A program made the position numbers and the translations under genes. Below are positions 1 through 61,017 of a DNA stretch of 61,017 nt, piece by piece (the first letter of the stretch is position 1; every line of letters starts with the position of its first letter). Under the pieces are notes generated by a model that saw only the letters and a program-made list of their open reading frames with translations, was not told the origin of the DNA and made no database searches. The stretch lies in the IMG/VR virus record IMGVR_UViG_3300002854_000002, positions 1-61,017 of that record. One strand, written 5' to 3'. This DNA is from a virus.

Positions 1-150
1 AAAAGTATTCAACGAACGCACCTAATTTAACGTGCTTCAATACGCCGGAGATCCGTTGTACGACGTAGGCTAACGATTTGTGCCTCCGCCGTAAAACTTA
101 AAATCCTGCGGTGGGTGACCACCGTACGGGTTCGATTCCCGTCCTCGGCA
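1..150. repeat. Direct terminal repeat, copy 1 (identical to 60868-61017)
   Basis: Base-by-base comparison shows 150/150 identity. The repeat is bounded by the window edges, so its true length could be greater. Confidence 0.95.
97..150 (+). other. tRNA-Leu(UAA) 3'-half-like segment, candidate attP core
   Basis: Anticodon-loop-like CTTAAAA (97-103, anticodon TAA) is followed by TCCTG. Long variable arm GGTGG-GTGA-CCACC (110-123). T arm ACGGG-TTCGATT-CCCGT (126-142). Acceptor 3' strand CCTCGGC plus discriminator A (143-150). No complementary 5' acceptor strand or D arm lies upstream, so this is a fragment, not a gene. It lies 174 bp upstream of the integrase. Confidence 0.7.
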
Positions 151-168
151 TACTTGATTTATCTACGT

Positions 169-190
169 TTAGCCTAGCGCTAAGCCTACG
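169..190 (+). promoter_or_regulatory. Candidate integrase arm-type sites, P' side
   Basis: AGCCTAGC (171-178) and TAAGCCTACG (181-190). The exact 10-mer TAAGCCTACG recurs at 60847-60856. An inverted AGCCTACG lies at 64-71. Confidence 0.35.
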
Positions 191-323
191 GTAAGCACTC
201 GTTAATACGGTACATAACGCTTCGTTAAATACTTATCCTGCGCGGTAGTAACCCGCTGGATCACGCAAATTAGCATCTCATAACCGCGCTTTATTCGTTA
301 ACAAACGAAAATAACGTGGAGGG

Positions 324-1304
324 GTGCTTTTTTGTATGGCTGGCGAACATAAACGTAGGAAGAACACCGTAGCAGTATCCGGCTACAGCGCATCAACCTT
401 GCCCGGCGAGTCCGTATCATTTGACGTAGCTATCGCGACATTTATTCGAAACTGTCAGATCCGCAACTTAACGAAATCGACGATCATATATTACCGCGAC
501 GTGCTCGGTATGTTACAGCGTATGACGGGGGCGTTAGGCGTTGAGAGGCCCGTTGATATTACGCATGATCATATTCACGATTGCGTCCTTGCGAAGCGTG
601 AGGAAGGCGCTGTCGACGCTACAGTGGATAAATATTTACGGGGCTGGCGCGCTTTCTTTAATTTTATGTTAACGGAAGGGTACGTTACTACGAATCCATT
701 CGATCGGGTCGCGAAGATTAAGTCGGAACGGCGCATTATCGAAACGTTCTCGAAGCCGCAGCTTAAAGCGTTATTTGATACGCCGAACAAATCGTCATTT
801 ACCGGATACCGCGATTACGTCTTGATGCTTACGTTATTAGATACGATGATTCGCGTATCAGAGGCGGAGGGAATATTGATTCCGAATATTAACTGGCGCG
901 AACGTAAAATTAAAGTGTACGGTAAGGGGCGCAAGGAGCGCTATGTCCCGTTTCAAAAAACGCTAGAACGGCATCTAAAACAATACATCGAAATACGCGG
1001 CCTCCTTGATCACGATTTCCTTTTCGTTAACATCGATAACACGCCGATGAAGAAGCGGACGATGCAGGAGAATATCGCGGATCACGGCCTAGCAGCGGTT
1101 ATAAAGGGCGTACGCGTGAGTCCGCATACATTCCGCCATACCGGCGCGAAGATGTTCGTAATGGACGGTGGAGATCCGCTGAGCCTGCAGAAAATACTCG
1201 GCCACGCAACGTTAGATATGGTACGGAATTACGTATCCTTATTCGCATCCGATATATCCGAAAAGCACGATAAGCATTCGCCACTAGAAACGTTGTACGA
1301 GTAG
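324..1304 (+). CDS. int: Tyrosine recombinase / phage integrase (XerC/D-like)
   Basis: C-terminal catalytic signature HTFRHTGA...LGHATLDMVRNYV with an upstream conserved Arg region, plus an N-terminal SAM-like domain. SD GGAGG at 318-322. The start may be ATG 336 instead of GTG 324. Confidence 0.9.
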   Translation: MLFCMAGEHKRRKNTVAVSGYSASTLPGESVSFDVAIATFIRNCQIRNLTKSTIIYYRDVLGMLQRMTGALGVERPVDITHDHIHDCVLAKREEGAVDATVDKYLRGWRAFFNFMLTEGYVTTNPFDRVAKIKSERRIIETFSKPQLKALFDTPNKSSFTGYRDYVLMLTLLDTMIRVSEAEGILIPNINWRERKIKVYGKGRKERYVPFQKTLERHLKQYIEIRGLLDHDFLFVNIDNTPMKKRTMQENIADHGLAAVIKGVRVSPHTFRHTGAKMFVMDGGDPLSLQKILGHATLDMVRNYVSLFASDISEKHDKHSPLETLYE

Positions 1305-1317
1305 GAACGCAATTAAG

Positions 1318-1354
1318 CCGTCATCTCTTTGGAGGTGGCGGTTATTTTTTTTTT
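1318..1354 (+). terminator. Rho-independent terminator after int
   Basis: Stem CCGTCATCTC / GAGGTGGCGG (two G-U pairs), loop TTTG, followed by TTATTTTTTTTTT. Confidence 0.7.
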
Positions 1355-1361
1355 ATTTGCC

Positions 1362-1643
1362 CTACGAAAGCTTAGTTTGATCTATCTCATCAGCATCCTC
1401 TCGCTCAAGTATTACTATTTCATAACATGACCTAGGAAATTCAAGTTCCCCCTCGATATCGTCTTCTAGAACGAAAAGATCTTCTTCTAAGTCTAAAAAA
1501 AGAACCTCACCACAATAGTAATCTTCCTCAATATCTTCGGGTACAGCCCCTTCGATTGCAAACACCATTACTTTTAATTTTAGCGCTATAACAAGCTCGA
1601 TTTCCTCGTCTGTAGTAAATATCCTATCTGCCAATCTAATCAC
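1362..1643 (-). CDS. Highly acidic 93-aa hypothetical protein in an AT-rich island
   Basis: Intact ORF, very Asp/Glu-rich, with local GC clearly below the genome average. No recognisable family. Confidence 0.55.
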   Translation of the reverse strand: MIRLADRIFTTDEEIELVIALKLKVMVFAIEGAVPEDIEEDYYCGEVLFLDLEEDLFVLEDDIEGELEFPRSCYEIVILEREDADEIDQTKLS

Positions 1644-1768
1644 CGTCCTTTTCTTAACTATACCGTAGTCTTCCTCTCGTTTTAAATAAAAAATTCATCC
1701 GGAAGTGTACGGAATCCGAATGAGCAGCGTCTGGATACGTATAAGCAAACGGGAAGGAGCTGGCGGTA

Positions 1769-2719
1769 ATGGAAACAGCATTGGAGACAACAACGGAGGT
1801 TAAACGTAGACTGCCGAGGAAACGAGTGCGTATAGTTAAGGTGGTAGTAATTGGAGAGGACGGAACGACCGTAGAGGTTGACGGGAAGGAATGTACGAAG
1901 TGCGGCGAGGTGAAGGCGCTGACGGAGTATCATAAACACACACGTAGTCCGTCGGGGTACAGAGCGGAGTGTATGGCATGTGTACGTCAGTATAGTAGTG
2001 ACCGTTACGTTATTCGCCGCGAGCATATACGAGAGATAAATGCCAAATGGTCCGCAAGCAATCCAGAGAAGGTGGAGGAACGTACACGTAAACATCGCCA
2101 AGCTAACCCGGAGAAATACCGCGAACGGAGGCGTAAGTGGGACGTTGACAATCCCGAAAATAATCGCGCCAAAACCCGCCGCTACCGAGCTATGAAACGC
2201 GCACTACCGTCACGCTGGACCGCCTCAGACGAAGCGAAAATGTGCGAGTGTGCACTTATGCAATCAACCGCTAAAGTACACGTTGATCACGTAATCCCGT
2301 TAGCGTGGGGACACGGTGGGTCATACGTAGGGAATATGATTCCGCTATCATCTACATTAAACGAATCGAAGAACGACGCGCACGTATACGAATGGTTTTC
2401 GCTAAACGCCGAACGCTTCTCACTCGACCGCTCACGTTTCGTCGCCATGATCGCCGTCGTCGCGGAACAGAACGGACTCACTTCGGAGGAGTATCGCGCC
2501 TATTACGATTGGTGTTACGCTAACAAACGATCAGTCGCGCAAACTAAACGCGATAACTCGAAATACGGACGCAAGATTCCGTCTATCGAACTATGGCGCG
2601 AAGCATCCGGCCTTCCGATCCCTATACGTATCGATTTCGGCAAGGAGACGCCAATTAAGCGCCGTGTACAAACGCGGTCCTCGCGTCGAGTAGATACCAA
2701 AGGTGTCGCGTCGAAATGA
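1769..2719 (+). CDS. HNH endonuclease-family protein with N-terminal Cys-rich region
   Basis: HVDHVIPLAWGHGG...NMIPL...NESKND matches the H-N-H motif. N-terminal CTKCG...CMAC. SD GAAGGAG lies 8 nt upstream of the ATG. Confidence 0.75.
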   Translation: METALETTTEVKRRLPRKRVRIVKVVVIGEDGTTVEVDGKECTKCGEVKALTEYHKHTRSPSGYRAECMACVRQYSSDRYVIRREHIREINAKWSASNPEKVEERTRKHRQANPEKYRERRRKWDVDNPENNRAKTRRYRAMKRALPSRWTASDEAKMCECALMQSTAKVHVDHVIPLAWGHGGSYVGNMIPLSSTLNESKNDAHVYEWFSLNAERFSLDRSRFVAMIAVVAEQNGLTSEEYRAYYDWCYANKRSVAQTKRDNSKYGRKIPSIELWREASGLPIPIRIDFGKETPIKRRVQTRSSRRVDTKGVASK

Positions 2720-2728
2720 CGAAACCTG

Positions 2729-2741
2729 TACGATCCTGCTA
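2729..2741 (+). repeat. 13-mer TACGATCCTGCTA, copy 1
   Basis: Exact 13-mer also found at 3384-3396 and 3431-3443, all in the same orientation. Confidence 0.8.
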
Positions 2742-2980
2742 TTCGCTCATTTACGAATTTCCAGTTCGCTGAATCGGCGAATATTGACCGCAGATACCTA
2801 CAAAATCGTCGACCGTAACCCTCTCGTAAATTTAACGACGATTTACCGTTTCCCCCCTCCGGACGCATAAATACACCGGAAAGGACGTAGCGGCGGCAAA
2901 TCGACGTTAATTACACGTAAATAACACGGCACGGGAGGCAGCGGCAGAGTGAGAACTTAAAACGGGAGGTGAGCGTAGGG

Positions 2981-3064
2981 ATGACGCAGGGACCGGTTAA
3001 AACGTGTTTCTTCTATGTACTTAAAATCTTTAAGATCTTAAAGGGATTTAAAATCTTATTTTAA
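2981..3064 (+). CDS. Possible 27-aa peptide MTQGPVKTCFFYVLKIFKILKGFKILF
   Basis: SD GGGAGGTG upstream of ATG 2981. The ORF coincides with a 9-bp-periodic AT-rich DNA repeat, so it may be a DNA element instead. Confidence 0.25.
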   Translation: MTQGPVKTCFFYVLKIFKILKGFKILF

Positions 3065-3383
3065 ATCTTATATTCGCGGAACGTTAGTGACGCTTTCGAG
3101 GGGAGGTTTTCCCCGAAGAAATGATCTTATACCGCTAGATAACGTTATATTCACGTTGATTCACTATGAATCGTCGGGAATTAAGCGTTAATAAGGGCCT
3201 GCCGCGTCATAATCGTCGCTACGCTCCATTCCTTGCCCCATCCGTGAAAGAAAGAGCGGCACGTATGGAATAGTGTAGGGATTAATTAACGCGTATTCTC
3301 TAACGATAAAGCCCGTATATACCGCTAATCCTCGCCATGTTCACGTTGAGTTTTCAGAACTCGTCGCGAACGATCGGAACCTA

Positions 3384-3443
3384 TACGATCCTGCTACGAC
3401 TCTACAACGTAATTGGAAATCGCAAACATGTACGATCCTGCTA
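3384..3443 (+). repeat. 13-mer TACGATCCTGCTA, copies 2 and 3 (47 bp apart)
   Basis: Exact repeats at 3384-3396 and 3431-3443, 50-110 bp upstream of the CDS starting at 3493. Candidate regulator binding sites. Confidence 0.8.
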
Positions 3444-3492
3444 CGCGGTTAATACGCTAGTTAAACGAATTATAAACGAGGAGTTGACGCGA

Positions 3493-3894
3493 ATGAATAT
3501 CGCCGTAACTGTAACGCCAGATTTCCGCATAATAACGGACGAACGGAATTATATCGTCAAGGAACGCTATTTCACCGATCCGACGAAAGCGCCCGGCTAT
3601 AAAGCGGTTGAAGGAACGCCATCTCCGCCTCTACGTGAAACGTGGGATCATCCGCAGCATCAGCATTATTACTCGTTGACGGCGGCAGGTCTGAGTACGG
3701 CTATATCGTTCATCATCGGACGGACTTGTGGTAGGGATGCGGCGACGTTGGCGGAATTGCTCGCGGAATATAATGCGGAATCTACGCGGTTGAGAGCGTT
3801 GGTTGAGCAAGCGTTGACCGGAACGGAGGTGGCGGCGAATGGCAGCGGAAAAGAAACCACGGAAGATTACGAAGGTCCCCAAGAAACCGGCTAA
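3493..3894 (+). CDS. Hypothetical protein (133 aa)
   Basis: ATG 3493 preceded by GAGGAG with 9-nt spacing. The track ORF start at 3337 lies in repeat-containing noncoding DNA. Confidence 0.55.
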   Translation: MNIAVTVTPDFRIITDERNYIVKERYFTDPTKAPGYKAVEGTPSPPLRETWDHPQHQHYYSLTAAGLSTAISFIIGRTCGRDAATLAELLAEYNAESTRLRALVEQALTGTEVAANGSGKETTEDYEGPQETG

Positions 3895-4294
3895 GCCGCG
3901 CATCACCGCCGAGCAGCGCAAGGACTGGCGGACGCTCGCTATTGCGGATTGGAACACGCTAACTTTTACGGAGTATTTCCGCGCAATGAACGAAGAGTAT
4001 TACGGCGTCCCGATCGAAAATTACATGCCAATGCGGAATTGGCGTTTTGAACAGGCGCAGCTCAAACGAGCACTCGACGCACACGGTCCGGAGTTACTCC
4101 GCGCGGCTTGTGACGAAGCGTTCCGTAAACATAGGACGACGCGGCAGTATCCGTTATTAACGGCCGGTTTCGCATGTAGCTACGTGATAAACGGGATTAT
4201 ACCGCGACTCTTGGCGGAGAAGGCGCGGGAAGTAGCGGACAGGGAACGTGAGGAAAAAGAAACGGATTATGACGCGGTGAAGGCGTGGCTATGA
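3839..4294 (+). CDS. Hypothetical protein with basic N-terminus (151 aa)
   Basis: ATG 3839 with SD GGAGGTGG 6 nt upstream. Overlaps the previous ORF by 56 nt in another frame. Confidence 0.6.
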   Translation: MAAEKKPRKITKVPKKPAKPRITAEQRKDWRTLAIADWNTLTFTEYFRAMNEEYYGVPIENYMPMRNWRFEQAQLKRALDAHGPELLRAACDEAFRKHRTTRQYPLLTAGFACSYVINGIIPRLLAEKAREVADREREEKETDYDAVKAWL

Positions 4295-4431
4295 ACGCGC
4301 CGGGCCGTATCGTAGCGAAATTCGTACGCATTGAATGCGACTGCGGCGTCCACATCGTTGATTTCTTCGCGCCGGAATGGAACGATATGAAAACGGGATT
4401 TTTCAAGTGCAACGAGTGTGAGCGGCCGTAA
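4291..4431 (+). CDS. Small Cys-rich (zinc-ribbon-like) protein, 46 aa
   Basis: ATGA start/stop overlap with the upstream gene. Contains CDC...CNEC. Below the ORF-track size cutoff. Confidence 0.45.
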   Translation: MNAPGRIVAKFVRIECDCGVHIVDFFAPEWNDMKTGFFKCNECERP

Positions 4432-4481
4432 GTTTGTCGCGGAGATGATGGCGAATTTTATTACGTAGGGGAGCGGATTGG

Positions 4482-4784
4482 ATGACGGATATCGAACGGA
4501 AATTAACACTACCGCAGTTTAGGCGGATACTTCAGGTCGTCGATAAATATCACAGATTCGGCGGATTAAACGAAGCCAACGTGTACACGATTGAGTCCGG
4601 AGAGAAGGTCGCTGTTTACCGTAACATCAAGTATATCCGACCTCAGTACGACACTAGGACGCGTGACATATTCTGCATCACGTTTGATGAAACGGGATTC
4701 GATTTCCGCGATGACCCCGTTAAGACGATGTATGAACGTATATGCGAATGGCTGGCGTGGGACAAATATTGCGAAATGGATTAA
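4482..4784 (+). CDS. Hypothetical protein (100 aa)
   Basis: Intact ORF in the co-directional early operon. Confidence 0.55.
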   Translation: MTDIERKLTLPQFRRILQVVDKYHRFGGLNEANVYTIESGEKVAVYRNIKYIRPQYDTRTRDIFCITFDETGFDFRDDPVKTMYERICEWLAWDKYCEMD

Positions 4785-4800
4785 ACGAGGAGGCGACGGT

Positions 4801-5688
4801 ATGAGTAAAATTATCGTTATGCAGAAAGCTGGAAGGTCATACGTTAAACTCAGTTCGTACAAAGGGTTCGCCGGTGGTTACGTGATTAACGGTGAGGATG
4901 CGATTCAAGCTCCTGGCGATAAGTCTTACGCAATCGTTGACGGCGAGGTAACCACGCTCGAACGTAAGTTGACGAAATCACGCTCAATTATTGGATATGC
5001 GCTGTACGATCGCTACAAGGACATTACGCAACTTCCGCACGAAACGCCGGTCGATGCGTTCAGCCGAGACGAGGACGGCGACCTATGCGGACCTAACGCG
5101 GAGTTTTATCACGCCGTTTATGACGAGCCGCAGCAGTACCTCGAACCAGTTGAGTTCGAAGTTATCGACCGCGACTGCGAGCCGGTTACGATTCCGCCCT
5201 ACGTGACGATCGAGTTTCCGAATAATATCGCTAAATTTCCGGAGACTCAGCATAAATATCCGTGCCGCATAGGGTCGGAAACCGTGTTCAACTTGCTATG
5301 GGACCGCGTTAAGGCAGCCGTTTCGGAATCCGACGGAAAATACGTCATGGACGATTATAAGTCGATTCAGACGCTAACCGTATCCGAACGTATCGCCATC
5401 CCATACCACGAATCGAAGACGGTCGAATATTACCCGACGCCACGCGCTCGTAAGACAAAGACACGGACTGTTCCGATAAATTGGCGGACAGTTAAAGTAT
5501 TCGAAATCTGCGGACCGAAGTATTCACAGAGCGGAAAAAAGGCGTGTACGTCGGCTGTTCGCGGTGAGAATTACGCGGACCTTCAGACGAAATTAGAAGC
5601 ATATATTCAATCGTTCCTCGTGCAATTAACGGAGGGGAAACGTCTAGTGTGCGAGCATTGTCGCGGTGAGGGCGTTGTTTGCGGATGA
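4801..5688 (+). CDS. Hypothetical protein (295 aa), C-terminal CEHCRGEG motif
   Basis: ATG 4801 preceded by GAGGAGG. The track ORF from 4591 overlaps the previous gene. Confidence 0.6.
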   Translation: MSKIIVMQKAGRSYVKLSSYKGFAGGYVINGEDAIQAPGDKSYAIVDGEVTTLERKLTKSRSIIGYALYDRYKDITQLPHETPVDAFSRDEDGDLCGPNAEFYHAVYDEPQQYLEPVEFEVIDRDCEPVTIPPYVTIEFPNNIAKFPETQHKYPCRIGSETVFNLLWDRVKAAVSESDGKYVMDDYKSIQTLTVSERIAIPYHESKTVEYYPTPRARKTKTRTVPINWRTVKVFEICGPKYSQSGKKACTSAVRGENYADLQTKLEAYIQSFLVQLTEGKRLVCEHCRGEGVVCG

Positions 5689-5861
5689 CGTTAACTCAGG
5701 CGATACACGCTGCAGCGGCCGGGCACACGATCGTATCTAACGCGGGCAAGCGCTATGAACCGGCCGATCTTGCGCCGATATGGCGCGGCATTAACGCGGC
5801 GAGTTTCCGTACGTGTGGGATGACGGAGGGAGAACGGAAGGGAGCGTGGTCAATCGTATGA
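5685..5861 (+). CDS. Hypothetical small protein (58 aa)
   Basis: ATGA overlap with the upstream stop. Confidence 0.45.
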   Translation: MTLTQAIHAAAAGHTIVSNAGKRYEPADLAPIWRGINAASFRTCGMTEGERKGAWSIV

Positions 5862-6208
5862 GACGCGATGGGATAATAGCGAAGTGGGAGCGGTTAAGTC
5901 CACGTGGGCGCGACTCCTGGATAGCGGCCGCCATATTCGGATGGTCGGTGGAGCGCGTCGTGCATGCGGAATACGCTTGGGAACTCGGGGTGTGCGGAGC
6001 GGAGACGATACCGTACTACTCGACGGAGATAGCCGCAGCGTGGTCGGTTGTGGAAGTGTGCGGATCGGAGATAATCGTGCGTAAACGTATTAACGGATTT
6101 ACTTGCCGAGCGTGGTATGATGGGCAGCCCGGACATTTAGCGTGGGGAAGGGCAGCTCCGGAAGCGATCGGGCTTGCGGCGTTACTCGCGAAACTTGCGG
6201 AGGATTAA
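5858..6208 (+). CDS. Hypothetical protein (116 aa)
   Basis: ATGA overlap with the upstream stop. Trp-rich. Confidence 0.5.
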   Translation: MRRDGIIAKWERLSPRGRDSWIAAAIFGWSVERVVHAEYAWELGVCGAETIPYYSTEIAAAWSVVEVCGSEIIVRKRINGFTCRAWYDGQPGHLAWGRAAPEAIGLAALLAKLAED

Positions 6209-6420
6209 CGCGCGGGGTTGTCCGTACGGCCGAGGAGGTAATCCGTGCTGACATCGAAATAGTCCGCTAGAAGTGCTAGTCCGTCAATCGTAGGCTTGCG
6301 TTTGCCTTGCTCATATAGCTGTACGGAACGATCTGTGACGTCTAATAATTTAGCAATATCCGAAGGTTCGAGATTACGTTGTATTCGTAGAGTTCGTAAG
6401 CGAGTTTTAAAATCGGACAT
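6205..6420 (-). CDS. XRE-family helix-turn-helix regulator (71 aa), candidate immunity repressor
   Basis: LRIQRNLEPSDIAKLLDVTDRSVQLYEQGKRKP is a typical Cro/CI-type HTH. SD GGAGG is present. Divergent from an operator-bearing promoter. Confidence 0.85.
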   Translation of the reverse strand: MSDFKTRLRTLRIQRNLEPSDIAKLLDVTDRSVQLYEQGKRKPTIDGLALLADYFDVSTDYLLGRTDNPAR

Positions 6421-6438
6421 TTAATTTCCTCCAGACGG

Positions 6439-6467
6439 TTGACAACGAACAAATAGTTCGTTAGTAT
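6439..6467 (+). promoter_or_regulatory. Rightward promoter TTGACA-17-TAGTAT with an operator filling the spacer
   Basis: -35 TTGACA 6439-6444 and -10 TAGTAT 6462-6467. The 17-nt spacer is the palindrome ACGAAC-AAATA-GTTCGT. Confidence 0.6.
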
Positions 6468-6492
6468 GTAATCAAGACGAACAAATAGTTCG
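6445..6492. promoter_or_regulatory. Two identical 16-bp palindromic operators ACGAACAAATAGTTCG
   Basis: Exact copies at 6445-6460 and 6477-6492, centre-to-centre 32 bp. Confidence 0.75.
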
Positions 6493-6514
6493 CCGATAAA
6501 CGCAACATAACGGA

Positions 6515-6523
6515 ATTATAACA
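6515..6523 (-). promoter_or_regulatory. Extended -10 promoter (TGTTATAAT) for the XRE gene
   Basis: The reverse complement of 6515-6523 reads TGTTATAAT. The transcript would cross both operators before the XRE SD. Confidence 0.5.
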
Positions 6524-6540
6524 CATAGCGCGACCGTAAT

Positions 6541-6680
6541 CCACGCTACATTCACCACGCATCACTCACCGCACCAAACGCCTCCACCTCGCACCTCAAC
6601 GCGATCGCCAAGCCGCCCGGCAAAGCACCGCTCACCGCAATGACCTACGCTACAAAACCTCCGCAAAGATAACCGAAGCA
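6541..6680 (+). other. C-rich, G-poor leader segment (rut-like)
   Basis: Roughly 44 percent C and 16 percent G by hand count over about 140 nt. No ORF. Lies in the leader of the rightward early transcript. Confidence 0.4.
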
Positions 6681-6860
6681 TTAACGTACTCCTTACGTTA
6701 AGCTCACGGTAAAGGATCGCCACTCGATCCTGAATCTAGCGCGAGGCTTTTCGCGTTTAGAATGGACGCAAAGTAAACGGAAATAAAACGCAGCATGAAC
6801 GCTAAAATCCGGAGAGCTGCGATTTGCTATGCATCACAATGAATAGGTGGTGAACATGCG

Positions 6861-7076
6861 ATGAAGTCTATCGGAAATGTACAGTATATCTCTAATTTGG
6901 GATTAGGAATATCGATTGATATGCCATTATTCACGGATTGCGGCAAGTTGTACCTTCGGTCGGATATGTCAGGGGAAATGGTTGAGGTGGTATGGATTGA
7001 GGAAGGAAAATCGGTCGAAACTAAAATTGCTTACGATGTCGGTAAAAGTCACAAGCAAAAATGCGATGCTGAGTAA
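6861..7076 (+). CDS. Hypothetical protein (71 aa)
   Basis: First ORF of the rightward operon, with a GGTGGTG SD-like sequence upstream. Confidence 0.5.
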   Translation: MKSIGNVQYISNLGLGISIDMPLFTDCGKLYLRSDMSGEMVEVVWIEEGKSVETKIAYDVGKSHKQKCDAE

Positions 7077-7117
7077 TTCAATGAATACGGAAATACATGA
7101 GGAGGATTGACGCTAAT

Positions 7118-7318
7118 ATGAAACGCATATCAAACGCAACTCAACGCATTATAACCGCTATTGCAATCGGCGGCCACTTGAAGCGCGTTAAAGACAGCGA
7201 ACTCGCGAACCACATCGGAGGCTTTTACGAATGGGCTTCGATGTGCGGCTATAATCGGCGGCAAGCGGACCGACTTATCGCGTTGTACGAACGAGCTGCG
7301 CGGGGAGTTGTACGATGA
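7118..7318 (+). CDS. Hypothetical protein (66 aa)
   Basis: ATG 7118 downstream of GAGGAGG (7099-7105). Confidence 0.5.
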   Translation: MKRISNATQRIITAIAIGGHLKRVKDSELANHIGGFYEWASMCGYNRRQADRLIALYERAARGVVR

Positions 7319-7473
7319 GAACCGGGCTTAACGTTATTGACTACGCAGATTGTCAGCCGCGCATGTTCTTGGAACTTGCGGATATCGCTCGGGAAAACGA
7401 TCGGCTGCGGCGCTATTGGATTACGAATTATATGCGCGTGAGTACCGCGCAAAACAAGGAGGCGCAACGTTAA
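7315..7473 (+). CDS. Hypothetical small protein (52 aa)
   Basis: ATGA overlap with the upstream stop. Below the track cutoff. Confidence 0.4.
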   Translation: MRTGLNVIDYADCQPRMFLELADIARENDRLRRYWITNYMRVSTAQNKEAQR

Positions 7474-7474
7474 T

Positions 7475-7615
7475 ATGACGTCTCTACTTAAGCGCCTATT
7501 CCACCGCCACGATTACGTCGAGTTTGTCAGCGGCGAAGGGCCGACGGTGCGGATCGTTTGGTATCGCTGTCGAAAATGCGGCAAAGAAACATACGATTGG
7601 GGGCCGTTGAGATGA
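7475..7615 (+). CDS. Hypothetical small Cys-containing protein (46 aa)
   Basis: ATG 2 nt after the previous stop. Contains CRKCG. Confidence 0.4.
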   Translation: MTSLLKRLFHRHDYVEFVSGEGPTVRIVWYRCRKCGKETYDWGPLR

Positions 7616-7704
7616 CGCCGCACCAACGTGAGCAATTCGCGTTAATCATCGGATTTCTATTCGGATTTACGTTAGCTTATACGATATGGGGGTCGCCAAT
7701 ATGA
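7612..7704 (+). CDS. Small hydrophobic peptide (30 aa)
   Basis: ATGA overlaps at both ends. Contains FALIIGFLFGFTLAYTIWG. Confidence 0.35.
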   Translation: MTPHQREQFALIIGFLFGFTLAYTIWGSPI

Positions 7705-8459
7705 CGTTTAGTTCGCGCTGCCTTCTCCGCGCACCGTGTAATAAACGCGATGGCGCGGAGTGTTCGAAGCTGTGCGCAAGCTTTATCGCTATGCACGGAC
7801 TCAATGGAACCGGCGGCCGTGTCAATGCCGCAAATGTGCCGGACGCTTATCGTCTGCTTTTATTGGCTACGAGTCCAGCGCGCGAAGGACAGCCGGAAGC
7901 CTACGGTTTAGCGGCGGCTTATAGCGCTACGTTTACGCGCCAGTTCGGACCTGACGCGGAGGGGCAGACGCAGATTAAATCGTTATATCTCTATTCGCGT
8001 GAACCCGGCACCGGTAAGACGACGACGGCTGCTGCGCTATTGAACGAATATTTAACCGTCCACTATATCGGCTCGATTAAACGCGGATTACAACCGTTGG
8101 AACGGCCGGCCTTTTTCCTCGACGTCAACGAGTGGCAAACGTTGTACAATCTCGCGGTAATGACGGATGACGAGACGGATATGGAGCGCTTCAAGGCGGA
8201 AATGAGAACCGCAATGACGACGCCATTCGTTGTGCTTGACGACATCGGCGTGCGTGATTGCTCGGCGGCTTTTCGCGGTTACCTTCACGGCGTAATCAAC
8301 CATCGCGTAGCTAACGCATTGCCCTCCGTTTATACGTCTAACGTACCCATGCGTGAGTTGGACGTGCTCTATGACAAGCGACTATCGGACCGTGTGCGAG
8401 AGCAATGCCCAGAGATCGCGTTTAAAGGAGAAAGTAAGCGCGGAATGAGAAAAACGTAA
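7701..8459 (+). CDS. DnaC/IstB-like AAA+ helicase loader
   Basis: Walker A GTGKTT and Walker B FVVLDDIG. Cys-rich N-terminus. Immediately upstream of the helicase. The track start at 7686 is also possible. Confidence 0.7.
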   Translation: MTFSSRCLLRAPCNKRDGAECSKLCASFIAMHGLNGTGGRVNAANVPDAYRLLLLATSPAREGQPEAYGLAAAYSATFTRQFGPDAEGQTQIKSLYLYSREPGTGKTTTAAALLNEYLTVHYIGSIKRGLQPLERPAFFLDVNEWQTLYNLAVMTDDETDMERFKAEMRTAMTTPFVVLDDIGVRDCSAAFRGYLHGVINHRVANALPSVYTSNVPMRELDVLYDKRLSDRVREQCPEIAFKGESKRGMRKT

Positions 8460-8695
8460 AACGGCGTGAGAGTGTGTATAAGCGCGATTTTGCGAGTTCG
8501 TCAATATGCGCTGTCCAACGGGTTATACTGCGAAATATTTGCTTTTATATACAATACGATACACTTTTGTTATGCAGACGTTACACAAACGTATAGCAAT
8601 CGTCTCTTCACGGAAATTGCATGTACTACACGTTGAACAACCTAATCGTCGAATACGGAAATTGCCGAAATTAACCATCGCTAATATAATCGGAG

Positions 8696-10075
8696 GTGAG
8701 CAGGTTGTCCGTTGAAGAATCGCTATTTAGCAAGATCGCAGACGAAAACGATGTCGGTGCGTTAGATCGATTCGGTATCTTACGCGAACATTTACTAACG
8801 GATGTCGGACGCGGTTTATACGACTTCACACGCAAATACGCCGCAGAGAATAAGGGAGCCGCGCCGTCCTATATTACGCTGGTTGAGAACGTAGAAAATT
8901 TTACGTATCTGCCCGCCATAACGGACTCATACGAATACTTGACGCGAAAGCTTAAGGAAACGTACGGTAAACGCAAGCTTGCGGACCTTCTCAGCGGAGC
9001 TGGCGGCGAGATTCAGCGTCAATTCGACGCAATCGGACAAAGTTCGGACATTGACGTGTTCACGGAATCGTTTACAAAACGTTTGGAAGAGATTAGAATA
9101 GGAACAAGCGTTCGTAAATCGTCCGGTATCGACATCGCTAAGCAAGCGGATTTGTTCTTGACAGAATACCGCGCTCGTGCTGCGGGCTTATCCGGTCGAG
9201 TATGGGCGTCGAAGTTTCCAGGCTTAAACGCAGCGATCGGCGGCTACTTTTCATCGAATATGTACGTTGTCTATGCGCGGTCTGGTCGCGGTAAATCCGT
9301 CATTACGATGGAAGAGGCGATAGAGTTCGCGTGGCAGGGCGCTACGGTACTCGTTTGGGCGTTGGAAATGGGTTTCTACGAGTGGATGGCGCGGGCATTC
9401 TCGTCAATATCAGCGCGTGTAGACGTCGGCATAACCGCAAACATCGACGGAATCGACTACGCTGCGGGCTTTGACACGAACGCGCTGCAGGCCGCCAAAC
9501 TTACGCCGGAGTACGAAGAGGCGTTTCAACGTTTCGTAGCCGAATTAAACGAGCTGCTACCGGGACGAATTATCTTGCGCGCTTCAAATACGAAGGATTT
9601 CGATGATCACAGTCTGGCGGCGATAAAGGCGGACGTACTCGAATACGGCGCAGATGTCGTCATAATCGATCCGTTCTATTACCTCGATTACGAAACGAAC
9701 TCGTCGAAAACATCGGGCGGAGATGCGGCGGCCACATCGAAGAAACTCCGCATTATGACCGGCGCACTCAATATCGTAACGATTGCGATTACCCAGGCGG
9801 ACGAGGATGCTAGCGAAAAGGGCGACGACGGCGTACGCGAGATGAAGCCGCCTAAACGCTCGGAGGTCAAAAAGACGAAGGCGCTACTTGAAGATGGCGC
9901 GGCTCTTATCGGAGTGGATACGTTAGCCCACGAAGGTCGCGGCGTTATTGAGGTGGGGAAAGGCCGTAGCGGCGGCGAAGACACACGTATCGAAATCGTA
10001 TACCTTCCGAATTACGGAATCGTGCGCGAACCGGATGCGGCCGACCAAGCAGCGCAATTTGCCGGAAACTTTTAA
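8696..10075 (+). CDS. DnaB-like replicative DNA helicase
   Basis: RecA-type core with RSGRGKSV (Walker A) and VVIIDPFYYLD (Walker B). TTG 8705 is the more likely start because GTG 8696 overlaps the SD GGAGGTG. Confidence 0.75.
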   Translation: MSRLSVEESLFSKIADENDVGALDRFGILREHLLTDVGRGLYDFTRKYAAENKGAAPSYITLVENVENFTYLPAITDSYEYLTRKLKETYGKRKLADLLSGAGGEIQRQFDAIGQSSDIDVFTESFTKRLEEIRIGTSVRKSSGIDIAKQADLFLTEYRARAAGLSGRVWASKFPGLNAAIGGYFSSNMYVVYARSGRGKSVITMEEAIEFAWQGATVLVWALEMGFYEWMARAFSSISARVDVGITANIDGIDYAAGFDTNALQAAKLTPEYEEAFQRFVAELNELLPGRIILRASNTKDFDDHSLAAIKADVLEYGADVVIIDPFYYLDYETNSSKTSGGDAAATSKKLRIMTGALNIVTIAITQADEDASEKGDDGVREMKPPKRSEVKKTKALLEDGAALIGVDTLAHEGRGVIEVGKGRSGGEDTRIEIVYLPNYGIVREPDAADQAAQFAGNF

Positions 10076-10091
10076 CGAGGAGTGAATCGCT

Positions 10092-11069
10092 ATAGTTACG
10101 ATACGCGGGCCGAGCGGTCCAATCGAATTAGACGTAGACATACGCGCTGAACTCGAAGAATTTACTTGGATTCGGCCGGATTGGAGCGACGTTAAACTTA
10201 TCGCCGCAAGTCCGTTTCGTTACGATAAAACGCCGAGTTGGGCCGTTAGTTTAGAACACGGTGGCTGGCGTGATTGGGGCGCAACGGACCCGGAATATGA
10301 ATCGGGCAGTTTCGTAAAGTTGCTTTCCAGCCTCCGGGATGAGACATACGGAGAAACAGTGGAGTATCTTACGGTGAAATACGGTGACACAACGCCCAGC
10401 GATCCGGAAGACTTTACGCTAACCTTTCCGAAACTGAAAGTACCCGAGCCGCGTAGAATCCGCCTTGACAGCGAGATTCTCGATCAATACCGCTATCGTT
10501 CGCCGTATCTTGCCGGGCGCGGAATTAGCGAAAATGTACAGCGCATAATGTCGATCGGATATGACCGTAAGAGCCGCGCTGTGACGTTTCCGTGGTTTAA
10601 TCCGGATGGGACATTAGGCAACGTTAAATACCGGAAAACCGACGCTAAGACGTTCTGGTACGCTTCGGGCGGCCGTCCTCTACGTGAAATGATCTACGGA
10701 ATCCATATCGCTTATCAGCGGAGAATAACGCGAGCTGCGATCGTGGAGGCCGAGGTTGATGCATTAACGCTTATGAGCGCGGGGATCTACGCCATCGCGA
10801 CGGGCGGCACTGCATTTACAGCGGCTAAGCGCGATTTAATATCACGGTCGCCGATCGAGGAATTGACGTTATTTCGCGATAATGATCCGGCGGGAAGAAT
10901 ATGGCGTAATCGAATCATAACGGAATTAGGCTCTCGGATGGATATGCGCCTGGCATACATGCCGAATGCGTATAAAGACGTTAACGAGTGGGGATCTTGC
11001 GGTGGGAATCTTCGGAAGGCGTACGATAGAGCGCGCAAATGTCGAAAACTGACGGTTAATATACGTTGA
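10092..11069 (+). CDS. Toprim-domain DNA primase, apparent non-canonical start
   Basis: Toprim core EAEVDALTL...FRDNDPAG. The frame is open from 10086 and encodes a degenerate CHC2-like motif SPFRYDKTPSWAV upstream of the first canonical start (TTG 10320). SD GAGGAG 10077-10082 lies 9 nt before ATA 10092. Confidence 0.7.
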   Translation: MVTIRGPSGPIELDVDIRAELEEFTWIRPDWSDVKLIAASPFRYDKTPSWAVSLEHGGWRDWGATDPEYESGSFVKLLSSLRDETYGETVEYLTVKYGDTTPSDPEDFTLTFPKLKVPEPRRIRLDSEILDQYRYRSPYLAGRGISENVQRIMSIGYDRKSRAVTFPWFNPDGTLGNVKYRKTDAKTFWYASGGRPLREMIYGIHIAYQRRITRAAIVEAEVDALTLMSAGIYAIATGGTAFTAAKRDLISRSPIEELTLFRDNDPAGRIWRNRIITELGSRMDMRLAYMPNAYKDVNEWGSCGGNLRKAYDRARKCRKLTVNIR

Positions 11070-11158
11070 TGTCAGGTTACGCCGGGTTGTACAATAAGGA
11101 AACGGAGGTAAACACGCCCAATTCTACATTACGTAGAACTCCGGACTGGGCCGAGCAC

Positions 11159-11371
11159 TTATCTCGACCACTCGAATAAGTCACGCGGGCCAACGCCTAA
11201 AGCATCGGCAAGTGCTACGGCAACCTCCAGCGACATACGGTTACGGCGCCCGGTTGTGTAGAACGAGATAACACGCTCGTCTACGCCCGAGAGTAATGCA
11301 AGGTCGCGCTGCGACATGCGTTTAGCTTCGAGTAAATCTGAAATAAGGCACCGGCCGATCCGTGATTGCAT
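11159..11371 (-). CDS. XRE-family HTH regulator (70 aa)
   Basis: MSQRDLALLSGVDERVISFYTTGRR is HTH_3-like. It is a monocistronic minus-strand gene facing the sigma-like gene. Confidence 0.8.
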   Translation of the reverse strand: MQSRIGRCLISDLLEAKRMSQRDLALLSGVDERVISFYTTGRRNRMSLEVAVALADALGVGPRDLFEWSR

Positions 11372-11479
11372 CGGTGGGCCTCCGCTATAAAATTAAATTA
11401 CCATTATTTTCGTGAAGAGTGTACGGAACTAAAATCTACGACGTCATTATAAGTATAAAACAAAACAAGAGGTGGTCAA

Positions 11480-12133
11480 GTGAAGAACGGCCCACAATTA
11501 AATAATCTCTACGCTGAGTTTCGCGCAGGAAATAGCGATTCATTCAACAATCTATACGAAGCGCTCGCGGAACACTCCGCCATTAACCGTTCGATTGTCC
11601 TACGGTCAGGTTGCGGAAATGCGAACGACGCACTTACGATATTCGATGACGTGCTTATGCGGCTCATTCGCAAGGATAACGTAGAGGACTTCAGCCGCGC
11701 GTTCTTAAAGAGTTTGCGTAATGCTCGGGTCGATTACTTCCGGAAATGGAAGCGAACGAATGGCCGGCTAAAGTGGATAGATGATATTACGGAAGACGAC
11801 GAAGGGGCGGCAACCTCGACGGACATCCTCCGAAGCGATTACGTACTTGAAGACGATGTTACTAAAAAGAATGAAGCCGAGAAGCTTTCGCTAGTCGACT
11901 TCATCCTCGATTCCGCCAAGAATCTAATTGGCCCTGAGATGACGGCAATCATCAAAGGACTACCTGATTACGACTCCGTTAATGAGGCGGCAACCTCATT
12001 AGGGATGCATCGTAATCAGATCGCTAGACCGTTAGCCCGGCTTACCCGTTTCTACAATCGAGAAGTTCACGGAGATTTACGCGATTACTTCCCGAAAGAT
12101 ACACGATTAAAACGCGAGTTTATTTCGGCCTAA
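11480..12133 (+). CDS. Sigma-70/ECF-like sigma factor
   Basis: Region-2-like segment (FNNLYEAL...DALTIFDDVLMRL...FLKSLRNARVDYFRK) and region-4-like HTH (NEAATSLGMHRNQIARPLARL). GTG start with SD GAGGTGG. Confidence 0.5.
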   Translation: MKNGPQLNNLYAEFRAGNSDSFNNLYEALAEHSAINRSIVLRSGCGNANDALTIFDDVLMRLIRKDNVEDFSRAFLKSLRNARVDYFRKWKRTNGRLKWIDDITEDDEGAATSTDILRSDYVLEDDVTKKNEAEKLSLVDFILDSAKNLIGPEMTAIIKGLPDYDSVNEAATSLGMHRNQIARPLARLTRFYNREVHGDLRDYFPKDTRLKREFISA

Positions 12134-12316
12134 TTTCAGTATACCACACGCAAACCTTGTCCAAACATTAACAAATCTTAACGCTTGTCCGGCGTTTTGG
12201 TAGGACGTCGGACTTCTGAAAAGCTTATGTATTATAATCCGTTGGTAATATAATACAATTCGCTTTCCATATTGTCAATACGTTTACACTACGAACATAA
12301 TCGGAGGTCTCACGCT

Positions 12317-12493
12317 ATGACACGTCAGCGCTGTATTAATATTCATAGTATACACGATATTTCGACGAATGTAAAACGCAATTTAACGCATATAAACGAA
12401 GTATCTCTCGAATATAACGGAGACTGTGATAAATACGACGATTCCGCAGATTTTTACGCGGAAAAACCTGTCAAGGCGGTGCGTCTCGGATGA
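12317..12493 (+). CDS. Hypothetical small protein (58 aa)
   Basis: ATG 12317 with GGAGG 9 nt upstream. ATGA coupling to the next gene. Confidence 0.4.
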   Translation: MTRQRCINIHSIHDISTNVKRNLTHINEVSLEYNGDCDKYDDSADFYAEKPVKAVRLG

Positions 12494-13062
12494 AAAACGT
12501 TATTGATCCGAAAGCCGGCACGCATTTTCCGATGCCAACGAAGATATTCGTAACACCGCACGCGCTGGACGAAGCCGTTAAGGACTTCGGCATCGAGCGG
12601 TCAAAAGCGCCAATGCACGTCATGGACTTACTGCGTAAATCTGCGTTAATTGACCCGTATATAGTAGGAGATGACGGAAATCCAGTGCGATTATTCGCTT
12701 ACAAACGGCAAGCTTTCATCGTTTCGTTAGACTCTGATACGGTGGTTACGACATATAGGCGCGATAGTGCGGCCGATTTGATACGTAACGCAGTGGAACC
12801 GGTGCTTCGGCGCGTACTAAGAGCTGCCCAACGCGAAGAGGCGGCGGAATTGAAACGGCTGGCCGTGATGAAGGCGGAGTTGTCGGTAAGACGGGCGGAA
12901 TGCGAACTAGCGCAGTTGTTGACTAAACGGCCGACTAAAGCACGCTCCTTACTCGAGGAAATAACGCAGATTGACGCAGAGATTACGCAAATTAATACGG
13001 AAATGGTTTCGGCTAGACAGCGCAAATCGACGTTAGCAAAGGGAATATGTGCGTACGTATAG
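12490..13062 (+). CDS. Hypothetical protein with C-terminal coiled coil (190 aa)
   Basis: Intact ORF with heptad-like Ala/Glu/Leu-rich C-terminus. Confidence 0.55.
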   Translation: MKNVIDPKAGTHFPMPTKIFVTPHALDEAVKDFGIERSKAPMHVMDLLRKSALIDPYIVGDDGNPVRLFAYKRQAFIVSLDSDTVVTTYRRDSAADLIRNAVEPVLRRVLRAAQREEAAELKRLAVMKAELSVRRAECELAQLLTKRPTKARSLLEEITQIDAEITQINTEMVSARQRKSTLAKGICAYV

Positions 13063-13096
13063 CGGACGGCTACGGACTTTAACGAGTCCGACGTCG

Positions 13097-13181
13097 GCTA
13101 GGCGGTGTTAACGCTGAAGGATCGGGGAATGCCCGGTCGCCGTTAGAGATAGCGGAAAGTAGGTCGTTAATACCGCCTAGC
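13097..13181 (+). other. Long-range 17-bp helix enclosing a 51-nt structured core (candidate RNA element)
   Basis: GCTAGGCGGTGTTAACG (13097-13113) pairs with CGTTAATACCGCCTAGC (13165-13181) with one G-U pair. Hairpins occur inside and on both sides within the 256-nt intergenic region. Confidence 0.35.
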
Positions 13182-13318
13182 GGACGTAGGAGCCGCGCAC
13201 CAACGGGTCGCTTGACGCCGAAAGCTGCGTCAGCACAATCGTAAGCCGCTCAATTACGGAGTCGACACGTAGGCGAGCGCAATCCTATCGTCCGAATCTA
13301 ATCGAGGAGTGTTGCGGA

Positions 13319-14131
13319 TTGTCATTGTTCACGAAAAAAGGCGAAGAGGCCGCGCAAGCAACGAACGAACAAGGAGGAGCCGAAGAAAGCCCGATCGTAT
13401 CGTTCAAGTCCGGCACCACGATCAAAGTCGGCGTCAAATCCGTCAATGATGTCGCGGAGTATTACGGGTACGGTATGTTCGGCAAGGTAAACACGTTTGT
13501 TCCGAAGAATCCGGCCACACGTAACCGGAACGGCTATGTCGACGCTAACCCTTCGCTATGGGATCAAGCGGCCGACCTCCTTTATGCCGACGCTAAAGCT
13601 GCGAAAGAAGCCGGCGCTAGTGAGGACGCAGTAAAGGTGATTACGGACGAAGCGTATCTCTACAAAGGTAAGAAACGTTACCTCCGCGCCTTCTTCGACC
13701 TCGCGACCGGCAAGGACATCGTAGTCGATTTCAGTCCGAAGCAGGAAACGCAGATTAAAGCGGTCATCGAGAAATACGCCAAGAAACTCGGCAAAGTGGC
13801 GTTCGAACTCGCTAAAACGGGCAAGTCTACGAACGCGGTCGTTTCCTTGTCTCCGATGCTCGATATTGACGAGGAATTGACGGATGAGGAACGCGTAAAC
13901 TTCGCTAAATTGGCGGAAGTACCGTTTGACCTGGAAGCGTTCGAAACGTGCTTGTACGTGGCCGACGAAGCAGAGCAGACGAAGAATCTCGTAATTGCCG
14001 GATTTGATATCGGACGACTCGGCTTATCAATCGGAGCAAACGCGGCAGCATCTAACGCGTCTATTCCGAAAGATGACGATGCTCCTCCGATAACAGACGG
14101 CGACGCGGCCGCTGAAGATTATCCGTTTTAA
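13319..14131 (+). CDS. Putative ssDNA-binding protein
   Basis: Sits in the replication module. Acidic C-terminal tail ends in DGDAAAEDYPF, resembling the SSB acidic D-D-D-I-P-F tip. TTG start with GAGGAG 10 nt upstream. No fold-level evidence. Confidence 0.35.
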   Translation: MSLFTKKGEEAAQATNEQGGAEESPIVSFKSGTTIKVGVKSVNDVAEYYGYGMFGKVNTFVPKNPATRNRNGYVDANPSLWDQAADLLYADAKAAKEAGASEDAVKVITDEAYLYKGKKRYLRAFFDLATGKDIVVDFSPKQETQIKAVIEKYAKKLGKVAFELAKTGKSTNAVVSLSPMLDIDEELTDEERVNFAKLAEVPFDLEAFETCLYVADEAEQTKNLVIAGFDIGRLGLSIGANAAASNASIPKDDDAPPITDGDAAAEDYPF

Positions 14132-14152
14132 TATCACGAAGGAGGACGCAGC

Positions 14153-14263
14153 ATGAACGCAGTATCAACGTTAGAAAGACCGGCCGTAGCTGCGGGAGGA
14201 AGCGGATATAAACCGCCTACTCCCCGGCCGCCGGCGTTAAGCTTCGGAAAGGAGCGCGATTGA
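14153..14263 (+). CDS. Hypothetical small Pro-rich protein (36 aa)
   Basis: Strong SD GAAGGAGG upstream of ATG 14153. Confidence 0.35.
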   Translation: MNAVSTLERPAVAAGGSGYKPPTPRPPALSFGKERD

Positions 14264-14687
14264 GACGGCGCATTTAAGCGAGATTGTCGGAAAGTACTCG
14301 GAACTAGCGGCGCGGCTCGCTCTCATGGCGGCGGGCTGGACCGTTCACAAAGCGGAGACGGAAGAAGCGTACGACATCCTCGCGACCGATCCACTAACCG
14401 GCGCGCACGCTAAACTGCAGGTCAAAACGATTCGCCAACGGATGGATCGCGCCGGCGACCTCGTTATATACGCGAAGAAAGGGAACGGCACGGCCTACGA
14501 CCGGTCCGACGCTGACTATATCGTTGGCGTGTGGGCGGCGGATGGCGAAATGCCTCGCGTATATATGCTCGAAAACCGGCTGCTTACGGAGTATTGGGCG
14601 TCCGAAGCACGAGCGGCCGAGCGTTGGGTCGAATTACCGATCGCGCTAGATCGGAGCGTGTTCGATGACACTCGATCGGAGGAATGA
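14259..14687 (+). CDS. PD-(D/E)XK endonuclease-like protein (group I intron-associated type), apparent ATT start
   Basis: Pattern SE...AARLALMAAGW.V....E..YDILA.D......KLQVKT...D.D.IVGV. The N-terminal helix lies upstream of the first ATG (14325). ATT 14259 overlaps the upstream stop (ATTGA), 4 nt after GGAG. Confidence 0.55.
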   Translation: METAHLSEIVGKYSELAARLALMAAGWTVHKAETEEAYDILATDPLTGAHAKLQVKTIRQRMDRAGDLVIYAKKGNGTAYDRSDADYIVGVWAADGEMPRVYMLENRLLTEYWASEARAAERWVELPIALDRSVFDDTRSEE

Positions 14688-14871
14688 GCGGACAGTCGCT
14701 GTTTGCGCGCAATGCCGCGGTGAAATATACGCCGGCGACGAAGTAATGCGGATAGATGACGGTGAAGCGTTCGTACACAACGGCTATCCACACAAATGCG
14801 CAGCCGAGTACGCAATTGAACGAGTTTACGACGCAGCCGGAACGGTAAATGAGCGCGGCGAAATTATATAA
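14665..14871 (+). CDS. Hypothetical small protein with CAQC motif (68 aa)
   Basis: Intact ORF overlapping the previous gene end. Confidence 0.45.
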   Translation: MTLDRRNERTVAVCAQCRGEIYAGDEVMRIDDGEAFVHNGYPHKCAAEYAIERVYDAAGTVNERGEII

Positions 14872-14891
14872 CGAAAAGGGAGCGATGCTTT

Positions 14892-16985
14892 TTGGCAAAG
14901 TTAAACGTAGAAACTGTACCGGCTGTAAGCGTAATGATCGAGGGCGTTGAATACCGTAAGGTTGAACGGGCAGCTAAGGCGGGCGATATCGTTAAAATGG
15001 TTGCCACGTCAGCTGACGATGACGTAACGATCGGAGGCTTCTACTACGTTGACCGCGTCGACTCGTGCGGGGACGCGCATATCACCGGCGATGAAGGCGG
15101 TGATTTCGATACCGTCGGCGATACGCTGGAAGTCTACGAGAAAGTAGCGGAAGAGAATGCGGAGACAGCACCGCGCCGGCTTACCGTTGGGGATTACGCG
15201 AAAGTCGTTTCTGAACGTGCTAGCCGCTCGTCCTCGCATCGTCACGAAGTAGGATCGGTAGTTAAGATCGTGATTGATGATAAGTCAGCGCTACCATATA
15301 AATGCGAGAAAGCTGACGGAACTCGCGGCTGTTACATTTACGAAGACGAGATGGAGCCAGCGACGGAAGCCGAGTTCCTGGCGCAGAAGAAGCCGCAGGA
15401 CTCATCGTTTAAGTCCGGTGATGTCGTTCGTAGTAAAACGGGTTCTCCAACGTGGACGACAACGTTAAAGGAACGCGATCCACGAATGGACGGAACTGAG
15501 CACGGTAAAGCGTGGATGCATACGCACGACAGCGGATGGATCGGCGAGAATCAGTTCGAAAAGGTTACGGAAGAGGTTCCGGAAACAACGAAACCGACTG
15601 AGCCGGCTGCGATTAAAACGGAACCCTACGTCATCCACGACGGAAAAGTCTACGTTAAGGAAACGCGCACGGCGAGAGTCGGCGAGGTTATTACGCCACT
15701 AAAACGCGAGCGTTACGTAACCGTGGGGGGAACGTACGAAGTCACGACTAGATCGCCGCATCACGTTCACTTTACGGACGATGAAGGCGACCGCTGGCAT
15801 ATTGCTGACGGAGACTACGCCGTACTCGTACCGGTCCCGACGGAGCAACGCAAGGCTGAATCCGGCGACCGCATCGTTGTAATTTCGGTTCATCACGAAG
15901 GAATCGTCGTAGGCGAGACGTTGACAGCTAGCTCCGTAGACAGTGAAGGCATAGTCATCACGGTTAAGGAACGCAATATTCCGGGATTTATTTTTTACAA
16001 CGGAAGCCGCGTAGGGAAGGAATACGTTGTGTTGGGGGACACTTCGAAGCCGGCGCGCTTAACGGTAGGTGATTACGCGAAAGTCGTTGAGGATGCGGCG
16101 CATTACGAAATCGGCGAGATTATCCGCATCACGGAAGACGACGGTACTCGCGTTCCTTACATGGGGGAGCGTGCTAGCGACGGTACAATTGGCGGCTATA
16201 TTACGCAGACCAAAGTCGTACCGGCAACACGTGAGGAGTTCGAAGCCCGCCGCGCTGAAGCAGCCGAGCCTGCGCGTCTTAAAGTCGGTGATTACGCCCG
16301 AGTTGCGAAAGCTTACGGAGGCCATTTCGCAAAAGTTGGCGATATCTTAAAAGTGTGGGACATCGTAACGTACGGAGATAATCATATCCGCTGCGAAAAA
16401 CTGGACGGTTCACGTAAAGGTAACGATTACTTCTACGATGACGAACTTGTCCGTGCTACTGACGAAGAGATTGCCGCCGCTAAGGAAGCCGCTGATCCAC
16501 GCAATCAATTCGCAGTCGGCGATAAAGTGCGATTGATTAGCGGAGGCAGAGCGCATCCTCTGCGCGGGTATCAAAACGGCCAGATGTACACCGTTGAAGA
16601 CCCGAAGTTCTCCGGTCACCGGAACGAACGAATTAAGATCGTTGGAGGCGACCAGCGTACTGCATTCGCTAAACCGGAGCAGCTCGTTAAAGTTAGCGCT
16701 GAAGAGATCGCTGCAGAGTCGGCGAAGGCTAAATGGGCCGCGATCGGGCGTAAAGTCAACGAGTATAAAACGGGCGATATCGTACGAATCACTGCGGATA
16801 GATCGGCTGCAGGCGTTGTAACTGGCGAGATTGCCGAAGTGAAGTCGTCAGAGTCTGGAATCGTAAACGAAGGCGTACGTTTGACGAAGATAAATCCTAG
16901 CGGGAGTAATTCGTGGGTAGCCGTTAGTGATGTTGAACTCGTTACGCCGGTTGAGCAACGTTTCGATACACCGCGAAGCTGCTAG
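14892..16985 (+). CDS. Tandem-repeat protein, about 9 small beta-barrel (SH3/Tudor/KOW-like) modules (697 aa)
   Basis: Recurrent 55-70-aa units begin with (R)L.VGDYAKV / VGD.V.V. An exact 18-nt DNA repeat GATTACGCGAAAGTCGTT occurs at 15192-15209 and 16071-16088. TTG start with AAGGGAG upstream. Confidence 0.7.
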   Translation: MAKLNVETVPAVSVMIEGVEYRKVERAAKAGDIVKMVATSADDDVTIGGFYYVDRVDSCGDAHITGDEGGDFDTVGDTLEVYEKVAEENAETAPRRLTVGDYAKVVSERASRSSSHRHEVGSVVKIVIDDKSALPYKCEKADGTRGCYIYEDEMEPATEAEFLAQKKPQDSSFKSGDVVRSKTGSPTWTTTLKERDPRMDGTEHGKAWMHTHDSGWIGENQFEKVTEEVPETTKPTEPAAIKTEPYVIHDGKVYVKETRTARVGEVITPLKRERYVTVGGTYEVTTRSPHHVHFTDDEGDRWHIADGDYAVLVPVPTEQRKAESGDRIVVISVHHEGIVVGETLTASSVDSEGIVITVKERNIPGFIFYNGSRVGKEYVVLGDTSKPARLTVGDYAKVVEDAAHYEIGEIIRITEDDGTRVPYMGERASDGTIGGYITQTKVVPATREEFEARRAEAAEPARLKVGDYARVAKAYGGHFAKVGDILKVWDIVTYGDNHIRCEKLDGSRKGNDYFYDDELVRATDEEIAAAKEAADPRNQFAVGDKVRLISGGRAHPLRGYQNGQMYTVEDPKFSGHRNERIKIVGGDQRTAFAKPEQLVKVSAEEIAAESAKAKWAAIGRKVNEYKTGDIVRITADRSAAGVVTGEIAEVKSSESGIVNEGVRLTKINPSGSNSWVAVSDVELVTPVEQRFDTPRSC

Positions 16986-16997
16986 GGGGCGGTTCTG

Positions 16998-18776
16998 ATC
17001 GACGTAAAACTGACGCTAAACACACGTGTTAAAGACGCTGTACGACGTAAGACGGCGGCTATTCCGGAAACAGCGGCCGAAGCATTTGTGAGAATCGGCG
17101 CGATGGCACTCTCGGATAAGGAGCGCGCACAGTACGTAGAAGCTCGCCAAGCCTACTCAGACGGACGAATTGGTAACGTTCGATCTGATAACGCTAAATG
17201 GACGAAGGGCGACGTACTGGCGGCAGGCGCGCGCTTATTACGAGAGAAGGCGGAGTCAATCCGGAGGGAGCGTATGGCGGAAGTCGTACGCTCCAAGCCC
17301 GCCAATTATCACGTATTAACGAACGATTCCGAGTTGCCCGCGTTTATCGAAAGACTCCGCGAAGAGTGTCGTAGACAAACCGCCGAGTGGACGGACCGAT
17401 TCCGCATACTCGGCGTTGATACAATGACGGCCGGCGACTTCGAAGGAACCGGGATCGATACGTACATCGATTTATCGATCGGCTACAGCGTGTGGTTGCC
17501 GTTGCTCGACGAAGGCTATTATCTCGCGTACGGTCACGTTGATATGCGCGGCGAAGATGGCTTCGAGTTTCTAACGGAAGAGTCAGCGTTCAAGGAGTCT
17601 GATCCTCAGCTTACGCGTTCGAAAGTATTAGCGGCAATTATCCCGTACTTATCGCGGCCGAATCACGGCAAGACGTTCCATATGGGATCGGCTCGCTACG
17701 ATTTACACGTCGCGGATAAAGACGGCTACGAGATTCGCGGCTGCGTTTGGGATACGTTGGACGCCATGAATTTAATGAACGAACACGAACCAGCATACGG
17801 ATTGAAGCCGTTGATTGCGAAGTACGGTCCGGCTTTCGGGATTAACGGTCCGATCGTTACCTTCGAAGATCTATTCGGCCCGCGCTCGCCGGCTCCGTTT
17901 AATACGGAACTCGTCGGCATCTACGCAATCAACGACGTTAAATACGGATGGTCGCTGTTCGAATGGCAGTTCGCGCAAATGGGAAAAGCGCCGAGCGCTA
18001 ACGGAAATGGCCGGCTCCTCGAATGCTACGCGTTGATCGATTCGAAGCTGCCGGAGACCGACGTATTCATGGCACGTTGCGGATTCGAAATCGATACAGA
18101 CGGATTGGCGCGACTGGCAGCGGAGTTTACGCCGAAGTTGGAGGCGGCCCGCGCGGAGGTCATCGAATCGTACGGAATTGATGCGGCCTTTGTACGGAAA
18201 ATGGATCGCGCCCTTCACAGCGCTAAAGTTACGGAATGGATCGGTAAGCAAGGCTCTCGTATCGCCCGTAGGCGTGAGCAATTAACGAAGCATCGTGCCA
18301 TTATTGCGGACTGTGAAGAGCGCGGTAAGACGGATACGAAGAAATACACGGAAGCCGCTGCGAAACTGGCGGAGTTGGAGGCGGACGTACTAGCGCCAGC
18401 CGACGAGGAACATGCGCCGCTTTTTACGGAAGATTTTTCGATTACGAACGGCAACCATCTCGCGTATCTCATTTACGATCATCTCGGAATCCGTGACCGG
18501 ACGCCGCAATTCAAACGCGGCAAGACGCGCTCTACGGCGGCCGACGTCCTGGACGCGTACTACGAAGAGGAAGAGGCACTAAAGCCGCTAGCGACGGTTG
18601 CGGCATACGAGAAACTGCTTAATACGTACGTGACGAAGGTACCGGCGGCGCTCGAAGGTGATGGGCGGCTGCATACGGAGTTTAAGGCGGGCGGCACGTC
18701 AACGGGGCGCTATAGCAGCGCGGGCTATCGTGGGCGGCCGATCGATATATTAGCGGAATTTGAAACGGAGGGGTAA
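16998..18776 (+). CDS. Family A DNA polymerase, N-terminal piece (3'-5' exonuclease plus first part of the polymerase domain)
   Basis: Ends at ...LHTEFKAGGTSTGRYSS followed by an 18-aa tail. Canonical starts are GTG 17088 or ATG 17103, neither with an SD. ATC 16998 lies 8 nt after AGGGGG. Confidence 0.8.
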   Translation: MDVKLTLNTRVKDAVRRKTAAIPETAAEAFVRIGAMALSDKERAQYVEARQAYSDGRIGNVRSDNAKWTKGDVLAAGARLLREKAESIRRERMAEVVRSKPANYHVLTNDSELPAFIERLREECRRQTAEWTDRFRILGVDTMTAGDFEGTGIDTYIDLSIGYSVWLPLLDEGYYLAYGHVDMRGEDGFEFLTEESAFKESDPQLTRSKVLAAIIPYLSRPNHGKTFHMGSARYDLHVADKDGYEIRGCVWDTLDAMNLMNEHEPAYGLKPLIAKYGPAFGINGPIVTFEDLFGPRSPAPFNTELVGIYAINDVKYGWSLFEWQFAQMGKAPSANGNGRLLECYALIDSKLPETDVFMARCGFEIDTDGLARLAAEFTPKLEAARAEVIESYGIDAAFVRKMDRALHSAKVTEWIGKQGSRIARRREQLTKHRAIIADCEERGKTDTKKYTEAAAKLAELEADVLAPADEEHAPLFTEDFSITNGNHLAYLIYDHLGIRDRTPQFKRGKTRSTAADVLDAYYEEEEALKPLATVAAYEKLLNTYVTKVPAALEGDGRLHTEFKAGGTSTGRYSSAGYRGRPIDILAEFETEG

Positions 18777-18778
18777 AA

Positions 18779-18937
18779 GTGGCAAAAGTTGTAGAAACGA
18801 ATGTTCCGAAGGATATCGAGTTGACGATCAAGCTAAACGTAGAGGAAATCGGTGTACTAACGCGGGCTATGGGGCGGCACGTTGAGGGCTACGAGTTGTT
18901 CAGATTCTTTGACCGTCTTTACGAACAGTATCGCTAA
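18779..18937 (+). CDS. 52-aa ORF inside the polymerase split
   Basis: GTG 18779 lies 3 nt after the upstream stop, with SD GGAGGGG. Its TAA overlaps the ATG of the downstream polymerase piece (TAATG). Confidence 0.45.
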   Translation: MAKVVETNVPKDIELTIKLNVEEIGVLTRAMGRHVEGYELFRFFDRLYEQYR

Positions 18938-20019
18938 TGCTGACGATAACTGACACCAATTACCACGCTATCGTCCGCAAGCTCATCGCCGACGAGCGCA
19001 AGGTTCCGAAGGGTACGAATCTTCAGAACATGCCGAGCAAAGGTGGCGGCGTCCTCGTCCGTAATCAATTCGTTCCGCGCGCCGGCTTTACGTTCGTCGG
19101 CGCTGACCTCGGCCAAATCGAACCGCGAATCATGGCGCACATCATGTGGACAGTATACGGAGACAACTCCATGCGTCAGATTTTCGTCGACGGCACGGAC
19201 TTGTATACGACTATGGCGATGATGACGTTTAGTTTGGCGGAAGAGTTTTGCGTAGATAAAGCGTACGATCCGACCGGCACGTTTAAGCCGCGTTCTCTCA
19301 TGAAGACCGGAGTACTCGCGGTCAGTTACGATCAGTCACCGCGTTCCTTCGCTAAGAAGATGAACGTAACGGACGAGGTAGCTGCGATGTTCTTCGAAAA
19401 CTTCGACCGTACATTCCCGTCGTTTAAGGCGATGGTAGCCGACATTCGTGACGCGATGAGACTAAGCGGTTATGTTGAAACGTTATACGGACGCAAACGG
19501 CGTTTCCCGGATTACAAGAGCGTGGCTGCAGCGGCCGCCAAGAACGAACAGCGCCTAATCCGGCTATACACGGAGCGCAAGCAGATCAACGCGAAAACAG
19601 CGCCAACGCCGCGCGATCAACAGCGATTAATAGCGTTACAGGACGAAATCGACGTTCTCGCGGAAAAACGCGGCCTTATCGGCTATTGGGAACGCGCGGC
19701 ATTTAACGCGGTCATTCAAGGGACCGGCGCGGATATCCTGAAGATGAACGGGAATCGAAACGCGCGGATATGCAAGGAACGCGGATGGGAATTTAATGCG
19801 TCGATCCACGATGAAATCAAGAACAGCGTGCCGAATGACGACCTTACGCCGGCAACGATCGAGCTTATCGACGAAATCATGACGAAGACGGCCGAGCTGA
19901 GCGTTCCGTTGGTTACGGATATCGTAATCGAGCCGCGTTGGATGATGGAGTATGGGCCGGACGAGTGGGATTACGTTAACTGCCGGCCGAAAGCGGAGTT
20001 CGCGAATAAATATGTATAG
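18937..20019 (+). CDS. Family A DNA polymerase, C-terminal piece (motifs A, B, C)
   Basis: GTNLQNMP, ADLGQIEPRIMAH (motif A), RSLMKTGVLAVSYD (motif B), SIHDEI (motif C). Confidence 0.9.
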   Translation: MLTITDTNYHAIVRKLIADERKVPKGTNLQNMPSKGGGVLVRNQFVPRAGFTFVGADLGQIEPRIMAHIMWTVYGDNSMRQIFVDGTDLYTTMAMMTFSLAEEFCVDKAYDPTGTFKPRSLMKTGVLAVSYDQSPRSFAKKMNVTDEVAAMFFENFDRTFPSFKAMVADIRDAMRLSGYVETLYGRKRRFPDYKSVAAAAAKNEQRLIRLYTERKQINAKTAPTPRDQQRLIALQDEIDVLAEKRGLIGYWERAAFNAVIQGTGADILKMNGNRNARICKERGWEFNASIHDEIKNSVPNDDLTPATIELIDEIMTKTAELSVPLVTDIVIEPRWMMEYGPDEWDYVNCRPKAEFANKYV

Positions 20020-20039
20020 AAAAACGAGGAGGCGGACGT

Positions 20040-20309
20040 ATGAAAATTACGGAGATTCACAATATCGGCGGAGATGACGATTACGAATACTGCGGAAAGG
20101 GTTCGATCACGGTTACAGTCGAGGACGACGCAGGCAATCGTAAAAGCGCCGACATCAGCGCGGGCGAGCCGGAGGATGCGGTATTCTTCCGCGATTTGAA
20201 CGGTGCTTACAATATCGCTGACATCGTTAAACTAGCGTACGAAGCCGGTAAGCGAGGCGAGGAAATGACGTACGAGTTTCGGGACGATAACGAAGAGGAG
20301 GCGGTTTAA
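20040..20309 (+). CDS. Acidic hypothetical protein (89 aa)
   Basis: Intact ORF with SD GAGGAGG. Confidence 0.55.
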   Translation: MKITEIHNIGGDDDYEYCGKGSITVTVEDDAGNRKSADISAGEPEDAVFFRDLNGAYNIADIVKLAYEAGKRGEEMTYEFRDDNEEEAV

Positions 20310-21368
20310 ATTAGCGTATTCACACGCATTGGAAACGCAGATCAAACGCAAACGGACCAAATCGCGGCTGACTTTACGGAATATCTCAACGCATGGCACT
20401 CGCAGCCGGAAACGTACGACGATGCTTTAGACGCGCAGATTCATCGGTGGTATGCGGACATCCTTACGGACAAATCGCGTAAAGTGTGGCCGCCGCGTGA
20501 CATACCGTACTTCTCGCCATCATCCGCGAATAGTTGTCCACGCGAACTTTACGAGAAGATCCGTAAAGCCAAGCGCGATAAGTCGCTCACTTCGCCGCAC
20601 CAAGGCCGCTGGCGCTCGATCGGAACCGCCATTGGCGACGTAATACAGCGAGATCTATTGTTCGCGGAGAAGCATCTTGACTCCGAAGCGATCGGTAATC
20701 AAGTATTTATGTTCGAGCGTAACGAACGCGGTGAGCCGATGTTTGAGAACTTCGCAAAGAAGAACGCCATCTTTACGCATCGCGGTAAAACGTTCTCTAT
20801 CTCCGGAACATGTGACGGCATCATGCGCTATGTATCGGAGGACGGTGAGGTTATACGCGTCGGTGTCGAAGTTAAGTCGAAGCAAACTACGTCCGCTAAG
20901 ACGTCAGAGTATTCAACGCGTAACGGCCCAGGCGCTGACCACGTCAAACAATGCGTATGTTATTCGCTTATGTACGGTACGGTCGATGAGCCAATTGACT
21001 ATTACATTATCCTTCACGTTAATGCGTCAAAAAAGGCATGGCAAATGAGCGCAGAGGATTACGCCAAGACGCCAGATATTAAGGCGTTCTGCTTCGAAAT
21101 AACGGACGAGATGCGGCACGGCGTTCTCGATTACTTTGCGGACGTCCTCGACGCGATAGAAAAGAACGATCCGCCTGCGCTAGATATCGGTAAGTTTACT
21201 TTTAACAACTACAAACGTGCGTGTGCGGCCGGTTTATCCGATGAGGAATACGCGGCCTTACAACGCCAAGTTGACGCAATACAACGCAGCGGATTGAAGG
21301 ATTTCGAGAAGCGTAATTATGCGGAAGCATTCGAACAATTAACGGAGTTACGGAAGGGGATCGCGTAA
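20310..21368 (+). CDS. PD-(D/E)XK (RecB/Cas4/YqaJ-like) exonuclease, apparent ATT start
   Basis: CDGI...VGVEVKS (D...E.K) and QCVCY (QxxxY). 58 sense codons are open between the upstream TAA and the first canonical start (GTG 20484). ATT 20310 lies 8 nt after GAGGAGG. Confidence 0.65.
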   Translation: MSVFTRIGNADQTQTDQIAADFTEYLNAWHSQPETYDDALDAQIHRWYADILTDKSRKVWPPRDIPYFSPSSANSCPRELYEKIRKAKRDKSLTSPHQGRWRSIGTAIGDVIQRDLLFAEKHLDSEAIGNQVFMFERNERGEPMFENFAKKNAIFTHRGKTFSISGTCDGIMRYVSEDGEVIRVGVEVKSKQTTSAKTSEYSTRNGPGADHVKQCVCYSLMYGTVDEPIDYYIILHVNASKKAWQMSAEDYAKTPDIKAFCFEITDEMRHGVLDYFADVLDAIEKNDPPALDIGKFTFNNYKRACAAGLSDEEYAALQRQVDAIQRSGLKDFEKRNYAEAFEQLTELRKGIA

Positions 21369-21755
21369 ATGAATCCAGTATATTTACACGGTTGGGAAAC
21401 GGCTGAGGACGTGATTGAGAGCTTCGAGGGAACGAGATGGAGCGAGGAGTCTTCGCCTCCCATTGCGGATAAAGACAACATCGAGATACTGCTTGCGTCC
21501 TACACGTATGAAGATTACTCCGGATACGCGTTCGTACTTTATCGCGAAAAATCAAGCGGAATCTTATACGAGGTCAATGGAAGTCACTGTAGTTGTTACG
21601 GACTTGAAGGACAGTGGTCACCGGAAGAGACAAACATTAAAGTATTACGACATCGTCTAACGGAAGGATCTCTTGGCTCATATTACGGTTCAAACGAGTA
21701 CACAAATGAACTGATAAGCGTTCTCGATGCGTTAGAGGCGGAGGTGGCGGTATAA
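21369..21755 (+). CDS. Hypothetical protein (128 aa)
   Basis: ATG directly follows the upstream stop. Confidence 0.55.
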   Translation: MNPVYLHGWETAEDVIESFEGTRWSEESSPPIADKDNIEILLASYTYEDYSGYAFVLYREKSSGILYEVNGSHCSCYGLEGQWSPEETNIKVLRHRLTEGSLGSYYGSNEYTNELISVLDALEAEVAV

Positions 21756-21998
21756 ATGGACCAAAAGCTACGCGATTACCTGACGATTACGGCGTTCGGC
21801 ACATTCGCAGCGGAAACCGATACGGATTTATCCGATATCATAACGCCGGAAGTCGTCGAAGCACTCTGCGTAAAATTCCCCGTTGATATTCCGCAGACGG
21901 CCGAGACTCGCGCGCTATCAACGGAGATTGTCCGCCAGATTGTCCGTGACGCGCTAGAACGGATAACGGAGGTGGCCGCCGATTCCTCCGAAAATTAA
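21756..21998 (+). CDS. Hypothetical protein (80 aa)
   Basis: ATG directly follows the upstream stop. Confidence 0.5.
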   Translation: MDQKLRDYLTITAFGTFAAETDTDLSDIITPEVVEALCVKFPVDIPQTAETRALSTEIVRQIVRDALERITEVAADSSEN

Positions 21999-22506
21999 AG
22001 AACCGACGCTAATCTACGCGGGACTCGATCTATCGCTAACATCGCCAGGATTCGCGGTCGTCTCCGTTAAGGGCCGCGTTCCTACGTTAGTCGCGACGTC
22101 AGTCGTCAAAACTGAAGCAGCCGAGGCGCAACCGCTACGCTACGAGGTAATCGAAGCGCACGCCTTATTATTCTTCCGCCAGTACACGCCGTCATCTGCT
22201 ATCATACGAGAAATATGGCCGCCATCACGTAACTTCGAGCAGAACGATAAAGTTCACGGAAGTTGGAGCGCGGTCGATCGCGCCCTATCCCGCCTTGGAC
22301 TCGTTGTAGCGGAGAGCCTTGCGCCAAGTAGCGTTAAGAAGCTAGTAACTGGAAACGGCCGCGCCGAGAAGCCGGAAGTAGCGGAGGCAGTACGGAGGAT
22401 TTTACGCCTCGGTCCGGATCACGTATTTAAGGCGGGGTATGACGATGCGGACGCATGTGCCGTAGTCCTGGCGTATCTTATCCGCGAAGAGTTGATTTCG
22501 ACGTGA
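21982..22506 (+). CDS. ruvC: RuvC-like Holliday junction resolvase (174 aa), absent from the ORF track, ATT start
   Basis: Hand translation gives 175 open codons: ..LIYAGLDLSLTSPGFAVV...AIIREIW...VKKLVTGNGRAEKPEV...GYDDADACAVVLAYL. The only in-frame ATG/GTG/TTG is TTG 22492, four codons before the stop. SD GGAGGTG 21968-21974 lies 7 nt before ATT 21982. Confidence 0.8.
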   Translation: MPPKIKEPTLIYAGLDLSLTSPGFAVVSVKGRVPTLVATSVVKTEAAEAQPLRYEVIEAHALLFFRQYTPSSAIIREIWPPSRNFEQNDKVHGSWSAVDRALSRLGLVVAESLAPSSVKKLVTGNGRAEKPEVAEAVRRILRLGPDHVFKAGYDDADACAVVLAYLIREELIST

Positions 22507-22667
22507 CTCTCGCCGATAGCCTACGCGCCGAACTCGCCCACGTCGAGTACTGCATCCGGATTCGTAACGAAGACTTGACGCAGCTTAACGCAAGGAAAGC
22601 GGAAATTGTAAGACAAATCGCGCAACACGAAGGAGAGCGAAATATTGACGGAAATTCACGTAATTAA
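22503..22667 (+). CDS. Hypothetical small protein (54 aa)
   Basis: GTG 22503 overlaps the RuvC stop. An alternative ATG 22455 would overlap ruvC by 52 nt. Confidence 0.35.
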   Translation: MTLADSLRAELAHVEYCIRIRNEDLTQLNARKAEIVRQIAQHEGERNIDGNSRN

Positions 22668-24939
22668 ACGCAATGGGATCGCCGAAAGCCTGGACGTCAG
22701 CAAAATGCGCCGCGTAATCGAATATGCCTGCGCTGGCTATCCCGAGTGTAGTGCGCTCGAACTCGAACGGGACGCGAAGCTGCAATTTCGCGACGGCATG
22801 ACAACGACGGAGATACAGACGTCCCTTACGCAGGTAGCCGTCGAGAAAACATCGATCGAGCGGCCGAACTGGCAATTCGTAGCGGCGCGGCTACTCGCGT
22901 ACGACTTTTATAAGGAGGCGGCCATTAATCGCGGTTATAGCGGACAGTTTGGGTACGGCGATTTCACAACGCTGCTAGAAACGCTGACTCATCGAGGCGT
23001 ATACGGAAATTATCTCGCCGACACTTACGGTAAATCAGAAGTTGACGAACTCGGCCGCTATATTAAGCCGGAACGCGACGACTTATTTAACTACATCGGA
23101 CTCAAAACGCTGACGGACCGCTACACAAAGCGTGACGCCGGCCGCATTATGGAACTTCCGCAGGAGCGTTTTATGATTATCGCGATGCATCTCGCTATGA
23201 AGGAGAAGCCGGAGAACCGCGTTGCTTACGCGAAATCATTTTACGATCCATTATCGCGGTTGGAAATGACGGTCGCCACGCCGACGCTCGCTAATGCCGG
23301 TACGCCTCATCCGCAGCTCTCATCGTGCTTTATCGATATGCCGGGCGATAACTTGTGGTCGATTTACAATACGGACGCGGCGTTCGCCCAAGTCTCGAAG
23401 CACGGTGGTGGCATGGGGATATACGTCGGAAAAATCCGTTCCCGTGCGTCATCTATCCGCGACCATGCGGGCGTTGCCGGCGGTGTCATTCCGTGGATTA
23501 AGAACTACAATAATACCGCGCTCGCCGTCGATCAACTCGGCGTCAGGGCCGGCGCGGTTGCAATTTACCTCGACGTATGGCACGCGGACATACTCGATTT
23601 CCTCAACGTGAAAACGAATAACGGCGACGACCGCATGAAGGCGCACGATATATTCCCCGGCGTATGCATTCCGGATATTTTCATGAGGCGCGTTGAGGAG
23701 CGCGGCGAGTGGTATTTATTCGATCCGCACGAAGTGAGAAGCGCGATGGGCTATTCGCTGGAAGACGCGTGGGGTGACGAGTTCGAGCGCCGCTATAACG
23801 ACTGTGTCGAAGCAGCAAACGACGGGCGTCTGACGTATAGAGGCCGGACGATACCGGCAATTGACGTCATGAAGCGGATCATGACGAGCGGCTTCGAGAC
23901 CGGGACGCCGTTTATTTTCTACCGCGATACGGTAAATCGGGCGAATCCGAATAAACACGCCGGTATGATCTACTGTTCGAACCTCTGTACGGAGATCGCG
24001 CAGAACATGACGGAAACGCAGCTCATCGCCGTAGAGGATGACGGAGCAGAGGACGTATTGCGTATTAAATCCGGAGATTTCGTTGTATGCAATTTATCTT
24101 CGCTGAACCTCGGCCGTGTCCGATCGAAGGCGGATATCGAACGTATCGTCACCGCCGAAATGCGTATGCTCGACAACGTTATCGACCTCAATTATTATCC
24201 GATCCCACAAGCGCGGCGAACGAATCAAAAGTATCGAGCGGTCGGCCTCGGCACATCCGGCTATCATCAGTATCTTGCGCAAAATGGCATCGTATGGGAA
24301 AGCGATGAGCATTTAACGGTAGCCGACGAGCTGTTCGAAGAAATCGCGTATTGGGCGATCCGTACATCCAACGTCCTGGCGATCGAACGCGGCCCTTATG
24401 CGGAGTTTAGCGGTAGCGAATGGGAGACCGGCGCGTACTTCGCAAGTCGCGGCTATATCACGATAAACGACGCGGGCGATTACGAAGCGGTCCCCGGTTA
24501 TGAGCGCTGGCAGGTTCTCGCGTATTCCGTCCGCGACCACGGCATGCGTAACGGATGGGTCATGTCGCCGGCCCCGACCGCATCGACATCGTTAATTGCC
24601 GGTTCAACGGCGTGTAACGATCCGATCTTCGCTAAGTTTTTTATCGAAGAGAAGAAAAACGCCGTCATTCCGCAGACTGTGCCGGGCCTTAACGCTGCGA
24701 CGATGTGGCTTTATAAAGAAGCGCACCAAATCGACCAAACGTGGTCAATACGGGCGGCCGGCGTTAGGCAGCGCCATATCGACCAAGCGCAATCATTTAA
24801 CGTTTACTTAACGGCGGAATGGACAGCGCCGCAACTTCTCGATATGTATATTCGAGCATGGAAGGACGGCCTTAAAACGTTGTATTACCTAAGAAATCGG
24901 TCGCTCGAGGTTGATGATTGCGAAGTTTGTTCCGCATAA
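22645..24939 (+). CDS. Class I ribonucleotide reductase alpha subunit (NrdA/NrdE-like)
   Basis: VIKRNG N-terminus, SNLCTEI active-site loop, PAPTASTS motif, TLYYLR tyrosine pair and C-terminal CEVC. Confidence 0.9.
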   Translation: MTEIHVIKRNGIAESLDVSKMRRVIEYACAGYPECSALELERDAKLQFRDGMTTTEIQTSLTQVAVEKTSIERPNWQFVAARLLAYDFYKEAAINRGYSGQFGYGDFTTLLETLTHRGVYGNYLADTYGKSEVDELGRYIKPERDDLFNYIGLKTLTDRYTKRDAGRIMELPQERFMIIAMHLAMKEKPENRVAYAKSFYDPLSRLEMTVATPTLANAGTPHPQLSSCFIDMPGDNLWSIYNTDAAFAQVSKHGGGMGIYVGKIRSRASSIRDHAGVAGGVIPWIKNYNNTALAVDQLGVRAGAVAIYLDVWHADILDFLNVKTNNGDDRMKAHDIFPGVCIPDIFMRRVEERGEWYLFDPHEVRSAMGYSLEDAWGDEFERRYNDCVEAANDGRLTYRGRTIPAIDVMKRIMTSGFETGTPFIFYRDTVNRANPNKHAGMIYCSNLCTEIAQNMTETQLIAVEDDGAEDVLRIKSGDFVVCNLSSLNLGRVRSKADIERIVTAEMRMLDNVIDLNYYPIPQARRTNQKYRAVGLGTSGYHQYLAQNGIVWESDEHLTVADELFEEIAYWAIRTSNVLAIERGPYAEFSGSEWETGAYFASRGYITINDAGDYEAVPGYERWQVLAYSVRDHGMRNGWVMSPAPTASTSLIAGSTACNDPIFAKFFIEEKKNAVIPQTVPGLNAATMWLYKEAHQIDQTWSIRAAGVRQRHIDQAQSFNVYLTAEWTAPQLLDMYIRAWKDGLKTLYYLRNRSLEVDDCEVCSA

Positions 24940-25047
24940 ACTGTACGGAATTCGCGTCTCGTACGTCGTAATACGTATGAGGCGCGGATGTCCCAGTTTG
25001 TGAAAGTCGCGGGCATATATACGTATAGGAACGAAAGGAGCTATTGA

Positions 25048-25596
25048 ATGACGCAATTGAACGTGAACATTCGCAAAGTCCATCCAGCCGCAGTAACTCC
25101 GCAATATGCAACAGACGGGGCCGCTGCTTTCGACTTATGCGCGCTGCAGGGCGGTATTATCGAGCCGGGCGCTACCGCCAAGATACCGCTCGGCCTAGCG
25201 TTCGAGATTCCACCGGGTCACGCTTTACTTATCGCCATACGGTCGGGGATCGCGCTTAAAACGTCCCTGCGCCAGCCAAACGCGCCGGCCATTATCGATT
25301 CGGATTATCGCGGGGACGTGGCGGTGCTGTTCGATAATACAAACGAGGATACAGACGAATGGGGGCGGTCACTGCTTACGCTCGACGGCAATGAAACGGA
25401 CTGGGACGTTGGGCGTTCTTATCCGGCCGGTTCGTATCTTATCCAAGCTGGCGAGCGGATCGCGCAAGGATTCGTTATTCCTATGCCGCGCGTTGAATTT
25501 ACTGAAGTCGCGGCGTTGAGTGAGACGGCTAGAGGTGCGGGCGGCTTTGGATCAACGGGAATTTCTACCGAAATGGATTTTAAAATATCCGATTAA
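25048..25596 (+). CDS. dut: dUTP pyrophosphatase (trimeric dUTPase) with an internal insertion
   Basis: AAFDL, IRSGIALK, IIDSDYRGDV, GERIAQ and GGFGSTG motifs. Confidence 0.85.
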   Translation: MTQLNVNIRKVHPAAVTPQYATDGAAAFDLCALQGGIIEPGATAKIPLGLAFEIPPGHALLIAIRSGIALKTSLRQPNAPAIIDSDYRGDVAVLFDNTNEDTDEWGRSLLTLDGNETDWDVGRSYPAGSYLIQAGERIAQGFVIPMPRVEFTEVAALSETARGAGGFGSTGISTEMDFKISD

Positions 25597-25776
25597 GTTA
25601 TGAATCATTTCAAGTATTGACACAGCAATTATAGCTCTAATTAACGGCCCATTAATAATTTCTACAAATTTGTCGTACTCACTATATACCAACTGATAAG
25701 TCGTGGTGATAGCGATCCAAGCATAATAAACTGATTTAATAAAATAAAGGGTCGATTCAATTACTTTTAGTTTCAT
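25552..25776 (-). CDS. Small hydrophobic protein (74 aa) in an AT-rich insertion
   Basis: SD GAGGTG lies 8 nt upstream of the ATG on the minus strand. Two predicted hydrophobic segments. Local GC is far below its neighbours. Confidence 0.55.
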   Translation of the reverse strand: MKLKVIESTLYFIKSVYYAWIAITTTYQLVYSEYDKFVEIINGPLIRAIIAVSILEMIHNLIGYFKIHFGRNSR

Positions 25777-25828
25777 TTTAAAATCACCTCGTGATAAACA
25801 TCGGAATTAGTGAGGGGGAGTGTGAATA

Positions 25829-26527
25829 TTGACGCTGAATAAAATCGATGTTCTCGACAACGGGTATGTCCGGCTAGTTGACGTAATGGGATCGGACTTA
25901 ACAGTCGCGAATGCCGCACGCGTTTCCTACGCAAAGGAATCGGCGGAACTGACGGACCGCGACCGCAGCCTAATTGCCTTTCTAGCCCGCGAAGGACATT
26001 CGTCGCCATTTCGCCACGCAATCGCACAAATCGAGGTGTATGCGCCACTAATGGTCGCTCGCCAATGGTGGAAATACGTAGTAGGTTCGGATCATACGAT
26101 GGACGCGTGGAACGAAAGCAGCCGCCGCTATGTTACTGAGGAACCGGTGTTCTACCTGCCTGCTGCGGACGAGTGGCGGTCAGCTCCAGAAAACTCAAAG
26201 CAAGGTAGCGGAGCAGTCGTGGATTCCGTTCTCGGCGAAGATATTACGTATAACTTAATGAAACACATCGAGGCAAGCGAAGAGCTATACAACATAGCGC
26301 TTGAATGCGGAATCTGTGCCGAACAAGCACGCCTATTCCTGCCGGCTTATGGAATGTACGTACGATGGTATTGGACCGCGTCGCTACAATCGATCGCCCA
26401 CTTCTTAGCGCAGCGTCTCGAACACGATGCGCAGGCGGAGATTCAATCGTATGCAAAGGCGATTCTAACGTTAATCAAGGCGAAGTTTCCCGTAGCTATT
26501 TCGGAACTATTGAAAACGAAGGAGTGA
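25829..26527 (+). CDS. thyX: Flavin-dependent thymidylate synthase ThyX
   Basis: SPFRHA...ARQWWKY, NESSRRY and FLAQRLEHDAQAEIQ match the ThyX signature. TTG start with GAGGGGGAG. Confidence 0.85.
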   Translation: MTLNKIDVLDNGYVRLVDVMGSDLTVANAARVSYAKESAELTDRDRSLIAFLAREGHSSPFRHAIAQIEVYAPLMVARQWWKYVVGSDHTMDAWNESSRRYVTEEPVFYLPAADEWRSAPENSKQGSGAVVDSVLGEDITYNLMKHIEASEELYNIALECGICAEQARLFLPAYGMYVRWYWTASLQSIAHFLAQRLEHDAQAEIQSYAKAILTLIKAKFPVAISELLKTKE

Positions 26528-26534
26528 CGTGAAT

Positions 26535-27116
26535 ATGGCAAGGTTAAGCGGAGTTTACGAAACCGGCAACGTAATCGAGTACAACGGTGTGCGTTACGAG
26601 AGTACGGAAGATGACCCGCAAGTCGGCGATATCCTACGTAGCGGAACGCACTACTCATTCATGCCGAAGGGAGCTTTTTACGCAGTCGTAGCAGATAGCG
26701 AAAGTGATAACATCGGCATACTCGATGAAGACGAAACGTTTCTACTGGCCGATGGTGACGATATAGTATTCCGCCGCAACGTGTTAACAACTGCGCAGAT
26801 CATCGAACAAAAACGTGCAGCAGTCGCATCCCTTAACGCTGAAATCGCGGAATTAGAGACGGAAATGGCGGAGGAGTCAGCGCTGAAAGTCGGCGACTAC
26901 GCGCGGTTCGTATCTGGTGGTGACTTCAGCGAAGGAACAATCGTCGTAGTGGATAATACAGACGGACAGCGGCGGTATCCGTATGAGGTACACGCGGCGT
27001 TATGCCCCGAGTTGTCGGAGTACGTTAGCGCAAATCAACTTGAACGCTTAACGCCCGCCGAAGCACGCGCCGCTCTCATCGCGCAAATTGACGCGCTGTT
27101 TCCGGTAAGTCCCTAA
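26535..27116 (+). CDS. Repeat-module protein, paralogous to 14892-16985 modules (194 aa)
   Basis: Two beta-barrel-like modules (the second begins LKVGDYARFV) separated by a coiled coil. Confidence 0.6.
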   Translation: MARLSGVYETGNVIEYNGVRYESTEDDPQVGDILRSGTHYSFMPKGAFYAVVADSESDNIGILDEDETFLLADGDDIVFRRNVLTTAQIIEQKRAAVASLNAEIAELETEMAEESALKVGDYARFVSGGDFSEGTIVVVDNTDGQRRYPYEVHAALCPELSEYVSANQLERLTPAEARAALIAQIDALFPVSP

Positions 27117-27570
27117 CGTTTTAACCGCTGTCCTAGCGTATTTCTCGCTCCTTGCCGCGCTTGTAACGGCCGAGCCGGAGCCGCCCGCATCGAAAGAACC
27201 GACGTGGCATACGTTCGAGGCGACTGAAAAGCAGGGGACGTGGCGGTCTTTCGCGGCCACTGCCTACACGGCTGATTGTCGCGGCTGTACCGGCATTACA
27301 AAAACGGGAGTTAACGTAAAACAGACGCAGTATGACGCATATGGACGACGCATAATCGCGGTTGATCCGGCCGTCATCGCGCTTCATTCGGAAGTCGTCG
27401 TAATGTTGGCGGATGGCTTCACGTTTACGGCGGTCGCGGAGGACATTGGTGGCGCAATTAAGGGATCGCGGATTGACGTATTGACAGCGGATAGGAAGAC
27501 GGCGGAGAGGTTCGGCCGCCAGGACGTACAAATATGCGTAATGGGAGACGATGCGTATGATCGAAGTTAA
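27109..27570 (+). CDS. 3D-domain (MltA-like, YuiC/YocH-type) cell-wall protein with signal-peptide-like N-terminus, no identifiable start codon
   Basis: 154 open codons: ..LTAVLAYFSLLAALVTA..FAATAYTADCRGCTGITKTG...IIAVDPAVIALHSEV...EDIGGAIKGSRIDV...FGRQDVQICV. The first in-frame canonical start is ATG 27403, inside the domain. No ATT/ATC/ATA/CTG and no SD near the 5' end. Confidence 0.6.
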   Translation, partial: VPNVLTAVLAYFSLLAALVTAEPEPPASKEPTWHTFEATEKQGTWRSFAATAYTADCRGCTGITKTGVNVKQTQYDAYGRRIIAVDPAVIALHSEVVVMLADGFTFTAVAEDIGGAIKGSRIDVLTADRKTAERFGRQDVQICVMGDDAYDRS

Positions 27571-29032
27571 ACGTAAAGCAAACGTTGGAGAACGGATTAG
27601 AATCGTAGAGGAAATCAGCGAAGAGGACGCAGTCGGCTACTACAGGACCGGTGATGTTATGACAGTTACAAGCACGGATCGTTGGGGCGACGGTCAAGCC
27701 GTAAGCGTATCTGAGACGAGATGGGCTGTTCTTCACAGCGAGTACGTTGTAATCACGGAGGAGGCGGAGGTTATCGAAGACATTACGGTATTACCGGACG
27801 AATCATTGGGCGGAGTTCAACGCGAATACAACGAGGTTAAACGCAAAGCTAACGTGGGTGAGTGGGTTAAAATAGTAGCGGCTACCGGAGTGGACGAGGA
27901 GACGTACGTAAATGGCGATGTTCTGGACGTGGTTGACACGTGGTCAAACGGTGCAGTCGATACGTCGAACCTTCAGCACGTATTTTTGCGGGAGTATGTC
28001 GTTCTCGAACCATCCGATATCGTCGTTATCAACGGTGAACGCCTGCGCTTAGTCAATCGAAAGGCGGCCGTAGGTGAGCGTATACTATCGCTCGTAGGCG
28101 AAGGTAAATACGGAATTACCAAAGGCAACGTATACAGCGTAACAAGAACGGGAACCAACTCCGGCCACGAAGGCGTAACGGTCACTGACGACAACGGGGA
28201 AAGCCACGGAATTACAACTGAGTTCTATCGCGTTCTCGAACCTGTTTCCGCTCCGTCACCGTCCGTCACGCAACAAATCGACGGCCTGACGGAAGCAGTC
28301 GCGAAATTAACGCTTAAAAACGCGGATCTTGCGCTTCAACTCAAAGTTGCGCGAGAGGACATCGTTTTAATCGAGGAGGGCGTATCTGCGGATATTAAAC
28401 GCCTGGAGGCGGAAGTCGCGGCGTTGAAACGTGTGAAAGAATCCGCTAGGCCGTCCGTAAGTACGGCTGTAACGCGAGACGATATTATCGAACGTGCAAA
28501 ACGGGATGTAGCGGAACTTGTCCGTACTCCTCGCGACATTAACTGGCAGCATCCGCATTTCTGGCCGAAGATTGACGGAGAAAGAACGAATTGGACCCCG
28601 ATGCAGCGCGTAGACTTCGTCATCAACCCTCGAAAGCGGACGGTAGTCGCGATAATCCGGTTCCTTCCTGCATATAGAAACGGTGAAGTGTTCGCGAAAG
28701 GAATCGCCCGCTGCGCGCCGGATGACGTATTCAACTCGCATATCGGCCGCGCTATCGCCCTACGCCGTGCGCTCAGACTGGATGTGCCGCAGGAATACTT
28801 AAAGACTCCGCAGCCTACGGAGGCGCACGTCGGGGATATCGTAACTTTTAACGACCACGACGCAGGAAAAGTGGTATACCGTATCAATACGCTGAACCCG
28901 GCATGTGCGAACTGTACGGTCATACACGATGAGTGGTTCGGAGGTACGGATCACACAGGAGGGCGCGCAGCCGGCGGGGATTTTTCATGGGCGCGTATTA
29001 TCGACGACTCACGCGAGGAGGTGGCGGCCTAA
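27551..29032 (+). CDS. Repeat-module protein (3 N-terminal beta-barrel-like repeats, coiled coil, conserved C-terminal domain), 493 aa
   Basis: EVKRKANVGE(R/W)(I/V)(R/K)IV occurs twice plus a third divergent unit. C-terminus contains KGIARCAPDDVFNSHIGRAIALRRAL. Confidence 0.65.
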   Translation: MRMIEVKRKANVGERIRIVEEISEEDAVGYYRTGDVMTVTSTDRWGDGQAVSVSETRWAVLHSEYVVITEEAEVIEDITVLPDESLGGVQREYNEVKRKANVGEWVKIVAATGVDEETYVNGDVLDVVDTWSNGAVDTSNLQHVFLREYVVLEPSDIVVINGERLRLVNRKAAVGERILSLVGEGKYGITKGNVYSVTRTGTNSGHEGVTVTDDNGESHGITTEFYRVLEPVSAPSPSVTQQIDGLTEAVAKLTLKNADLALQLKVAREDIVLIEEGVSADIKRLEAEVAALKRVKESARPSVSTAVTRDDIIERAKRDVAELVRTPRDINWQHPHFWPKIDGERTNWTPMQRVDFVINPRKRTVVAIIRFLPAYRNGEVFAKGIARCAPDDVFNSHIGRAIALRRALRLDVPQEYLKTPQPTEAHVGDIVTFNDHDAGKVVYRINTLNPACANCTVIHDEWFGGTDHTGGRAAGGDFSWARIIDDSREEVAA

Positions 29033-29235
29033 TGCGCGACATTTACGTAATCCTCATCGGCGGTCGTCCGCATATGAAGGGAAACGCAATTCGTACGTAC
29101 AAGACACGCGAACGCGCGGAGAAAGAGGCGAAGGTTCTCGTCGGTTACAGGAAGCGCGGCTATTCTTCGTGGGTAGGTTGCCGAATTGAGACAGCGCTGT
29201 TTATCGCAAGTAATACCGTGGAGGTGGCGGATTAA
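29032..29235 (+). CDS. Hypothetical protein (67 aa)
   Basis: TAATG coupling and SD GAGGAGGTGG. Confidence 0.5.
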   Translation: MRDIYVILIGGRPHMKGNAIRTYKTRERAEKEAKVLVGYRKRGYSSWVGCRIETALFIASNTVEVAD

Positions 29236-29519
29236 TGGAGAAATCAACGCAAGAACAACGCATAGAATCCGTAGTTTCAGAAGTCGGATCGACGCTAATA
29301 CGGAAAAACCGCGACTACGGAGATAGCTTCGCTAAGCAATACGCTAAGTACGGTGTTATGTGCGGCCTTATCCGTATGGACGACAAGATGGCGCGCTTAA
29401 CGAATCTCGTCACGGGAGCGCAGCCGCATGTCGACGAGTCCATCGAGGATACGTTATTGGATCTCGCAGGCTACGCGATTCTATGCGCGGTCGAGCTACG
29501 GAAAACGAAATGCACATAA
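29235..29519 (+). CDS. DUF1599-like protein
   Basis: KNRDYGDSF...G..GLIRMDDKMARL...ESIEDTLLDLAGYA pattern, recalled from that family. Confidence 0.4.
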   Translation: MEKSTQEQRIESVVSEVGSTLIRKNRDYGDSFAKQYAKYGVMCGLIRMDDKMARLTNLVTGAQPHVDESIEDTLLDLAGYAILCAVELRKTKCT

Positions 29520-29692
29520 CCGAAACGAAACTCCGCCGCATGTTAGACGAAGCTTATCGCCGGGGCTACCGAGCGGGCTACGTAATCAGCCGTGTGGACG
29601 CGATTAACGGGATTTACGATGCTGACGCACCGTCCGCTTCTTCTTCCGCTACGAATACGAGCCAGCCGTCTTGTTCCGCCTCAAAGACGTAG
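29510..29692 (+). CDS. Hypothetical protein (60 aa), low-complexity C-terminus
   Basis: ATG 29510 overlaps the previous gene end. The 3' 79 nt overlap a convergent ORF. Confidence 0.35.
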   Translation: MHITETKLRRMLDEAYRRGYRAGYVISRVDAINGIYDADAPSASSSATNTSQPSCSASKT

Positions 29693-29988
29693 CGCCGCGC
29701 TTCTTCCGCTAGGCGAGCCTTACGGTAAAAGTGCGAAGCGCTGGCGTAGCCGCGTTTATCGATATTGGCCGCCGTAGGGTCGCCGCCTGAGGCCGCGAGT
29801 CTTATCGCGATTGCTTTCGCTCCGTGATCGTAGCCTAAAGCAACGCGCGGGGAAACGCCATCGACTTCGCTGCGGAGGTTATACAACGTAATAATATCGG
29901 AGCTGAAGCGCAGGCGGCGTTGTTTGTCCGTTGCGATAAAGAGGTTGACGAGCGGAATAGTTTCGATGTTAAAGCGCTTATCACTCAT
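29614..29988 (-). CDS. Hypothetical minus-strand protein (124 aa), possible DNA-binding regulator
   Basis: Intact ORF, divergent from a phased-repeat control region. Weak resemblance to duplicated AbrB-like half-domains, by inspection only. Confidence 0.45.
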   Translation of the reverse strand: MSDKRFNIETIPLVNLFIATDKQRRLRFSSDIITLYNLRSEVDGVSPRVALGYDHGAKAIAIRLAASGGDPTAANIDKRGYASASHFYRKARLAEEARRYVFEAEQDGWLVFVAEEEADGASAS

Positions 29989-30008
29989 CGCGATTCACTC
30001 CGTTTTTA

Positions 30009-30038
30009 ACGCAATTATAACGCAAATGGCACGCAATT
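30009..30038 (+). promoter_or_regulatory. Three ACGCAA(T/A)T boxes phased at 11 bp
   Basis: ACGCAATT 30009-30016, ACGCAAAT 30020-30027, ACGCAATT 30031-30038. They lie in the divergent intergenic region. TACAAT sits at 30038-30043. Confidence 0.5.
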
Positions 30039-30062
30039 ACAATCATACGGGAGGCGTTAAGT

Positions 30063-30449
30063 ATCGGAGCATGTAACGTAGACCTAACGGAAAAAGGCCG
30101 CCAATACAGCGTACAGTACGCGCTCAATGACGCTGCCGGGGTAAAGGCGCTATTGCGCGATCGCCACAAGATCGCTGCCCGCCGTTTTAACGGAGATACG
30201 GACGCTTCCGACATTCTCCTCGACCTCCATAGCGCGATTGAAAGCAGCGGTATCACAGATCGCCAAGCGGAAGCGATAGCGCTTGTTTACGGCCTCGACG
30301 TTACGCAGGGGACGGCAGCGCGTGTTATGGGCGTCGGCCAAGATAGCGTAAGCGACTTCGTAAATGGGGCAGCGGCGCGAATAGCAGCGGTCTATCAGCG
30401 GTGGGAATACGGAATTATTAGCGTTCAGTTAGAGGGGGAAATCGTTTGA
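30063..30449 (+). CDS. Sigma region-4-like / ArpU-like transcription regulator, apparent ATC start
   Basis: ITDRQAEAIALVYGLDVTQGTAARVMGVGQDSV is an HTH. The frame is open from 30021. GGAGG 30050-30054 lies 8 nt before ATC 30063. The first canonical start is TTG 30153, which has no SD. Confidence 0.5.
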   Translation: MGACNVDLTEKGRQYSVQYALNDAAGVKALLRDRHKIAARRFNGDTDASDILLDLHSAIESSGITDRQAEAIALVYGLDVTQGTAARVMGVGQDSVSDFVNGAAARIAAVYQRWEYGIISVQLEGEIV

Positions 30450-31108
30450 CATACGTTGAGAGATTTGCGGGGGTAGTGGCGGAAATTGTGGAGACGGTTA
30501 AGGCACGAAAAATTAACGAATTTTTACGTTATGCGTACGCGGGCGTCGGTTACGATTTAGCAGATCGTACGCAGCGTATGGCGTTGATCGATGCGGTTAT
30601 GCGAGCTTATGTAGCCGCGCACGCTGACGTTAATCAAGCGGCCTTTCAACGCTGGGTAGACCGCGGCGGCAAGGGAGAGCGGCCAAGTCCGATTAGTCTC
30701 GATACGGCGCTGATTGACCGCCTTACAGACGCAGTTCTCGACGAAGAGTTAGCGGATACTCATCCGGATAAAGTTACGCGCAATGAATATCCGTTTATGT
30801 CCGATTGGCAACTCGAACTCCGCCGAGACCGTGAGACATCGCTGAAGGCCGCGGAAGAGGTTGGCACAGACGTCCGAAATTACGCGGTCCCGAAGCGCAG
30901 GAAACGCAGCGGATACGAGAATCGTTTCGTAGATCGTCACGCAAAAATACGTAACGTAGAACGCGCCGCACGCTATAAACGGGATACAGCGGCCGGATTG
31001 CTTGTTACGTACAATTTGCGGGAAACCTGCGGCGAATTGGCGACCGAGTTCGTAGCAGCGGCGAGCGTAGCGGAAACGTGGCGTGAACGGCTAAGCCTCG
31101 TCTACTAA
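30446..31108 (+). CDS. Hypothetical protein (220 aa)
   Basis: TTGA start/stop overlap with the upstream gene. Confidence 0.55.
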   Translation: MTYVERFAGVVAEIVETVKARKINEFLRYAYAGVGYDLADRTQRMALIDAVMRAYVAAHADVNQAAFQRWVDRGGKGERPSPISLDTALIDRLTDAVLDEELADTHPDKVTRNEYPFMSDWQLELRRDRETSLKAAEEVGTDVRNYAVPKRRKRSGYENRFVDRHAKIRNVERAARYKRDTAAGLLVTYNLRETCGELATEFVAAASVAETWRERLSLVY

Positions 31109-31309
31109 CGTAAGCAGTTCGGCCGCTGTAACATTGAAATAAACGCATAGTTTCGCTATAAGATCGCGCGGGTAACGTTCCATTTCGTCATTGTACAGAA
31201 GACGTACGCTGTCGAAACGGTAATCGATATCCCGCGCGATTTCGCGTATAGACAGGCCGCGAGCTTCCGCGAGTGCGCGCAGATTTGAGCGGATAACCAT
31301 CGAAAACAC
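31091..31309 (-). CDS. XRE-family HTH regulator (72 aa)
   Basis: LRALAEARGLSIREIARDIDYRFDSVRLLYN is an HTH. SD GGAGGTG is present. Confidence 0.8.
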   Translation of the reverse strand: MFSMVIRSNLRALAEARGLSIREIARDIDYRFDSVRLLYNDEMERYPRDLIAKLCVYFNVTAAELLTLVDEA

Positions 31310-31346
31310 CTCCGTTAATAGCGATTATACGTCCGACACGGTAAGG

Positions 31347-31390
31347 GTGTCAAATAGTTATTGACACGTTAAACGGGTCTGGTTTATAAT
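31347..31390 (+). promoter_or_regulatory. Near-consensus sigma-A-type promoter TTGACA-18-TATAAT with a palindromic operator over the -35
   Basis: -35 at 31361-31366 and -10 at 31385-31390. Inverted repeat GTGTCAA-N7-TTGACAC at 31347-31367. Confidence 0.65.
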
Positions 31391-31400
31391 GAAATTGTGG

Positions 31401-31571
31401 ATGACTCGTTTAACGAGTCGGAAGCAGAAGGGCGGTGATGACGTGGAAGATTGGCTGGATTTCCTAACGAGGGCGCTAAACTTCGTAACTGCAATCGCAC
31501 TCTTACGTAAAGAGAAGCGTAGCAGACCTCGGAAAAAGAAAAAAGGTACCAAACGGCGCGGGCGGCGCTAG
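31401..31571 (+). CDS. Possible 56-aa protein with hydrophobic core and poly-basic C-terminus (near-leaderless)
   Basis: ATG 31401 lies about 4 nt downstream of the predicted transcription start. C-terminus is RKEKRSRPRKKKKGTKRRGRR. Confidence 0.3.
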   Translation: MTRLTSRKQKGGDDVEDWLDFLTRALNFVTAIALLRKEKRSRPRKKKKGTKRRGRR

Positions 31572-31676
31572 AGTTGGGTACCGAGGTGAGGGGCTGAAAG
31601 TTGGCCCCGATCCTTACCAGCTATGATACCACGTCACGCGCCTTTAAATCAAACGCAAACGACGGGAGGTAATCGT

Positions 31677-31763
31677 ATGGAGTACGTAAATTGGACGCTT
31701 ACAATTGCCGCGTTAGTCATCGCTGTAATCGCGCTTGTGAGAGCGCTCATTAAGAAACGATAA
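31677..31763 (+). CDS. 28-aa single-TM peptide
   Basis: SD GGGAGG lies 7 nt upstream. Sequence MEYVNWTLTIAALVIAVIALVRALIKKR. Confidence 0.4.
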   Translation: MEYVNWTLTIAALVIAVIALVRALIKKR

Positions 31764-31772
31764 ATGTAGAGT

Positions 31773-31802
31773 AGAGCAGGGGGAGGGGATTCCTTTTGCT
31801 CT
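31773..31802. terminator. Bidirectional stem-loop terminator between the small + ORFs and the minus-strand SRAP gene
   Basis: AGAGCAGGGGG ... CCTTTTGCTCT stem with T-rich flanks on both strands. Confidence 0.45.
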
Positions 31803-32487
31803 ATTTGCTGTTTATTGCTAGTTTCTCGATGAGCTTAGACCCGGAATTTTTCACGTTGCCGACATCTTTGCTCACGGCATAGCGCGTCATCTTATCGGCA
31901 GGATACGGAGCGAGCAGCGATTGCAGCGTCTCTTTATCCGTGGTTTCCGGATCTAGCCACGTATCAACGGCATCACTCGGCAAGATGACCGGCATACGAT
32001 CATGCACGTCTTTTACGAGGTCGTTTGGCGTCGTTGTTATGATCGTACAGCTCCGTAGTAGCTCACCGTCCGGCTGCTTCCATTCGTCCCACAGTCCGGC
32101 GTATCCGTAAGGCGATTCGTCTTTCAACGTGAACCGATACGGTTGTTTCTCCGCGCCTACTTTTTGCCATTCGTAAAATCCGTCGGCCGGTATAACGACG
32201 CGGCGGCTTTTTAACAATCGCCCATAAGCCGGCTTTTCCGCGACCGTCTCCGCCCGTGCGTTAATCATTTTAAATCCGATTTTTACGTCCTTCGCCCAGA
32301 AGGGTACGAGACCCCAACGGAAACCGTCGATCACTCGGCGGCCGTCATCGTTTAATATGACTGGCACCGTATGCGTCGGAGCTACGTTATAATTCGGCTT
32401 ATATTCGTATCGTATATCAGCGCTATCGATGGCGAATAAATGAATTAGTTCTTCGATATCTACATAAATCGTGTATCGTCCGCACAT
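31801..32487 (-). CDS. SOS response-associated peptidase (SRAP / YedK-HMCES family)
   Basis: Begins MCGRY (Cys2 nucleophile) when started at ATG 32487, which has GGAGGTG 6 nt upstream. NVAPT, WGLVPFW and NARAET motifs. Confidence 0.9.
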   Translation of the reverse strand: MCGRYTIYVDIEELIHLFAIDSADIRYEYKPNYNVAPTHTVPVILNDDGRRVIDGFRWGLVPFWAKDVKIGFKMINARAETVAEKPAYGRLLKSRRVVIPADGFYEWQKVGAEKQPYRFTLKDESPYGYAGLWDEWKQPDGELLRSCTIITTTPNDLVKDVHDRMPVILPSDAVDTWLDPETTDKETLQSLLAPYPADKMTRYAVSKDVGNVKNSGSKLIEKLAINSK

Positions 32488-32596
32488 TTCGAACACCTCC
32501 ACGTTATCTATACCCGATCATAGTACGATTTGAGCCCGAATTACACTGGAAATTATTTTCCTGTATACGAACGATAATTCCCGTCATATAATAATT

Positions 32597-32610
32597 AGAA
32601 CAAACGTTCG
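32597..32610. promoter_or_regulatory. LexA (Cheo-type) box AGAACAAACGTTCG
   Basis: Matches the GAAC-N4-GTTC core of the Bacillus SOS box. It lies just downstream of a TATAAT (32587-32592), in the divergent region between the SRAP and YolD-like genes. Confidence 0.55.
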
Positions 32611-32638
32611 TATTTTTGGGGGATCGGAGGTCATTCAC

Positions 32639-33109
32639 ATGAGCAAACTCGACGGGAATGAACGGTGGAAATCGAAAATGTTGTTGACTGAACATGCGGA
32701 ACAATACGATCAGAAACAGACAGCGGGCACCGTAAAATATTTAACGACGGAAGAGCGTATCATGGTCCGCGATTATATCCTGCTGCCGCATATGGAGAAG
32801 ATGATTCAGAAAAGTATCGCTGACCTCGAGAGCGCGTCCAACGTTCTAAACCGGCTTTACCTCGCTGCCGGTCATAAAGTTTTAATCTCGGTTGCCGAAG
32901 ACTATTATCGATTGCGTAGCGAGCTGAAGAAACGGAATATTCGCGTCGTCTCGGAAGAACAAGAAGACATGATCATCTACCATAAGTGTTATTATCGGGG
33001 ATACGAAGAACGGTTCGGAATGACGCGTGACGTTATGCGCTCGGAGATCAGCGTCCGGTTAACGAAGTATACGACGGAGTTAGTAGCGCGGCTGAAAGCG
33101 AAAGGTTGA
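32639..33109 (+). CDS. YolD-like protein
   Basis: N-terminal RWKSKMLLTEH motif and a size typical of YolD-like proteins. Confidence 0.55.
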   Translation: MSKLDGNERWKSKMLLTEHAEQYDQKQTAGTVKYLTTEERIMVRDYILLPHMEKMIQKSIADLESASNVLNRLYLAAGHKVLISVAEDYYRLRSELKKRNIRVVSEEQEDMIIYHKCYYRGYEERFGMTRDVMRSEISVRLTKYTTELVARLKAKG

Positions 33110-33181
33110 GCGCAGTTCCCATTATTTCGTAAATTACGGCGCACGCTTCTAATGGTAACATCGTAATAGGAGGTGTTTTCG

Positions 33182-34024
33182 TTGTTTCTACCGCCGATGT
33201 TACTGCAAAAACGTGAAGCCGCATTTGATGATTCCCGCTTCATCTTCGAGCCAAAAATCGATGGCCACCGCTGCATACTCGCACTCACAGACGGCCGCAT
33301 ACGCTTGTATACGCGCCACAATAACGATGTTACGCGCCAGTATCCGGAGTTACATAACGTTCCGACTGACCGCTCTGACCTCATCCTGGACGGCGAAATA
33401 GCGTGTATGGACGGAGAGCCGGGCGCGATTGACTTCGAAGCCGTCATGTCCCGCTTCAAAGCGAAAAATCCCGCTGAAGCAGCCGCTAGGAGTCCGGTCC
33501 ATTTCTACGCTTTCGACGTGCTGCGGATCGGAAGGGAAGACGTGCGTAGCCGCCCGCTGATCGAGCGTAAGGCGTTGCTAAACGAAGTCATGAAAAATAA
33601 CGCCTTCTTCAGCCGCGTGATAAGCGTAGACGGCGTAGGGAAGGCGCTTTTTGACGTGATTAAAGCTCACGCGATGGAAGGCATCGTCGCAAAACGGAAG
33701 GACAGCGTTTATGTAGGCCGTAGGTCTCCGAATTGGCTTAAAGTCATTAATTACACGTACGCTGACGTCGATATTTCGGGCTATAAGCGCGGCGATTTTG
33801 GATGGCTGACGCAGATTGACGGTAAGTATACCGGCGTTATCGAGTTAGCGGTTCCTCCAGCGTATAAGGCGGCCTTTTATAACGTCGTACAACCGCTTGT
33901 GACCGGCCAGGACCGCGAGTATGTTTACGTACATCCGCGTATTAAAGCGCGTGTGAGATTCCGTAACTGGACGAAGCGCGGATTACTGCGGTCACCGGAG
34001 TTCGTGGCGTTTATAACGAATTAA
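33182..34024 (+). CDS. ATP-dependent DNA ligase (LigD ligase-domain-like / SPbeta LigB-like)
   Basis: Adenylation motif EPKIDGHRC, then LILDGEI, FYAFDVL and EGIVAKRKDSVY..GRRSPNWLKV. TTG 33182 lies 8 nt after AGGAGG. Confidence 0.9.
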   Translation: MFLPPMLLQKREAAFDDSRFIFEPKIDGHRCILALTDGRIRLYTRHNNDVTRQYPELHNVPTDRSDLILDGEIACMDGEPGAIDFEAVMSRFKAKNPAEAAARSPVHFYAFDVLRIGREDVRSRPLIERKALLNEVMKNNAFFSRVISVDGVGKALFDVIKAHAMEGIVAKRKDSVYVGRRSPNWLKVINYTYADVDISGYKRGDFGWLTQIDGKYTGVIELAVPPAYKAAFYNVVQPLVTGQDREYVYVHPRIKARVRFRNWTKRGLLRSPEFVAFITN

Positions 34025-34718
34025 AATAGTACGAATAAGTGACATCGTTATATACCGCTTGGACTACGGTAACGTCCGACTCAATTGTAAATCGGAATAA
34101 GGTTGCGTTTTCCTCTGACGCGGCTGGATGCCCTTCGATTTCTTCATCATTGACGTAATAAACAGCGCCGCTATCAACGGGAAGCCTAAAGTCGATAAAT
34201 ATGTCGGAACCTTCCGCTACCTCCGCAACCTCACCGTCATTTAACTCGAAAATTCCGTTTCCATCGCTATTTAAAATAAAGTACTCCGCTACTAAGTCGC
34301 TTTTATACTTCAGCACCGGGCGGTCATCACCTTTATATTTTAGTACTGGACGTGTAGTTTGCGGAGAAGAAGACGCGGAACCTGATGAGTCCGCATCATG
34401 CCCGCTAACTCCTCCGTTACCAAATCCGGCAGCTCCAGAGGAATCTCGGACTTGTGGCGCATTTGATACGCTTTTTGGCGTGCTGTTCCCGTGAGAGACG
34501 CCGCCAGAGCTGAAAGTAGCGGTCGAATGCGGTACGTTTCGGTCCTCAAATTCGGAATGGAACAGGCAGGCAAATAGGAATAGACAAATTAATGACGAGT
34601 TGAAAAGTAGACCAAAGGCTTCTTTGAATCCGTCGTCTCTCCACAACACGTATACGCCGAAAAGAACGCCAATTACTACCGCACTAAATATGACGATCTT
34701 AACTATTTCCCACCACAT
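34011..34718 (-). CDS. Membrane protein with two N-terminal TM segments and a Ser/Gly-rich linker (235 aa)
   Basis: Starts at the internal ATG 34718 (MWWEIVKIVIF...). Duplicated RPVLKYK(G/S)D motif. Confidence 0.55.
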   Translation of the reverse strand: MWWEIVKIVIFSAVVIGVLFGVYVLWRDDGFKEAFGLLFNSSLICLFLFACLFHSEFEDRNVPHSTATFSSGGVSHGNSTPKSVSNAPQVRDSSGAAGFGNGGVSGHDADSSGSASSSPQTTRPVLKYKGDDRPVLKYKSDLVAEYFILNSDGNGIFELNDGEVAEVAEGSDIFIDFRLPVDSGAVYYVNDEEIEGHPAASEENATLFRFTIESDVTVVQAVYNDVTYSYYFNSL

Positions 34719-34723
34719 GCCTC

Positions 34724-34987
34724 TTATTCTCCTTTTGCGTAAACAAACGTACACGCACCGCGTATAAACCGCTCGCCACGAATCTCTACGATATCCTCCG
34801 TTATATCATCAAACGTTACCCGCTCCGTAATTTTATCGATGCGCCCGCTTCCGATTAACTCACCGTCTTGGAATACGAGAACGGCCGCGCGGTCGATCAT
34901 GGCAGTATATAGCGCTATATTAGATGTTATTGGGCGAAATCCTGCGTAAGTTTTCGTTTTCATGACGGTGTAATTCGACATAAACAC
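34724..34987 (-). CDS. Hypothetical protein (87 aa)
   Basis: GTG start with GGAGG 7 nt upstream. Operonic with the membrane protein. Confidence 0.5.
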   Translation of the reverse strand: MFMSNYTVMKTKTYAGFRPITSNIALYTAMIDRAAVLVFQDGELIGSGRIDKITERVTFDDITEDIVEIRGERFIRGACTFVYAKGE

Positions 34988-35008
34988 GCTAATTCCTCCA
35001 TATATTTC

Positions 35009-35049
35009 CGGGCGAAAACAAATAAAACCCTCCGCGTTAGCGCGGAGGG
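35009..35049 (-). terminator. Rho-independent terminator (minus strand)
   Basis: CCCTCCGCG-TTAG-CGCGGAGGG stem-loop, followed on the minus strand by TTTTATTTGTTTT. Confidence 0.7.
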
Positions 35050-35092
35050 GCCGAACGATATGTATTTATTTGAGCTTTCTAAAGGGTAAACC

Positions 35093-35167
35093 TTATGTGA
35101 GATATGTAATAAGAACAAGTGCGACTAACTGAGACATCTTATAGATAAATGTTTGATTATTGCTCAC
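35093..35167 (-). CDS. 24-aa hydrophobic peptide (type I toxin-like candidate)
   Basis: SD GGAGGAGG lies 9 nt upstream of GTG. Sequence (M)SNNQTFIYKMSQLVALVLITYLT. The terminator lies 44 nt downstream. AT-rich context. Confidence 0.3.
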   Translation of the reverse strand: MSNNQTFIYKMSQLVALVLITYLT

Positions 35168-35376
35168 TAGAAAAACCTCCTCCCCAATGTGATAAATAGA
35201 GTGTACCATGGGCAGAAGATATATGTCAATATATAAATATATCATAACCTATTTCTTTTGAAGAAGTCAACACTTTATTATTTTTCAATATTTTATTTCA
35301 ATACTAGACAATACTTACGTACGTATAACCGAGTAGACTTCCTTATTTAACTAACCTCCGTCTGCCTTCGTTAAGA

Positions 35377-35565
35377 TTAAACACTCAATTCCGGATACTC
35401 CGCCTTTAATAACTCGACCGATGCGTATTTTTCCGTCTCGAATACGAGTTTAGCCGGCGCTTTTTCCGTACGGTTCTTAACGATGTGCCCGTAAAATTTA
35501 TCGTTTTTGGCGAAAACCCACATCGTTTTATCCGGCTCGTTTTGTAATGGGTATTTCTCGATCAT
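35377..35565 (-). CDS. Hypothetical protein (62 aa)
   Basis: Intact ORF in the AT-rich cargo region. Confidence 0.45.
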   Translation of the reverse strand: MIEKYPLQNEPDKTMWVFAKNDKFYGHIVKNRTEKAPAKLVFETEKYASVELLKAEYPELSV

Positions 35566-35681
35566 TGTCGCGTCACCTCACGTACATTTTCGGCATTTCT
35601 ACGCTAAATCCTCTATTAAATCGTTGATATACCCATACTTTTCGTCATTAGTTACCTATACGTTATAGGAAGTGACAAAAG

Positions 35682-35711
35682 CGCTATCTCTTCGGAGGTG
35701 GCGTTCTTTTT
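35682..35711 (+). terminator. Stem-loop terminator related in sequence to the int terminator
   Basis: CGCTATCTC-TTCG-GAGGTGGCG followed by TTCTTTTT. It shares ATCTCTT.GGAGGTGGCG with 1318-1341. Confidence 0.5.
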
Positions 35712-35786
35712 GCGCTGGAAAACGAATGAGGCGGCCTATACTCCGCCCGTCCTGCGCTATTTTATCTAGCGGAGGAGTGTGTTTAT

Positions 35787-36302
35787 TTGAATAATGTAAT
35801 CGATCCGGAAACAGGCGAAATTATAGACGTAATTCAATCACGCGGCTATCGAAACGGCACGGATGAGGCGCAGCAGGTGTTAATCACGGTCAAGCCGGGC
35901 GAAACGGTTATGCCGTCTAAGCCGAAGAAGTTCGCCAAGCACGCGGAGTTTACCATGGTATTTCACGGCAGCACGCGCGAATTAGTGCGGTCGAAGAAAT
36001 TAGCTGACGATGAAAAATCGTTGTTGTTTTCGCTGCTTATTTATCTCGACTACGATCAATACGTTAAAGACGAAGATTCATTCTTTTTTAACGTTATACG
36101 AGCCGCCGAGCTTATGGGATGGTCACGTCACCGCTGCGGCCGCGTACTCGAAAGTCTGCGGACTAAACGAATACTCGGTACAACTACGATCGGCCGCGCT
36201 AAATATTACATGTTAAATCCGGCGTTTATCTATCGCGGAGACACGGCGAGCCTGTCCGCTGCCGTTCGGTTATTCGAGCAATCGGCGGAAGATGACGCGT
36301 AA
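35787..36302 (+). CDS. RepL-like winged-helix protein
   Basis: Pattern DDEKSLLFSLLIYLDYD...IRAAELMGWSRHRCGRVLESLRTKRIL....GRAKYYMLNPAFIYRG resembles firmicute RepL. TTG start with GGAGGAG 9 nt upstream. Confidence 0.5.
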   Translation: MNNVIDPETGEIIDVIQSRGYRNGTDEAQQVLITVKPGETVMPSKPKKFAKHAEFTMVFHGSTRELVRSKKLADDEKSLLFSLLIYLDYDQYVKDEDSFFFNVIRAAELMGWSRHRCGRVLESLRTKRILGTTTIGRAKYYMLNPAFIYRGDTASLSAAVRLFEQSAEDDA

Positions 36303-36308
36303 ATAATT

Positions 36309-36390
36309 ACCATTCGTTTCCAATACGGTACGCTAGCGTTCCATTAACGGTATGCTAGCGTACCATTAGAAACGGCAAGAATGGCGTAAC
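36309..36390 (+). repeat. Iteron-like direct repeats downstream of the repL-like gene
   Basis: CCAATACGGTACGCTAGCGTT / CCATTAACGGTATGCTAGCGTA / CCATTAGAAACGG... Each unit contains the palindrome CGCTAGCG or GCTAGC. Confidence 0.6.
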
Positions 36391-37634
36391 GGCGCGGTTT
36401 ATAGCGTTTCTCTCTTCTTATCCCTTAGAAATAACGGATTAAAAGCGAACCGCTGCGGCAAAGAACGCCTAACGGACATTTCGGGACAAAAGGCGTGTCC
36501 CTCATGTAACAATTTATTCAACGTTAGAATTAAACGTTAAAGACGGCCACGTTGTAAATTATCCGGATACGGCCCGGTTTTGGCCGGATTCGAGCAAGGC
36601 CGCTCTTTGGCCGCGTTAGGCTCTTAGGCTCCCGACGATTCAATATGAATCAACGTGAGCAAACGTAATAGAAACGAAGTCGATACCGGATGTTAACGTT
36701 ATAGCTGTAAAGTAACGATTCGGTAACGCATATTCAACGTATAAAACAGCGCTCCTTATTAGAAGCGTAATATTAGCGTGTATTAGCGTTGGGATTCCGA
36801 AAAGGTATATGCGGTTACCAGCGGAAATGTAAGGCGATTTCCCTTACTAATTCAACGTATATACACGGTGCTGAGACGGTGGTAACGTAGTGGTAGCGTA
36901 TAACTACCGCTCTAACGTACGTTTATACCCAACAGAACGCACGGAGCGTACAGCCCTCGGAAACATCGACCCTGTGACGCTTCACCACGATAAAGTGGAT
37001 TGGATCACGTAAATGTCCGTTTGTCAAGCGTTTTCTCTGGAAAAATATCGTACGATTGCGAATGTATATTTATACATATCCGAAATGTCAAGCGTTATTT
37101 TTAAAACGTTAAGAATCCCGTAACCATGCGGCTTTTCAGCGAATGTATATCGTATGCATAACGTTACAAACCGATGTGAGATACGAACCCAGTAACGGCG
37201 CGGATTTCCGGACGAGACATATGTACAAAACTCGTACTTTATTCGTATGTCAACGTATATTTATGCATACTTCTACGCTTTATCGCGGTGAAGTACTGCG
37301 CTGTATCGCGTTAAAGTAAGACGCTTCATCACGTTAAAGCAACGCACTTTAACGGAGTACAGCGTTAAGGGGGCGGGGTGGTCAGCGCGAGGCCGCCGGA
37401 TCTGACGTCCGAACCTTTGCGCCAGATTTCGTAACCTCGGGGTCGAAACGTAGTCGCGCACTGTTAAAATTTTTCGCTACAATTTCGGAGACTCCGGGAC
37501 CAAACGGTAGCGCTTCGTATAAATCACGTAAGAATCACACGGAATTAGCCGCGCCAGCTATCCGGAGGTATAAACGGTCCAACTCAGTATCCAAACGCTA
37601 ATTACACGTATTTTACACGTAAGGAGGACGCTAT
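36391..37634. other. Gene-free, repeat-dense region upstream of terS (candidate pac/cos and late control region)
   Basis: No credible ORF in about 1.25 kb. Repeat families: CAACGTATA / GAATGTATAT (5 copies), AATGTCAAGCGTT (2), TATTAGCGT (2), CGTTAAAG in both orientations (4), and several inverted repeats. Confidence 0.6.
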
Positions 37635-38075
37635 ATGTCAGCATCACGCGCAACACGTATCGAAAAGCTTGCCGGTAATATGACGGCGAACATGATTACA
37701 GCGGCGGAACTACTCGCGGCTAATCGGTTTTTACCGAAAGAGGAACGTTTAACGATCGGCGCAATCGCAGAAGCGGCGGCCATATCCGATAAGCAATTTT
37801 ATAACTGGCGGACGAAAAACTCGGATTTTATAGAGTACGTTAATATCCGCGCTATCCAGGCGTTTAACGCGCACTTACCGGATGTCATGGAAAAACACCT
37901 CGCGATGACAGTCGGCGGCCAAGGGTCGATGAAGGGGATCGAACTCTTTTATAAATTCGGAGGCTACCTCGTAGATAAAACGGAGGACGTAACGGGTTCG
38001 GAAGGCAGCGATCGGGCTGCGCTAGAAGAACGTCTCGCAAAGCTACGGGCTCGCAAGGAAGAATCGGATATTTAA
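37635..38075 (+). CDS. terS: Terminase small subunit
   Basis: N-terminal HTH-like IGAIAEAAAISDKQFYNWRTKNSDF. Directly upstream of terL. SD AAGGAGG. Confidence 0.65.
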   Translation: MSASRATRIEKLAGNMTANMITAAELLAANRFLPKEERLTIGAIAEAAAISDKQFYNWRTKNSDFIEYVNIRAIQAFNAHLPDVMEKHLAMTVGGQGSMKGIELFYKFGGYLVDKTEDVTGSEGSDRAALEERLAKLRARKEESDI

Positions 38076-38162
38076 CGGAAGGAGGCGGACGATACGGCCT
38101 TTGTAAACAACGAATGGTTAACGCGTCCGCTTCGTACGGAACATCTCGCTATTTTACGTGAA

Positions 38163-39788
38163 TTGGACGCGGAATATGGCGGCCTGGACGACTTGACGGC
38201 GCACGATATTACGCAGTGGGAAGACGTGGCGGCTCAGTTAGAACGTATCAGCCGGGTCCAACGCGCCGAGTACGATTTACTCTACTTCGTTTACGAATAT
38301 TTTTCGGAGGACCGAAACCCCGGCAATCCGGATAACTTGATACCGGCCGGCCAGCGCTTCGAGGACGCAGCGGACTTTCACGTAACGTTGTGCTCGCTCC
38401 TGGACTCAATAACGCGCGGGGAAACGGCCGATAACGTAGCGTGGTCGGTGGGGCGCGGCCATGCGAAGACGGCGTATTTATCGAACGCTTACCTTTGCCA
38501 CAAAGTAGCGTATCGGCACAAACGTTATGTCGTGCAGCTATCGGAGACAACAGACGTAGCCGGCGACTTCATCCAGTGGACGCGGAATCAGCTCGTTTTT
38601 AACGAGAAATTGCGTGCTGACTTCGGCGAGCTGCTTTACGCCAAGAAATCGATGAATGATACGGATAACAAATACGAGTTTGTTACGATAAGCGGTACGA
38701 AGGTTGAAGCGAAGGGTATCGGGACGCAGATGCGCGGCCTTCGACATGGAGCGACGCGGCCGGACTTGTTTTTACTCGACGATCTGGAGTCACGCGACAA
38801 TACGAACACGCCGGAATTGCGGGCGAAGAATAAACAATGGTTCCGCGAGGAAATGCTGCCGGCGCTTTCCCGCGAAGGTGCTTGCGTATACATGGGAACG
38901 ATCGTTCATTACGATTCCGTACTCAATTACGTAATCAACGAGCGGCGCGACTTTAAATCGAAGAAGTTTCCGGCTATCTTAACGTGGTCAGAACGAGAGG
39001 ACTTATGGGAACTTTGGCGTGCCATCTACCGGTCGGATATAGCGGATGCGCGCGAAACTGCAGCGGCTTTTTACCGTGAAAATGAAGCGGATATGCTGCG
39101 CGGAACACAAACGTTATGGCCGCAGCGTTTTACGTATTTGGACCTTATGGAAATACGCGAGAATGACGGAGCCAAGGCGTTCAATCAGGAGTATCTCGGT
39201 AATCCGATCGATGAAGAGACGCAGGTTTTTAAGCCGGAAGATTTTACGTTTTATACGGATGAGGAAATCGTGAATATTGATATTCAAACGTTCGCCGCCG
39301 TCGATTTCGCGATGGGTAAAGAAAAAGGCGATTATAGCGCAATCATTACCGTCGGGCGTAGTCCTAACGGTATTTTTTATGTCCTGGATACGTTTATCAA
39401 GCGCGTCCATCCTGACATTTTGCTCGATACAACGGTTGAAAAAACGCTCGCGTATCAGTACGAAGGATTGGCGGTCGAGGCGCAGCAAGCGCAGGAGTGG
39501 TTTGCGGATAAAGTAGCGGAGGCATTGAAGAAACGCGGCTATCCCGCGCAAACACGCTTGAAGCAGATAAAGCAGCGGACACGTAAAGCGCTGCGGATTG
39601 AAGCGTTACTCCCGGATATCCAAGCCGGCCGTATTCGTTTCAAGCGCGACCAACGGCTGCTCCTCGAAATGTTCGAGTTATATCCGAATCATAATCACGA
39701 TGACGGACCAGATGCTTTGTCGATGGCCGTGAACGTCGCGCAGGCAAGCGGCGGATCAGTCCGTACTTCAGCAAAAAGGACGCGCTAG
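38163..39788 (+). CDS. terL: Terminase large subunit
   Basis: ATPase region (GRGHAKT, LFLLDDLES) and C-terminal nuclease (HNHDDGPDALSMA). The start is uncertain: the frame is open from 38076 and the only strong SD (38080-38085) has no canonical start after it. Confidence 0.85.
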   Translation: MDAEYGGLDDLTAHDITQWEDVAAQLERISRVQRAEYDLLYFVYEYFSEDRNPGNPDNLIPAGQRFEDAADFHVTLCSLLDSITRGETADNVAWSVGRGHAKTAYLSNAYLCHKVAYRHKRYVVQLSETTDVAGDFIQWTRNQLVFNEKLRADFGELLYAKKSMNDTDNKYEFVTISGTKVEAKGIGTQMRGLRHGATRPDLFLLDDLESRDNTNTPELRAKNKQWFREEMLPALSREGACVYMGTIVHYDSVLNYVINERRDFKSKKFPAILTWSEREDLWELWRAIYRSDIADARETAAAFYRENEADMLRGTQTLWPQRFTYLDLMEIRENDGAKAFNQEYLGNPIDEETQVFKPEDFTFYTDEEIVNIDIQTFAAVDFAMGKEKGDYSAIITVGRSPNGIFYVLDTFIKRVHPDILLDTTVEKTLAYQYEGLAVEAQQAQEWFADKVAEALKKRGYPAQTRLKQIKQRTRKALRIEALLPDIQAGRIRFKRDQRLLLEMFELYPNHNHDDGPDALSMAVNVAQASGGSVRTSAKRTR

Positions 39789-39811
39789 ATTAACGAAAGG
39801 AGGACGCATAA

Positions 39812-41323
39812 TTGGCGATGATTTCCGCAAGTAATATCGACCGGTTGATTTTCTCACCGCTACAACAAGCGTTAGGGACAGCGACATGGCGGCGTATGTA
39901 CCGGCAGTTCCGCGACTACGATTACTACGGCGGTAAACAGCACATTGACCCGTATACGCTGCAGCTCGTAGATGGGTCAGACCTGCCGAGGCCGAGCGGA
40001 CTCGATTACGACCCGACGCGGTTCTCGACGAACTATTTCAAATCGTTTATCGATAAGAAAGCGCGCTGGTTAATGGGCGGCAAGCACGGTATCAACGTAC
40101 CGGTCGAACAAGATGCCGCCGAAGAGGTCGCGAAAGTAGCGGAAGGATACGAGGCGCTATTATATCAACTCTGGCGCGAAAACAGTATGCGGACATCCCT
40201 TACGAAGGCAGCTCGTGATTATCTGATAGCGCGCCGTGTCGTATGCAAGGTCGTATTTGACACGCAGACAGGACGCTTACGCTGGATTTGGCGGCCGGAT
40301 ACGGAGTTTGTGCCGGTCTACTCGGACGATGATATGACGCTATTAACCGGCGGCCATTTCGTTAGCTCGACGGAGAGAGAAGTAAACGGAGCAACACATA
40401 CGATAATCCGGAAAGAATCGTTTACGCTAGAAACCGACGAAGCCGGCCGGACTATTTGCTTTTACTCTGACGTTGAATATACGGAAGCGCTCGAAGTTTA
40501 CCGCACAATTAGCGCAAAGGCTTCGATGGGAATCGACTTTCTACCGCTCGTTTATATCGCTGTTCCCGGCCTATCTGGCGAAGAGATGGACGTAAGTGAA
40601 ATCGACTCTATGCGCCGAATAACGGACCGGATAAATGCGATGAACGAGGACGCAATCGACGCGCTGAAGTTCGAAATGTTCGCGATGACGGCATTACTCA
40701 ACGTGCCGCCGGGGACAGCGGATAAGGTGCAAATAGCGCCGGGAGCCGTCTTAGAGATCGCACATAGCGGAATGAACAACGAGTCGAAGCCGGACGTTAA
40801 GCGGATCGAGGGCGGCTTCAAATGGTCGGCCGCGTTGGATGCGCAATATAGCCGGTTAAAAGGCGCGCTGCACGAAATAACGTCGCTGCCCAACATTGTA
40901 CCGCAGGAACTTAACTTCGGCGGACTTAACGGTGATGCGCTGCACGTTCTCTTCCAGTCGATCATCCAGGAAACGGAGGAGCATTGGTTCGCGTGGCAGG
41001 ACGCTTTAACGGAGCTGCACGAAAAATCCATACGTTATCTGCAGGCGCGGACGGATCGCGCTATTTTTGCGTACGACAAAGCGCTAATACGGTCGATTAC
41101 GGATTATACGAACGAAATCAAGTTCGTGCTGCCTCTTCCGGATAATCGCGCATCTCTCGTTGAATTGCTGATGCTTGAAACCGGAGCCGGCTTCGAATCA
41201 ATCACCGGAGCCATGACGCGGCTCGGTGTGGAGAACGTTGTTGCGAAGAAGGCAGAAATTGATGCGGAATCAGCAGAACGGCGCGCTACGGAAGATCCTT
41301 ATAACGGAGGTGGAACGGTGTAG
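39812..41323 (+). CDS. Portal protein
   Basis: 503 aa, immediately after terL. Size and position are typical of SPP1-type portals. Confidence 0.7.
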   Translation: MAMISASNIDRLIFSPLQQALGTATWRRMYRQFRDYDYYGGKQHIDPYTLQLVDGSDLPRPSGLDYDPTRFSTNYFKSFIDKKARWLMGGKHGINVPVEQDAAEEVAKVAEGYEALLYQLWRENSMRTSLTKAARDYLIARRVVCKVVFDTQTGRLRWIWRPDTEFVPVYSDDDMTLLTGGHFVSSTEREVNGATHTIIRKESFTLETDEAGRTICFYSDVEYTEALEVYRTISAKASMGIDFLPLVYIAVPGLSGEEMDVSEIDSMRRITDRINAMNEDAIDALKFEMFAMTALLNVPPGTADKVQIAPGAVLEIAHSGMNNESKPDVKRIEGGFKWSAALDAQYSRLKGALHEITSLPNIVPQELNFGGLNGDALHVLFQSIIQETEEHWFAWQDALTELHEKSIRYLQARTDRAIFAYDKALIRSITDYTNEIKFVLPLPDNRASLVELLMLETGAGFESITGAMTRLGVENVVAKKAEIDAESAERRATEDPYNGGGTV

Positions 41324-42909
41324 TGGTTATGTTTTCGAACAAAGGGGCGGTGGACTCCGCAGGGGTCGACCAGGTCGCACGCGATAAGGCGGCGATCGTA
41401 GCGCAAGAGATTACGCTAGGGGTAGGTACACCAGATACGCGATTAGGTACGCTGCAGGCGACAATAGGAACGGGAAACGCCGTACTTATGACGGACGATG
41501 CGCAAAGGTCCGGCGCGCTTGTACTTCCCGGCGGAACAAGTTTAAAGGCGTCTCGGCGTAAAAAGTATACGAATACGAGCGGATCAACAACGCCAGGGGA
41601 CGTAAGCGTAACGGGCTCTAACGTAGAGATTGAGAATGTCGAAGTTATCGGAAATGTTACGACTCAGAGCGTGTTTTTCTCGAAAGATATTTCGAATGTC
41701 CGGTTCAACAAAGTAAAACTGGCAGCGCTCGGGCACGGCATCCACATCGCAAATCCGGGTATTACCGGTGCGACATTCGAAAATATGGAGATTAACGCTA
41801 GGAAATATGGACTGCTCGTCGGAGCGATTGCGCGGAATAGTAAAGGCTTCCGTATTCTAAACAACGATATATACGCTGACCGTGATGATGCTATCGAACT
41901 TAATTCGCCTACTACGCCAATCGGCGAAGAGTACGACGGGTTACGGGAAGTATTCATTATGGGAAACAGGCTCGCGTCAACTAGCGAAACGGAAACGGTT
42001 ATTAATAGCGGATTCGCACTCGGCATAGCGAACGCGCGAGAGGTTATCGCAATCGGGAATATGTCGTTAAAGAGTCGACAAGAAGCGCTTCATATCGAAG
42101 ATGACCAGGAGAACGTAGTTATCGTCGGCAACATTTTCAAAGGCTGCGTTAAAGGTGGCGCTCGACTCTTACACAACGGAGGGGCCGGACTTCCACGTAT
42201 GCCGATCGTTACGAATAACTTTTTCGTTAAGAAAGCCGGCGCAGAAAAGACGGAAGACGGCATCCGGCGCGTCTATGACGAAACCGGCGCTATCCTCGCT
42301 AATGTTTCAAACAATTATGTTAAAGGGTTCGATAAGGGGATTGTAGCGGATGGCGGTTCTACTCCGATGTACGTCGAGGGCTGCGTAGTTGAGGATTGTA
42401 ACGTCGCGGTGAAGGCGGGTGCGAGCGTTAAAGTCGTCGGTACGGTAATGGCGATAAATACGCCAAACCTAGCGGAAGGCGCAAGCAGCGCGATAATCGA
42501 CGCGGTTATATCCGACATTACACCGACGTCGATACTTAAATATACGGGGGTAGCCGGTTCTACGGGTGCTACGTTAAAGAAATTCGCGGCGAAAACAGCA
42601 GCGACCCCCGTTGCTGGAAATACAGCGAAGGCAATCGACTTGTTTCCGTTGCCTACCGCGATGCAAGGTCGCCTAACGATTCGCGGCGGTTCCGGAGCAG
42701 ATAACGTAATGGTTGTCGCTGACGTAACATACAGCGGCGGTGTCGTAACAAATACGAACCTTTTGGTACACAGACAGGGGACGCGGTTCCAAAATACCGC
42801 TATCGAGTTTGTGATTAATAGCGGTCAATTGGCGATGAAGCTTACGAGTACAGCGACGCTAACGCTTAATTTCCGATACGACTTCGAAGGCACGTATTAC
42901 CAAGCGTAA
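41323..42909 (+). CDS. Right-handed parallel beta-helix repeat protein (pectin-lyase fold-like)
   Basis: Repeated N-rich turns: NVEIENVEVIGNV, ISNVRFNKVKL, GHGIHIANPGITGATFENMEINA, FRILNNDIYADRDDAIELNS, VIAIGNM, VVIVGNIF. Confidence 0.6.
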   Translation: MVMFSNKGAVDSAGVDQVARDKAAIVAQEITLGVGTPDTRLGTLQATIGTGNAVLMTDDAQRSGALVLPGGTSLKASRRKKYTNTSGSTTPGDVSVTGSNVEIENVEVIGNVTTQSVFFSKDISNVRFNKVKLAALGHGIHIANPGITGATFENMEINARKYGLLVGAIARNSKGFRILNNDIYADRDDAIELNSPTTPIGEEYDGLREVFIMGNRLASTSETETVINSGFALGIANAREVIAIGNMSLKSRQEALHIEDDQENVVIVGNIFKGCVKGGARLLHNGGAGLPRMPIVTNNFFVKKAGAEKTEDGIRRVYDETGAILANVSNNYVKGFDKGIVADGGSTPMYVEGCVVEDCNVAVKAGASVKVVGTVMAINTPNLAEGASSAIIDAVISDITPTSILKYTGVAGSTGATLKKFAAKTAATPVAGNTAKAIDLFPLPTAMQGRLTIRGGSGADNVMVVADVTYSGGVVTNTNLLVHRQGTRFQNTAIEFVINSGQLAMKLTSTATLTLNFRYDFEGTYYQA

Positions 42910-42990
42910 TAATTGTCCAATACGCCCACGACGCTAAACTGTGCGGCCTGATAAACGATAGGCGACAGCCTTAAAACGGAGGATTAACGT

Positions 42991-43557
42991 ATGACAAACG
43001 AATTGAAACGCGGTCCATATCGCTTTGTACTCGATTTACAAACGTTCTCGGAAGATCCTGATCCGCAACCGGAACCGCCAAAGCCGGAGTTCACGCCGGA
43101 ACAACAAGCTGAGATGAATCGGATTATCGCGGATAGACTCGCGCGGCAGCAGCGGAAACATGACGATGAAAAAGCGGCTGCACAAGCGGAGGCTGAGCGG
43201 AAGAAGCTTGAAGAGGATGCGGAGTACAAAACGCTATACGAGACGGCGCAGGCGGAACTTGCGGCCGCTAAAGAATCCGCTAAAGCCGCGGAACTTAGCG
43301 CAACGAAGACACGGCTACTTATCGCGGCCGGCTATGGAGCGGATCAACTCGATCGCGTCGGCAAGTACGTTAGCGGCGACGATGAGGATGCGTTAAAGGC
43401 GTCTATTGACGAGGTGAAGGCGGACATACCGCCGAAAGCAAGCGGAGCTGACCCGAATCCCGGCAATCCGCATCGCCAAACGCCGCCTCCGAACGATCCG
43501 GCCGCAGCAGCAAAAGCAACGTACGAACGCCTAATAGCGGAAGGCAAAATCCGCTAA
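42991..43557 (+). CDS. Capsid scaffolding protein (DUF4355-like)
   Basis: Charged coiled-coil protein between the portal region and the capsid gene. Confidence 0.65.
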   Translation: MTNELKRGPYRFVLDLQTFSEDPDPQPEPPKPEFTPEQQAEMNRIIADRLARQQRKHDDEKAAAQAEAERKKLEEDAEYKTLYETAQAELAAAKESAKAAELSATKTRLLIAAGYGADQLDRVGKYVSGDDEDALKASIDEVKADIPPKASGADPNPGNPHRQTPPPNDPAAAAKATYERLIAEGKIR

Positions 43558-43575
43558 TACAAGGAGGAAACGTTA

Positions 43576-43953
43576 ATGCCAGCATATACACCGAAATTTA
43601 CGCAAACCGCGTTTAAGAGCGGAAAGAACATCCTAGCGAGCGAGCATCTCCAGTTTATCGAAGGTGGCGCAACGCTCGACGGTTCGAAGTTCGCAGCGGG
43701 TCCGATTGAACTCGGGACGCTTATCGCCCGTAATACCACGTCGGGTAAATACGAAAAGTTTTCGACCGTAACTGGCTTCGATAGCTTCGGTATTTTGAAC
43801 ATCGACGCTGTATCCGACGGAGGGAGCGACTTAGTCGTTGGCGAGGTCATCGTACGCGGCTCCGTGTATGAAGCTAAGCTCCCGACGAATGCCGCACTCG
43901 CAGCGTTTAAGACCGCAGTCGGCCCGGTTATTCGATTCGTTAAACACGTTTAA
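43576..43953 (+). CDS. Putative head decoration protein
   Basis: 125-aa protein between the scaffold and major capsid genes. Called on position and size only. Confidence 0.35.
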   Translation: MPAYTPKFTQTAFKSGKNILASEHLQFIEGGATLDGSKFAAGPIELGTLIARNTTSGKYEKFSTVTGFDSFGILNIDAVSDGGSDLVVGEVIVRGSVYEAKLPTNAALAAFKTAVGPVIRFVKHV

Positions 43954-43988
43954 GACGCAGGCGCTTCCGTCATGGAGGCGTCTTTTTT
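43952..43988 (+). terminator. Possible attenuating terminator
   Basis: AAGACGC...GCGTCTT stem followed by TTTTTT. Confidence 0.4.
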
Positions 43989-44029
43989 ATGCCCAAAAAT
44001 CCCTATACAAATCGAAGGAGTGTTTATAA

Positions 44030-45049
44030 ATGGCAGGTATTACACATTTGCAGCAATTTCAGAAACCGGCGCTTCGCGGCCTCGTCGACGTATCCGTAAA
44101 ACAAAAGGTGCCGACCGACGCTGACCGTTTTATGCCGGATGACCAAACGTATAGCACAACGTTTGCTTACGATATCGTTAAGAAATCTACGCACATCGCG
44201 GCCATGATCGGATACGGCGCGGAGCCTCCCGTTGTCGACCGCGATGCTGTAGCGTCCAAAATGGGCGAACTGGCGAAAATGGGTCTTAAATATATCGCGA
44301 CAGAAGAGGAATTGCTCGCGTTGAATCAAGCCCGTTCGAACTCCGAAGCTTCAGCGCTTGTCGACCGTCTGACGGTTAAAGCGATCGACCTCGTTAAGGC
44401 GCTGCAACTTCGCGTAGATGTATCAAAGCTCGAAGCGCTGACGAAAGGTACGTTTGCGTACAACAAAAACGGCGTAAAGATCAACGTTGACTACGGCATT
44501 CCGGCCGGAAATAAAATCGCATTGACATCGCCTAACGATTGGGCAAGCGATACCCGCGACGTTGTAGGCGATCTACTGACGTGGGCCTCCGCGTACGAAG
44601 TCGCCAACGGTAAGCAGCCTGACGTTATTTGGTTGAGTCGCGAAGTGCAGGCGCTTCTTCTGAAAAACACGACCATCGTCACGGAAGCTCGCGGTAATAA
44701 CAGCGGTGCTACTCGTGTATCGGTTGACGAATTGAATAGCGTACTTGGCGGCTACGGGCTGCCATCGATCCAAATCATCCCTAACCGTAAGGTCACCGTT
44801 AAGGACATCTATACGGGGCAGGACGAAGTTATCGAGTTTATGCCGGTTAACCGTGTTGTCATGCTTTCGGAGGGTATCGGTAATTTCCTGTACGGTCCGA
44901 CCGTCGAGAACGATTTCCAGCCGGGCATCGACCTTCGCGCTTACGACAAATTCGAGCCGATCGAATCCGTTATTCGCGTAGCAGCCGCCGGCTTCCCGAT
45001 TGTAACGTCGCCATCCCTTATCTTCCACGCTGACGTTTACACGCCGTAA
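44030..45049 (+). CDS. Major capsid protein (phage E-like family)
   Basis: 339 aa. The N-terminal pattern LQQFQKPALRGLVD...RFMPD...FAYD....HIAAMIGYGAEPP resembles capsid protein E family members. Confidence 0.75.
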   Translation: MAGITHLQQFQKPALRGLVDVSVKQKVPTDADRFMPDDQTYSTTFAYDIVKKSTHIAAMIGYGAEPPVVDRDAVASKMGELAKMGLKYIATEEELLALNQARSNSEASALVDRLTVKAIDLVKALQLRVDVSKLEALTKGTFAYNKNGVKINVDYGIPAGNKIALTSPNDWASDTRDVVGDLLTWASAYEVANGKQPDVIWLSREVQALLLKNTTIVTEARGNNSGATRVSVDELNSVLGGYGLPSIQIIPNRKVTVKDIYTGQDEVIEFMPVNRVVMLSEGIGNFLYGPTVENDFQPGIDLRAYDKFEPIESVIRVAAAGFPIVTSPSLIFHADVYTP

Positions 45050-45051
45050 GT

Positions 45052-45234
45052 ATGACGCAAAGTAAACGGATTTCTATCGAAGTCCTTGACGCAGTAGTTG
45101 ACGGCCAGATTAAAGGCGCGGTTTTCGAAGTGGAAGCGAAGACTGCGGAATATCTGGCCGCCATCGGCTACGTAAAAATCGTCGAGGAAGCGCCGAAACA
45201 AGCGAAAGCGGTAAGCGCGAAAAAAGCGGAGTAG
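45052..45234 (+). CDS. Hypothetical small head-module protein (60 aa)
   Basis: Intact ORF. Confidence 0.45.
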   Translation: MTQSKRISIEVLDAVVDGQIKGAVFEVEAKTAEYLAAIGYVKIVEEAPKQAKAVSAKKAE

Positions 45235-45247
45235 GAGGCGGCAGCTC

Positions 45248-45640
45248 ATGGCGAGTATCACGGAATTGACCGACCGTTTAGCCGCGAGATTCAGCGGTGT
45301 TCCTAACGTATTACCGACGGACCTCGACGCGTGGCTGACGGAGGCGCTGTATATTTACGGTTACTCGCCAGCTACCGTCGAGACTATTCCGGACGAGGAA
45401 ACGCCGCTCGTCATCTTGTTAGCGCAGATACAAGGAGCGCGAGCCATAGCGTTTAGTACGGCGCATTATTTCAAGTATACGGACGCCGAAGAATCCGTCG
45501 ATAAAACCGGCGTATCGAAGCAATGGCGCGAACTGGCTGCAGATTTAACCGCTCAGTATAACGATGAGTGGACGATTATTGTCGGTCGCCGACGTGAAGC
45601 GTCCGCATTTCGAATAGCGCCGAGGCCCGACCGCTTATGA
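45248..45640 (+). CDS. Hypothetical head-tail connector-region protein (130 aa)
   Basis: Called on position only. Confidence 0.4.
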   Translation: MASITELTDRLAARFSGVPNVLPTDLDAWLTEALYIYGYSPATVETIPDEETPLVILLAQIQGARAIAFSTAHYFKYTDAEESVDKTGVSKQWRELAADLTAQYNDEWTIIVGRRREASAFRIAPRPDRL

Positions 45641-46476
45641 GTTTAACGGATAAGTTTCGTAGTTTACACGATGCCTTTAAACGCAGATCCAGGACGCAGC
45701 AGGATTTCGTAGCCGGCGAGATAGCCAAAACGCGCTTGTCCGTAGTCGACCTGATAGCGGGATACGCGAAGAATGACGAGAAGATCAGCAGATCGCGCTT
45801 GAACTCGCTATTACGCGACTTGGACGGTGTTGAAAAGGAGATCCGTACGGTTACGAATACTTCCGTTTTGGCGGTCATGGGCGAGAGTGTAAACGAAGCG
45901 TTTACCGGATCGATTAGCGCGATAAAGACGGTCCTGGGCTTGCCGGCTTCGTTCGTAACAACGGGCAAAGTCGTAGCGAGCCGCGTTTTATCTACGCTAA
46001 CCGGACGTAAGCCGACAGCTACGAACATCGCGCAATATCTCGCCCAGCGTACAGGACCGGACGGCCTCGTCTTGTCGGATCGCGTATGGGTAATGGCGGG
46101 CGATTATCGGAGGTCGATCGGAAAAGTCCTTCAGCGCGGTATATTACGGGGCGACTCGATAGCGCGAATGACACGCGACATCACGGAAGTTTACGAGATC
46201 GAGGATTGGAAAGCGCGGCGGCTCGTTATAACGGAGACTAACACGGCATTTAGAACTGCGATAGGTTACGAGGCCGAGCGATTAGACTTCGTTAAGGGGC
46301 TGCGGCTTAACCCAGGCGTCCATCACAGTAAAGCGTGCGTTGCGTTATCGCAGGAGGACCGCCACGGACTCGGAGCCGGTGTATTCCTTCCGTCGGATAC
46401 GGATATCTACAATCCACATCCGAATTGTACCAGTTATTTAACGTTTATACTCAAAGATGACGAGGAGGTGCGGTAA
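45637..46476 (+). CDS. Minor head protein, SPP1 gp7 / Mu F-like
   Basis: ITETNTAFRTAIGYE and NPHPNCTSY motifs. Confidence 0.7.
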   Translation: MSLTDKFRSLHDAFKRRSRTQQDFVAGEIAKTRLSVVDLIAGYAKNDEKISRSRLNSLLRDLDGVEKEIRTVTNTSVLAVMGESVNEAFTGSISAIKTVLGLPASFVTTGKVVASRVLSTLTGRKPTATNIAQYLAQRTGPDGLVLSDRVWVMAGDYRRSIGKVLQRGILRGDSIARMTRDITEVYEIEDWKARRLVITETNTAFRTAIGYEAERLDFVKGLRLNPGVHHSKACVALSQEDRHGLGAGVFLPSDTDIYNPHPNCTSYLTFILKDDEEVR

Positions 46477-47120
46477 TGTTAACGGATGCTGACGTCGCGT
46501 TTATACGCGCAAATCGGGCGGAAATCAAGCAGCACCGCACCGAATCGATAACGGTCGAGTATACGGACGGTACGATTGACGCAGCGGAAGTCATATGGAA
46601 AGAGCCGCCGTCGCCGACTGGCACTGAAGCGCGCAACGTTGGTGACTATTCGATATCATCCAACGATTACGCCGTTACATTCGAGGATACAGTCGCGATA
46701 AATAGCGTTGTTAAACTTTTTCGTGGGAATGGCCGCTATATTCTGACCGATATTGACGAACGGGGACTCGGCGGACTCAATCGATACGAATGCCGCGCGA
46801 TGCTCGTTGCCTCAACCGGTCAGTCTATTACGATCATTCACGGCGGAGAAGAGGACGGATGGGGAGCGCCGGTTAACGTACCGCCTCCAACGATACTCGA
46901 CGCTTACGTTTCCGAGGAAATGAGGACGGTCACGAACCAGCTCGGCGAAGAAGTGGTATCCGAATTGCGCGTCGTCCTGGACGGCATGGTTAACGTCACA
47001 TACCGCGATAAAATCCGCTACGTCAACGATTTCGGCGCGACGGTCGAGCGAAAGCCCCTCCGTGTATTATTCCGAAAACGCGCGGACGGAACGCCTCTTA
47101 TTACGGAGGTGTACGTCTAA
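46476..47120 (+). CDS. Hypothetical head-tail joining protein (XkdH position)
   Basis: Called on position only. Confidence 0.4.
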   Translation: MLTDADVAFIRANRAEIKQHRTESITVEYTDGTIDAAEVIWKEPPSPTGTEARNVGDYSISSNDYAVTFEDTVAINSVVKLFRGNGRYILTDIDERGLGGLNRYECRAMLVASTGQSITIIHGGEEDGWGAPVNVPPPTILDAYVSEEMRTVTNQLGEEVVSELRVVLDGMVNVTYRDKIRYVNDFGATVERKPLRVLFRKRADGTPLITEVYV

Positions 47121-47599
47121 TGGCGCGCAATCGGATTGTCATCGACACAGCGCACCGTGCTTCGTTTTCAAGGAGCGTGCTTAACCGGTTCGTCCGAAGT
47201 TTTCGCGAGGAATTTGAGACCGGCAAGGAAGCAGCGGCACGGAGCGGCATCAACAAAATACTCGCGGAATGGCAAGCGGAAGCACGTAAGCTCGCGCCGA
47301 AGAAAACCGGTAAACTCCGTGACAATACCCGCCGAGACGTGGACGCCGGTCTTAGCGGTAATCAATTCGGGGGCGATATCGTAGCAACCGCAGTTAATCG
47401 CAAAAGCGGCGGCTCTTTCGATTATGCGACGTATCTCCATGACGTATATCCGAAGAGATACGGCGAAAGGTTTAAAAAACCGACGACTGCCGGAACGATA
47501 CCGCGCTTTATCGACGTGCCGCTCGAAAAGAACCGCCACAAATGGGAACAGGCTCTCGAGGACGAGTTCCGGCGTGAGATGCAGCGGAGGGGTTTTTAA
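47120..47599 (+). CDS. HK97 gp10-like head-tail protein (XkdI position)
   Basis: AEARKLAPKKTGKLRDN motif. Confidence 0.55.
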   Translation: MARNRIVIDTAHRASFSRSVLNRFVRSFREEFETGKEAAARSGINKILAEWQAEARKLAPKKTGKLRDNTRRDVDAGLSGNQFGGDIVATAVNRKSGGSFDYATYLHDVYPKRYGERFKKPTTAGTIPRFIDVPLEKNRHKWEQALEDEFRREMQRRGF

Positions 47600-48057
47600 T
47601 GGCAGTTGTAAACGAATTAATCAGCGTGGAGGCGTTTGTCAAAGCGCAATTCCCGTCCTCAACGTATAAGCAAAAAGCTCCGTTAAAGCCCGCATCCGAC
47701 ACGTTCATCGTCCAGTTAATGGGCGACAATCGATCGACGGAAACGGGCTATCATACGCGGGTCGAACGCATGTATCAAATCGTCTACGTAAATTCATCGC
47801 TGCCGGAAGTCCTGGCGAAGATGGACGCGTTAAGCTACGCCGCGATGGACGGAACGCTCATACCGATTAACGCCTCCTCACGGTTTATCCGCGTCGGGGC
47901 GTTTTCTTATTCGCAGCCGTTCGAGACGGAAAACGATTTATACGCAGTTATCGGCATTATGCAAACGGAAATACGCGAAGTGAGGACGCGGGACAATGCG
48001 CCATTAATCGGCGTTGTCGACGCAGTCCTTAACGTGAAAATAGAAACGGGGGAATAA
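47599..48057 (+). CDS. Tail completion/terminator-region protein (XkdJ position)
   Basis: Called on position only. Confidence 0.4.
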   Translation: MAVVNELISVEAFVKAQFPSSTYKQKAPLKPASDTFIVQLMGDNRSTETGYHTRVERMYQIVYVNSSLPEVLAKMDALSYAAMDGTLIPINASSRFIRVGAFSYSQPFETENDLYAVIGIMQTEIREVRTRDNAPLIGVVDAVLNVKIETGE

Positions 48058-48059
48058 AC

Positions 48060-49106
48060 TTGGCTACTTGGGACCCAACGGCATTACCTACGCGGCCGGG
48101 CGTATATATCAATTTCGTCAACGCCGCCGCCGCAGCCATTGCGGGAGGAGAACGGGGCACGGTGGCGCTCGGCCTTTCAACGTATACGGGCGGATCGGCA
48201 GCCGTGAAGAAATTCTACGAAGTCGAAAACGAAGCCGACGCGATTGCGCTATTTGGCGCGGCTAACATTCGGCCGATTACGCTCGCTTTTCAAGGAGGCG
48301 CGGCTAAAGTCGTCGTCTATACGCTGCCATCCACGCCAGTTACAGCGGATTTCGTAGACATGCGGGCAGGCTTTGATACGCAGGATTTTAACGTATTCGT
48401 CGCGCAGGATTATAGTGCTACGGAACAAGCAGCGCTTAAAACGTGGGTGGCTACGAATCGCACCGACGGCAAGAACTTCATGGCCGTTATCGGTGGCGAT
48501 GCGACTACAGACGCGAATCCGGTGACGGGTAACACGCGTTCGACGCTAAATTCCGACGATTACATCGTCAACGTAATTAACGGCGCGGTCGTCGGTGAGG
48601 ATTCACTGTCATCGTCCGAATACGCTCCGTTCGTGGCCGGCTTGATTGCGGGAACTCCGATTAATCAGTCAATCACATACGCAGCGACGACGGCTTCAGA
48701 CGTTACAAAACGTTTAACCAACGCACAAACGACGACTGCGCTGCTCGCGGGATCGCTCGTGCTGACAAACGATGGCCGCCGCGTCAAGATCGAGCAAGGG
48801 ATTACGACATCCGGCGCTAAAATTCGGACAGTACGTGCTAAGCAAGCGATTATTGAGGACATTACGCGGACAGCCAACGAGTCGTATATCGGGCAAATCC
48901 AGAATAACACGGATGGTCGCGCTACGCTGATCGCGGCGATTACGAAATATATGGAAACGCTCGAAGACAATAGCGTTTTGACGGACCTCGAAGTCAAAAT
49001 CGATCCGCTTCGACCGCCTACGGGAGACGCGGTGTTTTTAGCGATTTCGTATACGCCGATTGACAGCATGGAGCGAATTTTCCTGACGATTACAACAAAC
49101 GTATAA
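48060..49106 (+). CDS. Contractile tail sheath protein (XkdK-like)
   Basis: N-terminus RPGVYINFVNAAAAAIAGGERGTVALGL and a size of 348 aa. Followed by the tube gene. Confidence 0.8.
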   Translation: MATWDPTALPTRPGVYINFVNAAAAAIAGGERGTVALGLSTYTGGSAAVKKFYEVENEADAIALFGAANIRPITLAFQGGAAKVVVYTLPSTPVTADFVDMRAGFDTQDFNVFVAQDYSATEQAALKTWVATNRTDGKNFMAVIGGDATTDANPVTGNTRSTLNSDDYIVNVINGAVVGEDSLSSSEYAPFVAGLIAGTPINQSITYAATTASDVTKRLTNAQTTTALLAGSLVLTNDGRRVKIEQGITTSGAKIRTVRAKQAIIEDITRTANESYIGQIQNNTDGRATLIAAITKYMETLEDNSVLTDLEVKIDPLRPPTGDAVFLAISYTPIDSMERIFLTITTNV

Positions 49107-49121
49107 GGACGGTGATTATAG

Positions 49122-49565
49122 ATGGTTTTGGATCCAACGAAGATCGTCAGCGGACGATTCGGAAAACTCTATCTCGCGGACGGTACGTGGCTGACCAACG
49201 TTACGGCCGTCAACGCTACGGTTGAGTTCGAGAAGGAAGACGTCATGGTTTCCGGTACGCGCTGGATCGGTAAGAAAGTAACCGGCGTCAGCGGCAGCGG
49301 AGATTTTACGGGCTATCTCGTAACGACGCAGCTCCTCGACCAGATCGGCCAGGGAACGGATGATAACCGGTCGGCGCTTGTAACGGAGCTTATTTATTCG
49401 GTGACTGATCCGGATAACGGAAACGGAACGTACCGCGTCCGTCTGAAGGGCGTCACGTTCGATTCTATTCCGTTGATTACATCCGAGGTCGGATCGATGG
49501 TCGAGAACGAGTTTGCATTTACTTTTACGGGATATCAGATTATGGACCGACTAGTCCAGGCGTAA
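49122..49565 (+). CDS. Tail tube protein (XkdM-like)
   Basis: 147 aa with SGRFGKLYL..G....V....A.VEFEKEDV pattern. Confidence 0.75.
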   Translation: MVLDPTKIVSGRFGKLYLADGTWLTNVTAVNATVEFEKEDVMVSGTRWIGKKVTGVSGSGDFTGYLVTTQLLDQIGQGTDDNRSALVTELIYSVTDPDNGNGTYRVRLKGVTFDSIPLITSEVGSMVENEFAFTFTGYQIMDRLVQA

Positions 49566-49583
49566 TTAAACGTGAATACAACG

Positions 49584-49624
49584 AAGCAGCCGCGCTTATA
49601 AACGTGAGCTGCTTTTTCTTTTGC
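49584..49624 (+). terminator. Terminator after the tube gene
   Basis: AAGCAGC...GCTGCTT stem followed by TTTTTCTTTT. Confidence 0.55.
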
Positions 49625-49680
49625 GCAGTGCAGATTCGAAGTGTACTGCGCAAATTCAACTAAATCGGAGGTTATACGAT

Positions 49681-50058
49681 ATGGGAAACGCAACAAAGAC
49701 GAACGCGCTGCAGGCGCTACTTGGCTCGAATATTAACGTGACAAGGGACGTTCCGATCAAACGTCTCGGCGTCAATTTTACGGTTAAAGCGCTGACGGAC
49801 GATGGACTAAGCCAAGCGCGCTTAGAGTGTACGTTCGGCAATCACGTAGATGAGAGCAAACTCGCTGCAACCGTCATTGCACGAAGCTGCGTAGAGCCGA
49901 ATTTTAACGATCGCTCACTAATCGACCATTACGGTGCGGAGGACGGCGCGGATTGCGTTAAGAAGGCGCTACTGGCCGGCGAGTCCGTCAAACTGTACAC
50001 AGCGATTCTCGAAATTAGCGGATTTGGCGAGGACGATATCGACTTCCCAAACTCATAA
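49681..50058 (+). CDS. Tail assembly chaperone (XkdN-like), zero-frame product
   Basis: ATG 49681 with SD GGAGG. Lies between the tube and tape-measure genes. Confidence 0.7.
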   Translation: MGNATKTNALQALLGSNINVTRDVPIKRLGVNFTVKALTDDGLSQARLECTFGNHVDESKLAATVIARSCVEPNFNDRSLIDHYGAEDGADCVKKALLAGESVKLYTAILEISGFGEDDIDFPNS

Positions 50059-50222
50059 AGCAAGACCCGGAGGTAGCGTATTTACACGAGATATTCCAGC
50101 GTCACCACATCCCACCTCACGAAGTTTTTTCGTGGGGTATTCGTGAGCGTCGATTTGCTTATGCGTCGATGGCGTATCAGATCGAAATGGAAGAAAAAGC
50201 ACGTAAGAAAGGAGGAAAATAA
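49681..50222 (+). CDS. Tail assembly chaperone, -1 frameshifted long product
   Basis: Slippery heptamer C-CCA-AAC at 50046-50052. The -1 frame is open from 50019 to TAA 50220-50222 (58 codons) and has no start before ATG 50169. Confidence 0.65.
50046..50052 (+). promoter_or_regulatory. -1 programmed frameshift slippery site CCCAAAC
   Basis: X-XXY-YYZ pattern in the correct phase, 7 nt before the zero-frame stop. Confidence 0.65.
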
Positions 50223-52103
50223 ATGGCGTTTAACCTAACGGCAACTCTTCGGATACTCGATTTAACATCGCGGCCGCTACGTTCGATGACGTCCGGCCTA
50301 GCGAGCGCTGTTCTCAAAGTTGGCGCATTAGGTGGCGCGCTGACCGGTATTGCCGGCGCGGCGGGAGTAGCGGCTTTAGCGTTCAAGTCCGTCAACAAGG
50401 CGATGGATTTTGAAGCGCAGATGTCAACGATTAAGGCGTTAACTGGCGCGACGAACGAGGAAATGGCGAAGATGCAGACGTTAGCGCTTAAGATGGGTGC
50501 GGCGACGAAATATAACGCAATGGAAGCCGGCCAAGCGATCGAGGAACTACTGAAGGCGGGCCTATCGCCGGCGACCGTTCAAGCGGGCGGACTCGAAGCA
50601 GCGCTCAGCCTTGCGACTGCGGGCGGACTGGATCTCGCGGAAGCAGCGGCGATTATGGCGACGTCGCTTAACGCGTTCAAAAAGGACGGACTAACAGCGG
50701 CACAGACGGCGGACATACTCGCAGGAACGGCGAACGCATCCGCTACGGGCGTCCACGAGCTGCAATATTCGTTGGCAGAAGTGGGAGCTGTAGCCGCGGG
50801 CGCGGGACTATCATTCGAAGATGTTAACGTAACGCTCGGGCTACTTGCGAATAACGCGATTATAGGACAGACCGCAGGGACTTCGCTAAAATCCGTCCTT
50901 ATGAATCTGACTCCGGCTTCGAAAACCGCACGTAACGCGATGAAAGATCTCGGCATCATAACGGCAAAAGGCGCTAACCGATTCTATGACGCGAACCATG
51001 AGTTACGCAGTCTTGACGAAGTAGTCGGAGTATTGCAGAAATCAATGCGTAAACTTAATTCGCAGCAGAAGCAGCAGTATTTACGCGACATGTTCGGCTT
51101 TGACGGTATCAGGGCGGCTAACATTCTTATTGACGAGGGAGCGAAGGGTGTCGCGAAGTTTCGTGACGAAATGAAGAATGTAACGGCGCTCGCTGTAGCG
51201 GAAGAAAAGATGAAAAATGCTGCCGGGGCCGTCGAACAGTTTTCAGGCGCGATCGAAACGCTACAGATAGCTGCGCTTCTGCCGACGATGCCGCTGATTC
51301 AGAAATTCGCTTCGAAAGCTGCGGATATGGTCGAGCAGTATACACCGCAGATTACGGCCGCAGTTCAGTCGATGACGGATAAAGTGACTAAGTATATCAG
51401 CTCTCATTATTCGAATAATCCGGAATTTCAAAAGCTTACAACACTTAAAGCGAAGGTATCTTTTATTTACGAAGATCTTATGGCTTCGTTTAACGAGTGG
51501 CTTAAAAGTGGCGGTAGCGCAAAAATTTCAGCAGTTGCACAAAAAGCAGTTGATTTATTGGCTGCCACATTGAGAGCCTCCGACCCCCTTATTAAAGCAG
51601 CGGTAGAGGTAGGGGTTGCGGTTGGTAACGGTATAGTCAAAGGTATCATGTCGGTTAAGACACTTAGTGCGTTGACCGGGACTTCAAAGGCGACCGATAA
51701 GTATAAAGAATGGTCAGACGCATACCAGGGCGTTGTTCCACCTGATCAACCGTTCATTGATCCGATTACTTACGGAAATATTCCGAATGTAACCGCGCCT
51801 TCACCGGTGACTACACCTAAAACGAAGACTCCTGAGGCGAAATATACGCTGCCTCTCCCTAAAAACTCCGGCGGCATCTCTTACGTACCGAAGGACGGGC
51901 CACGTATGATTCACCACGGAGAGGCTGTACTACATCGCGGAGAGGCCCGCGAGTGGCGTAACGGAGAAGGCAGCGGAGGCGGCGTCACAGTCACCGGCAA
52001 TACATTCAACGTACGCAAAGAGTCGGATATTAACGATGTCGCTGCGCAACTCTTCCGCTTGTTGAAAGAGGCAGGTGACGGAATGGGAGGCGCATACGCA
52101 TGA
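50223..52103 (+). CDS. Tail tape measure protein
   Basis: 626 aa, Ala/Gly-rich, with a hydrophobic N-terminal segment. Follows the chaperone pair. Confidence 0.8.
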   Translation: MAFNLTATLRILDLTSRPLRSMTSGLASAVLKVGALGGALTGIAGAAGVAALAFKSVNKAMDFEAQMSTIKALTGATNEEMAKMQTLALKMGAATKYNAMEAGQAIEELLKAGLSPATVQAGGLEAALSLATAGGLDLAEAAAIMATSLNAFKKDGLTAAQTADILAGTANASATGVHELQYSLAEVGAVAAGAGLSFEDVNVTLGLLANNAIIGQTAGTSLKSVLMNLTPASKTARNAMKDLGIITAKGANRFYDANHELRSLDEVVGVLQKSMRKLNSQQKQQYLRDMFGFDGIRAANILIDEGAKGVAKFRDEMKNVTALAVAEEKMKNAAGAVEQFSGAIETLQIAALLPTMPLIQKFASKAADMVEQYTPQITAAVQSMTDKVTKYISSHYSNNPEFQKLTTLKAKVSFIYEDLMASFNEWLKSGGSAKISAVAQKAVDLLAATLRASDPLIKAAVEVGVAVGNGIVKGIMSVKTLSALTGTSKATDKYKEWSDAYQGVVPPDQPFIDPITYGNIPNVTAPSPVTTPKTKTPEAKYTLPLPKNSGGISYVPKDGPRMIHHGEAVLHRGEAREWRNGEGSGGGVTVTGNTFNVRKESDINDVAAQLFRLLKEAGDGMGGAYA

Positions 52104-52780
52104 TTCAGTATCATCTGAGTTACAACAACGGAGCTGAGCGCTTCCAATTGCCCGTTAACCCTTCGAAAATATCCATATCGCAAACACACGGATTCCAGGA
52201 CGTAGAGGCGGCGCAACTCGGGGAGTATACGGTTATCGGTAAGGACCGTTTAGCGGAGTTCTCGTTCTCATCGTTCTTTCCGCGCCATTACGACCCGTCC
52301 TACTGCGCGAGATCACCGCTGCCTAACCCGTGGGATTGCGTGCGTACGATCGAACGGTGGATGAAAAGCGGAGAACCGGCGCGTCTGATCATTACGGGTA
52401 CGCCGATTAACTACGCCGTGACTATCCGTTCGTTCACATACGAACCGGAGCGCGGCGGCAGTCCGGGCGACATTTACTACGATATATCGTTTAAGGAATA
52501 CGTTTTCGTTAAGACGCGTAAAGTCGGCGAGACTAAACCAGCGGCTCCTGACAGCGGAAAAGAGAAGGTTTCCGTATTATCTGCGGGGGATTCCCGCCCG
52601 TCCGGAACCGTTGCGCCGAAGAGTTACAAGGTCGTCAGCGGCGATACGTTGTGGAAAATCTCGCAGAAGACGCTAAAGGACGGCGACAAATGGCGGAAGA
52701 TTTACGACGCGAATAAAACGCTGATCGGACCGAATCCGAACGCACTAAAAGTCGGCTTAACGTTGGTGATTCCGTCATGA
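52100..52780 (+). CDS. LysM-domain tail protein (XkdP-like)
   Basis: C-terminal YKVVSGDTLWKISQKTL....KIYDANKTLIGPNPNALKVGLTLVIP. Confidence 0.75.
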   Translation: MIQYHLSYNNGAERFQLPVNPSKISISQTHGFQDVEAAQLGEYTVIGKDRLAEFSFSSFFPRHYDPSYCARSPLPNPWDCVRTIERWMKSGEPARLIITGTPINYAVTIRSFTYEPERGGSPGDIYYDISFKEYVFVKTRKVGETKPAAPDSGKEKVSVLSAGDSRPSGTVAPKSYKVVSGDTLWKISQKTLKDGDKWRKIYDANKTLIGPNPNALKVGLTLVIPS

Positions 52781-53871
52781 ATATTAGCGTTGTATACGAT
52801 AACTCACTGTATTTAACGGACATCGTCCAAGAAATAACGTGGTCCGGCGACGTCAACCTCGCGTATCGCAGTCTCGTTATTACGCTTGTAAATACGCTCA
52901 ATGGCAAGGAGCCGGAGATAACGTTCGAACTTGGCAAGGAGATACGTTTTCTCAGCGAAGACATGGAGTTATTTCGTGGATTCATCTTCCGGACGTCAAT
53001 CGACCAGGGCGGTATGATGTCGCTTACTGTTTACGACGCAAATGTCTATCTCGTCAAAAACGAAGATACGCGTAAGTTTACGAATATGACCGCGTCGCAA
53101 ATCGTCCGTTCGCTGTGCAATGATTTCGGAATAGCGTACGGAACGATCGAGGACACCGGCTACGTCATTCCTAAGCTCGTATTACGGGACATGACGTTAT
53201 GGAACATGATGGTAACTGCGCTGACCGTTACGCTTAAGCAGACGGGCCGCCGCTACTATATTTACGCTGATAAAGGCGCGCTCCATCTCGTCGCACGGAA
53301 AAAACGCGTAGCTAAATACGTTATCGAATCAGCGACGAACCTTACTAGCGCTTCTTATGCGCAATCGATCGAAGACTTACGCAACCAAGTCCGCGTTATC
53401 GGCGGAGATGATAAAAAGCCACTGACGTCAACGGTTAAGGACGCAGCTTCGATCACGCGATTCGGTATCATGCAGCATCTTGAAAACGCCGACTCTGACG
53501 CAACGGCTGCGCAGGTCAAGCAACTCGCAGAACAGCGGCTGAAGGAACTCAACGTTATTGACGATGAGGCGACGATAACAGCGCTCGGCTTTGACGATGT
53601 AAAAAGCGGAGTTTGTACGTACGTTTACGATAAGATGACGGGGATTCTCGGCGGTTACTATGTTTCTACCGATACACATACGTTTTCGAACGGCATGCAT
53701 ACGATGTCGCTCACGCTTTCCGCCACGGACGATCTGCCAACGTTGGAATATACGCCGCCTGTTGAAGTGAAGGTAAAAGAGAAGAAGAAAACGAAGCCGA
53801 AAACAGCAGAGACGAGGAGGACGGACTTAAATGGATGGAAGCCCGGCGACGCAGATAATTTCCTTGATTAA
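52777..53871 (+). CDS. Tail/baseplate hub protein (XkdQ / late control D-like)
   Basis: Position and size in the PBSX-like order. Confidence 0.55.
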   Translation: MNISVVYDNSLYLTDIVQEITWSGDVNLAYRSLVITLVNTLNGKEPEITFELGKEIRFLSEDMELFRGFIFRTSIDQGGMMSLTVYDANVYLVKNEDTRKFTNMTASQIVRSLCNDFGIAYGTIEDTGYVIPKLVLRDMTLWNMMVTALTVTLKQTGRRYYIYADKGALHLVARKKRVAKYVIESATNLTSASYAQSIEDLRNQVRVIGGDDKKPLTSTVKDAASITRFGIMQHLENADSDATAAQVKQLAEQRLKELNVIDDEATITALGFDDVKSGVCTYVYDKMTGILGGYYVSTDTHTFSNGMHTMSLTLSATDDLPTLEYTPPVEVKVKEKKKTKPKTAETRRTDLNGWKPGDADNFLD

Positions 53872-54154
53872 GCAGCACGGAGCGAATACGGATACATTAA
53901 TCGAGTTCGCAACGGTCACGGCCGCGTCTCCTTTGTCCGTTAAAGTTGACGGCATGAAAATCGAACTTGACGCCGGCGACCTCGTTATCCCTGAACATCT
54001 TACGTCTTACACGCGCCAAGTTACGATAAACGGCGGCCAGGCTTCGACTATGGTCGTTGACGGTGCGCTCAAAGCCGGCGACCGCATCATCATTGCGCAG
54101 ATAAAGAGCGGTCAGACTTTCGTCATAATCGACCGGATAGGAGCTGACGTGTAA
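53831..54154 (+). CDS. Baseplate spike-region protein (XkdR / DUF2577-like)
   Basis: Position and size. Confidence 0.5.
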   Translation: MDGSPATQIISLIKQHGANTDTLIEFATVTAASPLSVKVDGMKIELDAGDLVIPEHLTSYTRQVTINGGQASTMVVDGALKAGDRIIIAQIKSGQTFVIIDRIGADV

Positions 54155-54564
54155 TGGCGTTATCGCCGACGGCTTCTACGACGAACGACCGCGTTGTTGA
54201 CGCTGACCCAATTATCGAGACATCGCGCACATACGACATATTTACGACCGGCCTAAACGGTATTATCGATGACACGGCCGCTATACGCCAGTTCATCAAA
54301 AAGGCGCTTATAACCGCGAGATCAACGTTTATGGTATACGGTGATGATTACGGCACTGACCTGTACGATCTCATCGGGCAAAACGTACCGAAGGCGCTAT
54401 TTGACACGGAGGTTACGCGTATGATTACGGAGGCGCTTATATACGACGAACGAATTCTCGGCGTCAGCAATTTCCGTATCAGTCAAATAAGCGACGCGGT
54501 CCTCATCGAATTTAACGTCGAAACGGTCGACGGATCACTTTTAACGGAGGAGGTGACGCTTTAG
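54154..54564 (+). CDS. Baseplate protein (XkdS / DUF2634-like)
   Basis: Position and size. ATGA-type coupling. Confidence 0.5.
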   Translation: MALSPTASTTNDRVVDADPIIETSRTYDIFTTGLNGIIDDTAAIRQFIKKALITARSTFMVYGDDYGTDLYDLIGQNVPKALFDTEVTRMITEALIYDERILGVSNFRISQISDAVLIEFNVETVDGSLLTEEVTL

Positions 54565-55619
54565 TGTTCGAAACACAGACGAAAGCAGCGATTTTACAGC
54601 GAATGTTAGACGAATCGCCTGCCGATATCGATAAACGGGAAGGCTCCGTAACCTACGACCTCCTTTCGCCGGCATCGATTGAAATCGCGCTGGCCTATAT
54701 CGAATTGGATAACGTTCTGAACTTCGGATTTCCGGATACGGCTTACGGTCCTTACCTCGATCTCAGCGCAATTGAATACGGACTGACACGTAAGCCGGCC
54801 GTTAAATCAGCCGGTTTCTTAACGTTCAGTGGACCGCCTGGAACGGTTATACCGGCCGGTACGCAGGTATCGACGACAAGCGGAGTGCCGGTTTATTTCG
54901 TGACAAAAACGGCAGCTACAGTCGGCAGCGGAGGAACCGCAACCGTCGCGGCCGAAGCGCGGGATGCTGGCTCGGCGTCAAACGTATCAGTCGGTGCGGC
55001 TAATACCATGACCGGCGATTTAGTCGGCATCGTCACCGTAACCAACGCAGCCAATTTCGAAGGTGGCGCGGATATCGAAACGGATGACGCGTTCCGGGCG
55101 CGGATATTAGAGCGAGCACAGCGGCCGGCAACGTCGGGCAATGCGAATCAATACCGCCAGTGGGCGCTAGAGATACCCGGCATTTCTGACGCGAAAGTAT
55201 ATCCGGTATGGGCCGGTCCAAATACGGTCAAAGTCGTACTACTCGACGATGATAAAACAGCACCGGACAGTGCGACGGTCACAGCGGTGGCGACATATAT
55301 CGAATCCGTCCGTCCTATCGGCGCTACGGTTACAGTCGTTGGAGCAACGGAGGTCGCAATTAACGTATCGGTCGACGTACAGCTCGCGCCCGGAGCAACG
55401 CTATCCGCTGTGAAAACGCAGATTGAAAACGGAGTTCGCGCATACCTGAAGGCGCTGGCCTTCGTCGACAATACGGTCCGCTATACGCGAATCGCTAACG
55501 TCATCCTCGACGCGGAAGGCGTAGTCGATTACGTCGCGCTCACGGTTAACGGTGGGACCGGAAACGTAGTAATTGCGGACGGATCGGTCGCGGTGCTCGG
55601 ATCGGTGGTGGTCACGTAA
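54564..55619 (+). CDS. Baseplate J-like protein (XkdT-like)
   Basis: 351 aa. N-terminus ILQRMLD......DKREGS..YDLL.P and its position. Confidence 0.7.
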   Translation: MFETQTKAAILQRMLDESPADIDKREGSVTYDLLSPASIEIALAYIELDNVLNFGFPDTAYGPYLDLSAIEYGLTRKPAVKSAGFLTFSGPPGTVIPAGTQVSTTSGVPVYFVTKTAATVGSGGTATVAAEARDAGSASNVSVGAANTMTGDLVGIVTVTNAANFEGGADIETDDAFRARILERAQRPATSGNANQYRQWALEIPGISDAKVYPVWAGPNTVKVVLLDDDKTAPDSATVTAVATYIESVRPIGATVTVVGATEVAINVSVDVQLAPGATLSAVKTQIENGVRAYLKALAFVDNTVRYTRIANVILDAEGVVDYVALTVNGGTGNVVIADGSVAVLGSVVVT

Positions 55620-56191
55620 TGGTGCGGACGATCACGCAAATACAGCGTGATATGCGCGACTATCTACCGCGCTATTACGAGGACGTACTAATCGCGGTTA
55701 ACGTTATCGACCGTGAAGCAGCGGAGATTGCCGCGTTAAATGGCGCGATTTACGACGTACTCGATCAATTTTACATTCCGACAGCTACGTGGTCACTTGC
55801 CCGCTGGGAGCGTATCTTCGGTCTTAGTGTTGACGAAACGAAGCCGGCTGATCAACGGCGATCCGTAATATTATCTAGGCTTCGCGGCATCGGAACGGTT
55901 ACGATCGATCTTATTGAGAGCGTCGCGGAAGCATACGTTAACGGTGACGTCAGCGTAACGGAAGACAATGCGCACGGCACGGTGATTATCACGTTCATAT
56001 CGAATCGCGGCATACCCGAGAATTTAGCGGACATACAGGCGGCCTTGCGCGATATCATTCCGGCTCATCTGGCGATCGAATTCCGTTTTACGTATTTGAC
56101 GTGGGACGAAATCGACGGAATTGCGCAGTCATGGGACGCGTGGGATGCGCGAGGCTTAACGTGGAATCAAATGGAAGTATTGCGGCCGTAG
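55619..56191 (+). CDS. Baseplate/tail-fibre adaptor protein (XkdU / DUF2313-like)
   Basis: YLPRYYE......I...E...L pattern and position. Confidence 0.5.
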   Translation: MVRTITQIQRDMRDYLPRYYEDVLIAVNVIDREAAEIAALNGAIYDVLDQFYIPTATWSLARWERIFGLSVDETKPADQRRSVILSRLRGIGTVTIDLIESVAEAYVNGDVSVTEDNAHGTVIITFISNRGIPENLADIQAALRDIIPAHLAIEFRFTYLTWDEIDGIAQSWDAWDARGLTWNQMEVLRP

Positions 56192-56220
56192 CGCCTGTAA
56201 AATCGAAGGAGGCCGGATAG

Positions 56221-57489
56221 ATGCCGGATTTAACGCCGAACCTCGGCATAAAGAAGCCGCTCGGGAACGAAGCTTTTTCACGCGCGGCTATTAACGAAAA
56301 CTACGATATTATCGACGCTGCGGCTACGAAAACGGCGACCGCGAATAAACTTGTACAGCGTGACGCGTCCGGACGGGCGAAGGTCGCGGCTCCTGCAGCA
56401 TCCGACGATGTCGCCCGCAAGGATACGGTGGACAATGCGATTACGCGGGGAATGCTCGTACAGGCCATTATTAACGGTAATATGGACATTACGCAACGAG
56501 GTACGTCTTTTACCAATCCTCTTAATGCGTACACATTGGATCGATGGGTTACAGGGACGACCGGGGAAGCTGGCATGCCCACCCTCATTCACAGCGCACA
56601 GCGTCTTGATTCAGGAGATATACCAGGCAGCTATTATTTTTACCGCGTGAACGCTAGCGGCGCAGGATCGGGATTCGGCACATCAACCGAATATGCCGTT
56701 ATGCAACGAATAGAGAACGGTACTCGGTTTCTATGCGGTGCAGGCAAAAAGGTGTCTCTATCATTTTACGCCCGGGCAAGTGTGGCAGGAAAGCGCATTG
56801 GAGTAAGCTTAGGGCAAAGGTATGGTACCGGGGATACGCCATCCCCAAACGAGGTGCTTACAGGACAGATTTTCACACTGTCATCCACCTGGACAAAGTA
56901 TACATTCACTTTCAACACAAATACACTTGTCGGTAAGTCTTTCGGCACGAATCGTGACGACCAGTTGCTTCTCAAATTTTTTATGGCGTGGGGCACTACA
57001 ACGGCAACGGCAAATTTCGGGTCGGGGACAGCGGAGACATTCGGCGGCTCTGGAAATATCGATTTCGCCCAAGTTCAGATCAATGCCGGAGATACCGCTC
57101 TTCCGTTCCAGCCGCGCAGCTTCGCGGAAGAGTTGGCGCTGTGCCAACGATATTATGAAAAGAGTTATCCAGCTAATATTGCACCAGGCACAAACACAGG
57201 ATGGGGACTTCACGTATCAACCCTATTGCCTGCTAACTACACAGCGGGTAGCAGATTACTTTTAGGCAGCCACATTAAGTTTAAAGTGGAAAAAAGACTT
57301 ACACCAACAGTGACATTTCTATCGGATGCTGGGGCTGCTGGCTCATGGTGGGCAGTTAATTACGGAGGCATAAACGTTGGTACAAATTTCACATGCTCAA
57401 CTGGTGTTAATATCGTCACATCCAACGCCGTTAACGTAACCCAAGCAGGAGATATTTATGGACACTGGATGGCGGACGCCGAACTATAA
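56221..57489 (+). CDS. Tail fibre / receptor-binding protein
   Basis: N-terminus LGIKKPLGNEAFSRAAINENYDIIDA...KLVQRDASGRAKV is typical of these fibres. Divergent C-terminus. Confidence 0.7.
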   Translation: MPDLTPNLGIKKPLGNEAFSRAAINENYDIIDAAATKTATANKLVQRDASGRAKVAAPAASDDVARKDTVDNAITRGMLVQAIINGNMDITQRGTSFTNPLNAYTLDRWVTGTTGEAGMPTLIHSAQRLDSGDIPGSYYFYRVNASGAGSGFGTSTEYAVMQRIENGTRFLCGAGKKVSLSFYARASVAGKRIGVSLGQRYGTGDTPSPNEVLTGQIFTLSSTWTKYTFTFNTNTLVGKSFGTNRDDQLLLKFFMAWGTTTATANFGSGTAETFGGSGNIDFAQVQINAGDTALPFQPRSFAEELALCQRYYEKSYPANIAPGTNTGWGLHVSTLLPANYTAGSRLLLGSHIKFKVEKRLTPTVTFLSDAGAAGSWWAVNYGGINVGTNFTCSTGVNIVTSNAVNVTQAGDIYGHWMADAEL

Positions 57490-57504
57490 CGGAGGTGAAC
57501 GGAA

Positions 57505-57879
57505 TTGGACGAGTACAAACATTATTACCGGCTGGACGCAGCGGGTACCATCGTCACTTATGCGTTTTCCACGGCGTTCGAGCAGCCGCAAGACGGCGAC
57601 TATTTCGTTGAATACGGAGGCCGCCATTTTAACCCGGTCATCACGAACGATCGCGGCCAATATACGTTAAAACGCGTAGACGGCGCGATTGTGCAACGCA
57701 CACAGGCGGAACTCGACGCAGAGTGGGCCGCACGACCACCGGCACCGGAGACCGACGCGGAAAAGATCGCGCGCCTTGAAGCGGAGAAAGACGATTTAAA
57801 GCGCTCACTAGCGCAGCTAAACGGTGACATGTCGGCATTTATCGATTTCTACTTCTCCGTTAATCCGGAGCAATCTTAA
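57505..57879 (+). CDS. Tail-fibre-associated protein (XkdW position)
   Basis: TTG start with GGAGGTG 7 nt upstream. Called on position. Confidence 0.4.
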   Translation: MDEYKHYYRLDAAGTIVTYAFSTAFEQPQDGDYFVEYGGRHFNPVITNDRGQYTLKRVDGAIVQRTQAELDAEWAARPPAPETDAEKIARLEAEKDDLKRSLAQLNGDMSAFIDFYFSVNPEQS

Positions 57880-57894
57880 AGGGGGACGGCCACT

Positions 57895-58101
57895 ATGCCG
57901 ATCTATACTTGGCGAGTTTCAACGTACGCACGCGATATTTATCTTTTCGGAAACAGGACGTTAAATGACGTTCCTAACGATTACGTAGAGCCAATTAAGC
58001 TCTATTCTGCGCAGACGTTCGCGCTACGCCAGCTTGACGAAGCGCTCGCGAACGGCTACATCACGCAGACGGAGTATAACGAAACTGTAGCGTATATCTA
58101 A
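57895..58101 (+). CDS. XkdX-like small protein
   Basis: 68 aa with C-terminal GYITQTEYNETV motif. Confidence 0.5.
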   Translation: MPIYTWRVSTYARDIYLFGNRTLNDVPNDYVEPIKLYSAQTFALRQLDEALANGYITQTEYNETVAYI

Positions 58102-58184
58102 ACGCAAACGAGGACGGTGCCCCCTTCGCCAGGTACGCCGTCCTCTAAGCGTATTGTATCACGCTATGCGAAGGAGCGCCAGCT

Positions 58185-58469
58185 ATGAACGCTGACCAAA
58201 TAACGGCCGTCGAGCGTATCGCGCAATTGTTCGATAAATACGGCATGACGACGATATCCCTTATCGTATTAGCGGGCGGCCTCGCGTGGATTGTGCGCCT
58301 TTTGCTGCGCGGAGATTTAGTGCCGCGTTGGATGCTGGAACGGGCGGAACACGATCGCGACGAAGTCATGGCCGTCCTGAAAAATCAAGAAACGGGCGCG
58401 CTACGTGAGATCCTCGAATTTATGCGGAAAATCAAAGTTAAGGACGACGTATCGGGCGGAGGTGGGTAA
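58185..58469 (+). CDS. Single-TM lysis-cassette membrane protein (94 aa)
   Basis: TM segment TTISLIVLAGGLAWIVRLLL. Lies upstream of the holin and endolysin. Confidence 0.5.
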   Translation: MNADQITAVERIAQLFDKYGMTTISLIVLAGGLAWIVRLLLRGDLVPRWMLERAEHDRDEVMAVLKNQETGALREILEFMRKIKVKDDVSGGGG

Positions 58470-58470
58470 T

Positions 58471-58671
58471 ATGGGGTTTCCGAATTGGCTCCGCCGTCTA
58501 CCCGTCCATCGTCGCAAAGAGTCCGAATTAAACGCGGCTTCACACCGCGTCCGCATCGCTATAGACCGCTATAAGGACATCGACGCGGAGATACAGCGCG
58601 AGATCGAACGCAATCATATAGCGCGTAATTTACTCTACGATAAAGGAGGCGCAGACTGTGCGGATCATTGA
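58471..58671 (+). CDS. Hypothetical lysis-cassette protein (66 aa)
   Basis: ATG 58471 with SD GGAGGTGGG. Confidence 0.45.
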   Translation: MGFPNWLRRLPVHRRKESELNAASHRVRIAIDRYKDIDAEIQREIERNHIARNLLYDKGGADCADH

Positions 58672-59029
58672 CTTCGTATTACTCGCGCTTTACACAACCT
58701 CCGTATCCTGCGCGATTTACATTATCGCAGCGCATCGAGCCTATTTTCACGAACGCATACGCGTAGGCGTCGTTAACCTCTTTATGGTGGCGATGCTTTT
58801 CTTTTTGTCCGCGTACACCGTAAAGATGCTCGTCGTCATGTGGATACGGGCCGGCGTCATTTTCGGATTTAACAGCGACTTTATTTCGACGCTGCAGACG
58901 TACGCATGGACGTTCGCGCAGACGTTTACAACGATCGGCCTCGTCTCGCTCGCGGTCCTAACGTACACGCAGCGTTATGACTTGTTCATCTATCTGCGCA
59001 AACTTAACCGGGAGGATGACGAAAAATAA
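58658..59029 (+). CDS. Four-TM membrane protein (holin-like)
   Basis: Four hydrophobic segments in 123 aa. Confidence 0.5.
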   Translation: MRIIDFVLLALYTTSVSCAIYIIAAHRAYFHERIRVGVVNLFMVAMLFFLSAYTVKMLVVMWIRAGVIFGFNSDFISTLQTYAWTFAQTFTTIGLVSLAVLTYTQRYDLFIYLRKLNREDDEK

Positions 59030-59379
59030 TGATAATGACGACTTTCATCGAACAAATACAGCCGTATATCAACGCAGCGGTTAGCGCTATTGGCGGCCTC
59101 GTACTCGCAGCGATTGCGATTCTAGCCGCGACACTCCGCGCTAAAATACAGGCGTGGGTTGACGCAAGGACAACGGAATCCCAACGCGAAATCCTCCATA
59201 AGCTCGCGAAGGAAGCGGCGGCACTTGCGGAGTCAACGTTTACAAGCGAAGAAGGGCCAACGAAGCTAGATGCTGCGATCTCTTACGTAAATAAGCGCGT
59301 CGCTAACTACGGAATCAAAGTGAGCGCGGAGTCGATCGTAGCAGCGATTGAAAAAGCGGTCGCGGAGCTACGAAAATGA
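59029..59379 (+). CDS. Holin, LL-H family-like
   Basis: N-terminal TM (AVSAIGGLVLAAIAILAA) and a helical C-terminal region resembling LL-H holins. Adjacent to the endolysin. Confidence 0.6.
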   Translation: MIMTTFIEQIQPYINAAVSAIGGLVLAAIAILAATLRAKIQAWVDARTTESQREILHKLAKEAAALAESTFTSEEGPTKLDAAISYVNKRVANYGIKVSAESIVAAIEKAVAELRK

Positions 59380-60062
59380 CGCGCGCAGAGTTTATCGCCA
59401 AATTAGCGCCTATGGCCGTCGAAGCGCGTAAGCAAGGGTCCCCGCTATTTGCATCCGTAAGACTTGCGCAGAACATTCTCGAAACGGGCGGCAAAATTCC
59501 GTCATGGAATAACCTCGGCGGCTACAAAGTCGGCAGCGGCATTCCTAACGCGTTTTGGAAAGGCCGCGTCTATAATGGGAAGACGTGGGAAGTGTATGGC
59601 GGCCAAACGGTCAATATAACGGCGGCTTTCCGAGCTTACGATAGCGTGTACGATTTCTACCGCGATCAAGATTTATTGTTCGCAAAAAGCCGCTACGTCC
59701 GCGTCGTCGCTGCGCAGAACCCGGACGACCAGTGTCGCGCCTTATATGCGTGCGGATACGCGACTGATCCGGCCTATGCCTCGAAATTGATTTCGCTGAT
59801 TGATGCGAATAACCTACGTCAATATGACGTTATTCAAAAGGAGAGTGACGAAATGACAGCGGAAGAAAAGGCGGCATTCACCGCGTTGAAAGACCGAGTA
59901 GTTACGCTGGAGAATCGCGCAAGCCAGCCGGCACCAGCCTGGGCGAAAGATGCCGTAGCCGCAGCAGTTAAAAGCGGCATCGTTGACGCGGCGAGTGCGG
60001 AAGGCGGCAGTTACGATTTCTATCGCGTGCTGACGGTGCTGCATCGTAAGAAATTGATTTAA
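59376..60062 (+). CDS. Endolysin, GH73 N-acetylglucosaminidase domain
   Basis: RLAQNILETGG, AAFRAYDS and YATDPAYASKLISLI motifs. Confidence 0.75.
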   Translation: MTRAEFIAKLAPMAVEARKQGSPLFASVRLAQNILETGGKIPSWNNLGGYKVGSGIPNAFWKGRVYNGKTWEVYGGQTVNITAAFRAYDSVYDFYRDQDLLFAKSRYVRVVAAQNPDDQCRALYACGYATDPAYASKLISLIDANNLRQYDVIQKESDEMTAEEKAAFTALKDRVVTLENRASQPAPAWAKDAVAAAVKSGIVDAASAEGGSYDFYRVLTVLHRKKLI

Positions 60063-60073
60063 CGGAAACATGA

Positions 60074-60131
60074 CGCCCGCTAACGGCTTCGTACGTATAA
60101 AAACGTATGATTTCGTTAGCGGGCGCTTTTC
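60074..60131 (+). terminator. Terminator after the lysis cassette
   Basis: 12-bp stem CGCCCGCTAACG / CGTTAGCGGGCG with a structured loop, followed by CTTTTCT. Confidence 0.55.
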
Positions 60132-60197
60132 TGCGTTAAAGGAGTGACGCGGAGGGTGGTTTATGGTACAATTTAGGGAAAACAAAGGGGCTGTATC

Positions 60198-60674
60198 ATG
60201 AGAAAAGATATTGGAATTGCAAAATATATATTTCCAGCGTTAATAATTGTTGCTATAATCGTATATTTTTCGTGGAGTAACACTAATAACGATAAAAAAG
60301 CAATTGCGGATGCGGTTGACCTGTCACAATCTATAACAGTTAACGGCGTTGCTTACAAAGTTGAGAACGTGGAGCAAATTAAAAAAAGCGATAATGTGTT
60401 CTCTATAGTCGTTACGGTCACGGCCAAAAACAACGGTACAAAGGAAGCAGTGGTGTCGAGCGATATGTTCCGGCTCGTTGATGTAGATGAGCGTGAGTAT
60501 AACGGGGACTTGTCGCGTGATATATTCGGAGATGATTATTTTAGCGGTTCAATTCAACCGGGTTTGTCAAAGACGGCGAATGTAAAATTTGATGTTTCTA
60601 TATCTGCTCGTGGATTCCGTTTAGGTGTTAATAACGGAAATGATAAATTTACTTTCATAAATCTCGGACAATAA
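60198..60674 (+). CDS. DUF4352-like membrane-anchored protein (moron)
   Basis: N-terminal TM, then a beta-rich domain (FSIVVTVTAKNNGTKEAVVSSDMFRLVD..EREY). AT-rich, with its own terminator. Confidence 0.55.
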   Translation: MRKDIGIAKYIFPALIIVAIIVYFSWSNTNNDKKAIADAVDLSQSITVNGVAYKVENVEQIKKSDNVFSIVVTVTAKNNGTKEAVVSSDMFRLVDVDEREYNGDLSRDIFGDDYFSGSIQPGLSKTANVKFDVSISARGFRLGVNNGNDKFTFINLGQ

Positions 60675-60677
60675 TAG

Positions 60678-60716
60678 CGGCCATTTACGGACTAATCTCC
60701 GTGAGTGGCCGTTTTA
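60678..60716 (+). terminator. Rho-independent terminator
   Basis: 14-bp stem CGGCCATTTACGGA / TCCGTGAGTGGCCG (two G-U pairs) followed by TTTTA. Confidence 0.65.
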
Positions 60717-60846
60717 CTTCTTATAATGAAGAAACACGTTTTGACAACGCTCCTACTGACGTGCTATTATCAGCGTACGGTTAATGAGACGCGCTATTTT
60801 CGTGAGATAACGAGGGCAGCCGCATTATGTTCGATGAGCCTCCGTA

Positions 60847-60867
60847 TAAGCCTACGATAAGCCTTCG
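60847..60867 (+). promoter_or_regulatory. Candidate integrase arm-type sites, P side
   Basis: TAAGCCTACG (60847-60856) and AGCCTTCG (60860-60867), immediately upstream of the terminal repeat and tRNA-like core. Confidence 0.35.
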
Positions 60868-61017
60868 AAAAGTATTCAACGAACGCACCTAATTTAACGT
60901 GCTTCAATACGCCGGAGATCCGTTGTACGACGTAGGCTAACGATTTGTGCCTCCGCCGTAAAACTTAAAATCCTGCGGTGGGTGACCACCGTACGGGTTC
61001 GATTCCCGTCCTCGGCA
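60868..61017. repeat. Direct terminal repeat, copy 2
   Basis: Identical to 1-150. Confidence 0.95.
60964..61017 (+). other. Second copy of the tRNA-Leu 3'-half-like segment (inside DTR copy 2)
   Basis: Identical to 97-150. Confidence 0.7.

Follow-up and report, generated by a model that had tools for sequence, protein, structure and literature searches.

How is a gene translated when its reading frame offers the ribosome no place to begin? The question is raised by a locus in the window, by which we mean the whole 61,017-nt stretch of phage DNA analysed here, where an open frame coding for a 3D-domain protein follows a gene that we call A and lies +1 relative to it (Table 1). Gene A ends with CTG TTT CCG GTA AGT CCC TAA (stop at 27114-27116), while the 3D frame is closed off upstream by a TAA of its own at 27106-27108, two codons ahead of the conserved Asn of the 3D frame, and resumes directly after it with GTC CCT AAC GTT TTA ACC GCT GTC CTA GCG. 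The frames of gene A and 3D are both open over 27109-27116 only, an overlap of 8 nt, and the sequence around the junction (27080-27130) reads ...CCGGTAAGTCCCTAACG....

Table 1. Coordinates of the features at the gene A/3D/B locus, numbered from the first letter of the window.
Feature	Position	Strand	Description	Basis
Gene A	26535..27116; alternative 5' boundary 26529	+	193 aa; ends AGT CCC TAA; zero frame of the proposed shift	
Upstream stretch in the 3D frame	27088..27108	+	TTG ACG CGC TGT TTC CGG TAA; closes at TAA 27106-27108	Direct reading
3D open frame	27109..27570	+	153 sense codons plus TAA 27568-27570	
T_CCC_TAA_C, candidate +1 shifty stop	27110..27117	+	CCC 27111-27113 in the P site; UAA 27114-27116 in the A site	
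Hydrophobic anchor-like segment, NVLTAVLAYFSLLAALVTA	27115..27171	+	Opens with the family's conserved N-V motif	Alignment and hydropathy scan
3D (MltA/YuiC-like) catalytic-type domain	27241..27540	+	Conserved W45 through the last residue of the Pfam match	
Gene B	27551..29032	+	493-aa repeat protein; 20-nt overlap with the 3D stop; conserved downstream module partner	

Gene A has a good start of its own, with an ATG at 26535 preceded by a Shine-Dalgarno (SD) sequence whose duplex with the anti-SD is worth -9.7 kcal/mol. For the 3D frame, a scripted search places the earliest ATG, GTG or TTG at codon 99 (ATG 27403), and the ORF lister accordingly reports solely a 55-aa ORF from this ATG. Even when ATA, ATT, ATC and CTG are admitted, the earliest such codon is an ATT at codon 63, which is already within the domain. 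Nor was any SD found upstream of the codons at 27088-27118, the duplexes with the anti-SD being worth only -1.1 to -3.1 kcal/mol as against -9.7 for gene A. De novo initiation of the 3D frame is thus excluded by known rules. On these points the original prediction stands as written: its coordinates, codons and in-frame stop match our direct reading of the sequence, as does the +1 relation of the 3D frame to an upstream gene that ends CCC TAA C, and its claim that there is neither a possible start nor an SD holds, given that no ATG, GTG or TTG precedes codon 99 and no duplex is stronger than -3.1 kcal/mol. We detected no promoter or terminator signal above background between gene A and 3D, so the two look co-transcribed.

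Three ways of rescuing a start were considered and rejected. Readthrough of TAA 27106 from the TTG at 27088 would begin without a ribosome-binding site (the SD duplex at this TTG is +1.9 kcal/mol), and readthrough of UAA is negligible. Initiation at ATG 27403 would yield half a domain, without D86. Finally, GTC could be proposed as a start codon since it occupies the position of an ATC in L028 and L031 (L-numbers denote related loci fetched for comparison), but at those two loci an ATA that overlaps the upstream TAG is the better explanation.

What the frame encodes is clear. Pfam 3D (PF06725) matches residues 82-144 (27352-27540) with E=1.6e-11 and a bit score of 44.7 (cut-off 23.8). The window protein retains every one of the 24 columns that are invariant in the family, D86, D112 and D123 among them, in keeping with the very clear 3D domain claimed for it earlier. 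A profile search with the 3D family recovers Bacillus subtilis YuiC (4wlk, 4wjt) at E=7e-11 and MltA weakly; a single-sequence search of the PDB with the window protein found nothing. Its nearest homologues share about 60% identity with it and are free-standing proteins, 110-165 aa long. Of 35 highly conserved columns, the window protein deviates at two, compared with a family mean of 1.96, and a divergence so typical of the family argues against long neutral decay. As to the hydrophobic segment ahead of the domain, among close pairs of relatives 25 of 43 differences in the equivalent segment fall at third codon positions, which shows that it is translated in those relatives. The segment had been described as signal-peptide-like; it is indeed hydrophobic, but it has no positively charged n-region, so that anchor-like transmembrane segment is a better label than classical signal peptide. 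The window gene is thus predicted to encode a membrane-anchored, YuiC/MltA-like 3D-domain protein, presumed to cleave peptidoglycan.

The proteins on either side are less easily characterised. The AlphaFold model of gene A (mean pLDDT 86.7) is predicted to consist of two SH3-like beta-barrels and a long connecting helix, and a structure search with it returned weak SH3-like matches only, SPbeta YorP (2heq) among them; these fold matches provide no functional tie of protein A to cell walls. Homologues of A are all 193-208 aa long and always stand alone. Gene B matches PHROG 17910 (E=8.7e-59), a family of unknown function.

A murein-hydrolase-like gene at this position had been thought unusual, a view that the family does not bear out. 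By tblastn, 3D homologues occur in 381 phage records, and 3D is syntenic at the same position in related phages and prophages as part of a conserved module, the gene order in the relatives' contigs being RNR, dUTPase, ThyX, optional A, 3D, the large repeat protein B and dNMP kinase. Prophage relatives are located in Paenibacillus, Cohnella and Brevibacillus genomes, so the host probably belongs to the Paenibacillaceae. The composition of the module varies. L167 lacks 3D, A being followed directly by B, and L170 has neither A nor 3D, so some relatives can do without the 3D gene. In L165, L181 and L182, 3D and B form one in-frame fusion, which indicates that fusions within the module are tolerated; no in-frame A-3D fusion was found in any relative examined or in the protein database. 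The frame of 3D relative to A differs as well, being +1 in some relatives, -1 in others (L005, L006, L166) and the same in L044.

Since the window gene has no start of its own, the manner in which its relatives begin translation is of particular interest. In every fetched locus we identified the 3D frame and traced it upstream to its in-frame stop, which gave about 100 unique loci. Distant 3D genes, from other metagenomes, begin with ATG behind strong SD sites. In the group around the window, the conserved N-terminus (x-N-V/I-I plus the hydrophobic helix) often lies upstream of the first ATG, GTG or TTG. Independent starts in this group are ATG in L002, L003 and L169 and ATC, ATA or ATT in most others; these weak starts follow a strong SD or overlap the upstream stop, and GUG or AUG is less often used. 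Thus L074 and L075 have GGAGG, 7 nt and ATC, L179 has AAGGAGG, 7 nt and ATC (SD duplex -16.4 kcal/mol), ATA lies inside ATAG or ATAA overlaps in L005, L006, L008 and L028, and there is a TAATC overlap in L165, L181 and L182. The L005 sequence is identical to a prophage of Paenibacillus sp. BIHB 4019 (CP016808, near 3.6167 Mb). In the clade that we term GILTN/TIGLL, the codon after ...GAGGAGGTG TAA GC is ATC in 25 of 25 distinct contexts, and the codons adjoining this invariant ATC drift at third positions. An automated score that called SD duplexes of -7 kcal/mol or stronger, and whose classification is rough, gave an ATH codon as the best-SD candidate in 36 unique loci of the window's group and a canonical codon in 4, compared with a canonical codon in 9/9 of the distant set. 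In the GILTN/TIGLL (SPbeta-like) clade an ATG, GTG or TTG located 11 codons upstream of the ATC was considered as the true start and rejected: the varying base falls on the third position of a codon in the upstream gene that overlaps here, and the variation at this apparently canonical start is therefore synonymous drift in that gene.

The same habit is seen elsewhere in the window, where the RuvC gene (PHROG 159, E=1e-21) has no canonical start and begins at ATT 21982, six bases past GGAGGTGG. Taken together, these patterns suggest that the relatives translate 3D at a deliberately low level, each from a weak initiation site of its own, and such starts are plausibly a design feature that limits the dosage of harmful enzymes. 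Conserved initiation of the phage 3D family at ATC, ATA or ATT, along with that of RuvC in this phage, is in our reading of the alignments the more secure new result. It also means that a widespread phage 3D family is routinely mis-annotated, with truncated or false upstream starts, because gene callers systematically miss initiation at these codons; the 3D gene is annotated as 110 aa in CP016808. This point holds whatever the outcome at the window, and it bears on phage annotation and on the means by which phages hold down the amount of a wall hydrolase that could harm them.

Against this background the window is the exception. Of the roughly 100 loci it alone lacks both a canonical and an ATH codon ahead of the hydrophobic segment, and an SD is missing as well (L005 and L044 were also flagged as start-less, by a hydropathy cut-off only, and inspection revealed ATA in L005 and ATC in L044). 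The best comparator is L058, in which gene A likewise lies upstream and the junction is the same. Where L058 reads TTG ACG CTA TTT TCG AAG GTG CCC GTC CCT AAC, the window counterpart reads TTG ACG CGC TGT TTC CGG TAA GTC CCT AAC; the window is thus shorter by 3 nt, and in it the GTG has disappeared and the in-frame TAA has arisen. The TTG at 27088 aligns with an in-frame TTG in L058, from which the frame runs open into 3D. Similarly, L034 has AAC GTT ATA ACC GCT, whereas the window has AAC GTT TTA ACC GCT. Judged by these alignments, the initiation region of the window's 3D gene has been lost.

What the window has kept is the end of gene A. The 9-mer GTCCCTAAC is identical in the window and L058, and gene A ends in Pro-stop in both. 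The motif TCCCTAAY is common to the window, L058 (upstream gene A), L009 (ThyX) and L001 (dUTPase), but in the last three a start or near-cognate codon lies within about 10 nt of the upstream stop (GTG in L058, ATC in L009, ATC or GTG in L001). Since these three have candidate starts of their own, the motif is explicable as coding for (V/I)-P-N with an overlapping stop. Scans of IMG/VR for TCCCTAA with the W..ATAY motif downstream, at any of three spacings, returned only the L009 and L058 contigs and two unrelated hits, one a RelE-like toxin locus and the other a random match. Searches for closer relatives of the window likewise found none, whether by blastn and tblastn against GenBank phages or by protein or exact 26-mer search of IMG/VR; exact-protein look-ups gave no match, a metagenome scan reached 52% identity at best, and the sequence cluster of the window is a singleton.

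The question is then whether ribosomes can enter the 3D frame from gene A. Only one documented mechanism leads into it, namely +1 slippage from CCC to CCU across the UAA. The change of frame is confined to AGT CCC TAA, where CCC to CCU is the only step that lets the tRNA re-pair; once the slip has occurred, CCU would be decoded as Pro and AAC (27115-27117) would come next. In sequence the site has what defines a shifty stop, namely a CCC before the zero-frame stop and a CCU in the +1 frame (AGT CCC TAA C, 27108-27117), and the layout agrees, with an 8-nt overlap, a conserved 153-codon frame in +1, no start and no SD. It is in conservation that the locus departs from a shifty stop, as most relatives start 3D independently and in other frame relations to the upstream gene. 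CCC is the rarest Pro codon in the window (46/576, 8%), and gene A is the sole one of 77 plus-strand frames to end in CCC and a stop. UAA is normally an efficient stop. As to stimulators, the downstream 90 nt fold no better than shuffled sequences (z=0.31), an SD-like element upstream of the CCC is absent (the duplex of CCGGTAAGT with the anti-SD is no stronger than -3.1 kcal/mol), and no phage tRNA was found in the window. The one start-less locus coincides with one of four TCCCTAA loci among about 100, for which the chance is roughly 0.04 if the two features are independent, an argument weakened by the fact that the locus had been picked out for study partly because of its TCCCTAA motif.

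Our preferred reading, tentative and with a probability of roughly 0.45, is that 3D is expressed by +1 slippage as a 344-aa fusion of A, anchor and 3D domain; a small share of the probability goes to none of the readings discussed here. Ribosomes reaching the end of gene A would pause while peptidyl-tRNAPro occupies the rare CCC and UAA stands in the A site, and a fraction of them would re-pair on the overlapping CCU and continue into the 3D frame. The product would be A(1-193)-NVLTAVLAYFSLLAALVTA-3D domain, with the junction peptide ...IDALFPVSPNVL...; the junction ...FPVSPNVLTAV... given in the original prediction is the correct one for a CCC to CCU slip. The internal hydrophobic segment could act as a signal anchor, placing A inside the cell and 3D outside. 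For the scheme to work, slippage would have to occur at a useful rate, and the fusion would have to insert into the membrane and be active. Yields of a few percent would fit the family, because the relatives appear to be tuned to low 3D expression through their AUH starts. Of the Pro-tRNA slip proposed at the outset, the class of site survives, matching that of phage SPP1; the lack of a stimulator and of conservation speaks against a programmed event.

Two extensions of the slippage reading may be distinguished. A programmed frameshift conserved across the family is not supported by the sequences compared, since the frame relations of A and 3D vary and the IMG/VR scans gave no further true cases. 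The original prediction had itself named related phages with an independently started 3D gene and no CCC-TAA context as evidence against it, and at the level of the family this is what the orthologous loci reveal. A narrower proposal concerns the subclade with V/I-P-N (window, L058, L009 and L001), in which T_CCC_UAA_Y would be a selected coupling device that fuses the upstream gene product (A, ThyX or dUTPase) to small, fixed amounts of anchored 3D, the window relying on it alone. We regard this as unlikely; if true, it would represent frameshift expression of a separate downstream gene, rather than of a C-terminal extension, in a family throttled by AUC, AUA and AUU starts.

The strongest competitor of slippage is recent silencing, under which a small deletion or recombination in the overlap with the tail of gene A took away the SD and the weak start and introduced the TAA, too little time has passed for the 3D frame to decay, and any frameshift product is incidental noise. 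We consider this possible but distinctly the less probable account. SD and start are both missing from the window although each relative with 3D has an initiation site of its own, and both comparisons above can be read in this way: the window is the L058 version, 3 nt shorter and with a nonsense codon, and has TTA where L034 has ATA. Loss would also be tolerable for a gene that L167 and L170 do without, and a lone metagenome contig could derive from a defective variant. However, the frame of 153 codons is flawless and as conserved as in functional relatives, and the intact state that follows inactivation should be brief compared with the long branch to the nearest relative (about 60% amino acid identity). 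Phage genomes usually delete dead DNA. Under silencing it would moreover be a coincidence that, of the four loci with a shift site of a proven type, one should be the only locus without a start. A pseudogene was among the alternatives first listed for this locus and is still a live one.

A further alternative to slippage is odd initiation, or restart after the gene A stop, at GUC 27109, GUU 27118 or UUA 27121, giving a stand-alone product of about 150 aa at a very low level. It has a parallel in the family's habit of weak non-AUG starts coupled to an upstream stop (ATAG, ATAA and TAATC overlaps; the invariant ATC), in the alignment of the window's GTC with the ATC of L001 and of its TTA with the ATA of L034, and in the ATT start of RuvC in the same phage. 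But two of the three positions of AUG are altered in each of GUC, GUU and UUA, none of which is to our knowledge an initiation codon, and the candidates in the window have no SD, whereas the weak starts of the relatives are all ATA, ATT or ATC and usually lie behind a strong one. We therefore think initiation of this kind improbable. Least probable of all is an assembly or sequencing error or a strain chimera hiding a normal start or an in-frame A-3D fusion (for instance CC for CCC), for although the window consists of one JGI metagenome contig of which no second copy is recorded and has a short C run at the site, the length of that run is supported phylogenetically by the identity of GTCCCTAAC in L058 and of TCCCTAA in L001 and L009 (which also makes unlikely the 1-nt error that had been suggested), the Pro-stop end shared with L058 indicates that the frame of gene A is right up to its stop, in-frame A-3D fusions are never seen and A homologues are all 193-208 aa, and long genes elsewhere in the window are intact.

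If the slippage reading is correct and the slip is used, a +1 shifty stop would substitute for the initiation of a distinct gene, and a cytoplasmic protein would be tethered to an exported cell-wall enzyme. We know of no description of such a use of recoding at CCC_UAA sites.

How, then, does the locus compare with known systems? Its protein shares the domain, the conserved Asp and an N-terminal hydrophobic segment with B. subtilis YuiC, other 3D (Sps/MltA-like) proteins and YorM-like phage proteins, but differs from them in being a small phage version, placed in a nucleotide-metabolism module and without a start of its own. Initiation in the relatives, and in the RuvC gene of this phage, resembles attenuation by rare start codons, as in bacterial infC with its AUU start, in that ATT, ATC or ATA lies behind a strong SD. 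A Firmicute precedent is ebpA of Enterococcus faecalis, which uses ATT (PMC4447247). In contrast to these systems, the 3D gene of the window does not have even an ATT, ATC or ATA codon ahead of the domain.

Among recoded genes, the prfB type to which the site was at first likened involves a similar +1 shift at a sense codon before an in-frame stop with C after it, but the analogy fails in detail: prfB has CUU_UGA_C, an SD-like element 3 nt upstream and feedback by RF2, whereas the window has UAA rather than UGA, no SD-like stimulator and no release-factor logic. Closer are the genes in which tRNAPro in the P site slips by +1 on a CCC adjoining a stop. The classic shifty stop for a +1 slip is CCC_UGA, at which slippage is in general up to about 2%, and 15% in E. 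coli pheL (PMC5009743, PMC3082878), and the Listeria phages A118, A500 and PSA have (AAA)CCC_UGA in tsh (PMC5009743). These sites carry UGA and the window UAA, and the shift in pheL is boosted by the nascent peptide, with Phe as penultimate residue, where the window has Ser. CCC_UAA itself is used by phages Q54 and SPP1 (PMC3082878). In the tail tube gene of the Bacillus phage SPP1 a +1 slip at CCCUAA generates gp17.1*, the two products being made at about 3:1 (about one slip in four), and CCC is the rarest Pro codon there too (PMC6316719). The SPP1 record reads GCT CCC TAA T at the 17.1/17.1* site, and its site and that of the window are identical in kind: T_CCC_UAA_Y, a rare CCC overlapped by CCU, Pro-Asn after the shift, a Bacillales-type host and no obvious stimulator. 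The outcome differs, for in SPP1 the shift extends a structural protein by a non-essential FN3-like part and both products are used at a fixed ratio, whereas in the window, whose arrangement is not conserved in relatives, the proposed shift would join two separate genes and be the sole source of the downstream protein. Judged by the site, SPP1 17.1/17.1*, and not prfB, is nonetheless the mechanistically closest known system.

In related phages and prophages, the genes encoding the 3D domain and its hydrophobic anchor are frequently initiated at weak codons, ATC, ATA or ATT, which lie either behind a very strong Shine-Dalgarno (SD) sequence or in an ATAG, ATAA or TAATC overlap with the upstream stop. 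Such starts were found in the IMG/VR loci L010-L070 and in L165, L178 (Paenibacillus sp. BIHB 4019, CP016808), L179, L181 and L182, and in one 3D clade ATC is invariant (25 of 25 contexts). Because these genes start at ATC, ATA or ATT, database gene calls for them are truncated or carry false upstream starts.

Five relatives (L034, L043, L166, L013 and L048) have a good SD, yet GCA, GTT or CTA stands where the start is expected; the nearest ATA, ATT or ATC is at least three codons further on, at a spacing of 16-19 nt. In L013 and L048 the CTA falls at exactly the alignment position that ATG occupies in L002 and L169.

The window itself contains a RuvC-like resolvase gene whose open frame of 179 codons has its first ATG, GTG or TTG only at codon 176. 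Directly past an in-frame TAA, the strong SD GGAGGTGG is followed after 6 nt by an ATT, and the gene is very likely AUU-initiated; so started, it would escape a standard gene caller. Two other frames of the window lack canonical start codons altogether (see table).

Features of the window and of related loci
Feature	Location	Remarks
RuvC-like resolvase gene	window 21967-22506	start ATT 21982; PHROG 159, E=1e-21
Protein A	window 26535-27113	structure prediction, mean pLDDT 86.7
Protein B	window 27551-29029	short repeats
Stop-to-stop frame, 76 codons	window 32361-32591, + strand	no ATG/GTG/TTG at all
Stop-to-stop frame, 82 codons	window 37353-37601, + strand	no ATG/GTG/TTG at all
Anchor-3D-B fusion	L165 4563-6269	
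Anchor-3D-B fusion	L181, L182 (about 2100 onward)	
Odd codon at expected start	L034 2983-3000	
Odd codon at expected start	L043 about 2941-2958	
Odd codon at expected start	L166 about 4479-4500	
Odd codon at expected start	L013; L048	

In three prophage or phage loci (L165, L181 and L182) the 3D frame continues, with no intervening stop, into protein B, the large repeat protein encoded downstream, and these in-frame fusions suggest that 3D and B act together. In L044 (2866-2883), just one TAA stands between upstream protein A and the 3D frame, which are in frame with each other, and an ATC lies four codons past that stop.

Protein B has short repeats (KRKANVGERI...) similar to those in protein A. 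The latter is predicted to fold into two SH3/KOW-like beta-barrels linked by a 30-residue helix, with an additional C-terminal helix, and the model weakly resembles the structure of YorP from SPbeta (2heq).
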